Source: Anaerolineae bacterium
GTDB lineage: Bacteria > Chloroflexota > Anaerolineae > S140-20
Assembly: GCA_027021705.1 (NCBI GenBank)
Contig: JALUTT010000067.1
Location: 1-45,134 of the forward strand
DNA length: 45,134 nt
Direction of reading: 5' to 3'
Under the pieces are notes generated by a model. It was not told the DNA's origin, made no database searches, and saw only the letters and a program-made list of their open reading frames with translations. Made by a program: the position numbers and the translations under genes. Positions 1-45,134 of this stretch are shown here, one piece after another (the first letter of the stretch is position 1; each line of letters starts with the position of its first letter).

Positions 1-1125
1 GAGACGGGCTTGGCGCAGCGCTTGGAAGCGGGGTGCCATCTCCTCCAGGCTGTCCCCGCCCAGCTTCTCCAGCAGCGCGTCCGCCAGGACGAAGGCGACC
101 ATCGCTTCGCCGACGACGACGGCCCGGGGCAGCGGGCAGATGTCGGAGCGCTCATAGCGGATGGGGGCCGGCTCCCCCGTCGCCAGGTCCACCGAGCGCA
201 ATGGGGTCAAGGTGGTGGCGATGGGCTTCATCGCCGCCCGGACGACGATGGGCTCGCCGTTGCTGATCCCCCCTTCGATGCCGCCGGCCCGGTTCGTCCT
301 CCGCACCAGCCGTTCCCCCTCCAGCAGGATCTCGTCCTGCACCTGGGTGCCGGGCCGACGGGTGTTGGCGAAACCGCTCCCCACCTCGACCCCTTTGATG
401 GCCGGGATGCTGCCCACAGCCCCCATCAGCCGGCCGTCCAGCCGCCGGTCCCAGTGGACGTGGGAGCCAAGCCCCGGCGGCACCCCCAGTGCGACGATCT
501 CCATCACCCCGCCCACCGTGTCCCGTTCCTCCATCGCTTGCCGGATGCGGGCCACCATCTGCTCGCCGGCCTCCGGGAGCGGGCAGCGGACGGGGCTCGC
601 CTCGGCGGCGGCGAAGCGGTCGGGGTAGGGGAGGTCGTCAGGCAGGGGAGCGGTGACCTCACCGATGGCGACGACGTAGCCGCCCACGGTGATGCCGAAG
701 TGGGCCAGGAGTTGCTTGCAAATGGCCCCCACGGCGACCCGGGCCGCCGTCTCCCGGGCCGAGGCCCGCTCCAGCGCCAGCCGCAGCTCCCGGTAGCCAT
801 ACTTGATGGCCCCCGTCAGGTCGGCGTGGCCGGGGCGGGGGATGGTCATCGGGGGGATCTCCCGATCCCGCCAGTTGGCCCAATCCCGGTTCTCGATGAA
901 CAGGGCGATGGGAGCGCCCGTCGTCCGCCCGGCCATGACCCCTCCCAGGAAGCGGATCCGGTCCCGCTCGATCCGCATCCGGCCGCCGGCGCCGAACCCC
1001 TGCTGACGGCGGCGTAGCTCGGCGTTCACCGCCTCCGGTGTCAGCGGCAGCCCGGCGGGCATCCCCTCCAGGATGGCGACCAGCGCCGGTCCGTGAGATT
1101 CTCCGGCCGTCAGAAAGCGCAGCAT
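1..1125 (-). CDS. aroC: Chorismate synthase (3' end runs off the window)
   Basis: Manual minus-strand translation from ATG at 1125 gives MLRFLTAGESHGPALVAILEGMPAG..., later RPGHAD and ERASARETAARVAVGA motifs. Absent from the ORF track because there is no stop in the window. Confidence 0.95.
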   Translation of the reverse strand, partial: MLRFLTAGESHGPALVAILEGMPAGLPLTPEAVNAELRRRQQGFGAGGRMRIERDRIRFLGGVMAGRTTGAPIALFIENRDWANWRDREIPPMTIPRPGHADLTGAIKYGYRELRLALERASARETAARVAVGAICKQLLAHFGITVGGYVVAIGEVTAPLPDDLPYPDRFAAAEASPVRCPLPEAGEQMVARIRQAMEERDTVGGVMEIVALGVPPGLGSHVHWDRRLDGRLMGAVGSIPAIKGVEVGSGFANTRRPGTQVQDEILLEGERLVRRTNRAGGIEGGISNGEPIVVRAAMKPIATTLTPLRSVDLATGEPAPIRYERSDICPLPRAVVVGEAMVAFVLADALLEKLGGDSLEEMAPRFQALRQARL

Positions 1126-1131
1126 GCTCCT

Positions 1132-3450
1132 CTACCTCCCGTAAACGCGCACCGGCGTCAGCAGCACGTGGTCGGTCTGGAGGCGACCGCCGGTGGGGAT
1201 GATGGGCAGCAGGTGGATCTCGCCGGCCTCGTCCACCCGGTAGACGGCCACCCGCAGGCGGTAGACGCCCGGTGCGGCCTCGGGGATGACGGTCAGCAGG
1301 CGGAGGTCCTCGACGATCTGGCCCGGCTGCCAGGTGGAGGTCGGCATCGCCCCGTCCTGGGGCCAACTGTCCTTCTGAGCCGCCTTCACCTGAGCCTCGT
1401 TGACGATCTGAGCGGAGATGGCGTAGTTAACGGCCATCGGGCGCAGGGCTTCCCAGTAGAGGGTGACGGTGACGGTCTCGCCGGGACGCACGGCCCGCCG
1501 GGTCATCTGATAGCCGACCAGAGCCATCTGATCGTCGAAGTTCACCCGCAGGGGGTTGGGGAGCGGGGCATCCGGCGGGGGCTCCAACCGGACCTGGCCG
1601 AAACGGACGCGGTCGCCGATCTCCCGGCCCGACCCATCCACGGCGGCCAGCCGCTCTCCGGTGGCGAAGTCGTACATCCCCACGGCAAAGGTCAGCGCGT
1701 CGGGGGTGTAGGCGGTCTCCGGGATGGGGATGATCCGCTGTTCGGCCCAGCGCCGGCCCGGCTCCAGCCAGCGGGTGGGCAGCAACCCCATCCCCGGGTA
1801 GCCATCCCGCTGGGCGATGACCAGGTCGTCTCCGTTCACCAGGTGCAGGAAGACGCTGTAGTTGGCTCCGAAGGGCTGCACCGCCTCCCAGTAGAGGGTC
1901 ACGGGCAGTTGCTCTCCCGGTCGCAGGGGGCGGTCTGTGTCGGCGGCGTAGCCCAGGAGCCGGAGCTGGCCCCCGGCCGGGTGGAAGAAGGTGATGTCCA
2001 GCCGGTGGGGGATGGCGGCGACCTGGGCCTCGGTGAGGAGAGGCGGGGGGCGGTAGGCCGGCGCGATCCAGACCAGAGGGGCGAGGGCGGAGATGAGCCC
2101 CATCAGGCCGCCGACGGCCCCCAGCACCCACCGCCGGTGGCGGGCTGGGAACCAGGCCGCGATGCCCAGGACCAGCAGCAAGGACCAGACGGCGATGGCG
2201 GAGAAGATGAGCCGGCCCTGAGAGGACCAGGTGACGGTGGCCCAGCGGATCCAGGAGACGAAGACGATGATGGGCCAGAGGAAGACGAGGAGGCTGGCGA
2301 ACCGATCCCCGGCGGGCACCGTGATCCGTCGTCGAACCCAGATGGGAACCAGGTGGCGGGTGCGGGCTGCGATGATCTCTTTGAACAGCCCCAGGATGGC
2401 CAGGAGCAGGAGCCCGTTGAGGAGGGTGTAGAGGGGCTTCGGCAGGGGGATGTTGAGGCCGCCGAAGTTGCCCCAGTAGCCGGCCAGGAAGCTGTGGCGC
2501 TCCCGCCAGAGCTGGGCCAGGTCGGCCGGCACGTCTCGCTGGCCCAGGACGGCGATGAAGGCGTTGAGTCCCAGCGGATCGCCGTAGAGCCGCCAGTTGC
2601 GCCCGTACCACCAGCCGGCGATGAGCAGGACGGGGAGGGCGACAAGGACGAGCCGACGGAGCGCCATCCGCCCGGCTTCCCTGAGCGCCTTCGCCGTCGG
2701 CGGGCGCTCCACCTCCCGATAGCCCCGCAGGAGCAGGGCCAGCGCAGCCAGGGGCAGCAGCCCCAGGGCGCTCTCCTTGGTCAGGACGGCCAGCCCTAGG
2801 ACGGTGCCCAGGGCCAGGTAGGGGCGGGCCGATGAGGTGGCGGAGGGCGAGAGGGCGGGCTGCACCAACCGCACCATCTGCCAGAGGGCCAGGGTGGAGA
2901 GGAGCACGACCAGGTTGTCGTTGTTGACCGAGGCGGAGATGAAGAGGAACATCGGCGTGAAGCCGGTGACGGCGGCCGTCGCCAGGGCCAGGTCCTCGCG
3001 GTCAGGCCAGAGGGTCAGGACCAGCCGGTAGGTCAGGTAGACGGTGGCCGCCCCCATAGCGACCGAGAGGAACCGGATGAGGTGGACGGCGAGGGCGACG
3101 CCTCGCCAGGGCCAGCCTTCATCGGGTCGGTGCACGACCAGGTTGACGTTGCCGTCGGGGGCTGCCTCGCCGTAGTTGCCGTGGGGGTTGGGCTCCCAGA
3201 CCGCCTCCATCGGCCCTGTGTCAATCCAGAAGGTGAGCAGGGCGGCGATGGCGTAGTAGAGAGGGGGCTGGCTGCCCTCCTGCCGCCAGGGGCCGGGGTT
3301 CTCCGGGTCCTGGACGGGAAGCGCCCAATGGTCGGCGATCTGCTTGACCATCGGGTAGTGCCAGAGTTCGTCCGAGGCCTCGAAGATGGGCGTGACCAGG
3401 CTGTAGAGGATGCCCAGGACGACGAAGAGGGCGATCAGGAGTCGGATCAT
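1132..3450 (-). CDS. GT-C (GT39/ArnT/PMT-like) polytopic membrane glycosyltransferase with C-terminal extracytoplasmic beta-rich repeats
   Basis: PIFEASDELWH, QPPLYY, SVNNDN and LTKES motifs; many TM helices; two repeated domains with VTLYWEA...Y.(V/I)..(H/Q)(L/I)V. Confidence 0.75.
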   Translation of the reverse strand: MIRLLIALFVVLGILYSLVTPIFEASDELWHYPMVKQIADHWALPVQDPENPGPWRQEGSQPPLYYAIAALLTFWIDTGPMEAVWEPNPHGNYGEAAPDGNVNLVVHRPDEGWPWRGVALAVHLIRFLSVAMGAATVYLTYRLVLTLWPDREDLALATAAVTGFTPMFLFISASVNNDNLVVLLSTLALWQMVRLVQPALSPSATSSARPYLALGTVLGLAVLTKESALGLLPLAALALLLRGYREVERPPTAKALREAGRMALRRLVLVALPVLLIAGWWYGRNWRLYGDPLGLNAFIAVLGQRDVPADLAQLWRERHSFLAGYWGNFGGLNIPLPKPLYTLLNGLLLLAILGLFKEIIAARTRHLVPIWVRRRITVPAGDRFASLLVFLWPIIVFVSWIRWATVTWSSQGRLIFSAIAVWSLLLVLGIAAWFPARHRRWVLGAVGGLMGLISALAPLVWIAPAYRPPPLLTEAQVAAIPHRLDITFFHPAGGQLRLLGYAADTDRPLRPGEQLPVTLYWEAVQPFGANYSVFLHLVNGDDLVIAQRDGYPGMGLLPTRWLEPGRRWAEQRIIPIPETAYTPDALTFAVGMYDFATGERLAAVDGSGREIGDRVRFGQVRLEPPPDAPLPNPLRVNFDDQMALVGYQMTRRAVRPGETVTVTLYWEALRPMAVNYAISAQIVNEAQVKAAQKDSWPQDGAMPTSTWQPGQIVEDLRLLTVIPEAAPGVYRLRVAVYRVDEAGEIHLLPIIPTGGRLQTDHVLLTPVRVYGR

Positions 3451-3505
3451 TGGTCGGGTGGTCCTTGGTCGGGTAGTCTTCAGTCCTCAGTCCTCGGTCC
3501 TCGGT
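3451..3505. repeat. Degenerate 7/8-nt tandem repeat array (TGGTCCT/CAGTCCT/CGGTCCT)
   Basis: tggtcggg tggtcct tggtcggg tagtctt cagtcct cagtcct cggtcct cggtg. Overlaps the 3' end of the CruF-like gene. Confidence 0.8.
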
Positions 3506-4322
3506 GCCTCCCCTGGTCCGCGGTCGTCAGCCGACCCAGGCCCAGCAGGGCGAAGCTTCCCATCCCGAAGAAGCCGGCCACGGCCACTCCGGTCCGCCCC
3601 GCCTCCAGGGCGATGAGGACGTTGGCCAGCCAGGTGACGACGTAGGCCCCGATGGGCAGGGCCTGGAAGCGGGCGCTGCTGGGTCCCCAGGGGCGGGCCG
3701 GCCGGTGGCGCGTCAGCAGCCGATAGAGCAGGAAGAAGGTGAAGGTGGTGACCAGCCAGCCGGCGTAGTTCTGAGCCGGGATGCCGAAGTAGCCCCCCTT
3801 CACCTCCCACACCCAGTGGCCGCTGGCCACCATCAGCGGGTCCATCATCAGGTCCCAGCCGGTGATGGCCATCGCGCTGAGGCCGGCCCGCCAGATCGCC
3901 TGACCGATGCCCTCTCGTCCTCCCCCGCCGGTCAGCCGCTCCACCAGCACCTGGGAGGGGTAGGCCATCATAAACCAGGCGATGGGGATCAGGGGCGGCA
4001 CCAGGCCGAAGAGCTTCGCGCCTAGCCGGTCGGTGTAGTGGTAGGGGCCGTAGGGCCATCCGGTGAGCACGCCGACGCTCTCGAAGAGCAGGCTGATCCC
4101 GAAGGTGAGGCCCAGGAAGAGCAGGGCTCGCCGTCCTCCCATCGTCCAGAGGGCGTGGCCCAAGGAGAAGGCGAAGAAGGCCAGGGTGGCCAGGGGAAGC
4201 ATGACGACGATGAAGGGCAGGCGCAGCAGGGGCCGTAACACGATGTAGCCCATCACCGCCGTGTAGAAGAGCCCCAGGGCGGTGACCCCGGGTTGCCAGA
4301 GGCGTTTCACCACAGGCGTCAT
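3480..4322 (-). CDS. Carotenoid biosynthesis membrane protein (CruF/DUF422-like carotenoid hydratase family)
   Basis: E.VGV.TGWPYGPYHYT..LG, VP.LIPIAW, WDLMMDP and GIPAQNYAGW motifs. Confidence 0.8.
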   Translation of the reverse strand: MTPVVKRLWQPGVTALGLFYTAVMGYIVLRPLLRLPFIVVMLPLATLAFFAFSLGHALWTMGGRRALLFLGLTFGISLLFESVGVLTGWPYGPYHYTDRLGAKLFGLVPPLIPIAWFMMAYPSQVLVERLTGGGGREGIGQAIWRAGLSAMAITGWDLMMDPLMVASGHWVWEVKGGYFGIPAQNYAGWLVTTFTFFLLYRLLTRHRPARPWGPSSARFQALPIGAYVVTWLANVLIALEAGRTGVAVAGFFGMGSFALLGLGRLTTADQGRHRGPRTED

Positions 4323-5482
4323 AGGAGACCCGCCTCCCGAAGGAGACGGCGTGCCTCGGAGACCTGGGCGGTGTACCGCCGGACGGAGGCGTGCAGGTCC
4401 TCCTCCGGCGGGATGCCCAGGAAGGCCCGGTCGGAGGGGGTGTCGGCCTCGCCCCGCATTGGGCCTTTGGGCGTCCCCGGCAGATCAAAGGCGATGCCGC
4501 CGACGTCCGTTCCGAAGATCTGCTCGCGGCAGCGGAGGTAGGCTTCCTGGATGATGTCCTGGGCCTCTCGGCGCAGGTAGGTGGGGTCCTCCATCAGGAG
4601 GACCTGGGCCTCCTTGAGCAGGTTCGTGCATTCCCGCCAGGCCTGACGGCGTTCCTCCTCTCCGACGAAGGGGTCGCCGCCCAGCCGTTGGGCCACCCCC
4701 TCGGCCCGGCGCAGCTTCTCCGCCCAACCGGCCCCTTCGTTCAGGTCCCGGGTGCGCACCTCCAGACAGCGCACGTCCAGGATGACGTAGGACCACTGGG
4801 TCACCGGCCGACCGTCGGCCAGCAGGTCGCCGTCCTGCACCTCCAAGGTGGGCAGGGGGCGGGGCAGGGGGTTGCGCTCGTCCCGCGTCCCCAGGATGAC
4901 GTAGTAGCCATCCCGCAGGTCGCCGGTGGCGATGTTGAAGTCGCCGCTGAAGGCGAGGATGGGCTGGCGCTCCTCCGGCTCCAGGAAGGTCTGGAGGATC
5001 TTGTCGGCCAGCGTCCCGATGGTGCGGGCGGCGGCGGCGGCACCGGGGGCCAGGGAGATGGCGGTGATGAAGGCGTCGTCGTTGATGAGCCCGCCCAGGG
5101 CGGCCAGTCGGTTCTCCTTGTCCACGATGAACTCGAGGGAGATGGAGACGTGATCCATCGTGGCCGGCACCAGGTTGATCAGGTTGGGGCTCAGCCCCAG
5201 TTGCTCCGCCCGCCCTTTGTGCACCTCTCGGGAGCGCTGGATGGCCTGGAGCGGCTCCGGCCCCAGGAGCGGGTGGTTGAGGGAGACCTGGGAGGTGACG
5301 ATGAGCCGACGGGCCTTCTCCCAGAGGGGGCCGGAGAAGGCGGCCTGGGCTCCTTTGATCCGCACGACGAAGTAGCTCTCGCCTGGGCGGACCGCCTTCG
5401 TCTCCGGTCCCCGGGGAATGTAGATGGGGGAGGTGGTGCCCACGGTCACGTAGGGCTGCCGGTCCTGTTGTCGGTCAAACAT
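4319..5482 (-). CDS. Hypothetical protein (~387 aa)
   Basis: ATG at 5482 preceded by GAGGAG; protein-like composition; stop overlaps the next start. The ORF-track extension to 5995 overlaps another gene. Confidence 0.75.
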   Translation of the reverse strand: MFDRQQDRQPYVTVGTTSPIYIPRGPETKAVRPGESYFVVRIKGAQAAFSGPLWEKARRLIVTSQVSLNHPLLGPEPLQAIQRSREVHKGRAEQLGLSPNLINLVPATMDHVSISLEFIVDKENRLAALGGLINDDAFITAISLAPGAAAAARTIGTLADKILQTFLEPEERQPILAFSGDFNIATGDLRDGYYVILGTRDERNPLPRPLPTLEVQDGDLLADGRPVTQWSYVILDVRCLEVRTRDLNEGAGWAEKLRRAEGVAQRLGGDPFVGEEERRQAWRECTNLLKEAQVLLMEDPTYLRREAQDIIQEAYLRCREQIFGTDVGGIAFDLPGTPKGPMRGEADTPSDRAFLGIPPEEDLHASVRRYTAQVSEARRLLREAGLL

Positions 5483-5496
5483 CGCGTTCTCTCCTC

Positions 5497-5551
5497 TCGC
5501 AATCTGCAATTTGCCATCTGCAATCCGCGACCTCGCAATCGGTAATCTGCG
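5497..5551. repeat. Degenerate heptamer array (GCAATCT-like)
   Basis: gcaatct gcaattt gccatct gcaatcc gcgacct cgcaatc ggtaatct gc, intergenic. Confidence 0.7.
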
Positions 5552-5562
5552 TTCCACACTCC

Positions 5563-6291
5563 TCATCGGAACAGGTCCAGCCCTTCCGGTGGCAGGAGAA
5601 AGGATTCCTCTTCCTGCTCTAGAGGGAGATGCCATGGCTTCTCGGGTAGGAAGGTCAGGAGGGCAAGCAGGAAGAGGAACAGGTAGAAGCCCAGCACCAA
5701 TCCCAGGACGACCGGACCGGAGAGGGGTCCTGCGGCAGCCCGGGCCACCACTTCCTGTCGCTGGTGGGTTGGGAAGGGGTGGAGGATCAATTTGGCTCCC
5801 CAGGCTGCGCCCAGGATGAGGAAGAGAAAGCTGTAGTTGCGGCGCAGACGGTTGCCGATGCCTTCCCACAGGGTCAGGTAGAAGTGGGGAATCTGGATTT
5901 CGAGGGCCATGTGGTGACGCCAGCCGGGCTGATAAGGGGCGGTCCCGTTCCCTATGGAGGGGGTTCCCAGGTGCTTCTCCAAGATGCGGACCCACCGCTG
6001 CCAGATCTCCCAGTAGCGGAAGCGGCGTCCCTCGATGATGAGGAAGGTGAAGACGAGAAAGGCGGTCAGGGGCAGGATAATCGGTGAGCTGGTGTGATGA
6101 CCGAAGGCAGCTGCCAACCCGATCCCCGTCGTTCCCACGGCCCAGTTGGTGGTGGTGTCCAGCCGCTTGCGCCAGATCTGGGCTCGAAAGAGGGTGGCCC
6201 GGTAGAAGTGCTCGATGACGAAAAGCTCGTTGCCGGAGAACAGCGTGGTGGGCTGGGGGCGTTCCTCGGTCCGACCATCGCCAAGGCGCAT
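5563..6291 (-). CDS. DUF2270-family integral membrane protein (paralog 2)
   Basis: HFYR...WRKRLDTTTNWAV, IEGRRFRY and RLRRNY motifs. ATG at 6291 overlaps the upstream TGA. Confidence 0.85.
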   Translation of the reverse strand: MRLGDGRTEERPQPTTLFSGNELFVIEHFYRATLFRAQIWRKRLDTTTNWAVGTTGIGLAAAFGHHTSSPIILPLTAFLVFTFLIIEGRRFRYWEIWQRWVRILEKHLGTPSIGNGTAPYQPGWRHHMALEIQIPHFYLTLWEGIGNRLRRNYSFLFLILGAAWGAKLILHPFPTHQRQEVVARAAAGPLSGPVVLGLVLGFYLFLFLLALLTFLPEKPWHLPLEQEEESFLLPPEGLDLFR

Positions 6292-7049
6292 CACACTTCC
6301 TCGAAAGGGCGTAGGTCTTTGGGTTCCGGCGTGTAGGGGGCCAATTCGCGTCGGGGGGGCTGCACCCGTCCCGTTGCCTCCCGCAAGGGCACCGTCAGCA
6401 GCGCCAGCAGCGCCAACAGGCTGTGGAAGAGGGCAAAGGCGGCCACCGTGACGGTGCCGGCGATGGGGCCTACGGTGGCTCGATCCACCATCTCTCCCCA
6501 TCTCTGGATAGGCGTGGGGTGCATCATCAGCTTTAACAGCCAGCTCACGACCAGGACGCCGAAGATGTAGCTGTAGTTGCGGCGCAGCCGGCGCCCCAGA
6601 GCCTCCCAGATGGAGATGTGGAAGCGCAGGTCCTGTAGGTCCTCGGCGAACATGTGTCGCCACTCAGGATTGTAGCGGGCCCGTTCCGGAGAGAGGATGG
6701 GGGCGATCAGGTCTACCTCCAGCATCCGGGTGCGGTAGCGCCAGATGTCGAAGTAGCGGTAGCGACGGGCCTCGATCACCAGGAAGACGAAGACCAGCCA
6801 GGTGATGAGCAGGATAGGGATGTGGGAGCTCTCCGGGCTGCTGAAGGCCAGGCTCAGGGCAGCGCCCGTGGTCACCACGGCCCAGTTGGTGGTGGTGTCC
6901 AGCCGCTGTCGCCATATCTTCGAGCGGTACATCTCGCCCCGGTAGAGGTGGGCCAGCAGCCCCAGTTCGGCGTTGGTGAAGCGCTCGCTGGGCCGCTCAC
7001 CGATCTCCTGGGCTGTCTTGACCCCCATGAACGGTTCCTGGATGGACAT
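6291..7049 (-). CDS. DUF2270-family integral membrane protein (paralog 1)
   Basis: AHLYRGEMYRSKIWRQRLDTTTNWAV, IEARRYRYFD and RRLRRNY motifs. Confidence 0.88.
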   Translation of the reverse strand: MSIQEPFMGVKTAQEIGERPSERFTNAELGLLAHLYRGEMYRSKIWRQRLDTTTNWAVVTTGAALSLAFSSPESSHIPILLITWLVFVFLVIEARRYRYFDIWRYRTRMLEVDLIAPILSPERARYNPEWRHMFAEDLQDLRFHISIWEALGRRLRRNYSYIFGVLVVSWLLKLMMHPTPIQRWGEMVDRATVGPIAGTVTVAAFALFHSLLALLALLTVPLREATGRVQPPRRELAPYTPEPKDLRPFEEV

Positions 7050-7121
7050 CGGCCTCTCCCACTGGTAGCCCTGTCAGGCAAGCGTTCTGCCGGCTGTTGT
7101 GGGTTGGTCATGTCTCAAAGG

Positions 7122-7253
7122 TTATAATTCGCCACGCACGATAGCTCGCTTCCTCGTCGGTAGAGCAACGAAGTCTCTTGGATTTTCTTGGAATGCTTCG
7201 GCCAGGTCTTCAGGGATTTCGGAGGGCTTCGGGCCATCCCTGTCGTTCCCCAC
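7122..7253 (-). pseudogene. Small ORF (43 aa) resembling a truncated YdeI/OmpD-associated (OmdA) domain
   Basis: GGGAGGT SD, GTG start, MGNDRDGPKPSEIPEDLAEAFQENPRDFVALPTRKRAIVRGEL*; own promoter upstream. Confidence 0.4.
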
Positions 7254-7298
7254 CGCCTTGACCTCCCTTTGGCGGGGCTACATCCTGTGCCTACACTC

Positions 7299-7327
7299 AT
7301 TATACCTTCCCTTGCGCTCTCCCGCAA
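7299..7327 (-). promoter_or_regulatory. Sigma70-type promoter
   Basis: Minus strand TTGCGG-N17-TATAAT. Confidence 0.65.
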
Positions 7328-7330
7328 GGG

Positions 7331-7553
7331 GTTGGATCCCGGTGGTTACCCATATCTTTGGAGCTAGGGAGACTAGCCGTCCACGAATGGGGCACGGACA
7401 CACGGATTAAGGACCGCCTCATTCGTGCATTTGTGAGAAATTCGTGGATGGCCTGCTACGGACCACTCTCTCGCTCACTTGTGGGTAATCACCGCGTTTG
7501 ATCCTGGTGATTACCCATACCTCGGGAACGGGGCTAGAGCGGAGCAGTGAGCG
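7331..7553. repeat. Nested direct and inverted repeats (REP/MITE-like remnants)
   Basis: 26-bp direct repeat 7331-7356 / 7496-7521 (22/26 identical); IR gccgtccacgaat 7376-7388 / attcgtggatggc 7440-7452; IR tgggtaatcacc 7482-7493 / ggtgattaccca 7506-7517. Confidence 0.6.
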
Positions 7554-7563
7554 TTATTCCTTC

Positions 7564-7592
7564 TTGACATATCGGTCCCTTTTCGTTAAACT
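7564..7592 (+). promoter_or_regulatory. Sigma70 promoter of tupABC
   Basis: TTGACA-N17-TAAACT upstream of an AAAGGAG SD. Confidence 0.7.
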
Positions 7593-7645
7593 ATGGGGGC
7601 CTGTCTTGTTACCCCCTACGATCTTCCTAGAAAGGAGAGGTTCCT

Positions 7646-8500
7646 ATGAGACGAAGCCTGGCCTGCCTCCTCGTGCTGCCGGTCTTGCTGACGGCCTGCG
7701 GATCGGGAACCGCCCCGACGGCTTCTCAGTCGGGCGAGGCCAAACCGTCCAACCCTACCATCCTCCTGGCGACGACGACCAGCACCCAGGACTCTGGTCT
7801 GCTGGACCTGCTGGTGCCCGACTTCGAAGAGAAGACGGGCTACACGGTCAAGGTGATCGCTGTGGGCACCGGCGCGGCCCTGGCGATGGGGGAGCGGGGC
7901 GACGCCGACGTGCTCCTCGTCCACGCGCCGGCGGCGGAGATGAAGCTGGTGGAATCGGGCGATGTGGTGGACCGTCGTCGGGTGATGCACAACGACTTCG
8001 TCCTCGTCGGGCCGGCCGAGGATCCGGCTCAGGTGAAGGGGATGACGGACGCAGCGGCTGCCCTGAAGCGGATCGCTCAAACCCAGGCCCTCTTCATCTC
8101 GCGGGGCGACGATTCGGGGACCCATAAGAAGGAAAAGGCCCTGTGGCAGGAGGCCGGGGTGCAGCCGGCGGGGGCCTGGTACCAGGAGTCGGGCCAGGGG
8201 ATGGGAGCCACCCTCAAGATTGCTTCGGAGAAGGGGGCCTACACCCTCACCGACCGGGGAACCTACCTCCACCTACGCGACAAGCTGGACCTGGCGATTC
8301 TGGTGGAGGGCGACGACCGACTTCAGAACATCTACCACGTGATGGTCGTCAACCCCCAGAAGCACCCGGGGGTCAATGCGGAGGGAGCCAAAGCCTTCGC
8401 CGATTACCTGACCGATCCCGAAACCCAGAAGGTCATCGGGGAGTACGGCAAGGACCGTTTTGGTCAGCCGCTCTTCTTCCCTGATGCGGGGCAGGAGTAA
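7646..8500 (+). CDS. tupA: Tungstate ABC transporter substrate-binding lipoprotein
   Basis: Lipobox LTAC; ATTTSTQDSGLL, HNDF, SRGDDSGTH and YTLTDRGT motifs typical of TupA. Confidence 0.92.
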   Translation: MRRSLACLLVLPVLLTACGSGTAPTASQSGEAKPSNPTILLATTTSTQDSGLLDLLVPDFEEKTGYTVKVIAVGTGAALAMGERGDADVLLVHAPAAEMKLVESGDVVDRRRVMHNDFVLVGPAEDPAQVKGMTDAAAALKRIAQTQALFISRGDDSGTHKKEKALWQEAGVQPAGAWYQESGQGMGATLKIASEKGAYTLTDRGTYLHLRDKLDLAILVEGDDRLQNIYHVMVVNPQKHPGVNAEGAKAFADYLTDPETQKVIGEYGKDRFGQPLFFPDAGQE

Positions 8501-8515
8501 GGGGGCCAAGGAATC

Positions 8516-9214
8516 GTGGAAGTCGTTCTCGAAGGACTGCAGCAGGCGTTCTGGCTGATCTTGCGGCGGGACCCGGCGGTCGTCGAGATCACCCTACGCA
8601 CGCTCCAGGTCTCCGGGACGGCGACGCTGATCAGCCTGTTGCTGGGGGTGCCGCTGGGCACGGCGTTGGCCCTGGGGCGCTTTCCCGGTCGCCGCCTGGT
8701 GGTCAGCCTGGTCAACACAGGGATGGGGCTGCCGCCGGTGGTGGTGGGGCTCTTCGTGGCCCTGATGCTATGGCGCAGCGGCCCTCTGGGGAGGCTGGGC
8801 CTGATCTACACCCCGCTGGCGATGGTGATCGCCCAGGCGGTGATCGCCGCGCCCATCGTGGCCGGGGTCAGCCTGGCCGCCATCCAGCAACTGGACCCCC
8901 GCCTGCACTTGCAGCTTCTGGGGCTGGGGGCCTCGCGGGGGCAGTTGGTGCTCGTCCTCTGGTGGGAGGCCCGTCGGTCGCTGATGGCCGCAGCGATGGC
9001 CGGCTTCGGTGGGGCCATCTCCGAAGTCGGCGCTTCGATGATGGTCGGCGGCAACATCGTCGGCCAGACGCGGGTGCTGACGACGGCGACGGTGCTGGAG
9101 ACGAGCAAGGGGAACTTCGACCTGGCGATGGCCCTCGGCCTGATCCTCCTGCTCCTGGCCTACTTGGTCACGCTGGCGATGACCTGGCTCCAGCAGAGCG
9201 GGAGGACGGGATGA
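8516..9214 (+). CDS. tupB: Tungstate ABC transporter permease
   Basis: MGLPPVVVGL and ISEVGASMMVGGNI...TRVLTT motifs. Confidence 0.92.
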   Translation: MEVVLEGLQQAFWLILRRDPAVVEITLRTLQVSGTATLISLLLGVPLGTALALGRFPGRRLVVSLVNTGMGLPPVVVGLFVALMLWRSGPLGRLGLIYTPLAMVIAQAVIAAPIVAGVSLAAIQQLDPRLHLQLLGLGASRGQLVLVLWWEARRSLMAAAMAGFGGAISEVGASMMVGGNIVGQTRVLTTATVLETSKGNFDLAMALGLILLLLAYLVTLAMTWLQQSGRTG

Positions 9215-10332
9215 GCAAGCCGGTCCTCTCCCTGCGCGATGTGCGGGTGGAGTACGGCGGGCGGTCGGTGCTGGAGGTCCCGGCCTTGGATGTGTGCTCT
9301 GGAGAGGTGCTGGCCGTCATCGGTCCCAACGGGGCGGGCAAGAGCACGTTGCTCCAGGTGATGGCGGGCCTGCGCTCCCCCGGCGCGGGGGTGCTGCGCT
9401 TCCGGGGCCAGACCGTCCGGCCCGGCGACCTAGGCTATCGCCGGCGCATCGCCCTGGTGCTCCAGGACCCGATGCTGCTGGATGCCTCGGTGCTGACCAA
9501 CGTGACGTTGGGGCTGCGCTTCCGACGCTGGCCGAGGCGGAAGGCGGTCGGGCGAGCTATGGGCTGGTTGGAGCGGCTGGGGGTGGCTCACCTGGCCCAC
9601 CGGTCGGCCCGCACCCTCTCCGGCGGCGAGGCCCAGCGGGTCAGCCTGGCCCGGGCGCTGGTGCTGGAGCCGGAGCTGCTCCTACTGGACGAACCCTTCA
9701 GCGCCCTGGATGCGCCCACCCGAGTGGCTCTCCTAGACGATCTGCAGGGCCTGCTGCGGGAGACCCGGACGACGACGGTCTTCGTCACCCACGATCAGGA
9801 CGAGGCATTGCGGCTGGGGGATCGGATCGCAGTGCTCTTGGGAGGACGGCTGCGGCAGTTGGATGTGCCGGAGCGGGTCTTCGCGGCGCCGGCCGACGCC
9901 GAGGTGGCGGCCTTCGTGGGGATGGAGACGATCCTGACGGGCCGGGTCGTCGCCGTGGAGAACGGGATGGCGCTGGTGCAGGTGGGCTCGCAGCGGGTGG
10001 AGGTGCCGGTCACGGCGGGGATGCGGCCGGCAGGACCTGAGCCGGTCCCACCCTTGCAGGAGGGAAGCGAGGTGCTGCTGGGCATCCGTCCCGAGGATGT
10101 GACGCTGGCACCGGGGGAGACGCCCTTGTTGCCCAGCAGTGCCCGCAACCGCTTCCGGGGGCGGGTCACGCGGGTCGTGCCCCAAGGTCGCCTCTACCAC
10201 GTGACGGTGGCCTGCGGCTTCCCCTTGGTCGCCGTCGTCACCCCCCGTTCGGTGCGGGAGCTGGCGCTGAGGGAGGGGCGGGAGGTGGTCGTCGCCTTCA
10301 AGGCCACCGCCGTGCACGTCATCCGCCGCTGA
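9211..10332 (+). CDS. tupC: Tungstate ABC transporter ATP-binding protein with C-terminal TOBE domains
   Basis: GPNGAGKS, LSGGE, LLLDEP, SSARN..G TOBE motif. ATG at 9211 overlaps the tupB stop (ATGA). Confidence 0.88.
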   Translation: MSKPVLSLRDVRVEYGGRSVLEVPALDVCSGEVLAVIGPNGAGKSTLLQVMAGLRSPGAGVLRFRGQTVRPGDLGYRRRIALVLQDPMLLDASVLTNVTLGLRFRRWPRRKAVGRAMGWLERLGVAHLAHRSARTLSGGEAQRVSLARALVLEPELLLLDEPFSALDAPTRVALLDDLQGLLRETRTTTVFVTHDQDEALRLGDRIAVLLGGRLRQLDVPERVFAAPADAEVAAFVGMETILTGRVVAVENGMALVQVGSQRVEVPVTAGMRPAGPEPVPPLQEGSEVLLGIRPEDVTLAPGETPLLPSSARNRFRGRVTRVVPQGRLYHVTVACGFPLVAVVTPRSVRELALREGREVVVAFKATAVHVIRR

Positions 10333-10338
10333 CGCCGG

Positions 10339-10367
10339 TTGACCGGCCTCCGGGAGTGCGGTATACT
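10339..10367 (+). promoter_or_regulatory. Sigma70 promoter
   Basis: TTGACC-N17-TATACT. Confidence 0.65.
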
Positions 10368-10411
10368 TCGTGCAGAGCCGACGGGCAAGAAGATGCCAGG
10401 GAGGTGTAAGG

Positions 10412-11011
10412 GTGCCGGAGATCGCAGAGATCCAGGAGCGTGTAAGCGATTTGGAGGCGGTGCTCGCCCGGTTTATCGTGCGCACCGAGCAGATTCTGGA
10501 GCGGATGGAGATTGAGGCCAAGCGGGATCGGCGAGAGTGGAACAAACGGTGGGGCGAGTTGGCCAATCGGTTGGGGACGGTCGTCGAGGACATCGTGGCT
10601 CCCAACATCCCTCGGATCGCTCAAGACTACTTTGGCCTCCTGGAGATCGAGGACTTTATGGTCCGCCGCAAGGTCCGGCATAAGCGGGATCGAGCCCGGC
10701 GACGGGAGTTCGACGTGATCGCCGTGGGGGAAGACTGGGTGATCATCAACGAGACGAAGGCGACGCCGAGGATCGAGTACATCCACGACTTCGTCAAAGC
10801 GCTGGAGGAGATCGAGGATTACTTGCCGGAGTACCGGGGGAAGCGGATCATCCCGATCTTCGCGTCCCTGTATATGGGCGAGGATGTGGTGAACTACCTG
10901 ACCCGGCACCGGATCTACGCGATGGCGATGGGCGATGAGACGATGGACCTGCTTAACTTCGCGGCCTTGGGCGATGAGGGGGTCCGGCGGCCTCGGACCT
11001 CGCCAGAGTGA
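10412..11011 (+). CDS. Coiled-coil plus PD-(D/E)XK nuclease-fold protein (DUF3782-like)
   Basis: GGAGGT SD and GTG at 10412; WGELANRLGTVVEDIVAP, EFDVIA...INETK (D...ExK). Confidence 0.65.
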   Translation: MPEIAEIQERVSDLEAVLARFIVRTEQILERMEIEAKRDRREWNKRWGELANRLGTVVEDIVAPNIPRIAQDYFGLLEIEDFMVRRKVRHKRDRARRREFDVIAVGEDWVIINETKATPRIEYIHDFVKALEEIEDYLPEYRGKRIIPIFASLYMGEDVVNYLTRHRIYAMAMGDETMDLLNFAALGDEGVRRPRTSPE

Positions 11012-11087
11012 GACAGAGGAGGACCGGTGAGAGAGGGGCACGCGGCCTTTGTGGCCCGGCTGAAGGCTCGCGGAGGGTGAGTTGGCG

Positions 11088-11315
11088 ATGTTTGACGAAG
11101 TGGGCAAGGGGCTGATCCTGATGGGGGTGATCCTGGTCCTGCTGGGCGGCCTTCTCTGGCTGGCCGGCAGGGTGCCTTTTCTCGGACGGCTCCCCGGCGA
11201 CATCCACATCCAGCGGGACGGCTTCTCCTGTTTCTTCCCGCTGGCGACCTCCCTCCTGCTCAGCCTTCTGTTGACCCTCTTGCTCAACCTGCTCCTGCTG
11301 TTGGGGCGGAAGTAG
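11088..11315 (+). CDS. DUF2905 family small membrane protein
   Basis: LGRLPGDI...FFPLATSLLLS motif; immediately upstream of queA. Confidence 0.85.
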   Translation: MFDEVGKGLILMGVILVLLGGLLWLAGRVPFLGRLPGDIHIQRDGFSCFFPLATSLLLSLLLTLLLNLLLLLGRK

Positions 11316-11316
11316 A

Positions 11317-12393
11317 ATGCGAACGGACGAGTTTGACTACCACCTCCCGCCGGAGTTGATCGCCCAGAAGCCGGTGGAGCCCCGAGACGCCTCCCGCCTG
11401 ATGGTCCTCAACCGGGCCGATGGCTCCATCACCCATCGCATCTTCCGCGAGATCGGGGCCTACCTCCGGCCCGGCGACCTGCTGGTGTTGAACGAGAGCC
11501 GGGTGATCCCGGCCCGCCTCTTCGCCCGCAAGGTGCCCACCGGCGGACGGGTGGAGATGCTGTTGCTGAACCCGGAGGGGGAGGACGGGCGGTGGCGGGT
11601 TCTGGTCAAGGGGCGGCGGGTTCGGCCGGGGACGCGGTTGGCCCTCACCGCCGGCCCGGAACCGGAGAGCCCGACCATTGATGTGGAAGCGACCGTCGTC
11701 GCCGAGGGGGAGCGGGGGGAGCGGGTCGTCGTCTTCAGCCGGCCTGTGGAGACCTTCTTGGAGCAGGTCGGCGTCATCCCGCTGCCGCCCTACATCCACG
11801 AGCCGCTGGCCGACCCGGAGCGCTACCAGACCGTCTACGCCCGGCGACCGGGATCGGTGGCGGCACCCACCGCCGGCCTCCATTTCACACCTGAGCTGCT
11901 CTTGTCCTTGCGGGAACAGGGGGTTCAGTTCGCCTACGTGACGTTGCACATCGGTCTGGATACCTTCCGCCCGGTGAGCACCGAGCGGGTGGAGAACCAC
12001 AAGATGCACAGCGAGTGGTGTCGGTTGAGCCCGGAGACCGCGTCGCTGATCAACCGGGCGAAGCTGGAGGGGCGGCGGGTGGTTGCCGTGGGGACGACGG
12101 CGGTGCGGGTGCTGGAGACGGCAGCTCAGCGGGCGCTGGCTCAGTGCGGGGGTGAGGCGTGTGCCTGGCAGGCGGTGGTCGCCTTCGAGGGGGCGACCGA
12201 CCTCTTCATCACGCCGGGGTATCGTTTCCGGGCGGTGGACGCCCTCATCACCAACTTCCACCTGCCCCGTTCAACGCTGCTGATGCTGGTGGCCGCTTTT
12301 GCCGGGCTGGACCTGATCCGCCGGGCCTACGCGGAGGCAATCGCCCGCCGTTATCGTTTCTACAGTTTTGGGGATGCGATGCTCATCTTGTAG
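11317..12393 (+). CDS. queA: S-adenosylmethionine:tRNA ribosyltransferase-isomerase
   Basis: FDYHLPPELIAQ, PLPPYI, YQTVYA, AAPTAGLHFT, TNFHLPRSTL and YSFGDAM motifs. Confidence 0.97.
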   Translation: MRTDEFDYHLPPELIAQKPVEPRDASRLMVLNRADGSITHRIFREIGAYLRPGDLLVLNESRVIPARLFARKVPTGGRVEMLLLNPEGEDGRWRVLVKGRRVRPGTRLALTAGPEPESPTIDVEATVVAEGERGERVVVFSRPVETFLEQVGVIPLPPYIHEPLADPERYQTVYARRPGSVAAPTAGLHFTPELLLSLREQGVQFAYVTLHIGLDTFRPVSTERVENHKMHSEWCRLSPETASLINRAKLEGRRVVAVGTTAVRVLETAAQRALAQCGGEACAWQAVVAFEGATDLFITPGYRFRAVDALITNFHLPRSTLLMLVAAFAGLDLIRRAYAEAIARRYRFYSFGDAMLIL

Positions 12394-12421
12394 AGATGCA
12401 CAATCCACGTAGAGTCTGGCG

Positions 12422-12883
12422 TTATTGGGGGAAGTCGGTGTGTTCTCCTACCCAATGGGCCCAGGTTACCCCTAGCTGGTGGGCGCGGGCTATCAGGCGG
12501 CGATCAGTGCTCCAGAATTCGACGCTCAAACGCTCAGCCAGAGCCAAGTAGAAGGCATCGTAGGCTCGCTTCTGCCTTAGACGGCCAGCCCAGATCAGCG
12601 CGCTTTGGGCCAGCGTGGTATCTGGGATAAACGTTATAGGCAATTGGAGCATGCGGTTCAGGGCTCGTTCAGCCTCTGCTGGCGTTAGGATGCGTTCCCA
12701 AATAGCTCGACGCAAGCCTGAGGTAACTTCTGCTACCCAAAGGTGGGGCGCACACAGGGGCCTTTGTTCTTCTATCCATTGACGCCATAAGGAGTGGACG
12801 GCATCTTGATAGGGATGGGGGAAGACGGTGACTAGGAAAAGACCGGCGTCAATGACCACCGAGTAGCTCTTCGAAGATCTCAT
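12422..12883 (-). CDS. vapC: PIN-domain VapC toxin (start may be GTG at 12859)
   Basis: VVIDA, AEV, AYDAFYLALAE and FWSTD acidic PIN motif; overlaps the upstream antitoxin. Confidence 0.85.
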   Translation of the reverse strand: MRSSKSYSVVIDAGLFLVTVFPHPYQDAVHSLWRQWIEEQRPLCAPHLWVAEVTSGLRRAIWERILTPAEAERALNRMLQLPITFIPDTTLAQSALIWAGRLRQKRAYDAFYLALAERLSVEFWSTDRRLIARAHQLGVTWAHWVGEHTDFPQ

Positions 12884-13163
12884 CTGTACGCTCTTGGCGC
12901 ATTTGGGTGAGCCAATCCTCCGGCCACGGACCCGGCCACCGCGCCCGGATTTCCTCACTTAGAGCGAACAAGTCTTCCAGCGCTTCTCGAGCCCGTTGCC
13001 ACCGATGCTGTTCGTCCTCCAGCGCTTGGTCCAGGAACTCTCGGATAACCTGACTCACGCTGACCCGCTCGCCTTGCTGCAGGCTGCGGGTACGGGCCAG
13101 TGCACGTAGCTGTTCGTATTGCCTATGCTCCAGCAAAATCTGGACTCGGTGATAGTCGTTCAT
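12849..13163 (-). CDS. Putative ribbon-helix-helix antitoxin (VapB-like)
   Basis: RVQILLE...SVSQVIREFLDQAL RHH pattern; directly upstream of and overlapping the PIN gene. Confidence 0.7.
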   Translation of the reverse strand: MNDYHRVQILLEHRQYEQLRALARTRSLQQGERVSVSQVIREFLDQALEDEQHRWQRAREALEDLFALSEEIRARWPGPWPEDWLTQMRQERTDEIFEELLGGH

Positions 13164-13208
13164 CTCTTCTTGATCCCTAGTTGTCTGCCTGACGGTTCCC
13201 CACACTTC

Positions 13209-13237
13209 ATTATACACTCATCTTGCTCTTCCGCAAA
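13209..13237 (-). promoter_or_regulatory. Sigma70 promoter of the TA operon
   Basis: Minus strand TTGCGG-N16-TATAAT. Confidence 0.6.
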
Positions 13238-13251
13238 CCCAGGCCTACCGA

Positions 13252-15762
13252 TCACTTGCGGGTCAGGTAGGCTCGCACCTCTTCGGCGCTCTCCATACCT
13301 AGCACGGCGCGGGCGATCTCTTGGGCTTCGGCTCTGGTAATCTGCCGGATGGCCTGCTTGACGGCAGGGATGGCCGGCGGGTTCATGCTGAACTCGTCCA
13401 GCCCCAGCCCCAGCAGGACCGGCGCGGCCAGAGGATCGCCGGCCAGCTCTCCGCAGAGCCCCACCCAGATGCCGGCGGCGTGGGCCGCATCAATCACCGC
13501 CTTGATGAGGCGGAGCACGGCCGGCTGGAGCCCGTCAGCCAGCTCCGCCACCTGGGCGTTGGTCCGGTCGGCGGCCATCGTGTACTGGCTCAGGTCGTTG
13601 GTGCCGATGCTGAAGAAATCCACCTCCTGAGCCAGTTGCTCGGCCTGCAACGCCGCTGCCGGCACCTCGATCATAATCCCCACCTCCATCTCCTCGTCGA
13701 AGGGGATCCCCTCTTGGCGAAGTTCGTCCTGGGCCTGGCTCAAGATCTCGCGGGCGGCCCGCACCTCTTCCACCGTCGAAACCATCGGGAACATCACCTT
13801 GATCTGGTGATCCGGGCTGGCCCGCAGGATAGCCCGAAGCTGAGTCCTGAGGATCTCCGGTCGGTCCAGGCAGAGGCGGATCCCCCGCCAGCCGAGGAAG
13901 GGGTTGGTCTCCTCGCCCAGGTCCAAGTAAGGGATGGGCTTGTCCCCGCCCACGTCCAGAGTGCGGATGATGAGGGGGCGCTGGCCCATCACCTGGGCGA
14001 TGGCCCGGTAGGCGGTCAACTGTTCTTCCTCAGAGGGGGCAGTCTCCCGGTCCAGGTAGAGGAACTCGGTGCGCAGCAGCCCTACCCCTTCGGCTCCGTA
14101 TTCGAGGGCCACCCGGGCGTCGGCCACGCCCCGGATGTTGGCGACGACCTCGACGCGATGGCCGTCCAGGGTGACGGCCGGGGCCTGTCCGGCGGCTCGG
14201 GCGGCTTCTTGCCGGGCCAGCCAGGCCCGCCGTCGGGCTTGGAACTGGTCTAACGTCGCCTCGTCGGGATCCACGTGGATCAGGCCGGCATCGCCGTCCA
14301 GGGCCAGCATCGTCTCCGGCGCGAGGCGCAGGAGGTCTGGCCCCACGCCGACGACGGCCGGGATGCCCAAGGCTCGGGCTAGGATGGCGCTGTGAGAGGT
14401 AGCCCCGCCCAGGGCGGTGGCGATGCCCAGGACCTTCTCCACATCGAGCTGGGCGGTGTCCGAGGGGGTTAGGTCGGCGGCGATGAGGATGCCAGGCTGT
14501 TCCAGATGGGGCCGGGCGTGGCGCACACCGGCCAGCAGCCGGAGCACTCGGTGACCCACGTCGGCCACGTCCCCGGCCCGGGCCTGGAGGTACGGGTCAT
14601 CCAGCGCCTGGTAGGCGGCAACCATTGCCTCCACGGCTTCCTGCCAGGCAGCTTCGGCGTTGATGTGGGCCTCTCGAATGCGGGCGTAGGCGGCTTCTAC
14701 CAGGGCCGGGTCATCCAAGAAGAGGAGGTGGGCATCGAAGATGGCAGCTTCGTAGTCGCCCACCTGGGCTGCGGCTTGAACGCGCAGGGTCTGGATCTCC
14801 TGGCGGGCTGTCTGGATGGCTCCGCGTAGCCGTTTGACCTCGGCCTCCGGGTCCTCTACCGAACGGCGGTCAACCTCTGGGAGGGTGGGCTCGTAGAGGT
14901 AGGCGGGACCGATGGCGATGCCCGGCGAGGCCGGGATACCCCGCAGTTGGCCGGGGAGCAGGGCGGTCACTGGGGGGGCTTCGGCGGTCGGGGTGGGGGG
15001 AAGGGCAGCCTCAATCTCTTCAGGTTCGCCGAAGTTGTTCTCTACCAGAGCAGTGAGCGCTTCCAGGGCGGCCTCGGCGTCCTCTCCCCAGGCGGCGATG
15101 GCGATCTGGTGGCCCTGGCGGACCCCCAGCGTGGCCACCTGGTTGATGCTCTTGGCGCTGACGGGGGCGGTCTGCCGGGTGAGGTTGCGGACGGTGATCT
15201 CGGCCCGATAGCGGCCGGCGGTGGCGACGAAGAGGGCTGCCGGTCGGGCGTGGAGCCCCAGCCGGTTGCGGACGGTGAGGACCACCTCCCGGGCAGGTGC
15301 TTCGGTAGGGGGCATCACGGACAAGGCGGTCGGGGGGATGGCCTCGGGGAAGCGATCGCGGAGCTGGGCGATCTTGCCGGCCAGGGCGTTGCGGGCTTCA
15401 GCGGCGACGGCTTCGAGGGAGCTGCCGGCGGCGGCTTGGACGGCGGCGGCGATGGCTCCTTCCACCAGGGGGGCTTCGCATAGCCGAACGTGTTTCCGCT
15501 GTTCTGGGGAGAGGAAGTCCAGCGCCATCTCGGCGCTCAGCAGGGCGCTCCCCAGGTCCATCAAGACCAGGACACCGTCCTCGCTGTAGACAGACTCGAT
15601 GGCCTGCTGCACGCGCAGCGCATCGGTCCCGAAGGGGTTCTTGGGGTCGTCCACACCGCCTGCCGCGGCCAAGGGAACCTGCCCCTGAACCATTTGATCC
15701 GCCAGTTCCCGCACCCCCTCGGCCAGTTGGGCGCTGTGGGCGACGATCACAATCCCAACCAT
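13252..15762 (-). CDS. dhaM: Multidomain PTS phosphoryl donor: DhaM (EIIA-like) + HPr + complete Enzyme I
   Basis: N-terminal MVGIVIVAHS and DLGSA (DhaM); GLHARP (HPr); TSHSAI, GLLRTEFL, RTLDVGGDK, FSIGTNDL and GLCGE (EI). Confidence 0.92.
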   Translation of the reverse strand: MVGIVIVAHSAQLAEGVRELADQMVQGQVPLAAAGGVDDPKNPFGTDALRVQQAIESVYSEDGVLVLMDLGSALLSAEMALDFLSPEQRKHVRLCEAPLVEGAIAAAVQAAAGSSLEAVAAEARNALAGKIAQLRDRFPEAIPPTALSVMPPTEAPAREVVLTVRNRLGLHARPAALFVATAGRYRAEITVRNLTRQTAPVSAKSINQVATLGVRQGHQIAIAAWGEDAEAALEALTALVENNFGEPEEIEAALPPTPTAEAPPVTALLPGQLRGIPASPGIAIGPAYLYEPTLPEVDRRSVEDPEAEVKRLRGAIQTARQEIQTLRVQAAAQVGDYEAAIFDAHLLFLDDPALVEAAYARIREAHINAEAAWQEAVEAMVAAYQALDDPYLQARAGDVADVGHRVLRLLAGVRHARPHLEQPGILIAADLTPSDTAQLDVEKVLGIATALGGATSHSAILARALGIPAVVGVGPDLLRLAPETMLALDGDAGLIHVDPDEATLDQFQARRRAWLARQEAARAAGQAPAVTLDGHRVEVVANIRGVADARVALEYGAEGVGLLRTEFLYLDRETAPSEEEQLTAYRAIAQVMGQRPLIIRTLDVGGDKPIPYLDLGEETNPFLGWRGIRLCLDRPEILRTQLRAILRASPDHQIKVMFPMVSTVEEVRAAREILSQAQDELRQEGIPFDEEMEVGIMIEVPAAALQAEQLAQEVDFFSIGTNDLSQYTMAADRTNAQVAELADGLQPAVLRLIKAVIDAAHAAGIWVGLCGELAGDPLAAPVLLGLGLDEFSMNPPAIPAVKQAIRQITRAEAQEIARAVLGMESAEEVRAYLTRK

Positions 15763-15768
15763 AGCTCC

Positions 15769-15828
15769 TCGCGTGTTACGTGTTGTGGGTTGTGGGTTGC
15801 GTATTGCTACGTGCTACGTGTTGCGTTA
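15769..15828. repeat. Degenerate heptamer array (TTGCGTG-like)
   Basis: tcgcgtg ttacgtg ttgtggg ttgtggg ttgcgta ttgctacgtg ctacgtg ttgcgtta, between pfpI and dhaM. Confidence 0.7.
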
Positions 15829-16350
15829 TGGTTCGGCGATGGCGGCGATGAGTTCACGACAGAAGGCCGGGATGTCTTCCACGACCCGCCCCCAGACGAG
15901 GTTGCCGTCCCGGAAGGCGGCCTCGTCCACCCAGGTGGCCCCGGCGTTCAGCAGGTCGTCTTTGATGCCGGTGGATCCGACGGCCCGATGTCCTTTCACG
16001 ATGCCGGCGGAGATCAGGACCCACCCCCCGTGGCAGATGGAACCGATGATCTTACCCTGCCGATAGGCGGTGCGCACCAATTCCAGGACGGCGGGAAAGC
16101 GGCGTAGTTTGTCGGGAGCCCAGCCACCGGGCACGACCAGGGCGTCGAAATCGTCGGCCGAGACCTGGTCGGCGGTGACGTCAGGCGTGGCCTCCAGGCA
16201 GTGCTTGCCCCGGAAGCGTTCGGCCCGCCCGCTGCCGATCACCGTGACCTGGGCTCCTTCCTCCCGCAGGCGCATCACCGGCACCCAGAACTCCAGGTCC
16301 TCAAATCCTTCTTCGACAAAGACTCCCACTCGCTTGTTCTGGAGGCGCAT
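15826..16350 (-). CDS. DJ-1/PfpI family protein (type 1 glutamine amidotransferase-like; protease, deglycase or glyoxalase III)
   Basis: FEDLE, PGGWAPD and ICHG nucleophile motif; ATG at 16350. Confidence 0.9.
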   Translation of the reverse strand: MRLQNKRVGVFVEEGFEDLEFWVPVMRLREEGAQVTVIGSGRAERFRGKHCLEATPDVTADQVSADDFDALVVPGGWAPDKLRRFPAVLELVRTAYRQGKIIGSICHGGWVLISAGIVKGHRAVGSTGIKDDLLNAGATWVDEAAFRDGNLVWGRVVEDIPAFCRELIAAIAEP

Positions 16351-16365
16351 AGCATCCACTCCACC

Positions 16366-16394
16366 TTGACGAACTAAAAGCCTTCCGGTATCAT
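16366..16394 (+). promoter_or_regulatory. Sigma70 promoter
   Basis: TTGACG-N17-TATCAT. Confidence 0.6.
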
Positions 16395-16426
16395 TGGAAG
16401 CAGAGAAACCCTTGGAGGAGGAAAAC

Positions 16427-16672
16427 ATGACTTCCGATGAGCTGAAAGAACGGATTGTCGAAGCCTTAGAGACGCTTCCTCCTGAGGCATTGCAGGAGCT
16501 GGTCAACTATTTGGATTACATTCGGTTCAAGCTCCAACTTGGCCAGGAACCCTCCTCGTCAGAAGCAGCATCAGGGCTAGAGGGCATCTTGGAGGGTTAT
16601 CGCTTTTCAGCGGAAGAGATTGAGCAAGCGCGGCGTGAGATGTGGGGCGGTCTTGGAGAGAATCTGCTGTGA
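16427..16672 (+). CDS. Small putative antitoxin (DUF2281-like)
   Basis: GGAGGAGG SD; LPPEALQELVNYLDYIRFK...LEGIL...EEIEQARREMW pattern; followed by a PIN remnant. Confidence 0.7.
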   Translation: MTSDELKERIVEALETLPPEALQELVNYLDYIRFKLQLGQEPSSSEAASGLEGILEGYRFSAEEIEQARREMWGGLGENLL

Positions 16673-16780
16673 ACCGCTATGTATCGCATCATTACAGCAA
16701 CGGCTTATAAGCTTCGACTCCCCTTGATCACCCGAGACCGGCATATACAGCAGGTGCACTTGGTTACTACCGTTTGGTAG
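16669..16780 (+). pseudogene. Internally deleted VapC/PIN toxin remnant
   Basis: GTG overlapping the antitoxin stop gives MNRYV; a shifted frame then gives [31 protein letters not shown], a typical PIN C-terminus. Confidence 0.75.
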
Positions 16781-19157
16781 CATCACCTACTGGATGCAAG
16801 GTGAGGGGTAGAACGTCATCCATATGGCTGACGAAGTGGAAGCGCAACGCTTCCCGCGCTGAGGCCGGAACGTCCCGCAGGTCCCGCTCGTTCTCCTCCG
16901 GCAGCACTACGGTGTGGACGCCGGCCCGCTGTGCAGCCAGCACCTTCTCCTTGATCCCTCCCACCGGCAGGATTCGCCCTCGCAAGGTGATCTCCCCGGT
17001 CATCGCCACCCGTTTGCGGACAGGCCGTTTCGTCAGCGCTGAGATGAGGGCGGTGGCGATGGTGACCCCCGCCGAGGGGCCGTCCTTGGGGATGGCCCCG
17101 GCCGGCACGTGGATGTGCACGTCGTACTTCTCGTAGAAGTCCTCGGCGACCCCCAGCTCCGCCGCCCGGGAGCGGGCGTAGGTCAGGGCCGCTTTGGCCG
17201 ACTCCTGCATCACCTCGCCCAGGTGACCCGTCAAGATCAGGTGTCCCTTGCCGGGCACCAGGGCCGCTTCGACGAAGAGCACTTCGCCGCCGGTGGGGGT
17301 CCAAGCCAGCCCCGTCGCCACACCGACCTCGTCCTCCCCCAGAGGGGCCTCGGGCCGGTAGCGAGGGGGTTCCAGCAGTTCGTCTAGGTCTTCGGCTTTG
17401 ACGACGAAGGGGCCGGATTCCCCTTCGGCCACCCGGCGGGCGATCTTGCGCCCAATGGCCCCGATCCAGCGCTCCAGGTTGCGCACACCGGCCTCCCGGG
17501 TGTACTCGCGGATCAGCCGCCGCAGGGCGCTTTCCTCGATGGTCAACTGCTCGGGTGTCAGGCCGCTCTCCTCAATCTGGCGGGGCACCAGGTAGCGTCG
17601 GGCGATGTGGAGCTTCTCCTCCTCGGTGTAGCCGGGCAGGTCCAGGACCTCCATCCGATCCAGGAGGGCCGGCGGAATGGTATCGGTGACGTTGGCGGTG
17701 CAGATGAAGAGGACCCGGCTCAGGTCGAAGGGCACGTCCAGGTAGTGATCCACGAAGGCGTGGTTCTGCTCGGGGTCTAGCACCTCCAGGAGGGCGGCGG
17801 CCGGGTCTCCCTGGAAGCCGACGCTCAGCTTGTCCACCTCGTCCAGCATGAAGACGGGGTTGTTGGAGCCGGCCCGGCGCAGCCCCTGGATGATGCGGCC
17901 TGGCAACGCACCGATGTAGGTGCGGCGGTGGCCCCGGATCTCGGCTTCGTCGCGGATGCCCCCCAGGGCGACGCGGACGAATTTACGCTCCAGGGCGCGG
18001 GCGATGGATTGGCCCAGGCTGGTCTTGCCCACCCCTGGCGGCCCGATGAAGCAGAGGATCGGCCCTTTGGCCTGGGGGCGCAGCTTGCGCACGGCCAGGT
18101 ACTCCAGGATGCGCTCCTTGACCTTGTCCAGATCGTAGTGGTCCTCGTCCAACACCTGGCGGGCCCGGCCCAGGTCCAGGTTGTCCTCGGTGCTCACGTT
18201 CCAGGGGAGGCTGAGGACCCAGTCCAGGTAGGTACGGGCCACGACGGCCTCGGCGGCGGCCGGCGGCATCCGCGAGAGTCGGTCCAGCTCTCGTTCGGCC
18301 TCCTTCCGCGCTTCCTCCGGCAGGTTGGCCTCTTCCAGCCGCTGGCGGAGTTCGTTGATCTCGGCCTCGCGCTCGTCTACCTCGCCCAATTCCCGCCGGA
18401 TGGCTTCCAACTGCTGGCGCAGGAAGTACTCCCGCTGCGTCTTGGCCATCTCTTGCTGGGCCTTGCGCCCGATCTCCAGGATCTCCTTCTCCCGGCTGAG
18501 GAAAGAGGTGACCTTCTTCAGCCGTTCCACCACGTCCAGGGTGTCGAGGATCTCCTGGCGCTCGTCCGGCTTCAGGTTCAGGTTGGCGGCGATGAAGTCG
18601 GCCAGGGTGCCGGGCTCCGGGACGTTGGCGGCGGCCAGGGCCAGCTCGTTGGGCAGGTAGGGGGCCAGGTTGACCACCTCTTGGAAGAGGCCCAAGGCGG
18701 AACGGGCCAACCCCTCCAGTTCGATGCTGGGCTCCACCTGATCGTAGAAGATCGCCACCTCGGCCAGGGGGTAGGGCTCGACGTGGATTAGCCGCTTAAT
18801 CTGGACGCGGGCCAGCCCCTGGAGCAGAAGCTGCAGGTTGCCGTCGGGCAAGCGGGCCATACGAAGCACCTGGGCGGCAGTGCCGGTCTTGCCCAGGGCC
18901 TCCAGGTCGAACTCCTCATCCCCACCCCCCTTGCGGCGGAAGAGGCCGATCACCTTGCGGCCCAGCAGCGCCTCGTCCACCAGCTTCACCCAGCGCTCTC
19001 CCTGGACCAGCAGGGGGAGGACCATAAAAGGGTAGATGACCGCGTCGGCCAGGGGAAGGATGGGCAGGATCTCCGGGACCTCAGGCTTCTCCTGGTCCGC
19101 TTGGCGCTGCTGGGCCAGTTTCTTCTTCACGCTCTCCGGGAGAACGAGGTCGCTCAC
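16767..19157 (-). CDS. lon: ATP-dependent Lon protease
   Basis: [27 protein letters not shown] (catalytic Ser) and GGIKEK motifs. Confidence 0.97.
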
Positions 19158-19621
19158 GCGGAGCTCCTTTCTTCCGGCGGGATGCGGATGGTGATGGACT
19201 GCCTCGATGGGGCTGCCCGCTTGGGCAGCCGGACTTCCAGGAAGCCGTTGGCGTAGCTGGCCTCGGTCTGCTCCGGGTCTACCTCGCCGGGCAGCGGGAT
19301 CTCAAGGGCGAAGGGGCCGGACTGGATCTCCATCCGGTGGATGGTCTGGGTCTCTTCTGACAGGGCCTCGCGCCGTCGCCCCCAGATGAGGAGCCGGCCC
19401 GGCTCGAAGCGGACGGTGACCGCGTCGGGGTCTACGCCGGCCAGCTCGACGACGACGACGATGGCGTCCCGGGTTTCGTAGACATTGACGGCCGGGCGCC
19501 AGCGGGCCAGGGCAAAGGAGGGCGCGGGCGGACGGGCACCGACGATGTGGTCCATAAAGCGATCCATCGCCCGCGTCCATTCATCCATTTGGCGGAAGAG
19601 TTCGTCCCAATCCTGGCTCAT
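19154..19621 (-). CDS. Hsp20/alpha-crystallin small heat shock protein
   Basis: [10 protein letters not shown]...ELAGV...[14 protein letters not shown]; overlaps the lon start. Confidence 0.9.
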
Positions 19622-19623
19622 GG

Positions 19624-19671
19624 TAGCGAATAGCGATCAGCGATTGACGGCTAGCGGTTGGCGGCTAGCGG
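19624..19671. repeat. Degenerate heptamer array (TAGCGRY-like)
   Basis: tagcgaa tagcgat cagcgat tgacggc tagcggt tggcggc tagcgg; forms the tail of the methyltransferase gene. Confidence 0.7.
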
Positions 19672-20236
19672 GCCAGCAGGCCGGGCAACGGTGGACCTGA
19701 TGGACGGTGGCCTCCAGGGCCGGCGTGAGCGCTTCGGGGGGGCCGGGCACGAAGCCGATGGCCCCACAGCGACAGGCATACCAGCCCATACCCACCTGTT
19801 CCCAGGGGAGGGCGGGAGCCGTCAGGTCCACCACCTCCACACCCATCCCCCAGCGGGCATTGGTCACCAGCCGTCGGCAGCCCGCGGCGCTCAGCTTGTC
19901 GGCGTAGAGGGCGAAGTGCCGGCAGTGGCGCATCAGGAGCACGCCCAGGGAGATGCCGGCGGGGAAAGGTAGCCGGCGGGCATCGCCGACGATGATGGTT
20001 AGGTTGTTGGGCAACGGGCCAGCCCGCCGGCCTCGTTCTACCAGATCGGGTTGAATCTCGATCGCATAGACATGCCGGGCTGTCCGGGCCAGCCGACGGG
20101 CCAGCCGCAGATCACCGGCCCCGATTTCCAGCACCACATCCTGGGGATGGACCCAGGTCAGCACTTCCCTGTACGTGCTCTCGTCGTAGGGAGCCCAGAG
20201 GCGCTCCCAGTCAATTCCCGCTTGACCCACCGTCAT
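19637..20236 (-). CDS. Class I SAM-dependent methyltransferase with Cys-rich C-terminus
   Basis: VLEIGAG, AIE and GDARRLPF motifs; C-terminal CRCG...CPAC. Start 20236 chosen from an ATGA overlap (alternative 20242). Confidence 0.75.
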   Translation of the reverse strand: MTVGQAGIDWERLWAPYDESTYREVLTWVHPQDVVLEIGAGDLRLARRLARTARHVYAIEIQPDLVERGRRAGPLPNNLTIIVGDARRLPFPAGISLGVLLMRHCRHFALYADKLSAAGCRRLVTNARWGMGVEVVDLTAPALPWEQVGMGWYACRCGAIGFVPGPPEALTPALEATVHQVHRCPACWPASRQPLAVNR

Positions 20237-20376
20237 CGGCATCGGTCACCAGCCGAACTTGAACCTTCCCACACCTCCGGCTGGTCAACCAACCGCTCCT
20301 GGAAGAAGGCGATGGTTCCCTCCAACTGTTCCCAAGTTAGGGGTTGGTAGCCACTGCGCTGGGGAGGACCATTCAT
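20233..20376 (-). CDS. Small hypothetical protein (47 aa), coupled at both ends
   Basis: MNGPPQRSGYQPLTWEQLEGTIAFFQERLVDQPEVWEGSSSAGDRCR*; ATGA overlaps with both neighbours. Confidence 0.55.
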   Translation of the reverse strand: MNGPPQRSGYQPLTWEQLEGTIAFFQERLVDQPEVWEGSSSAGDRCR

Positions 20377-20717
20377 CGGTTTAGCTCACTTCTCCGAATC
20401 CACAGCGTGAAGCGGAGGGTCAGGAAGAAGACCACCCAGATGCTGAGGCCGGCGATCAATCCCCATCGCACGGCCTCCTTGAGCCCACCGACGGGGAAGA
20501 CCTGCCAGCCGACGAAGAGGGCCAGGGCCAGGCTGACCAGGCCATTGAGGAGGAGCCCCGTGCGCCAGCTCATCCAGGCGTCTTCGGTCAGCTTGCGCCT
20601 TGGAGCCTTCTTCGAAGGGGGCTGGCCTTCATCGTTAACGGCCTCTGGGGATAGGCTGGCTTGCTCCTGGATCCGTTTCAGCCGCTTCTTCCGCCGTTGT
20701 TGGGCTCGCTTGGACAA
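20373..20717 (-). CDS. Hypothetical membrane protein (basic N-terminus, 2 TM helices)
   Basis: GGGAGGGGAG SD and TTG at 20717; MSKRAQQRRKKR followed by two hydrophobic segments. Confidence 0.7.
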   Translation of the reverse strand: MSKRAQQRRKKRLKRIQEQASLSPEAVNDEGQPPSKKAPRRKLTEDAWMSWRTGLLLNGLVSLALALFVGWQVFPVGGLKEAVRWGLIAGLSIWVVFFLTLRFTLWIRRSELNR

Positions 20718-20757
20718 TCTCCCCTCCCTTGGGCAGGATAACACCGGGCCTAATGGG

Positions 20758-21588
20758 CTAGATGCGTGCGGCCTTGAAGGTCTCCACCTGCTGGCGGATG
20801 GCGACCTCGGTGGGGAGCCGCTCGATGCTGGACGCGCCGAAGAAGCCGACGACCCCTTCAGTGTGATCGTAGATGTACTGGGCATCTTCCGGCATAGCGA
20901 TGGGGCCGCCGTGGCAGAGCACGAGGATGTCGGGGTTGACCGCTTTGGCGGCATCGTGCATCGCCTGCACCCGCTTGGCCGCTTCCTCCAGCGTCAAGGC
21001 CGTCTTGGCTCCGATGGCTCCCTTGGTCGTCAGTCCCATGTGGGGGACCAGGACATCGGCGCCGGCCTCGGCCATCTTGACGGCCTGCTCCTCGTCGAAG
21101 ACGTAGGGGCAGGTGAGCATATCCATCTCGTGGGCCAGGCGGATCATCTCCACTTCCAGGTCGTAGCCCATCCCGGTCTCTTCCAGGTTCTGGCGGAAGA
21201 CGCCGTCAATGAGGCCGACGGTGGGGAAGTTCTGTACACCGGTGAAGCCCATCTCCTTCAGTTGCTTGAGGAAGACGGGCATCAGCCGGAAGGGATCGGT
21301 GCCACAGACACCGGCCAGGACGGGGGTGTCCTGGACGACGGGGAGCACCTCGGCGGCCATCTCGACGACGATAGCGTTGGCGTCTCCGTAGGGCAACAGG
21401 CCGGCCAGGGAACCCCGCCCCGCCATACGGTAGCGCCCGGAGTTGTAGATGATGATGAGATCGGCGCCTCCACGTTCAGCGAACTTGGCGGAGATGCCGG
21501 TGCCAGCACCGCAGCCGATGATGGGTTTGCCCTCGGCCACCGTCTTGCGTAGACGGGCCAGCGCTTCCTCGCGGGTGATGAAAGCCAT
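20758..21588 (-). CDS. TIM-barrel signal transduction / PEP-hydrolase-like family protein
   Basis: [47 protein letters not shown] and GASSIERLP motifs. Confidence 0.9.
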
Positions 21589-21634
21589 TGTGTGCCTCCT
21601 CTCTCGGACACAAGGGCCTCGGTCATCCTCAGAT

Positions 21635-22846
21635 TCAGGCCGAGCCCAGGAACTCCAGCAGCTTGTTGGCCACGGCTTCGGCGAATTCGGGATCGTTGAT
21701 GTTGTGGTCCAGTTCGTAAACCGGGATGTCGGAACGCAGGTTGGCTTTCAAGGCGTCACGGAAGGCCCGGTCCGCCTCCGGATCCCAGAAGGGCTCCCCT
21801 TCGCTGTCGAGCATGGAGACGCCCCGCATGGGTATGAAGACGGCGACCGGGCCCGTTGCCTGGTTCAGCTTCTCGGCGAAGATCTCGCCCATCCGTCGGT
21901 TCTCTTCGACGTTGGTGCGCAGCAGCGTGACGTTAGGGTTCCATTCGTAGAGGTTGCGGTCCTGATACCGCTCGGGCACCGTGGCGCGGGCCCAGAAGTT
22001 GGCCATATCAATGCAGCCGGGAACGACGACCTGGGGAGTGCCGGTCTTGGCAGCCGCCTCCAGGCGGGTGGGACCGGCGCTGAGAACACCCCCGCAGACC
22101 TCGTCGGCCCACTCGGTGGTGGTGATGTCCAGGACGCCGGCGATGTAGCCATCCTCAATGAGGCTTTCCATCGTGCGCCCCCCGGTGCCAGTAGCGTGGA
22201 AGACGAGGACTTCGTAGCCGTGGGCCTCCATGATCTCCCTCGCCTTGTTGACGCAGGGGGTCGTGTTGCCGAACATCGTTGCGGCGATGAGGGGTTTCTC
22301 CTCGGCCGGCGGCGGTTCCGTCTCCACCATCCCGCAAATGGCCCCGGCGGCGTTGGCGTAGATCTGGCGGCTGATCCGGTTAAAGCCGGCCACGTCCACC
22401 ACCGAGGGCATCATCGTGATGTCTCGGGTCCCGACGTAGGCGCTGACATCGCCGGCCGCCACCGTGGAGACCATCAGCTTGGGGACGCCGACGGGCAGGG
22501 TGCGCATCGCCGCCGTCGCCACGGCGGTGCCGCCGCTGCCGCCCATGCTCATAATGCCATCGAAGCGCCCTTCATCGTACAAGCGCCGCACGACGGCAGC
22601 GGCCCCGGCGCTCATCACTCGCATCGCCTCGCCCCGGTCCTCTTTTTCCTGGAGGGCTTCAATGCTGCTCCCTCCGGCCTGGGCGACCTCTTCGCGGCTT
22701 ACGTCGGCTTCAAAAGCCGGTTCACCGATTACGCTGGTGTCAATGACCAGCGCCCGGTGGCCCTGGGCTTCGATCAGTTCCTTGACGAAGCGGAACTCTT
22801 CCCCTTTGGTGTCCAGTGTGCCCAGCAGGGCGATGGTCTTGGACAT
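21635..22846 (-). CDS. Tm-1-like ATP-binding domain protein (UPF0261)
   Basis: [33 protein letters not shown] and HNINDPEFA motifs. Confidence 0.9.
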
Positions 22847-22922
22847 CGCAATCCCTCCCCCGCTCCCGGCACGCGGGTGCCGGAATCACCGATCAGGTGG
22901 AACGGACCATCAACTCCAGGGT

Positions 22923-23036
22923 GGAGGCAAAAGGTGAGGGCGGTCCGCCGGCTCAGCCATCCCCCTGTCGGAGGGGATGGGCTGGATTGGGTGTCTTTTG
23001 TTTCCTCCTCCCGCTCGACGACCCCGGCGGACCGCC
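22923..23036. other. Intergenic region with several overlapping inverted repeats (possible attenuator or terminator)
   Basis: ccatcccc/ggggatgg hairpin; ggcggtccgccgg/ccggcggaccgcc; ggaggcaaaag/cttttgtttcc. Confidence 0.4.
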
Positions 23037-23109
23037 TCCTCCCGTCCTGAGCCGTTTCAGCCATCCCGTCGCGCCCACCTGGCCCTGGCCTGACCGCCTC
23101 TATCTCTGC

Positions 23110-23472
23110 TTAGGCCCTTCCCTGGATCATGAGGCTCAGCCACACACCGTAGGCCACCGCCACAATGCCCAGCAGCGTCAGGACCAGGTTGACCCGGCGC
23201 TCGGCGGTGGGGCTCAGCCCCAGGTCGAGGAGGACCGACCGTACCCCCAGCCCGGCGTGGAGGGTGACGGTGAGCAGGAAGAGCACCTCCAGCACAAAGA
23301 CCAGTGGGTTGGAAAGGTAGGTGACCACATCCTGGTAGGTGCGCAATCCCCCTTCGACGATGAAGTGGTTGGCCACGATGTGGAGGGCCAGGAGCAGGAC
23401 GAGGAGTAGCCCTGAAAGGGCCTGGAGCAGCCAGAGCCACCCTCCTCGGGTTCCCTGTTGACCGCGTTCCAT
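23110..23472 (-). CDS. Complex II-type hydrophobic membrane anchor (SdhD-like)
   Basis: WLLQALSG...LH...LHAGLGVRSVLLD; 3 TM helices; AGGAGG SD. Confidence 0.88.
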   Translation of the reverse strand: MERGQQGTRGGWLWLLQALSGLLLVLLLALHIVANHFIVEGGLRTYQDVVTYLSNPLVFVLEVLFLLTVTLHAGLGVRSVLLDLGLSPTAERRVNLVLTLLGIVAVAYGVWLSLMIQGRA

Positions 23473-23523
23473 CGGAACTTTCCCTCCTGTCAGACCGATC
23501 TCAGACGCTGAACTCCCCGAGAT

Positions 23524-23594
23524 CCTCCCGCAGGGTCCTCGGCAGCCTTCGATAAGCCATTGCTGTTGTCAGGCACCGCGCGATCTGCGGGAGG
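23524..23594. repeat. CCTCCCGCAG...CTGCGGGAGG hairpin element (REP/MITE-like)
   Basis: Perfect 10-bp terminal IR; interior similar to the copy at 35126-35217. Confidence 0.75.
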
Positions 23595-23604
23595 GCAACA
23601 ACGG

Positions 23605-24015
23605 TCAGGTAGCTGGGCTGCTGAACACCTTCCAAGCGCTAAGGAGCAACAGCACTGCACCGATGGCCATCAGGACCCAGAAGAGGGTCTTGTGGCGCTC
23701 CACACCCAGTCCCATCCCTACCAAAGCCACGCGGATGCCGTTGAGGCCGTGGAAGAGGAGGCCGAAGAAGAGCACCACGTCCAGGAAGAGGAAAGCAGGG
23801 CTCTTCGCCAGAGCGATGAAATCGTTCCAACGGCTCTCCCCCTGGGCCAGCAGGCTGAGCACCAGCAGGTGGATGACCAGGTAGAGGACGAGGCCTAGGC
23901 CGGTGAGCCGGTTGAGGGCGAAGGCCCAGGCCCCCAGTCGGCGGCCCCGTACATCGAGCCAGCTCCAGGCACCCTTTCGACGGATCAGGCCGTAGGTTTG
24001 GCGCTCTTGGACCAT
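23605..24015 (-). CDS. Complex II-type cytochrome b subunit (SdhC-like)
   Basis: NRLTG...IHL...FHGLNGIR; 3 TM helices. Confidence 0.88.
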   Translation of the reverse strand: MVQERQTYGLIRRKGAWSWLDVRGRRLGAWAFALNRLTGLGLVLYLVIHLLVLSLLAQGESRWNDFIALAKSPAFLFLDVVLFFGLLFHGLNGIRVALVGMGLGVERHKTLFWVLMAIGAVLLLLSAWKVFSSPAT

Positions 24016-24028
24016 CCGGGTTCCCCTC

Positions 24029-24748
24029 CTACCTTTTGCCGAAAAGCTGACCGATCTTGCGACGGGTCAGTTCCCGCCGTAGGGCCATGATCGCCCCTGC
24101 CGGGTCCACGTTGGAGGGACAGACCTCGCTGCATTCAAAGGCGGCGTGACAGCGCCAGCAGCCGTGTTCGTGGTCCACCCATGCCAGGACCGTAGCGGGA
24201 TCCCGTCCGCGGGGCTCCTCCACCATCCGCCAGGCGGCGGCCAGGGCAGCCGGTCCCAGGTAAAGGGGGTCACTGCCCGCCACCGGACAGGCGGAGAGGC
24301 AGAGGCCACATTCAATGCAGTTCTCCAGCCGCATATGGTGTTCAACCCCCTCGGGGACCTGGGAGTCGGGCAGGAATTCGCTCTCCCGGATCATAGGCAT
24401 CCCGGCCGGCTGGTAGCGGGCGTAGAAGTCGCCCATATCCACCACCAGGTCGGTGATGAGGGGGGCGTTGTCCAGGGGCTCCACGATCACCTCAGACGTG
24501 CTCAACTCTAGGACGTTGGTCACACAGGCCAGGACTTCCCGGCCGTTGACCTTCATCCCGCAAGTGCCACAGGAAGCGTGGAAACAGGAGTGGCGGAAGG
24601 CCAAGGTCCCATCCTGTTCCTGCCGGATCTGCTCTAGAGCACGAAGAACGGTGGTCCGAGGATCCACCCGGACGGTGTAGGTCTGGTAGGAGGGGCGCTC
24701 TCCCTGTTTGTAGCGAAAGACCTTGAACTGCACGGTTTGTTCGGCCAT
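24029..24748 (-). CDS. Complex II-type iron-sulfur subunit (SdhB/FrdB-like)
   Basis: SCFHASCGTC...LAC (2Fe-2S), CIECGLCLSACP and CHAAFECSEVCP; DLVVD motif. Confidence 0.92.
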   Translation of the reverse strand: MAEQTVQFKVFRYKQGERPSYQTYTVRVDPRTTVLRALEQIRQEQDGTLAFRHSCFHASCGTCGMKVNGREVLACVTNVLELSTSEVIVEPLDNAPLITDLVVDMGDFYARYQPAGMPMIRESEFLPDSQVPEGVEHHMRLENCIECGLCLSACPVAGSDPLYLGPAALAAAWRMVEEPRGRDPATVLAWVDHEHGCWRCHAAFECSEVCPSNVDPAGAIMALRRELTRRKIGQLFGKR

Positions 24749-24763
24749 CGCGTTCCTCGAAGG

Positions 24764-25933
24764 TCAGTCGGGTTGGACGTAGTAGGCGGTGTGGGGCAGG
24801 AGGACGACCTCGCGGGTGCGGCAAGGGGCGTCCACGCCCAGCTTCTGACAGACCACGTTGGCCGTTGTCTCGGCCATCCCTCGGGCTGTCGTAGCCTTGC
24901 CGCCGGTGATGGTGACGAACCCTTCCACGCCTTCGTCGGCGTGGTCAAAACACTTGAAGGTGCGGCTCAATTCGCGCCCGGTGGTGGCCCCCCGCTCGCC
25001 GACCAGGGGGCGGGCCGCCGACCAGGCGGCCCGGAAGGGCGCCTGCTTGACCATCGGGACCATCTCGGCCCCTTTCTCGTACATCAACTGAACGTGGTCC
25101 TCAGGCACTGGTAGATTGTCGGGGTCCTCCACCACCCAGGAGCTGGTGCCCACGACGGAGAGCCCCCGCTGAGGGACGATGATGTCCCCGTCGCCGGAGC
25201 GGTGGAGCCGGTTGATCACCATATTGCACAACCGTCCTCGAAGGGCCAGCAGGACGCCCGGAGAGGGCTGGATGGGGACGTGGACGCCAGCCATCGCGGC
25301 CACCTTCTCCGACCAGGGGCCGGCGGCATTGACGACGATGTCGGCGCCGATCTCGTACTCCTTCTCGGTCCGGTGATCGCGCACTCGGACTCCGGTCACG
25401 GTGTTCCCCTGCTTCAAAATCGCTACCACCTCCGTAAAGGGCTTGACGACTGCGCCGTTGTGTTTGGCGGTGGCCAGGAAGCGGAGGGGGATGCGCATAG
25501 CGTCCATCGTGCCGTCGGGGACCTGGACGGCCAGCTTCAGGTCGGGGCTCAGGTTGGGTTCCAGACGGAGGGCTTCTTCGCGCGTTAGCTCGCGGGTGGG
25601 GATGCCACACTGGGCGCATCCCTCCAGGAAGAGGTCTCGGTAGGCGACATCCTCTTCGGTGATGGCGACGAAGAGGCCGTCATTCAGTTCGAGGGACTCT
25701 GGCGCGATACGCCGCAGGATCATGTTCTCTTCGATGCATTCCCGGGCCGACTCCTGGTCTTTTACAGCGTAGCGGGCTCCGCTGTGGAGCAGGCCGTGGT
25801 GACGTCCGGTCGTTCCCGAGGTCACCTCCCCGCGCTCGACCAGCGTGACCTGGAGCCCCCGCAACGCCAGATCGTGGGCCAAGGCGGCTCCGGTTGCGCC
25901 TCCACCGATGATCAAGACGTGGAATGTTGCCAT
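24764..25933 (-). CDS. glpA: FAD-dependent glycerol-3-phosphate dehydrogenase, GlpA-type, lacking the C-terminal BFD-like Fe-S domain
   Basis: GGGATG, TTGRHHGLLHSGARYAVKDQESARECIEEN and ITGGKATT closely follow GlpA motifs; about 389 aa; directly downstream of glpK. Confidence 0.88.
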   Translation of the reverse strand: MATFHVLIIGGGATGAALAHDLALRGLQVTLVERGEVTSGTTGRHHGLLHSGARYAVKDQESARECIEENMILRRIAPESLELNDGLFVAITEEDVAYRDLFLEGCAQCGIPTRELTREEALRLEPNLSPDLKLAVQVPDGTMDAMRIPLRFLATAKHNGAVVKPFTEVVAILKQGNTVTGVRVRDHRTEKEYEIGADIVVNAAGPWSEKVAAMAGVHVPIQPSPGVLLALRGRLCNMVINRLHRSGDGDIIVPQRGLSVVGTSSWVVEDPDNLPVPEDHVQLMYEKGAEMVPMVKQAPFRAAWSAARPLVGERGATTGRELSRTFKCFDHADEGVEGFVTITGGKATTARGMAETTANVVCQKLGVDAPCRTREVVLLPHTAYYVQPD

Positions 25934-26134
25934 CGTGCCCTCTGGTGCTGTCTGTCTGGTGCCCGGCTGCTCCAAGGGCGCTCATGGACCGGGCACCCCC
26001 ACGGGGGTACGGGCGGGCTGGACACCCGCCCGCACCCTGCGGCGGACTTGGTGCGCCATACAGCGCTGGGAGGGAAGGGATGTGGGGTCGCTTTCCCAGA
26101 CGGTGGTCGCACCAATGTCTCCTTCGAGAGGGGA

Positions 26135-27646
26135 TTACTCGACCCAGTTGAAGGTCCGTTCGACGGCCTTGAGCCAGCCCTTGTAGAGCTGCTCGCGGGT
26201 TGCCTCGTCCATCTTGGGCTCCCAGGTCTTGTCCACCTGCCAGTTGGCCCGCAGGTCCTCCAGGTTGTCCCAGAAGCCCACGGCGAGGCCGGCGGCGTAG
26301 GCGGCACCCAGCGAGGTGGTCTCGGCGACCTTGGGCCGGACGACGGGCACACCCAGGATGTCGGCCTGGAACTGCATGAGCAGCTCGTTGTAGACCATGC
26401 CGCCGTCCACCTTGAGGGCCTTCAACTCCACGCCGGAGTCCTTCTTCATCGCATCCAGCACCTCGCGGGTCTGGTAAGCGGTGGCCTCCAGAGCGGCGCG
26501 GGCGATGTGGCCCCGGTTGATGTAGCGGGTCAGGCCGACGATGACGCCTCGGGCGTCAGAGCGCCAGTAGGGGGCGAAGAGGCCGGAGAAGGCGGGGACG
26601 AAGTAGATGCCGCCGTTGTCCTCCACCGTCTTGGCCAGGTCTTCAACCTCAGCCGACTTGCTAATGAGGCCCAGGTTATCCCGCAGCCACTGGACCAGGG
26701 CACCGGTGATGGCGATGGAGCCCTCCAGGGCGTAGACGGCCGGCTCGTCGCCGATCTTGTAGGCCAGCGTGGTCAGCAGGCCGCTCTTGGAGGGCACGGG
26801 CGTGGTGCCGGTGTTCAGGAGCATGAAGCAGCCGGTGCCGTAGGTGTTCTTGGCCTCACCCACGCTGTAGCAGGTCTGGCCCACCAGCGCTGCCTGCTGA
26901 TCGCCCAGGTCGCCGCAGACGGGGATGGCGTCGCCGAAGGGGCCGTCCTTGGGGGTCGTGCCCCAGACGTTGGGGTCGCTGGAGGGGACGATGCGGGGGA
27001 GCATCTGGCGCGGGATGCCCAGGATTCCCAGGATCTCGTCGTCCCAGTCCAGGGTCTCCAGGTTCATCAGCATAGTGCGGCTGGCGTTGGAGACGTCGGT
27101 GACGTGGGCGCCGCCGTCGGGACCGCCGGTCAGCCACCAGATCTCCCAGGTGTCAATGTTGCCGAAGATGGCGTCGCCGCGCTCGGCGGCCTCGCGGACC
27201 CCTTCCACGTTATCCAGGATCCACTTGATCTTGGGGCCGGAGAAGTAGGTGGCCAACGGAAGGCCGACCTTAGGGCGGAAACGATCCTGCCCGCCGTCCA
27301 TCGCCAGCTCGTCGCAGATCTCCTTGGTGCGGGTGTCCTGCCAGACGATGGCGTTGTAGTAGGGCTTGCCCGTCTTGCGGTCCCAGACGATGGTGGTCTC
27401 CCGCTGGTTGGTGACGCCGACGGCGGCGATGTCGCCGGGTTCGGCGCCGGCCTTGGCCACGGCCTCTTTCACCACCTCCTGGGTTCGCTCCCAGATCTCC
27501 ATCGGGTCGTGCTCGACCCAGCCCGGCTTGGGGTAGATCTGCTCGTGCTCCTTCTGGGCGATGCTGATGACCTCGCCGCTGCGGTTGAAGATCATGCACC
27601 GGGTGCTGGTCGTGCCCTGATCTACTGCTGCTGCATACTTGGCCAT
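26135..27646 (-). CDS. glpK: Glycerol kinase
   Basis: [36 protein letters not shown] and [11 protein letters not shown] motifs. Confidence 0.97.
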
Positions 27647-27756
27647 GGAACTCACTCCTTTCTAGGAACTCCTAAGGTAGGTTCAATGGATCCGACGCGC
27701 GATCTCTCCCACGCCCCGGGCGGGAGATGCGGTTGCCCAGATGCCAGGCTGGTGGT

Positions 27757-28392
27757 CTATTGGGGTTGGGAGATGACGTCGAGCAACGCCTTGAGGATCA
27801 GGTAGGAGGAGGTCGCTCCAGGGTCTTGGTGGCCGATACTTCGTTCACCCAGGTAGCTGGCCCGCCCCTTCTTGGCCAGCATTGGGATGGTGTCCTTCAT
27901 CCCTTGTTCCGCCGCGTCCACTGCCCGACGCAGGGCTTCGATGGTATCGGCTCCCTCACCGATGGCCTGTTTGAAAGCTTCCGTGGCCGGAGTCAGGGCG
28001 TCTACCATCGTCTTATCTCCTAGTTGGGCTCTCCCCCGCTGCACCACGCCATCTACGGCGGCCTGGAGGAGGGCGGCCAGGTCCTCGTCCGTGAGCTCGT
28101 ACTTGCCATCCACCGCCATGCCAGCCCGCATAAAGAGGGTGCCGTAGAGGGGACCACCGGCGCCTCCCACGCTGGAGATGAGGGCCATCCCCGTCGTCTT
28201 CAGGATGCTGCCGATGTCCTTGTCCTCGACACCGGGCAATTGGCTCATCACTTTTTTGAACCCACGGTCCATGTTGATGCCGTGGTCCGCGTCGCCGATG
28301 GCGGCATCCAATTGGGTCAGGTAGTCCTTGTTTTCTTCCAGCACCTGGGCAACTGTTTTCAACCAGGCGACGATCTGATCTCTGGTGACCAT
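27757..28392 (-). CDS. dhaL: Dihydroxyacetone kinase ADP-binding subunit L
   Basis: LDAAIGDADHG, GDKTMVD and GRASYLGERSIGHQDPGA motifs. Alternative start GTG at 28401. Confidence 0.95.
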   Translation of the reverse strand: MVTRDQIVAWLKTVAQVLEENKDYLTQLDAAIGDADHGINMDRGFKKVMSQLPGVEDKDIGSILKTTGMALISSVGGAGGPLYGTLFMRAGMAVDGKYELTDEDLAALLQAAVDGVVQRGRAQLGDKTMVDALTPATEAFKQAIGEGADTIEALRRAVDAAEQGMKDTIPMLAKKGRASYLGERSIGHQDPGATSSYLILKALLDVISQPQ

Positions 28393-28560
28393 CTCAGACA
28401 CGATCCTCCTTTGCAACACCGTGGTCTAGGGGCATGCCCGGAAGGCCAGGGGGGGCTCCCACACCGCTGGTGGGGCCGGGAGTGGGAGCCCTCACCCGCC
28501 GCCGGGAGTCAAGACCTTTAGAAGGCGGAGAGGGGGGTGTTGCGTTGCCTGCGCGCCTTC

Positions 28561-29634
<1,074 letters not shown>

Positions 29635-29683
29635 AACACTTCTCCTTCACCTGTGGTCTGACCCTCGCAGGAATCGGTGGGAT

Positions 29684-29711
29684 GTAGGGGCGAGCATAGG
29701 CTCACCCCTAC
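29684..29711. repeat. GTAG-type REP-like palindrome
   Basis: GTAGGGGCGAGC-atag-GCTCACCCCTAC between glpF and dhaK. Confidence 0.6.
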
Positions 29712-29754
29712 TCTCCTCCCTTGCGGAAATCGTCAACGTAGGACCTCTGAGGGC

Positions 29755-30549
29755 CTATCCCTTGCTGGCCAAGCCCGGGGTGACGAACCAGTCGTAGGTG
29801 AGGACGCCCAAGATACCGCCGATGATGGGGGCGATGACCGGCGCGACCAGCCAGTAGAGGCCATCAAAGAGGCCCGTGGTGCCCACCAGGGTCCCGAAGA
29901 TGCGCGGACCCAGGTCGCGGGCGGGGTTAATGGCATAGCCACTGGGGCCGCCCAGGGTGAGGCCGATGGCCAGAACGACGAAGCCGACCATGAGGGGACC
30001 CAGGTTGGCACCGACGCCCAGGTTCTTGGTGTCGAAGACGGCCAGGACACCCCACAGCAGCACGGCGGTGCCGAAGATCTCTGCGATGACGGCGACGGGG
30101 AGGGAATAGCTGCCGGTGGATGCCGCTCCGGCGCCGCCCCAGAAGGCCTGACCGAAGACGGAGCCGGGGCCGGTGCACCAGACGTTGGGCATGCCCGCGG
30201 CCTTCAGGCCGTCCATGTAGACCAGGTAGACACCCAAGGCTCCCAGGAAAGCGCCGATGAACTGGGCGATGATGTAGGGAACGACCTTGCCCCACGGGAA
30301 GTCGCCGCGCACAGCCAAAGCGATGCTCACGGCGGGGTTAATGTGAGCGCCGGAGACCCCGCCGACGATGTAGACGGCGAAGACAACGGCGAAACCCCAT
30401 CCAAAGGCGATGGTGTTCCAGTTGTAGGCCGGAGCCGCCAGGCGGGGAGCCAGCCCGACGTTGGCGACGACGCCGTCACCGAGCAGGATCAGGATGAAGG
30501 TCCCGAAGACCTCCGCGATGAACTCGTGCCGCAGGGTTTTGTCTTGCAT
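29755..30549 (-). CDS. glpF: MIP family aquaglyceroporin (glycerol uptake facilitator)
   Basis: SGAHINPAV and GYAINPARDLGPR (NPARD = aquaglyceroporin signature). Confidence 0.92.
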   Translation of the reverse strand: MQDKTLRHEFIAEVFGTFILILLGDGVVANVGLAPRLAAPAYNWNTIAFGWGFAVVFAVYIVGGVSGAHINPAVSIALAVRGDFPWGKVVPYIIAQFIGAFLGALGVYLVYMDGLKAAGMPNVWCTGPGSVFGQAFWGGAGAASTGSYSLPVAVIAEIFGTAVLLWGVLAVFDTKNLGVGANLGPLMVGFVVLAIGLTLGGPSGYAINPARDLGPRIFGTLVGTTGLFDGLYWLVAPVIAPIIGGILGVLTYDWFVTPGLASKG

Positions 30550-30710
30550 AGTTCCTCTCCTTACTTGCGTGATGTGGCGGGTCGCTAGAGATGAGGGAAG
30601 CGTTGGGTGAGGAAGAAAAGCATTTGACGATGGTTGGCTGTGGACAACACCTCCTTTCTAGCGCTCTTTGCTGGCTTGGGGAAACGGGATTACAGGTGGT
30701 TGTGCGTCTC

Positions 30711-31487
30711 CTACAGGTGGGAGGGGGAGGCGATCATCTGCTGGTTAATCATGCCGGCCAGATAGCCTGCTCCTACGCCGTTGTCTATGTTCACCACAGC
30801 GACCCCCAAGGCGCAGCTGTTAAGCATTGCCAGGAGAGCAGCCACACCTCCAAAGCTGGCTCCGTAACCGACGCTGGTCGGTACGGCGATGACGGGGACG
30901 CCGACCAACCCACCCACCACGCTGGCCAGCGCTCCTTCCATACCGGCGACGACGACAACAACTCGGGCTCGCATCAGGGCCTCGCTGCGGTCCAACAACC
31001 GATGCAGTCCGGCGACGCCAACATCGTAGAGCCGTTCGACCTGGTTGCCCATCACCTCGGCCGTGATGGCCGCCTCTTCAGCGACGGGGATGTCAGAAGT
31101 GCCACCGGTGACTACCAGGACACCCGGTTGCTTGGGTCTGTCGGGTTCCCGGTCCACCACGATGAGGCGAGAGAGAGGGTGGTAAATGGCGTTTTCGACG
31201 ACGGTGTGGAGGGCTTCATAGACCTCTGGGCTGGCTCGGGTGACCAGGATGGGGCTATGTCGTTCTACCATCCGTTGCACGATTTGGATCACCTGCTCTG
31301 GGGTCTTCCACTGGGCCATCACGATCTCTGGGAAGCCCTGTCGCAGGGTCCGATGGTGGTCCAAGTGGGCAAAGCCCAGATCTTCGTAGGGCAGGTGCTT
31401 CAGCGTTTCCAGGGCCTCTTCGACGGAGGTGGTGCCGTCGCGCACCCTTTCCAGCAGGGCGGTCAGGCTGTGGAGTAGCTGAGACAT
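30711..31487 (-). CDS. larB: Nickel-pincer cofactor biosynthesis protein LarB (AIR carboxylase-like)
   Basis: [44 protein letters not shown] and NSC...VNIDNG motifs. Confidence 0.92.
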
Positions 31488-31689
31488 AGACCCTCGCGAT
31501 CTAGCATGCTCCCTCAACCTTGGTGATCCTGGATGCGGCGGTAACAGGGTAGGACGATCTCAAGGGCATCGTTGGATGGCCGGGAGGGTCAGGAGTTCGG
31601 TGCTCGGTAGGGGATTCCAGATCGGAACACGGGACGCCCCGATCCACACTCGGTTGGCCGTCGCAAGCGAGGAATAGTACTACACTACT

Positions 31690-31717
31690 ATTTTATGAGG
31701 ATAGGCGGGGGTGTCAA
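31690..31717 (-). promoter_or_regulatory. Sigma70 promoter upstream of larB and the glycerol cluster
   Basis: Minus strand TTGACA-N16-TAAAAT. Confidence 0.65.
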
Positions 31718-31732
31718 CGGCGAGAAGATTTT

Positions 31733-31749
31733 TGTTTCACTTTGGAACA
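31733..31749. promoter_or_regulatory. Palindromic operator candidate TGTTYCA-N3-TGRAACA
   Basis: tgtttca-ctt-tggaaca in an AT-rich tract just upstream of the -35 box. Confidence 0.5.
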
Positions 31750-31782
31750 TTTCGGAGGGATGAGGTGTTTCTCCTTGAAACG

Positions 31783-32535
31783 TCATGACATTTTGAGGAG
31801 CACCTCTCTCCTCTCAGGGGAAAGGTAGGGAGACTCCAGCCCGTGGGCTTCCAGCAGGGCCTCGTCGGCCAGGAGGTGTCCTGTGGGACCGTCGGCCACG
31901 ACCTGTCCGGCATCCAGCACGACGGTACGGGGGAAGAGCTCCGCCACCAGCCGCATATCGTGGGTGGCGACCAGCATCGTCTGAGGAAGCCGGGCCAGCA
32001 GGCGGAGGAGCCCTCGCCGAGCCCGAGGGTCCAGGCCTGCCGTCGGCTCGTCCAGGGCCAGGACCTCGGGCTTCATCGCCAGCACCGTAGCAATGGCCAC
32101 GCGCTTCTTCTCCCCCTGGCTCAGGTGGTGGGAGATGCGGTCGGCGAAGACGTCCATCCCCACCTGGGCCAGTGCCCAGGCAACCCGTTCCCGCACCTCG
32201 GCCTCGGGCAGCCCCATGTGCAGCGGTCCGAAGGCCACATCCTCGAAGACGGTGGGTGAGAAGAGCTGATCGTCTGGGTCCTGGAAGACCAGTCCTACCT
32301 GGGCGCGGATCCATCCCAGGTTCGCGCCGTTCACCTCCTGTCCCAGGATGCGCACCCGCCCCTGACCGGCCAGGATGCCGTTCAAGTGGAGCAGCAAGGT
32401 AGACTTGCCGGCCCCGTTGGGTCCCACCAGCGCCACTTTCTCCCCAGGGGCGATCCGCAGGTTGACACCCCGCAAGGCCGGCCGGCCGTCGTGATAGGCA
32501 AAGCGCACGTTCTCCAGCTCGATGGCGTATTCCAT
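31783..32535 (-). CDS. cbiO: ECF Ni/Co transporter ATPase
   Basis: GPNGAGKS, FQDPDDQLFSPTV, LS.GEKKR and LDEPTAGLDP motifs. Confidence 0.92.
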   Translation of the reverse strand: MEYAIELENVRFAYHDGRPALRGVNLRIAPGEKVALVGPNGAGKSTLLLHLNGILAGQGRVRILGQEVNGANLGWIRAQVGLVFQDPDDQLFSPTVFEDVAFGPLHMGLPEAEVRERVAWALAQVGMDVFADRISHHLSQGEKKRVAIATVLAMKPEVLALDEPTAGLDPRARRGLLRLLARLPQTMLVATHDMRLVAELFPRTVVLDAGQVVADGPTGHLLADEALLEAHGLESPYLSPERREVLLKMS

Positions 32536-32574
32536 CAATCCTCAGTTCCTCGGCCCTGGGCTCCTCGGTTCGGT

Positions 32575-33360
32575 TCACCAGCCCAGCAGCGCGATGAGGG
32601 CCAGTAGGGCGACGAAGAGCAGGCCCAGCACCCCGTCGGCTGGCCGCAGCCGGGGCGGGCTCAACGTCCGCAGCTCCCCCCGATACCCTCGGGCCAGCAT
32701 CGCGTTGTAGATGCGTTCGCTCCGCTCGACGCTGCGGAGGAAGAGGTTACCCACCATCCCCCCCGTCACCCGGGCTCGCCAAGTGATGCTTCCGCCGCTG
32801 CCCGGGCCGATGACGGCACTGCGGGCTTCCCGTGCCCGGTGCAGCCGCAGCGCTTCATCGGCTAACACGAAGAGGTAGCGCCCCATAAAAGCGATGATGG
32901 ACACCAGCAGCCGAGGGAGGCGCAGCGCTCGCATCGCCACGACCAGCGTGGGGAAGGGAGTCGTCGCCGCCAGCAGGATGGCTCCCTGGACGGAGAGCCA
33001 GGACTTGAGCAGGATGCTCAGGAAGCGGATCAGTCCGGGTTGGCTGGCGGTGAGGTGCCAGGCTCCCAGGGAGAGGGTGAAGAGCGGCCGGCCTTCGGTG
33101 GTGAACAGGACCGTCAGAGCGGCCAGGGCGAAGGGGAGGGCCACCAACGCCCGCCGCTGGACCAACAGGGGAGGAAGGCCGGCCGCCAGGATAACCCCCA
33201 GGGCCAGCAGAGTCAGCCCCAGATAGGCGAGCCAGGCACCGGCCGGCGTCAGAGAGGTCACCAGGATGAAGGCCAATGTCAGCAGCAGCTTGACCCTGGC
33301 ATCCAGCCGGTGGACGGAGCTTCGCCCGGTGTGGTACTGATCCAGCAGGTGGATGTGCAT
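32575..33360 (-). CDS. cbiQ: ECF Ni/Co transporter T component
   Basis: SSVHRLDARVKL, RY, AR and ERSERIYNAMLARGY motifs. Confidence 0.92.
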   Translation of the reverse strand: MHIHLLDQYHTGRSSVHRLDARVKLLLTLAFILVTSLTPAGAWLAYLGLTLLALGVILAAGLPPLLVQRRALVALPFALAALTVLFTTEGRPLFTLSLGAWHLTASQPGLIRFLSILLKSWLSVQGAILLAATTPFPTLVVAMRALRLPRLLVSIIAFMGRYLFVLADEALRLHRAREARSAVIGPGSGGSITWRARVTGGMVGNLFLRSVERSERIYNAMLARGYRGELRTLSPPRLRPADGVLGLLFVALLALIALLGW

Positions 33361-33497
33361 TTTGGTCGTTTGGTCAAGTAGTCCTCAGTCCTCAGTCCTC
33401 AGTCCTTGGTCCTCGGTCCTCGGTCCGTCGCTAGGTCGCTAGGCCACTAATCGCTAGGCCGCTAATCGCTAAGCCGCTGGTCGCCTAGTCGGCGGTC
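33361..33497. repeat. Long degenerate 7/8-nt tandem array filling the cbiM-cbiQ gap
   Basis: tagtcct cagtcct cagtcct cagtcct tggtcct cggtcct cggtccg, then tcgctagg/ccgctaa units. Confidence 0.85.
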
Positions 33498-33499
33498 AT

Positions 33500-34465
33500 C
33501 TATCCGGCCTTGGTGCTCCCCCGGACGACCCCCAGGGTCACGGCGAAGACGAGCAACGTCCCCACCAGGCCGGCCAAGATGGTCGCCAGGGCCTCGTTGC
33601 CCACGCCGGGGAAGAGGTAGTCGGGGATGATCTGGTAGGGCGCGTTTCGGGCTGCTTCGATGAAGCCGTAGTCCTCCGCCACCCGCTCCAGTCCGTCAGG
33701 AAAGGAGGAAGCCAGAGGGGCCAGCAGGACGACCAGGAGCGCCAGCCCCAAGCCGGCCACCCACCATCGTCCGCCGGTGCCTGCTCCCATCGGTTCCGCC
33801 GACAGGAGGTCAGGGCGGGTGGCCTGGATGAAACCCAGCGCTCCGACGGTGATCAACCCCTCACCGATGCCGATGAGGAGATGGACGCCGGCCATCGCGG
33901 GCACCGCAACCTCCAGCGCCGAGGTGCCGGAGAACCCCAGCTCCAAGGCGGTGGCAATGGCGGCCACTACGACCGACAGCCAGGCGGCGATGAACCCTCC
34001 GGCGAAGGTCCCCCAGGGGCGGTCGCCGGCCAGCCGCCGGACCAGTTGGTAGGTCCCGTAGCTGACGATGGCGGCGATGACGGCCATGTTCAGGATGTTG
34101 GCCCCCAGGACCAGCAGCCCGCCGTCCTGGAAAATGAGGGCCTGGACGGCGACGACGCTGGTCATAATGAGCATCGCGGCCCAGGGGCCCATCAAGATGG
34201 CGGCCAGAGCGCTGCCGATTAGGTGACCGGAGGTGCCACCGGCGACGGGGAAGTTGAGCATCTGCGCGGCGAAGATGAAGGCGGCCAGCACGCCCATCAG
34301 CGGAACCTGTCGTTCGCCCAGCGTCTCCTGGGTGCGGCGCAGGGCGACCCCCAGGGCGATCAGGGCCAGCACCCAGGCCGCCAGGTAGACCGGGGTGGAG
34401 AGGAAGCCATCGGGAATGTGCATTCGGGCCGGAGCCAGCAGTGCGTCAGCGAGAATTGGGATCAT
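33500..34465 (-). CDS. cbiM: ECF Ni/Co transporter S component fused to an N component (CbiM/NikM + PDGLE domain)
   Basis: [27 protein letters not shown] and IGEGLIT motifs; C-terminal [12 protein letters not shown]. Confidence 0.92.
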
Positions 34466-34491
34466 CGTCTTTCCTCCTTCTTCTTTCGCTG

Positions 34492-34613
34492 GTATCTATT
34501 CAGCCTACCCTCCCGCAGGTCACCGGTCGAGGGCGCTTTCAGCCCCGATGGGCTATTGGAAGCGCGGTTTCGCGTCGGAAACGTGCCTAACCTGCGGGAG
34601 GGTGAACAGTTAC
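34492..34613. repeat. 122-bp element copy A (MITE/REPIN-like), inverted relative to copy B
   Basis: 116/122 identical to the reverse complement of 35275-35396; internal IR ccctcccgcaggt/acctgcgggaggg; termini gtatctattcag...tgaacagttac. Confidence 0.9.
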
Positions 34614-35041
34614 GTCTGGGCGTCACGGCAGTGGGCGCACAGGCCGGAGATGGCTATGTGGCGGAACTCGGCGGCGAAATTGTACTGGTCCAACAGCATC
34701 TCTTGCAGGGGGTGCAACACTTGGTCGGGCAGGTCAATCATCGTACCACATTGGCGGCAGATCAGATGGTGGTGGGACGGGCTATCCGCCCGCTCGTAGC
34801 GGAGGGGTTCGCCGGCGACCTGGAAGGCGGTGAGGATGCCCAGATCGCAGAGCAGGTCCAGCGTGCGATAGATGGTGGCGATGTTCACCGCCTCGCTCTG
34901 CCGGCGCACCTGACGGTAGACTTCCTCGGCGGTGAAATGGCCTTCTTGGTCCAAGATGGCCAAGACCACCATCTCCCGCTGAGGGGTCAGCCGATAGCCC
35001 TGCTGGCGCAGGAATTGGATGGTGGCGTAGTGGTGGGACAA
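34610..35041 (-). CDS. Fur-family metalloregulator (Fur/Zur/Nur-like)
   Basis: RLTPQR, HFTAEEVY, ATIYRTL, HHHLICRQC and GLCAHC motifs; TTG start at 35041. Confidence 0.92.
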   Translation of the reverse strand: MSHHYATIQFLRQQGYRLTPQREMVVLAILDQEGHFTAEEVYRQVRRQSEAVNIATIYRTLDLLCDLGILTAFQVAGEPLRYERADSPSHHHLICRQCGTMIDLPDQVLHPLQEMLLDQYNFAAEFRHIAISGLCAHCRDAQT

Positions 35042-35067
35042 AGGACGGCCTCGTGCGGATGATCGTT

Positions 35068-35117
35068 CTTGCAAAGAGTTGCAAGTACATTTTAGCACAA
35101 ATAGCGACGCCTGTCAA
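35068..35117 (-). promoter_or_regulatory. fur/cbiMQO promoter with downstream palindromic operator
   Basis: Minus strand TTGACA-N17-TAAAAT (35117-35089), then CTTGCAA-ctct-TTGCAAG (35068-35085). Confidence 0.75.
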
Positions 35118-35125
35118 CCCATAAA

Positions 35126-35217
35126 CCTCCCGCAGGTCCTCCCCACGGCCTGAAGCGCCTCGTAGGCGGCTTCCGATGAGCTGCCGCTGTTGCCAACATC
35201 GTGTGACCTGCGGGAGG
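35126..35217. repeat. CCTCCCGCAGGT...ACCTGCGGGAGG hairpin element
   Basis: Same terminal IR as copies A and B; interior similar to 23524-23594. Confidence 0.8.
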
Positions 35218-35235
35218 GTGCAGCCGTCAGAACCC

Positions 35236-35264
35236 TTGACACAACCCTCCCCCTCGGTTATCAT
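35236..35264 (+). promoter_or_regulatory. Sigma70 promoter of the xseA operon
   Basis: TTGACA-N17-TATCAT. Confidence 0.7.
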
Positions 35265-35274
35265 AAGGTGCCGG

Positions 35275-35396
35275 GTAACTGTTCACCCTTCCGCAGGTTA
35301 GGCGCGTTTCCGACACGAAACCGTGCTTCCAATAGCCTATCGGGGCTGAAAGCGCCCTCGACCGGTGACCTGCGGGAGGGTAGGCTGAATAGGTAC
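35275..35396. repeat. 122-bp element copy B
   Basis: Inverted near-identical copy of 34492-34613. Confidence 0.9.
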
Positions 35397-35453
35397 GGTG
35401 CCGGGTTCGTTATCCCCAGGCCGGTGCGAAGGCCGGCCTTCCAGGTCGTCTCG

Positions 35454-36677
35454 ATGGCCCAACTCAGCCTTTTCGCCACCAGTCAGCCGGCTCTGCCCTA
35501 CACCGTCAGCCAACTGACCGGCTACATCCGTCGCCTCCTGGAGGAGGACGCCGAGCTCCAGGACGTCTGGGTGGAGGGGGAAGTCTCCAACTTCCGCCGC
35601 TACACCTCCGGCCATTGCTACTTCACGCTGAAGGATGCGGGGGCGGAGCTCTCCTGCGTCCTGTGGCGGAGCATCGCCAACGGGCTGGACTACCTGCCGA
35701 CCGACGGGGACGCCGTGCTCGCCCACGGGCGGGTGGGTGTCTACGAGACGCGGGGGGTCTACCAGCTCTACGTGGACGCGCTGCGGCCGGCCGGCGTGGG
35801 AGACCTCTACCGCCAGTTCGAGCTCCTCAAGGCCCGTCTGGAGGCCGAAGGGCTCTTCGCGCCGGAGCGAAAGCGCCCGCTCCCCGCCTTTCCCCGTCGG
35901 ATCGGCGTCGTCACCTCGCCCGACGGCGCGGCCCTGCGGGACATCCTGCACGTGTTGGGGCGGCGGTACCCCCTGGTGGAAGTGCTCCTGGCCCCCACCC
36001 GGGTCCAGGGGACGGAAGCACCGGCCGAGATCCGGGCGGCCCTGGCGGCCCTCAACGCGCGGGACGACGTGGACCTGATCATCGTCGCCCGGGGTGGAGG
36101 CTCCCTGGAGGAGCTGTGGGCCTTCAACGACGAGGGCGTGGCCCGCGCCATCGCCGGCTCCCGCATCCCCGTCATCAGCGGGGTGGGGCACGAGACCGAC
36201 TTCACCATCGCCGACTTCGCCGCCGACGTGCGGGCGCCCACCCCCTCGGCGGCGGCGGAGATGGCCGTCCCCGACCGGATGGAGCTTCAGGCGGCCCTGG
36301 AGAAGCTGCAGCGGCGTCTGGTCGCCGCGATGGAGAAGCGGGTCGAGCGGCAGCGTTGGGCCCTGGCCGAGCAGCAGCGGGCGCTGAGACACCTGGCCCC
36401 CGCCGTCCGCATCGCCACCGCCCGCCAGCGGCTGGATGACCTGCTCCTCCGGGCGGGTGACCGCCTGCTCCACCGGTTGGCCCTGCAGCGGGAGCGGCTG
36501 AGCGGCCTGGTGGCCCGCCTGGAGAGCCTCAGCCCCCTGGCCACCCTGGAGCGGGGCTACGCCATCGTCCGCCACGCTGAGAGCGGGCGGATCGTCCACC
36601 GGGTGGACGACGTGGCTCCCGGCGATCCCCTCCAGGTCCGGGTGCAGGATGGAACCTTCGACGCCCGCGTGACGTGA
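35454..36677 (+). CDS. xseA: Exodeoxyribonuclease VII large subunit
   Basis: SGHCYFTLKD, RGGGSLEELWAFNDE, GHETD and TPSAAAE motifs; ATG at 35454. Confidence 0.96.
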   Translation: MAQLSLFATSQPALPYTVSQLTGYIRRLLEEDAELQDVWVEGEVSNFRRYTSGHCYFTLKDAGAELSCVLWRSIANGLDYLPTDGDAVLAHGRVGVYETRGVYQLYVDALRPAGVGDLYRQFELLKARLEAEGLFAPERKRPLPAFPRRIGVVTSPDGAALRDILHVLGRRYPLVEVLLAPTRVQGTEAPAEIRAALAALNARDDVDLIIVARGGGSLEELWAFNDEGVARAIAGSRIPVISGVGHETDFTIADFAADVRAPTPSAAAEMAVPDRMELQAALEKLQRRLVAAMEKRVERQRWALAEQQRALRHLAPAVRIATARQRLDDLLLRAGDRLLHRLALQRERLSGLVARLESLSPLATLERGYAIVRHAESGRIVHRVDDVAPGDPLQVRVQDGTFDARVT

Positions 36678-36705
36678 GGCGTGTTGCGTAGAGGAGGAGA
36701 CTGCT

Positions 36706-36936
36706 ATGGCCGATGACGATCTGGAGCGCCTCTCTTTTGAACAGGCTTTCAAAGAGCTGGAGCAGGTGGTGGCCCGGCTGGAGGGCGGGGACCTGACGCT
36801 GGAGGAGTCCATCGCCCTCTTCGAGCGGGGTCAGCAGTTGGCCGCCTACTGCGGTGCCAAGCTGGACGAGGCAGAACTGCGGATCCGCCGGATTGCGACG
36901 CCGGCTGCGGGGGCTTCCCAGGACGTCCTTTCCTGA
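36706..36936 (+). CDS. xseB: Exodeoxyribonuclease VII small subunit
   Basis: SFEQAFKELE...LEESIALFERG...C...LDEAE. Confidence 0.95.
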   Translation: MADDDLERLSFEQAFKELEQVVARLEGGDLTLEESIALFERGQQLAAYCGAKLDEAELRIRRIATPAAGASQDVLS

Positions 36937-36952
36937 CAGGGTGGGCGCTGCG

Positions 36953-37597
36953 ATGGGACGGTGGACACGGTGGCTGCTGGTGGGAGGGACCCTGTTCCTG
37001 CTGACCGTCGGCTCGGTCGCCTGTCGGAGGACCGATTCCCTGCCCTGGCGTGAGGACTTCTCCTCGCCGGAGAGCGGCTGGGACCGCTACGATGACGATT
37101 ACGGTGGCGCCGATTACCGGGACGGTCAGTACGTCGTCTGGGTGTGGGAGGAGCGCACCACCGTCTGGGGGAACGCCAACCGGGACTTCGACGATCTGGA
37201 CCTGGAGGTGACCGCCTGGGCCGATGCTCAGGGGGAGGCCGAGGTGGTCGAGTACGGCGTCCTCTGCCGCTATCAAGACGCAGACCACTTCTACTACTTG
37301 GGCGTCAGCAACGACGGCGTCGCCTTCATCCGGGTGGTGGACGGCGAGGACGATTTCCTGCACTCCTTGGGGCCGGAGGCGGTCCAGCTCAGCCCGGCGA
37401 TCCGGCGGGGGAACGAGCCCAATCGCCTGCGGGTCGTCTGCGATGGGGACCGGCTGGCCCTCTACGTGAACGGGTCGCTGGTCGTGGAGGGCCGGGACGA
37501 CCGCTTCCGCCACGGGGACATCGGGCTGGCGGCCGGCAGCTTCGCCGAGGTGGATGCGATCGTGCGCTTCGACGATCTGGAGGGAAGGAGGCCGTGA
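36953..37597 (+). CDS. Putative lipoprotein with concanavalin/DUF1080-like beta-sandwich (paralog 1)
   Basis: Signal peptide ending SVAC; EDFS...W, YG..CR...FY, N.LRV.C.G...LYVNG and G.IGL...FDDL. Confidence 0.7.
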   Translation: MGRWTRWLLVGGTLFLLTVGSVACRRTDSLPWREDFSSPESGWDRYDDDYGGADYRDGQYVVWVWEERTTVWGNANRDFDDLDLEVTAWADAQGEAEVVEYGVLCRYQDADHFYYLGVSNDGVAFIRVVDGEDDFLHSLGPEAVQLSPAIRRGNEPNRLRVVCDGDRLALYVNGSLVVEGRDDRFRHGDIGLAAGSFAEVDAIVRFDDLEGRRP

Positions 37598-38247
37598 GGC
37601 AACCCTGGTCGCTTCTGGTGATGGTGGCCCTGCTCGTCGCCCTGGCGGGCTGTGGCGGGGCCCGGAAGGGCTCTTCCGCCCAAGGGCTCTCCCCGCTGCC
37701 CTACGAGGACGCCTTCGACGATCCGACCGGCGGGTGGTATACTGAGGAACGGCCCGAGGTGACCATTGCCTATCGGGATGGGGCGTTACACATCCTGGTC
37801 CAGGTGGAGGGCTATGCGGCCTGGAGCGTCGTCGAGCGTCGTTTCCGGGACTTCATCGTCGAAGTGGACGCCACCCAGGTTGAGGGGCCGGACAACAACA
37901 GCTACGGCCTGATCCTCCGCCACGTGGACGACGATCACTTCTACCGCTTCGACATCAGCGGCGACGGCTACTACAACATCCAGAAGTGGGTGGATGGGGA
38001 GCCTCAGGGGCTCATCCCCGATTGGACCCCCTCTGAGGCGATCCACCAAGGGGCAGCTACCAACCACCTGCGGGTGGTCGCCCGGGGGCCGACGATGACC
38101 TTCTACGTCAACGGCGTCGAGCTGGCCCAGGTGGAGGATGGGGACTACCCGGAGGGGCGGATCGGCCTGGTGGTGGGAACCTTCCTGGATGCGCCGGGGG
38201 CCCACATTGCCTTCGACAACCTGCGCGTTCTGCCCGTCGGCGAGTAG
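37594..38247 (+). CDS. Putative lipoprotein with concanavalin/DUF1080-like beta-sandwich (paralog 2)
   Basis: GTG at 37594 overlaps the previous stop; lipobox LAGC; same motif set as paralog 1. Confidence 0.72.
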   Translation: MRQPWSLLVMVALLVALAGCGGARKGSSAQGLSPLPYEDAFDDPTGGWYTEERPEVTIAYRDGALHILVQVEGYAAWSVVERRFRDFIVEVDATQVEGPDNNSYGLILRHVDDDHFYRFDISGDGYYNIQKWVDGEPQGLIPDWTPSEAIHQGAATNHLRVVARGPTMTFYVNGVELAQVEDGDYPEGRIGLVVGTFLDAPGAHIAFDNLRVLPVGE

Positions 38248-38262
38248 GGGCGTTCAGGGACG

Positions 38263-39546
38263 ATGCGCGTTTACCTCACCTTTCTGGGATGTCGGGTCAA
38301 CGAGAGTGAGATCGAGAGCCTGGGGCGGGACTTCCTGCGGGCCGGCCACCGGCTGGTCACCGATCCGGCCCAGGCAGACCTGGTTGTCGTCAACACCTGC
38401 ACGGTGACGGGGGAGGCGGGCCGCAAGTCGCGCCGCCTCATCCGCCGGCTGCACCGGATCAACCCGCGGGCCGACTTGGCCGTCACCGGCTGCCACGTGG
38501 AAGCGGCGTGGGAGGAGGTGGCCGTCCTGCCCGGCGTGCGCTGGCTCGTCGGCAACGCCGACAAAGAGCGGCTGGTGGAGATCGTCGCGCCGCCGGCGGC
38601 CCCGATGGACCGGGAGCCCCTGCTGCGCGACTGGCGGCCCGGTCGTTGGGGGCACACCCGGGCCTTCGTCAAGGTGCAGGATGGCTGCGACAACCGCTGC
38701 ACCTTCTGCGTCACCACGCTGGTGCGCGGGACGGGACGCAGCCGGCCCCTCGCCGACGTGGTGCGCGAGGTCCAGGCCCTGGTCGAGGCGGGCTACCGGG
38801 AGGTGGTCTTGACCGGCATCCACCTGGGCTCCTACGGCCACGATTGGGGGGACCGCCAGGGGTTGCGCCACCTGGTCGAGGCGCTGCTGACCGACACCGA
38901 CCTGCTCCGACTGCGCCTCTCCTCGCTGGAACCCTGGGACCTGGACGAAGCCTTCTTCCGGCTGTGGGAGAGCCCCCGGCTCTGCCCGCACCTGCACCTG
39001 CCCCTGCAGTCGGGCTGCGATGCCACGCTGCGCCGTATGGCCCGCCGGACCACGACGGCCCGGTATCGCCGGCTGGTCGAAGCGGCCCGGTCCGCCATCC
39101 CCGACCTGGCCCTGACCACCGACATCATCGTCGGCTTCCCCGGCGAGACGGAGGAGGCGTTTCGCCGGAGCTACGACTTCGTGGCCGAGATCGGCTTTGC
39201 CAAGCTGCACGTCTTCCCCTACTCCCCCCGGCCGGGGACGGCGGCGGCGCGGATGGCCGATCAGGTTCCGCCGGCGGTCAAGGTAGCGCGGGGCCGGGCG
39301 ATGCGCCACCTGGGGGAACGGATGGCCCGGGCCTTTCGGGAGCGTTTCCTGGGGCGGACGTTGCCGGTGCTCTGGGAGGGGGCGGTGGAGCCGTCGGAGC
39401 CGGGGGAGGGAGGGCGACGGTGGGAGGGGCTGACGCCCAACTACCTGCGGGTGGTGGCGGTCCACCCGGACGATCTGCACAACGCCATCACCTCCACCCG
39501 CTTGGTCGCCCTCCAGAACGGCCATCTGGTGGGGGAGGTAGCATAG
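38263..39546 (+). CDS. mtaB: tRNA t6A37 methylthiotransferase (radical SAM)
   Basis: LGCRVN, NTCTVT, VTGC, KVQDGCDNRCTFC, LTGIHLG and HVFPYSPRPGT motifs. Confidence 0.9.
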   Translation: MRVYLTFLGCRVNESEIESLGRDFLRAGHRLVTDPAQADLVVVNTCTVTGEAGRKSRRLIRRLHRINPRADLAVTGCHVEAAWEEVAVLPGVRWLVGNADKERLVEIVAPPAAPMDREPLLRDWRPGRWGHTRAFVKVQDGCDNRCTFCVTTLVRGTGRSRPLADVVREVQALVEAGYREVVLTGIHLGSYGHDWGDRQGLRHLVEALLTDTDLLRLRLSSLEPWDLDEAFFRLWESPRLCPHLHLPLQSGCDATLRRMARRTTTARYRRLVEAARSAIPDLALTTDIIVGFPGETEEAFRRSYDFVAEIGFAKLHVFPYSPRPGTAAARMADQVPPAVKVARGRAMRHLGERMARAFRERFLGRTLPVLWEGAVEPSEPGEGGRRWEGLTPNYLRVVAVHPDDLHNAITSTRLVALQNGHLVGEVA

Positions 39547-39612
39547 GGTGTTAGAACGGCCAGACTGGGTGGAGCGTTATAACCGCTTGGTTCAACAGCT
39601 TGGGGGGAGGTT

Positions 39613-39960
39613 ATGACCCAGGACTGCGTCTTCTGCCGCATCGTCGCCGGGGAGGCACCGGCTCAGATCGTCTATCAGGATGACCTGGTCACCGCCTTTT
39701 GGGACATCCGTCCGGTGGCTCCGGTTCACATCCTCATCGCCCCCAACGCCCACTACCGTTCCCTCAACGAGATGGGGCCGGAGGAAGAGGCGGTGGCCGG
39801 TCGGATGATGCTGGTGGCCCGACAGATCGCCCAGGAGCAGGGGATCGCCGATCGGGGCTATCGGCTCATCCTCAACACCGGGCGGGATGCCGGGCAGGTG
39901 GTCTTCCACGTTCACCTTCACCTGCTGGGCGGCCGCCGTATGCGCTACCCGCTGGGCTGA
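39613..39960 (+). CDS. Histidine triad nucleotide-binding protein (Hint)
   Basis: DCVFCRI...GQVVFHVHLHLLGG. Confidence 0.93.
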   Translation: MTQDCVFCRIVAGEAPAQIVYQDDLVTAFWDIRPVAPVHILIAPNAHYRSLNEMGPEEEAVAGRMMLVARQIAQEQGIADRGYRLILNTGRDAGQVVFHVHLHLLGGRRMRYPLG

Positions 39961-40007
39961 CTTTGTGCCCCACTCACGCCCTACGTTTCACGCCAAGGAG
40001 GAACCCA

Positions 40008-40340
40008 ATGGACATCTCCACCACGTCTTACAAGCGCTGTGAGCTGGTCGAGGTGGCCGGCCGGATAGACAGTGCTTCGGCTCCACGCTTCGAGGAAGCT
40101 CTCCAGGAGGTCCTGGAGCGGAAGCGGTACAACATTGTGCTGGACCTCTCCGGTCTGGAGTACATCAGCAGCGCCGGCCTGCGGGCGATGGTCTCTACCC
40201 AGAAGGTCTGCAAGGAGCACGGTGGGCAGTTGGTCCTGGCCGCCGTTCCCAAGGCCATTCAAGAAGTGCTCGACTTGACCGGCCTGGATGCTCTCTTCAC
40301 CGCCTATCCCGACACGGTCTCGGCGGTGGGGAGTTTCTGA
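40008..40340 (+). CDS. STAS-domain anti-sigma factor antagonist (RsbV/SpoIIAA-like)
   Basis: GRID...LDLSGLEYISSAGL; AAGGAGG SD. Confidence 0.9.
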   Translation: MDISTTSYKRCELVEVAGRIDSASAPRFEEALQEVLERKRYNIVLDLSGLEYISSAGLRAMVSTQKVCKEHGGQLVLAAVPKAIQEVLDLTGLDALFTAYPDTVSAVGSF

Positions 40341-40387
40341 GGGCCTGTTGGAAGCCCCTAGGCCCTGTTGAAAGCTGTACCAGAGCT

Positions 40388-40804
40388 ATGGAGCGATCGC
40401 TGACAGTGCCGGCCCGGTTCACCGAGTTGGCCCATATCGCCGAATTCATTGCCCAAGCTGGCCGGGAAGCGGGGCTGGACGAGCGCACCCTCTTCCACGT
40501 GCAGATGGCGGTGGACGAGGCCTGCTCCAACATCATCGAGCACGCTTATGGCGGGGAGAGCGATGAACGGATCAGGCTGAGCTGGCACTGCGAGGGGGAG
40601 AAGTTCGTCGTAACCATCCAGGATTGGGGCGAACCCTTCGACCCTTCTGCCGTGCCGGTGCCCCGACTGGACGTTCCCCTGGAGGAGGTGCCCGTGGGGG
40701 GGTTGGGACTCTACATTATGCGCAAACTGATGGACGAGGTCACCTTCCACTTCGATGAAGTGGAGGGCAACATCTTGCGGATGGTCAAGCGATGTCCTCG
40801 GTGA
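40388..40804 (+). CDS. Anti-sigma factor Ser/Thr kinase (RsbW-like HATPase)
   Basis: AVDEACSNIIEHAY, D.G.PFDP and GGLGLYIMRKLMD motifs. Confidence 0.9.
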   Translation: MERSLTVPARFTELAHIAEFIAQAGREAGLDERTLFHVQMAVDEACSNIIEHAYGGESDERIRLSWHCEGEKFVVTIQDWGEPFDPSAVPVPRLDVPLEEVPVGGLGLYIMRKLMDEVTFHFDEVEGNILRMVKRCPR

Positions 40805-41172
40805 TTCCCGTCGTCGTGGAGCGAATCGAAGATAGGGGTGGGGCTGAGGGGGAAGAGGGCATCTGGCGGGTTGTCCCCCAAGGACGGCTGGACGCCCGCA
40901 CCGTGTCGGCCCTGGAGTCCGCCCTCGAATCCGCCCTCTCCCAAAGCCCCCGCCTGGTGGTGGATATGAGCGAGGTGCCTTACATCTCCAGCGGTGGTCT
41001 GCGGGCTTTGATGGCCGCTCGACGCCGGGCGAGGGCTCAAGGGGGTGACCTGAGGCTTTGCGGGCTCAATGAACGGGTCGAGGAGATCTTCGATCTGATC
41101 GGCTTTGCGGCCCTCTTCCCCATCTTTGGGAGTCTGGAGGAAGCGGTGGAGTCATTCCGCCAGGAGGGGTGA
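40792..41172 (+). CDS. Second STAS-domain anti-sigma factor antagonist
   Basis: GRLD...VDMSEVPYISSGGL. Confidence 0.88.
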   Translation: MSSVIPVVVERIEDRGGAEGEEGIWRVVPQGRLDARTVSALESALESALSQSPRLVVDMSEVPYISSGGLRALMAARRRARAQGGDLRLCGLNERVEEIFDLIGFAALFPIFGSLEEAVESFRQEG

Positions 41173-41252
41173 CCTAGCGGCGTCCAGGGGGCTTCCTCGT
41201 CCGTGTCAGCGGCCAGTCAGGCCGCTTTTTTACGAGGGAAGCTCCGGCGGGA

Positions 41253-41498
41253 TTAGAATCCCAGGAAGTGGCGGAAGGCGAGGAAGATCAACACACCTAG
41301 GACGACCAGGAGCACCATCCCCTGGAGCATTGTCCAGAATCCTTTTAGGAGGTTTGTCACGAAGGATGAGAAGGCCTCGATAAGTTGGCTGGCCCCCTGA
41401 GAAGCCCGTCCAGCTCCCAGGGTCAGAAGCCCCAGCCCTCCCAGAAGCGTGAGAAAGAGCGCCGCGAAGCTGGGATCAATTGAGGTCAAGTCAAACAT
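41253..41498 (-). CDS. Small hypothetical membrane protein (2 TM)
   Basis: GAGGG SD; two hydrophobic helices; own promoter. Confidence 0.6.
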   Translation of the reverse strand: MFDLTSIDPSFAALFLTLLGGLGLLTLGAGRASQGASQLIEAFSSFVTNLLKGFWTMLQGMVLLVVLGVLIFLAFRHFLGF

Positions 41499-41548
41499 TT
41501 TGCATCCCTCCGACCCATCTCGCTGTGTCGCCGGACCGCTTGTGGGCT

Positions 41549-41577
41549 ATTGTATCACCATTTTGCGTCCAAGGCAA
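41549..41577 (-). promoter_or_regulatory. Sigma70 promoter
   Basis: Minus strand TTGCCT-N17-TACAAT. Confidence 0.55.
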
Positions 41578-41626
41578 TCCCTAATGAGAGAAAGAGGTTG
41601 GTTGGTGCGAATAACCCCCGGGGCAG

Positions 41627-41657
41627 GACCTCTGAAGTCCGCCGGACTTCGGAAGTC
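41627..41657. repeat. REP-like palindrome pair GACCTCTGAAGTC...GACTTCGGAAGTC
   Basis: gacctctgaagtc-cgccg-gacttcggaagtc hairpin, intergenic. Confidence 0.5.
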
Positions 41658-41741
41658 TACGGCGGTTAACCCAACGCTTCTTCACACTAACGAAGATTGT
41701 CCATCGCCGGTGGCCGGTAGTCGGGAAGGCAAGAGGTTGCG

Positions 41742-44597
41742 ATGAGTGGGTGGTGGCTTCACGCCGTCCTGGGAGGGGCCATTGCTGCGGTGATCTGGCT
41801 ATTGCGTCGGCGCTGGCGCTCCCGACGGGCGCTGGAAGCCCGCGTGGCCGAACTGACCGCCCTCAGCCAGGCGGGCCGGGCGATCCTGGAGGCGCCTCCC
41901 GACGTGGATCGCCTCTGCGAACTGATCTACCAGCAGGCCAGCCAGATCGTGGACACCTCCAACTTCCAGTTGGGGCTCTTCGAGGATGGTCAGTACCGGA
42001 TCAAGGTCTGGGTGCGGCGCGGAGAGCGACAGCCCCCCGCCAGCTTTGATCTGACGGATAATGGGGGACTGGTCGGCTGGATGCGGAGGAGCCGACAACC
42101 CCTCTTGGTGCATGATTTCCTTCGTGAATTGGACCGCCTGCCTGCCCGTCCCCGCTACGTCTCGGATGATCCCCCTCGCTCGGCCATCTTCGTCCCCCTT
42201 ATCGCCCAGGAGCGGGTGATCGGGGCGATGGCCATCCAGAGCTACCGGCCGGCCGCCTTCACGCCGGACCACCAGCGGTTGCTCTCCATCATCGCCAATC
42301 AGGCCGCCGCCGCCATCGAAAATGCCCGCCTCTTCCAACAGGCCCAGCGGCGTGCCCGCCAGCTCACCCTCATCGGTCAGGTCAGCCGTCAGGTCACCGC
42401 CGTCCTGGAGCTGGACGATCTCTTCCAGCGGGTGGTCACGCTGATCCATCAAACCTTCGGCTACTACCACGTCGCTCTCTGCACCGTGGACGAGGCCCGT
42501 CAGGAGGTCGTCTTTCAGGCCAGCCTGCGCCCCGAACTGGAGGACCTGCGTCTTCCCCTAGGGGAAGGGCTGGTGGGCAGCGTGGCCCAGAGTGGCGAGC
42601 CGGCCTTGGTCAACGACGTCAGCCGAGACGAGCGTTATCTCTTCCTGGCCGCGCTACCGGAAACCCGGAGCGAGTTGGTCGTCCCCCTCAAGATCGAGGG
42701 ACGGGTCCTGGGCGTCCTGGACGTGCAGAGCGATGGTCTGCACGCCTTCTCCAATGACGACCTCTTCATCTTAGAGACGCTGGCCGACCAGGTGGCCATC
42801 GCCATCCAGGAGGCGCGGATGTATGCCCAGGCGCAAGAGCGGGCGCGCCAGTTGGCCGTCATCAGCGAGGTGGGCCGAGCCGTCGTCTCCATCCTGGACC
42901 TGGACCGCCTGCTGGACCAGGTGGTGATGCTGGTGCAGACCCGGCTGGGATATCCCTATGTCTCCCTCTTCGTCGTCTCCGAGGACGAAGACCTGGTGCG
43001 CTATCAAGCCGGCATCGGGCGGGACGACCGATCCTCCCCGCTGAGGGGACAGACCTATCACCTCGACGACCCCAATCCGGTCCCCTGGGTCGCCGTCCAT
43101 GGGGAGCCCCTCCTCGTCCACGATCTCCACCAGGACGCCCGGTGGCGCGCCGGAGCCGGTCCCGAGGTCATCCGTTCCGTCCTAGCGGTGCCGTTGAAGA
43201 TCGGCAAGCGGGTCATCGGGGTCCTGCAAGTGCAGAGCGAGGAAGTGGGGGCTTTCGGCGAGGAGGATCGCTTCCTGTTGCAGACCTTGGCCGATACCGT
43301 GGCGGTGGCCTTGCGCAACGCCGAGCTCTACGCGGCCGAGCAGGCGCAGGCGTGGGTCTCGACGGCGCTGCTCCAAGTGGCCGAGGCGGTCGTCCGCCAG
43401 GCCGAACTGAGCGATGTGCTCGACGTCGTCGCCCGACTGACGCCGATGCTGGTCGGCGTCGAGGTCTGTCTCATCCTGACTTGGGACGAGACGCGGCAGG
43501 TCCTGCTGCCTGGCGCGGCCTACGGCTTGGATCGGGAGCGGTTCGAGCGCTTCCGGTCCCTTCGGCTGCCCAGAGAGGCGTGGCCCGCCCTCCTGGAGCC
43601 GCCAGCCGAGGAGCGGATTGGACGGGGAATCGAGCCCCTGGAGGGGCCGGTTGCCTCGGCTCTCTCCACGGCGCTGGGCCTCACGGCACCTGTGGCCTTT
43701 CCTCTGTGGACGCGGGGGAAGCTGAGAGGGGTCCTCGTTGTCACGCTTCCGGCGGAGCACCCTGCTCCGACGGAGTATCAGATGATGATCCTAGGTGGCG
43801 TGGCCCGTCAGACGGCGATGGCCATCGAAAACGCCCGCCTTCAGGAGGAGGCAGTGGTCCGTCAGCGGCTGGAGCAGGAGCTAGAGGTCGCCCGGAGCAT
43901 CCAGGAGAGCTTCCTGCCCCGGCGGCCTCCGGAGATCCCCGGCTGGGAGATCGCCGCCCTCTGGCAGGCCGCCCGGCAGGTGAGCGGCGACTTCTACGAC
44001 TTCATCCCCCTGCCCCAGGGGCGGTGGGGGCTGGCCATCGCCGACGTGGCCGACAAGGGGGTGCCGGCGGCCCTCTTCATGGCCCTCTGCCGCACCCTCC
44101 TGCGGGCGGTGGCGGTGGATGGGCGAGGACCGGCCCAGGTCCTGGTCCGGGCCAACGAGTTGATCCTGAGCGATGCCCGGTCGGACCTCTTCGTTACCGT
44201 CTTCTACGGTGTGCTGGAGCCTATCGGAGGACGTTTCACTTTTGCCAGCGGCGGTCACAACCCTCCCTTGCTCTTTCGGGCGGGTGCTGAGCATCCCGTC
44301 CTCCTGACGGGCCAGGGGATGGCCCTGGGTGTCGTCGAAGAGGTGCACCCCGAGGAGCGGTGGGTGGACCTGGAGCCCGAGGACCTGCTGATCCTCTACA
44401 CCGATGGGGTCACCGAGGCCATCAACGAGCAGGAGGAGGAGTTCGGGCTGGAGCGGCTGCGCCGGGTGGTGGTGGCCCATCGGGAGCGGCCGGCCGCCGA
44501 GATCGCTCAAGCGATCGGAGACGCCGTCGCCGCCTTCACCGGCGATGTTCCCCGCTTCGACGACCTGACGCTGGTTGTCCTCCGACGCCTCCCCTGA
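41742..44597 (+). CDS. Membrane-anchored multi-GAF SpoIIE/RsbU-type PP2C phosphatase
   Basis: N-terminal TM helix; about 4 GAF repeats (VPL...IG...QS...F); VSGDFYD, IADVADKG, GHNPP, YTDGVTEA and DDLT motifs. Confidence 0.92.
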   Translation: MSGWWLHAVLGGAIAAVIWLLRRRWRSRRALEARVAELTALSQAGRAILEAPPDVDRLCELIYQQASQIVDTSNFQLGLFEDGQYRIKVWVRRGERQPPASFDLTDNGGLVGWMRRSRQPLLVHDFLRELDRLPARPRYVSDDPPRSAIFVPLIAQERVIGAMAIQSYRPAAFTPDHQRLLSIIANQAAAAIENARLFQQAQRRARQLTLIGQVSRQVTAVLELDDLFQRVVTLIHQTFGYYHVALCTVDEARQEVVFQASLRPELEDLRLPLGEGLVGSVAQSGEPALVNDVSRDERYLFLAALPETRSELVVPLKIEGRVLGVLDVQSDGLHAFSNDDLFILETLADQVAIAIQEARMYAQAQERARQLAVISEVGRAVVSILDLDRLLDQVVMLVQTRLGYPYVSLFVVSEDEDLVRYQAGIGRDDRSSPLRGQTYHLDDPNPVPWVAVHGEPLLVHDLHQDARWRAGAGPEVIRSVLAVPLKIGKRVIGVLQVQSEEVGAFGEEDRFLLQTLADTVAVALRNAELYAAEQAQAWVSTALLQVAEAVVRQAELSDVLDVVARLTPMLVGVEVCLILTWDETRQVLLPGAAYGLDRERFERFRSLRLPREAWPALLEPPAEERIGRGIEPLEGPVASALSTALGLTAPVAFPLWTRGKLRGVLVVTLPAEHPAPTEYQMMILGGVARQTAMAIENARLQEEAVVRQRLEQELEVARSIQESFLPRRPPEIPGWEIAALWQAARQVSGDFYDFIPLPQGRWGLAIADVADKGVPAALFMALCRTLLRAVAVDGRGPAQVLVRANELILSDARSDLFVTVFYGVLEPIGGRFTFASGGHNPPLLFRAGAEHPVLLTGQGMALGVVEEVHPEERWVDLEPEDLLILYTDGVTEAINEQEEEFGLERLRRVVVAHRERPAAEIAQAIGDAVAAFTGDVPRFDDLTLVVLRRLP

Positions 44598-44784
44598 CGG
44601 AGGTCGCACCGGGGTGGGCGTGATGGCGCGACGATGCGCCGTCTGTAGCCTCGGCGTCCGATTCCGGGGTGCTGCCGTCCGCGAACGGACAGGTGGGGAT
44701 GGGCGGGAGGATTGGCCCAGTGTCGTCTGTTCTACGGCGGTGCTGGGGGCGTCGGCCTGGGAATCCATAGGCCGTTCGCCGGGC

Positions 44785-44813
44785 TTGTGCTGGGGCCGGG
44801 GTTGTGTTACAAT
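44785..44813 (+). promoter_or_regulatory. Possible sigma70 promoter
   Basis: TTGTGC-N17-TACAAT with an extended TG. Confidence 0.45.
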
Positions 44814-44827
44814 CCCCGGCAGCGCCG

Positions 44828-44920
44828 GCCGCAGTCCGCAGTCCGCTGTTTGGTCGGGTGGTCGCTTGGTCGCTTGGTCCGCAGTCCGCAGTCCATAGTC
44901 CTCGGTCCGCTGCTAGGCCG
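44828..44920. repeat. Degenerate 7/8-nt tandem array (CAGTCCG/TGGTCGC)
   Basis: cagtccg cagtccg ... tggtcggg tggtcgct tggtcgct tggtccg cagtccg cagtcca tagtcct cggtccg. Confidence 0.8.
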
Positions 44921-45134
44921 CTAGTGGTTTGTCAACTGAGATTTTGGTGGGCGCGAAACAGCCTTATAGGGAGGTGCTCACACCCACAAATTCGGGGTTG
45001 ACGGTCCACTAGTGGTTTGTCAAGTTTGAATTTGTGGATAGAGGTGCTTGAGCCGAATACGGGCATCTTCGGTTGTGAACTGCCAATCCACCTGCTTCTG
45101 AGAAGCGTTCCGCTCGCTATACCAGGCCCGTGTC
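44921..45134. mobile_element. CTAG-bounded MITE (44921-45012) followed by the start of a second related element
   Basis: CTAG-TGGTTTGTCAAC...GTTGACGGTCCA-CTAG; the same end sequence TGGTTTGTCAA..GAATTTGTGG restarts at 45013. Confidence 0.65.

Follow-up and report, generated by a model that had tools for sequence, protein, structure and literature searches.

The question raised by this locus is whether a flavoprotein of one respiratory family has been joined to the electron-transfer and membrane subunits of another. In a 45,134-nucleotide stretch of DNA from a member of the Chloroflexota (contig JALUTT010000067.1; this whole stretch is referred to below as the window) a gene for a short GlpA is followed directly by genes for SdhB-, SdhC- and SdhD-like proteins. 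The answer favoured here is that the last four genes of the operon probably encode one membrane-bound glycerol-3-phosphate (G3P):quinone oxidoreductase, the predicted quinone probably being menaquinone.

The gene cluster

The entire cluster lies on the minus strand in the order glpF-dhaK-dhaL-glpK-glpA-sdhB-sdhC-sdhD, and the glpF-containing order recurs in many related loci. The first gene encodes a glpF-like glycerol facilitator (29755..30549; Pfam MIP, 152.5 bits) and is followed by genes for the two subunits of dihydroxyacetone kinase, dhaK (28561..29634; Pfam Dak1, 444 bits) and dhaL (27757..28419; Pfam Dak2, 199.5 bits), and by glpK, encoding glycerol kinase (26135..27655; TIGR01311, 757 bits against a cut-off of 590). 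Then come the short GlpA of 389 aa (24764..25933), the SdhB-like iron-sulfur subunit of 239 aa (24029..24748), the SdhC-like cytochrome b-type anchor of 136 aa (23605..24015) and the SdhD-like anchor of 120 aa (23110..23472), with spacers of 15 nt between glpA and sdhB, 13 nt between sdhB and sdhC and 132 nt between sdhC and sdhD. A sequence-only reading had placed glpK, glpA, sdhB, sdhC and sdhD in this order on one strand with gaps of 15 and 13 nt, with which the coordinates agree, and had reported that sdhA, glpB and glpC were missing from the window; a profile search of the window found none of the three, nor any match to the Succ_DH_flav_C domain.

The larger gap between sdhC and sdhD had been put down largely to the insertion of a repeat, and this proved to be correct. 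The spacer (23473-23604) contains a dispersed 72-nt element (23524..23595, minus strand) with inverted repeats at both ends, a pattern found three times in the window against zero expected by chance, and elsewhere in the genome 19 other contigs carry 22 matches to it of 45 nt or more. The equivalent spacer in the closest relative (locus L011) is only about 12 nt. The sequence GGAGGG stands 9 nt ahead of the sdhD ATG, and the repeat could affect expression of sdhD.

The short GlpA flavoprotein

The glpA open reading frame extends from a TTG (24764-25975), but the likely start is the ATG at 25933, giving 389 aa. The translation contains both HGLLHSGARYAV and ITGGK, which had been picked out as GlpA motifs, and matches the GlpA equivalog TIGR03377 with 464 bits, a score below the cut-off of 552.8 bits. 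Only profile positions 1-378 of 530 were matched, so that the C-terminal part is absent; positions 379-530 were unmatched, Pfam found no Fer2_BFD on the protein and the domains recognised were DAO-type FAD domains only (DAO, 171 bits), all of which upholds the earlier view that it ends at about 389 aa without a Cys-rich C-terminal domain. The DAO_C domain of aerobic GlpD was likewise not found by Pfam in the short GlpA, and an identity with that enzyme was rejected. Mean column identity is 77% in an alignment (A1) of 76 rows. Judged from its sequence, the protein is most likely the catalytic subunit of an FAD-dependent G3P dehydrogenase.

An alternative to be weighed here is that a four-subunit complex is real but that its flavoprotein acts on something other than G3P, either another 2-hydroxy acid or an amine. 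The substrates of DAO-fold enzymes are many and varied, the score falls under the equivalog cut-off, and among the 80 best of the 524 short-GlpA relatives there are 15 loci with no glpK in the upstream DNA covered. However, the deficit in score fits the absent C-terminal 150 profile positions, because positions 1-378 were matched end to end, the next best families, GlpD and GlpO, score far lower, and the gene belongs to a glpF-dhaKL-glpK operon, with glpK directly upstream of glpA at 58 of the same 80 loci. A different substrate is accordingly regarded as improbable.

The iron-sulfur and anchor subunits

The SdhB-like protein matches TIGR00384 with 203.5 bits, against a cut-off of 88, carries Fer2_3 and Fer4_8 domains and also matches TfrB (NCBIfam NF004898, 134.7 bits). 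Three iron-sulfur cluster motifs had been claimed for it, and all 11 cluster cysteines (C55, C60, C63, C75, C144, C147, C150, C154, C200, C206 and C210) are invariant in 76/76 rows, a ligand set that covers a [2Fe-2S], a [4Fe-4S] and a [3Fe-4S] cluster. The SdhC-like protein is over the cut-off of TIGR02970 (54.3 against 52.3 bits) and matches Pfam Sdh_cyt, while the SdhD-like protein is under that of TIGR02968 (37.2 against 41.8 bits) but over that of Pfam Sdh_cyt (48.9 against 25.8 bits). Membrane histidines had been seen in each anchor and are conserved: H49 and H89 of SdhC are invariant in 62/62 rows and H31, H36 and H72 of SdhD, together with D83, in 53/53. The two anchors probably carry two haems b.

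Conservation of the linkage

Among the best 80 of 524 short-GlpA relatives an SdhB-like gene lies directly after glpA in 76, and in the other four the contig stops within 43 nt of glpA. The arrangement, for which a search of other genomes had been suggested, is thus strictly conserved across phyla, in 76/76 loci with enough sequence, and both SdhC and SdhD are present in 56 of the 76. In a second sample of 401 genomes, evenly drawn from the phylum, the 20 best SdhB matches comprised 18 adjoining GlpA, one at a contig end and one standing alone, and the next eight all adjoined SdhA. In genome G126 (locus L114) an SdhB of the GlpA-linked clade occurs with no GlpA in its vicinity. A tree of 36 GlpA-linked and 12 SdhA-linked sequences (IQ-TREE) split the two kinds of SdhB by one branch with support of 100/100, and the SdhB of the window falls in the GlpA-linked clade, so that the distinct clade for which a tree had been proposed does exist.

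The membrane end is more variable. In 11 of the best 80 relatives glpA is followed by a gene whose product joins an SdhB-like domain to a CCG domain, and in these proteins an extra cysteine turns the third motif into CxxCxxCxxxCP. Relatives of another kind are anchor-less, as at locus L110 and, similarly, at L108.

The predicted complex of GlpA and SdhB

An interface between GlpA and SdhB had been anticipated, and one was predicted with clean controls: the model of the two proteins gave an ipSAE of 0.92, a score that expresses the model's own confidence, against 0.00 for the best of three controls. The ipSAE mark was reached by 116/157 solved complexes and 2/215 mismatched pairs, a calibration that is only approximate here because our own alignments were used. 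The runs shared at least 75% of contacts, with a partner pLDDT of at least 82. In the model SdhB residues 52-60, 62 and 75-76, the loop of [2Fe-2S] cysteines, meet GlpA residues 35-44, 228-238, 254-258 and 301-304, and a further contact with SdhB comes from residues 380-386, the conserved tail at the C terminus of GlpA. The PDB holds no GlpA-type chain with an SdhB-like partner, so that no solved structure of this pairing could have served as a template. GlpA does have a weak match to FAD_binding_2 (41 bits), and some carry-over from solved SdhA-SdhB complexes is possible. The positions of SdhB that are specific to the clade fall in the predicted interface in six cases out of ten, the interface amounting to 56 of the protein's 239 residues; Fisher's test gave p = 0.012, which overstates the significance because the alignment rows are related. 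Overall conservation was not raised at the interface, either in GlpA (31/61 against 153/328 elsewhere, p = 0.58) or in SdhB (19/56 against 44/183 elsewhere, p = 0.17). The modelling points to the four proteins forming one complex.

The rest of the genome

The genome is 94.9% complete, and at that completeness a profile search revealed no orphan sdhA; the one match to Succ_DH_flav_C belongs to contig C55, where sdhA, sdhB, sdhC and sdhD form a complete operon, the separate one that the sequence-only reading would have expected. No GlpB or GlpC over the cut-off was found in the genome, the best match to TIGR03378 being 22 bits; the best to TIGR03379, which lies on a different contig, reaches 164.5 bits where the cut-off is 279.9. 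A GlpD-type protein with DAO_C is encoded on contig C76 and offers a possible independent route of G3P oxidation. A survey of five further carriers showed that four, one of them (G002) a whole-chromosome record, have one SdhA beside its own SdhB and a separate GlpA-linked SdhB; in the fifth (G001) a GlpA-linked SdhB is present and no SdhA was found.

These observations bear on the reading in which the SdhB/C/D-like set is an alternative electron-transfer and anchor set for canonical SdhA, forming an isoenzyme of succinate dehydrogenase or fumarate reductase, while GlpA works alone or with another partner and is adjacent for reasons of co-regulation only. The Sdh family models are matched, relatives are annotated publicly as 'succinate dehydrogenase/fumarate reductase iron-sulfur subunit' and the short GlpA of Sulfolobus acidocaldarius can pass electrons to quinone in vitro unaided (PMC11962113). 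Against this, the sole SdhA has B, C and D genes of its own alongside and in G001 no SdhA was found to accompany the GlpA-linked SdhB; the linkage to glpA holds at every testable locus in several phyla, the SdhB clade is separate, and its specific residues cluster at the modelled contact surface with GlpA. Taken as a whole, this pairing of an SdhA isoenzyme with an independent GlpA is very unlikely.

The proposed reaction

In the G3P:quinone oxidoreductase that is preferred, GlpK would make G3P, which the short GlpA with its FAD would oxidise to DHAP. Having lost its own C-terminal iron-sulfur domain, GlpA would dock instead on an SdhB paralogue dedicated to it, at the N-terminal [2Fe-2S] domain, and electrons would pass from the [2Fe-2S] to the [4Fe-4S] and the [3Fe-4S] cluster and so to a quinone site at the junction of SdhB, SdhC and SdhD. 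Substrate, quinone, haem number and direction are those which the gene context and the families suggest. The opposite direction, in which the complex would act chiefly as a quinol:DHAP reductase supplying G3P to lipid synthesis, might be read from the anchor-less L110 (the L108 locus being similar), which adjoins a gene that we take from its N-terminal sequence to be PlsY-like, but the genes of the window stand behind those for glycerol uptake and glycerol kinase, a catabolic context, and the redox potential of G3P/DHAP is lower than that of menaquinone, which makes reversal hard to credit.

Comparison with known systems

Canonical GlpABC of the E. coli type resembles the locus in that the GlpA equivalog is matched over positions 1-378 and the operon is tied to glpK and glpF, but the GlpA lacks the Cys-rich C-terminal domain, the genome has no GlpB or GlpC over the cut-off, and the path for electrons consists of an SdhB-type protein and haem anchors rather than GlpB and GlpC; membership of that family was rejected. 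The complex II with two small anchors and two haems, type A in the usual classification, shares the three-cluster SdhB and conserved histidines in two helices each of SdhC and SdhD, and the canonical sdhABCD of the genome has the identical layout. Here the SdhB ligands and the Sdh_cyt anchors are those of complex II but a GlpA of the DAO fold takes the place of SdhA or FrdA as flavoprotein, and the SdhB belongs to a separate clade, so that the locus was not assigned to complex II. TfrB and the CCG-joined forms of SdhB, as in type E complex II, resemble the SdhB-CCG fusions of the 11 relatives, whereas the window has separate SdhC and SdhD anchors and a third motif with three cysteines.

The closest likeness is with the 'GlpA-SdhBCD' type proposed for the archaeon Thermofilum pendens and its relatives by Schmerling et al. 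(bioRxiv 2024; Commun Biol 2025, PMC11962113, Fig. 9b), which, in the part of that paper available, rests on phylogeny, gene order and a reconstructed (drawn) model. Compared by gene layout, both have a short GlpA followed by SdhB-, SdhC- and SdhD-like genes and a proposed membrane anchoring with electron transfer to quinone, and the features of the type as there described, a GlpA without the C-terminal extension and sdhB/C/D-like genes directly after it, are present at the locus, which is bacterial rather than archaeal and whose nearest relatives place it in the Chloroflexota. The earlier idea of a DAO-fold GlpA placed on the SdhB/C/D electron wire is supported by synteny, clade, ligands and the predicted interface, and by the failure to find an orphan sdhA, but the design cannot be called undescribed. 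According to the same paper, the truncated GlpA of S. acidocaldarius likewise depends for its membrane association on a partner with a gene of its own, CoxG, which unlike the present partner only anchors and has no cofactor, GlpA itself reducing quinone; at our locus that place is taken by a three-cluster iron-sulfur protein with predicted haem anchors.

Significance

The GlpA-SdhBCD design is common in bacteria, and its occurrence there goes beyond the published account, because PMC11962113 has bacterial glpA co-occurring consistently with glpB and glpC. The bacterial spread, the CCG-fusion variant and the anchor-less variant are the additions made here. A broader reading, for which nothing in print was found within the literature searched, is possible but doubtful: short GlpA and SdhB may constitute a bacterial respiratory module, in which an SdhB clade specialised for electrons from a DAO-fold flavoprotein has had its membrane end exchanged at least twice. 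Were this true, the membrane end would exist as di-haem SdhC/SdhD, as a CCG domain joined to SdhB together with an additional, fourth cysteine for the cluster, or as no anchor at all, the quinone-site histidine being replaced in the last form. In the di-haem form, that of the window, oxidation of G3P would carry electrons across the membrane, so that the enzyme, unlike GlpD, might be linked energetically to the membrane potential.

Operon organisation

The operon lies on the minus strand and consists of glpF (29755-30549), dhaK (28561-29634), dhaL (27757-28419) and glpK (26135-27655; TIGR01311, 757 bits), followed by a GlpA-like open reading frame (24764-25975) and genes for SdhB-like (24029-24748; TIGR00384, 203.5 bits against a cut-off of 88), SdhC-like (23605-24015; TIGR02970, 54.3 bits, cut-off 52.3) and SdhD-like proteins (23110-23472; Pfam Sdh_cyt, 48.9 bits; TIGR02968, 37.2 bits, below 41.8). 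The GlpA frame opens with TTG, and an ATG at 25933, upstream of the dinucleotide-binding motif, yields a protein of 389 aa. It matches TIGR03377 over profile positions 1-378 of 530, scoring 464 bits against a cut-off of 552.8, which is consistent with the absence of the C-terminal third. The sequence-only reading had reported glpK-glpA-sdhB-sdhC-sdhD on one strand, with GlpA motifs in the flavoprotein; the motifs are present, the order and the gaps of 15 nt (glpA-sdhB) and 13 nt (sdhB-sdhC) match the coordinates found, and the operon observation as a whole is confirmed by coordinates and family scans.

Between glpK and the glpA ATG there are ~200 nt of non-coding sequence (25934-26134), more than in the operon's other gaps; in relatives this gap is ~10 to 150 nt. 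A scan of 22800-31600 returned 0 promoter-like sites; the five terminator-like sites it returned all lie on the plus strand, and chance alone would give 4.3. Directly adjoining the operon downstream (20758-22846, minus strand) is a pair of genes without assigned function, one encoding a 403-aa UPF0261 protein and the other a PEP-hydrolase-like protein of 276 aa. The locus was found in eight public sequencing holders, all DNA contigs with no RNA, and these have no bearing on expression. The DNA runs X1-X4 each contain half or more of the words sampled from 23110-27655; X1 may be the source, X1-X3 are labelled hydrothermal vent metagenomes, X2 and X3 belong to one study, and X4 comes from a third study separate from those of X1 and of X2 and X3.

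The sdhC-sdhD spacer is 132 nt long, a size that had been put down largely to a repeat insertion, and it does contain a 72-nt element with inverted-repeat ends (23524-23595); the corresponding spacer in the window's closest relative (L011) is ~12 nt. Longer copies occur at 34508-34602 and 35126-35218, giving three copies in the window against 0 expected, and another 22 matches, each 45 nt or longer, are spread over 19 other contigs, C12, C63 and C164 among them, with a size range for the element of ~72-95 nt. The spacer copy is without ~22 nt present in most other copies, the further 5' flank common to several copies spans the sdhC stop codon in the window, and GGAGGG is retained ahead of the sdhD ATG. 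Contigs C68, C29 and C22 contain a 24-nt core repeated every 96-124 nt, a pattern that suggests tandem arrays. No part of the window matched Rfam at gathering score, which means that the spacer repeat does not belong to a curated RNA family.

Conservation and spread of the glpA-sdhB pair

A search with the 389-aa GlpA, taking one genome per species, returned 524 relatives, and the neighbours of the best 80 (63-88% identity) were counted by tblastn with the window's proteins. As labelled, these 80 comprise Chloroflexota (Anaerolineae, Ardenticatenaceae, Promineifilaceae, Limnocylindrales and 'Chloroflexia'), Actinomycetota (Solirubrobacterales and one isolate, Cellulomonas sp. SG140), one Binatia bin and one Planctomycetaceae bin. 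An SdhB-like gene directly follows glpA at 76 of the 80 loci, and the four remaining contigs stop within 43 nt of glpA. Both SdhC and SdhD are present at 56 of the 76 loci and a single anchor was found at seven (in five of which the contig stops within 720 nt), while two contigs are too short to judge and at 11 loci no anchor was detected. The glpK gene is directly upstream of glpA at 58/80 loci and elsewhere in the locus at 2/80; it was not found at 15/80 despite at least 1500 nt of upstream sequence and could not be tested at 5/80. The 28 best SdhB matches were examined in 401 genomes sampled evenly from the window's phylum. Short glpA adjoins 18 of the top 20, the other two being one match cut by a contig end and a lone SdhB (L114), and sdhA adjoins all of the next-best eight. 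GlpA-linked SdhB occurs in 17 of the 400 other genomes of this sample, plus one probable case; the arrangement is not rare.

SdhB phylogeny and the alternative of an orphan SdhA

A FastTree phylogeny was built from 216 rows: 76 linked to GlpA, five linked to SdhA, and 135 library representatives whose context is not known, the remainder of 150 after 15 had been removed for length. All 76 GlpA-linked rows fell in one 121-row group with local support of 99, which also holds 45 library representatives without genomic context, and the SdhA-linked rows lay outside it. An IQ-TREE analysis (LG+C20) used 49 rows whose context is known, 36 of them GlpA-linked, 12 SdhA-linked and one L114; a single branch with 100/100 support split the SdhA-linked rows from all others, so that the GlpA-linked proteins form a distinct clade. 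L114 (3574-4308 on contig C33 of genome G126) groups within the GlpA-linked side, and no glpA, sdhA or anchor genes were found within ~3.5 kb either side of it, which fits secondary loss or relocation of glpA.

An important consideration is whether an SdhA encoded elsewhere might be the true partner of these subunits. In the window's own assembly (183 contigs, 94.9% complete) the SdhA C-terminal domain is matched once, by a gene on contig C55 that has an sdhB, sdhC and sdhD of its own behind it (L010, 5895-9208), and the genome's two SdhB matches above cut-off are that of C55 and that of the window. An orphan sdhA, named beforehand as a refuting case, was sought in this assembly and did not turn up. 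In four of five other carriers, one of them labelled as a whole chromosome, the one SdhA likewise adjoins an SdhB of its own and the GlpA-linked SdhB is separate; in the fifth, of unknown genome completeness, the GlpA-linked SdhB was the sole SdhB found and SdhA was not found. Weaker Succ_DH_flav_C matches are present in genomes G003 (49 bits) and G004 (22 bits). In G002, the carrier labelled as a whole chromosome, the canonical SdhB beside SdhA (L094, 1486-2164 on contig C1) matches as two pieces in different frames, and the break near 2025-2039 may be due to a frameshift or to an error in sequencing. A profile search of the window's genome did not find GlpB (best 22 bits), and no GlpC reached cut-off, the best match, on another contig, scoring 164.5 against 279.9 bits. 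The genome also has another route for glycerol 3-phosphate (G3P) oxidation: contig C76 encodes a GlpD-type protein that carries a DAO_C domain.

The predicted complex and its cofactor ligands

The GlpA-SdhB complex was predicted in one job, supplied with our own two 76-row alignments. The ipSAE values were 0.90, 0.92 and 0.92, against 0.00 for the best of three controls; at least 75% of contacts agreed between runs and partner pLDDT was at least 82. The ipSAE mark was attained by 116 of 157 solved complexes versus two of 215 mismatched pairs, counts that are only a rough calibration here because our own alignments were supplied. The prediction supports GlpA-SdhB binding. In the model the SdhB [2Fe-2S] loop (52-60, 62 and 75-76) would face GlpA residues 35-44, 228-238, 254-258 and 301-304, and the nearly invariant GlpA C-terminal tail (380-386) would contact SdhB 108-113. 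A search of the PDB found no GlpA-type chain with an SdhB-like partner, and hence the pose was not copied from a like complex; GlpA has a weak FAD_binding_2 match, so the model may include some carry-over from SdhA-SdhB structures. Overall conservation was not enriched at the interface of either protein relative to elsewhere (p = 0.58 and 0.17), and enrichment was limited to clade-specific positions. Ten positions distinguish GlpA-linked from SdhA-linked SdhB, and six of these (G16, H53, S59, R140, E142 and E146) lie in the predicted interface, which takes up 56 of 239 SdhB residues (Fisher p = 0.012, overstated because the rows are related).

The three Fe-S cluster motifs attributed to the SdhB-like protein are retained, with 11 cysteines (C55, C60, C63, C75, C144, C147, C150 and C154, and C200, C206 and C210 of the third motif) invariant in the 76-row alignment. 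The set corresponds to the ligands of the [2Fe-2S], [4Fe-4S] and [3Fe-4S] clusters in complex II, the assignment following E. coli SdhB. Two membrane histidines had also been noted in each anchor, and SdhC H49 and H89 (62/62 rows) and SdhD H31, H36 and H72 (53/53 rows) are invariant; by inference from the alignments they would meet the need of a two-haem anchor. At all 63 loci with anchors the residue after the first cysteine of the third motif is a histidine, presumably the counterpart of the quinone-site His207 of E. coli SdhB. A canonical SdhB (L091) has arginine there, so this histidine is not universal outside the clade.

Variants at the membrane end

At the 11 anchor-less loci among the best 80, ten labelled Solirubrobacterales or other Actinomycetota and one Binatia, the gene after glpA encodes ~520-530 aa, and a domain scan of two such proteins gave Fer2_3, Fer4_8 and a CCG domain. 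Examples of this SdhB-CCG fusion are L038 (7186-8763), L039 (7185-8768), L041, L043 and L050 in Actinomycetota and L088 (6969-8738) in Binatia. Threonine replaces the quinone-site histidine in all 11, an extra, fourth cysteine makes the third cluster motif CxxCxxCxxxCP, and SdhC and SdhD genes are absent downstream. The fusion is a second architecture of the glpA-SdhB pair. Its rows nest among actinobacterial rows with anchors in the IQ-TREE phylogeny, so that it looks derived, subject to the root of the tree. Downstream of the Binatia pair are an ETF-domain gene (8911-9681) and a gene (10691-12727) whose 678-aa product is a membrane protein combining 4Fe-4S and CCG domains.

Two loci of the phylum sample, L108 (3477-4289) and L110 (3336-4289), have no genes of the system beyond glpA and SdhB-like, and arginine replaces the quinone-site histidine in both, as it does in L114. 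By sequence reading, the next gene in L110 encodes a putative protein of 388 aa whose N-terminus has a dinucleotide-binding motif, and 5503-6177 a putative PlsY-like membrane protein. The three membrane-end variants would offer a natural experiment for following how changes of anchor go together with changes in the quinone site and the third cluster.

Prior description and proposed electron path

The design had been thought undescribed. This claim fails, as a type labelled 'GlpA-SdhBCD (T. pendens)' is already named for an archaeon in Fig. 9b of Schmerling et al. (PMC11962113); the portions of that paper available to us contain no assay of the type and state that in bacteria glpA consistently co-occurs with glpB and glpC. 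In a literature search taking in only a small part of the subscription journals, no mention of the arrangement was found beyond the Schmerling 2024 preprint and 2025 paper. The type named in PMC11962113 is archaeal, and the window locus is a new bacterial member of the predicted GlpA-SdhBCD kind.

In the proposed path glycerol would enter via GlpF and be phosphorylated by GlpK, and G3P would be oxidised by GlpA on FAD. From FAD, electrons would enter the dedicated SdhB at its [2Fe-2S] cluster, travel along the three clusters and reach quinone where SdhB, SdhC and SdhD meet; the N-terminal cluster of SdhB would stand in for the C-terminal domain that GlpA has lost. The anchor likely carries two haems, the quinone may be menaquinone (a guess from the phylum), and coupling of turnover to membrane potential is a candidate property. 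Such a G3P:quinone path is well supported by comparative evidence and one model.

If this is true, complex II is not a fixed enzyme but a reusable electron wire able to bear a flavoprotein of a different fold, and in many Chloroflexota and Actinomycetota G3P would reach the quinone pool by a misannotated route. Every named relative among those listed is annotated as a succinate dehydrogenase/fumarate reductase iron-sulfur subunit. Metagenome reconstructions would be affected, since a second 'sdhBCD' may be scored there as capacity for the TCA cycle or for fumarate respiration.
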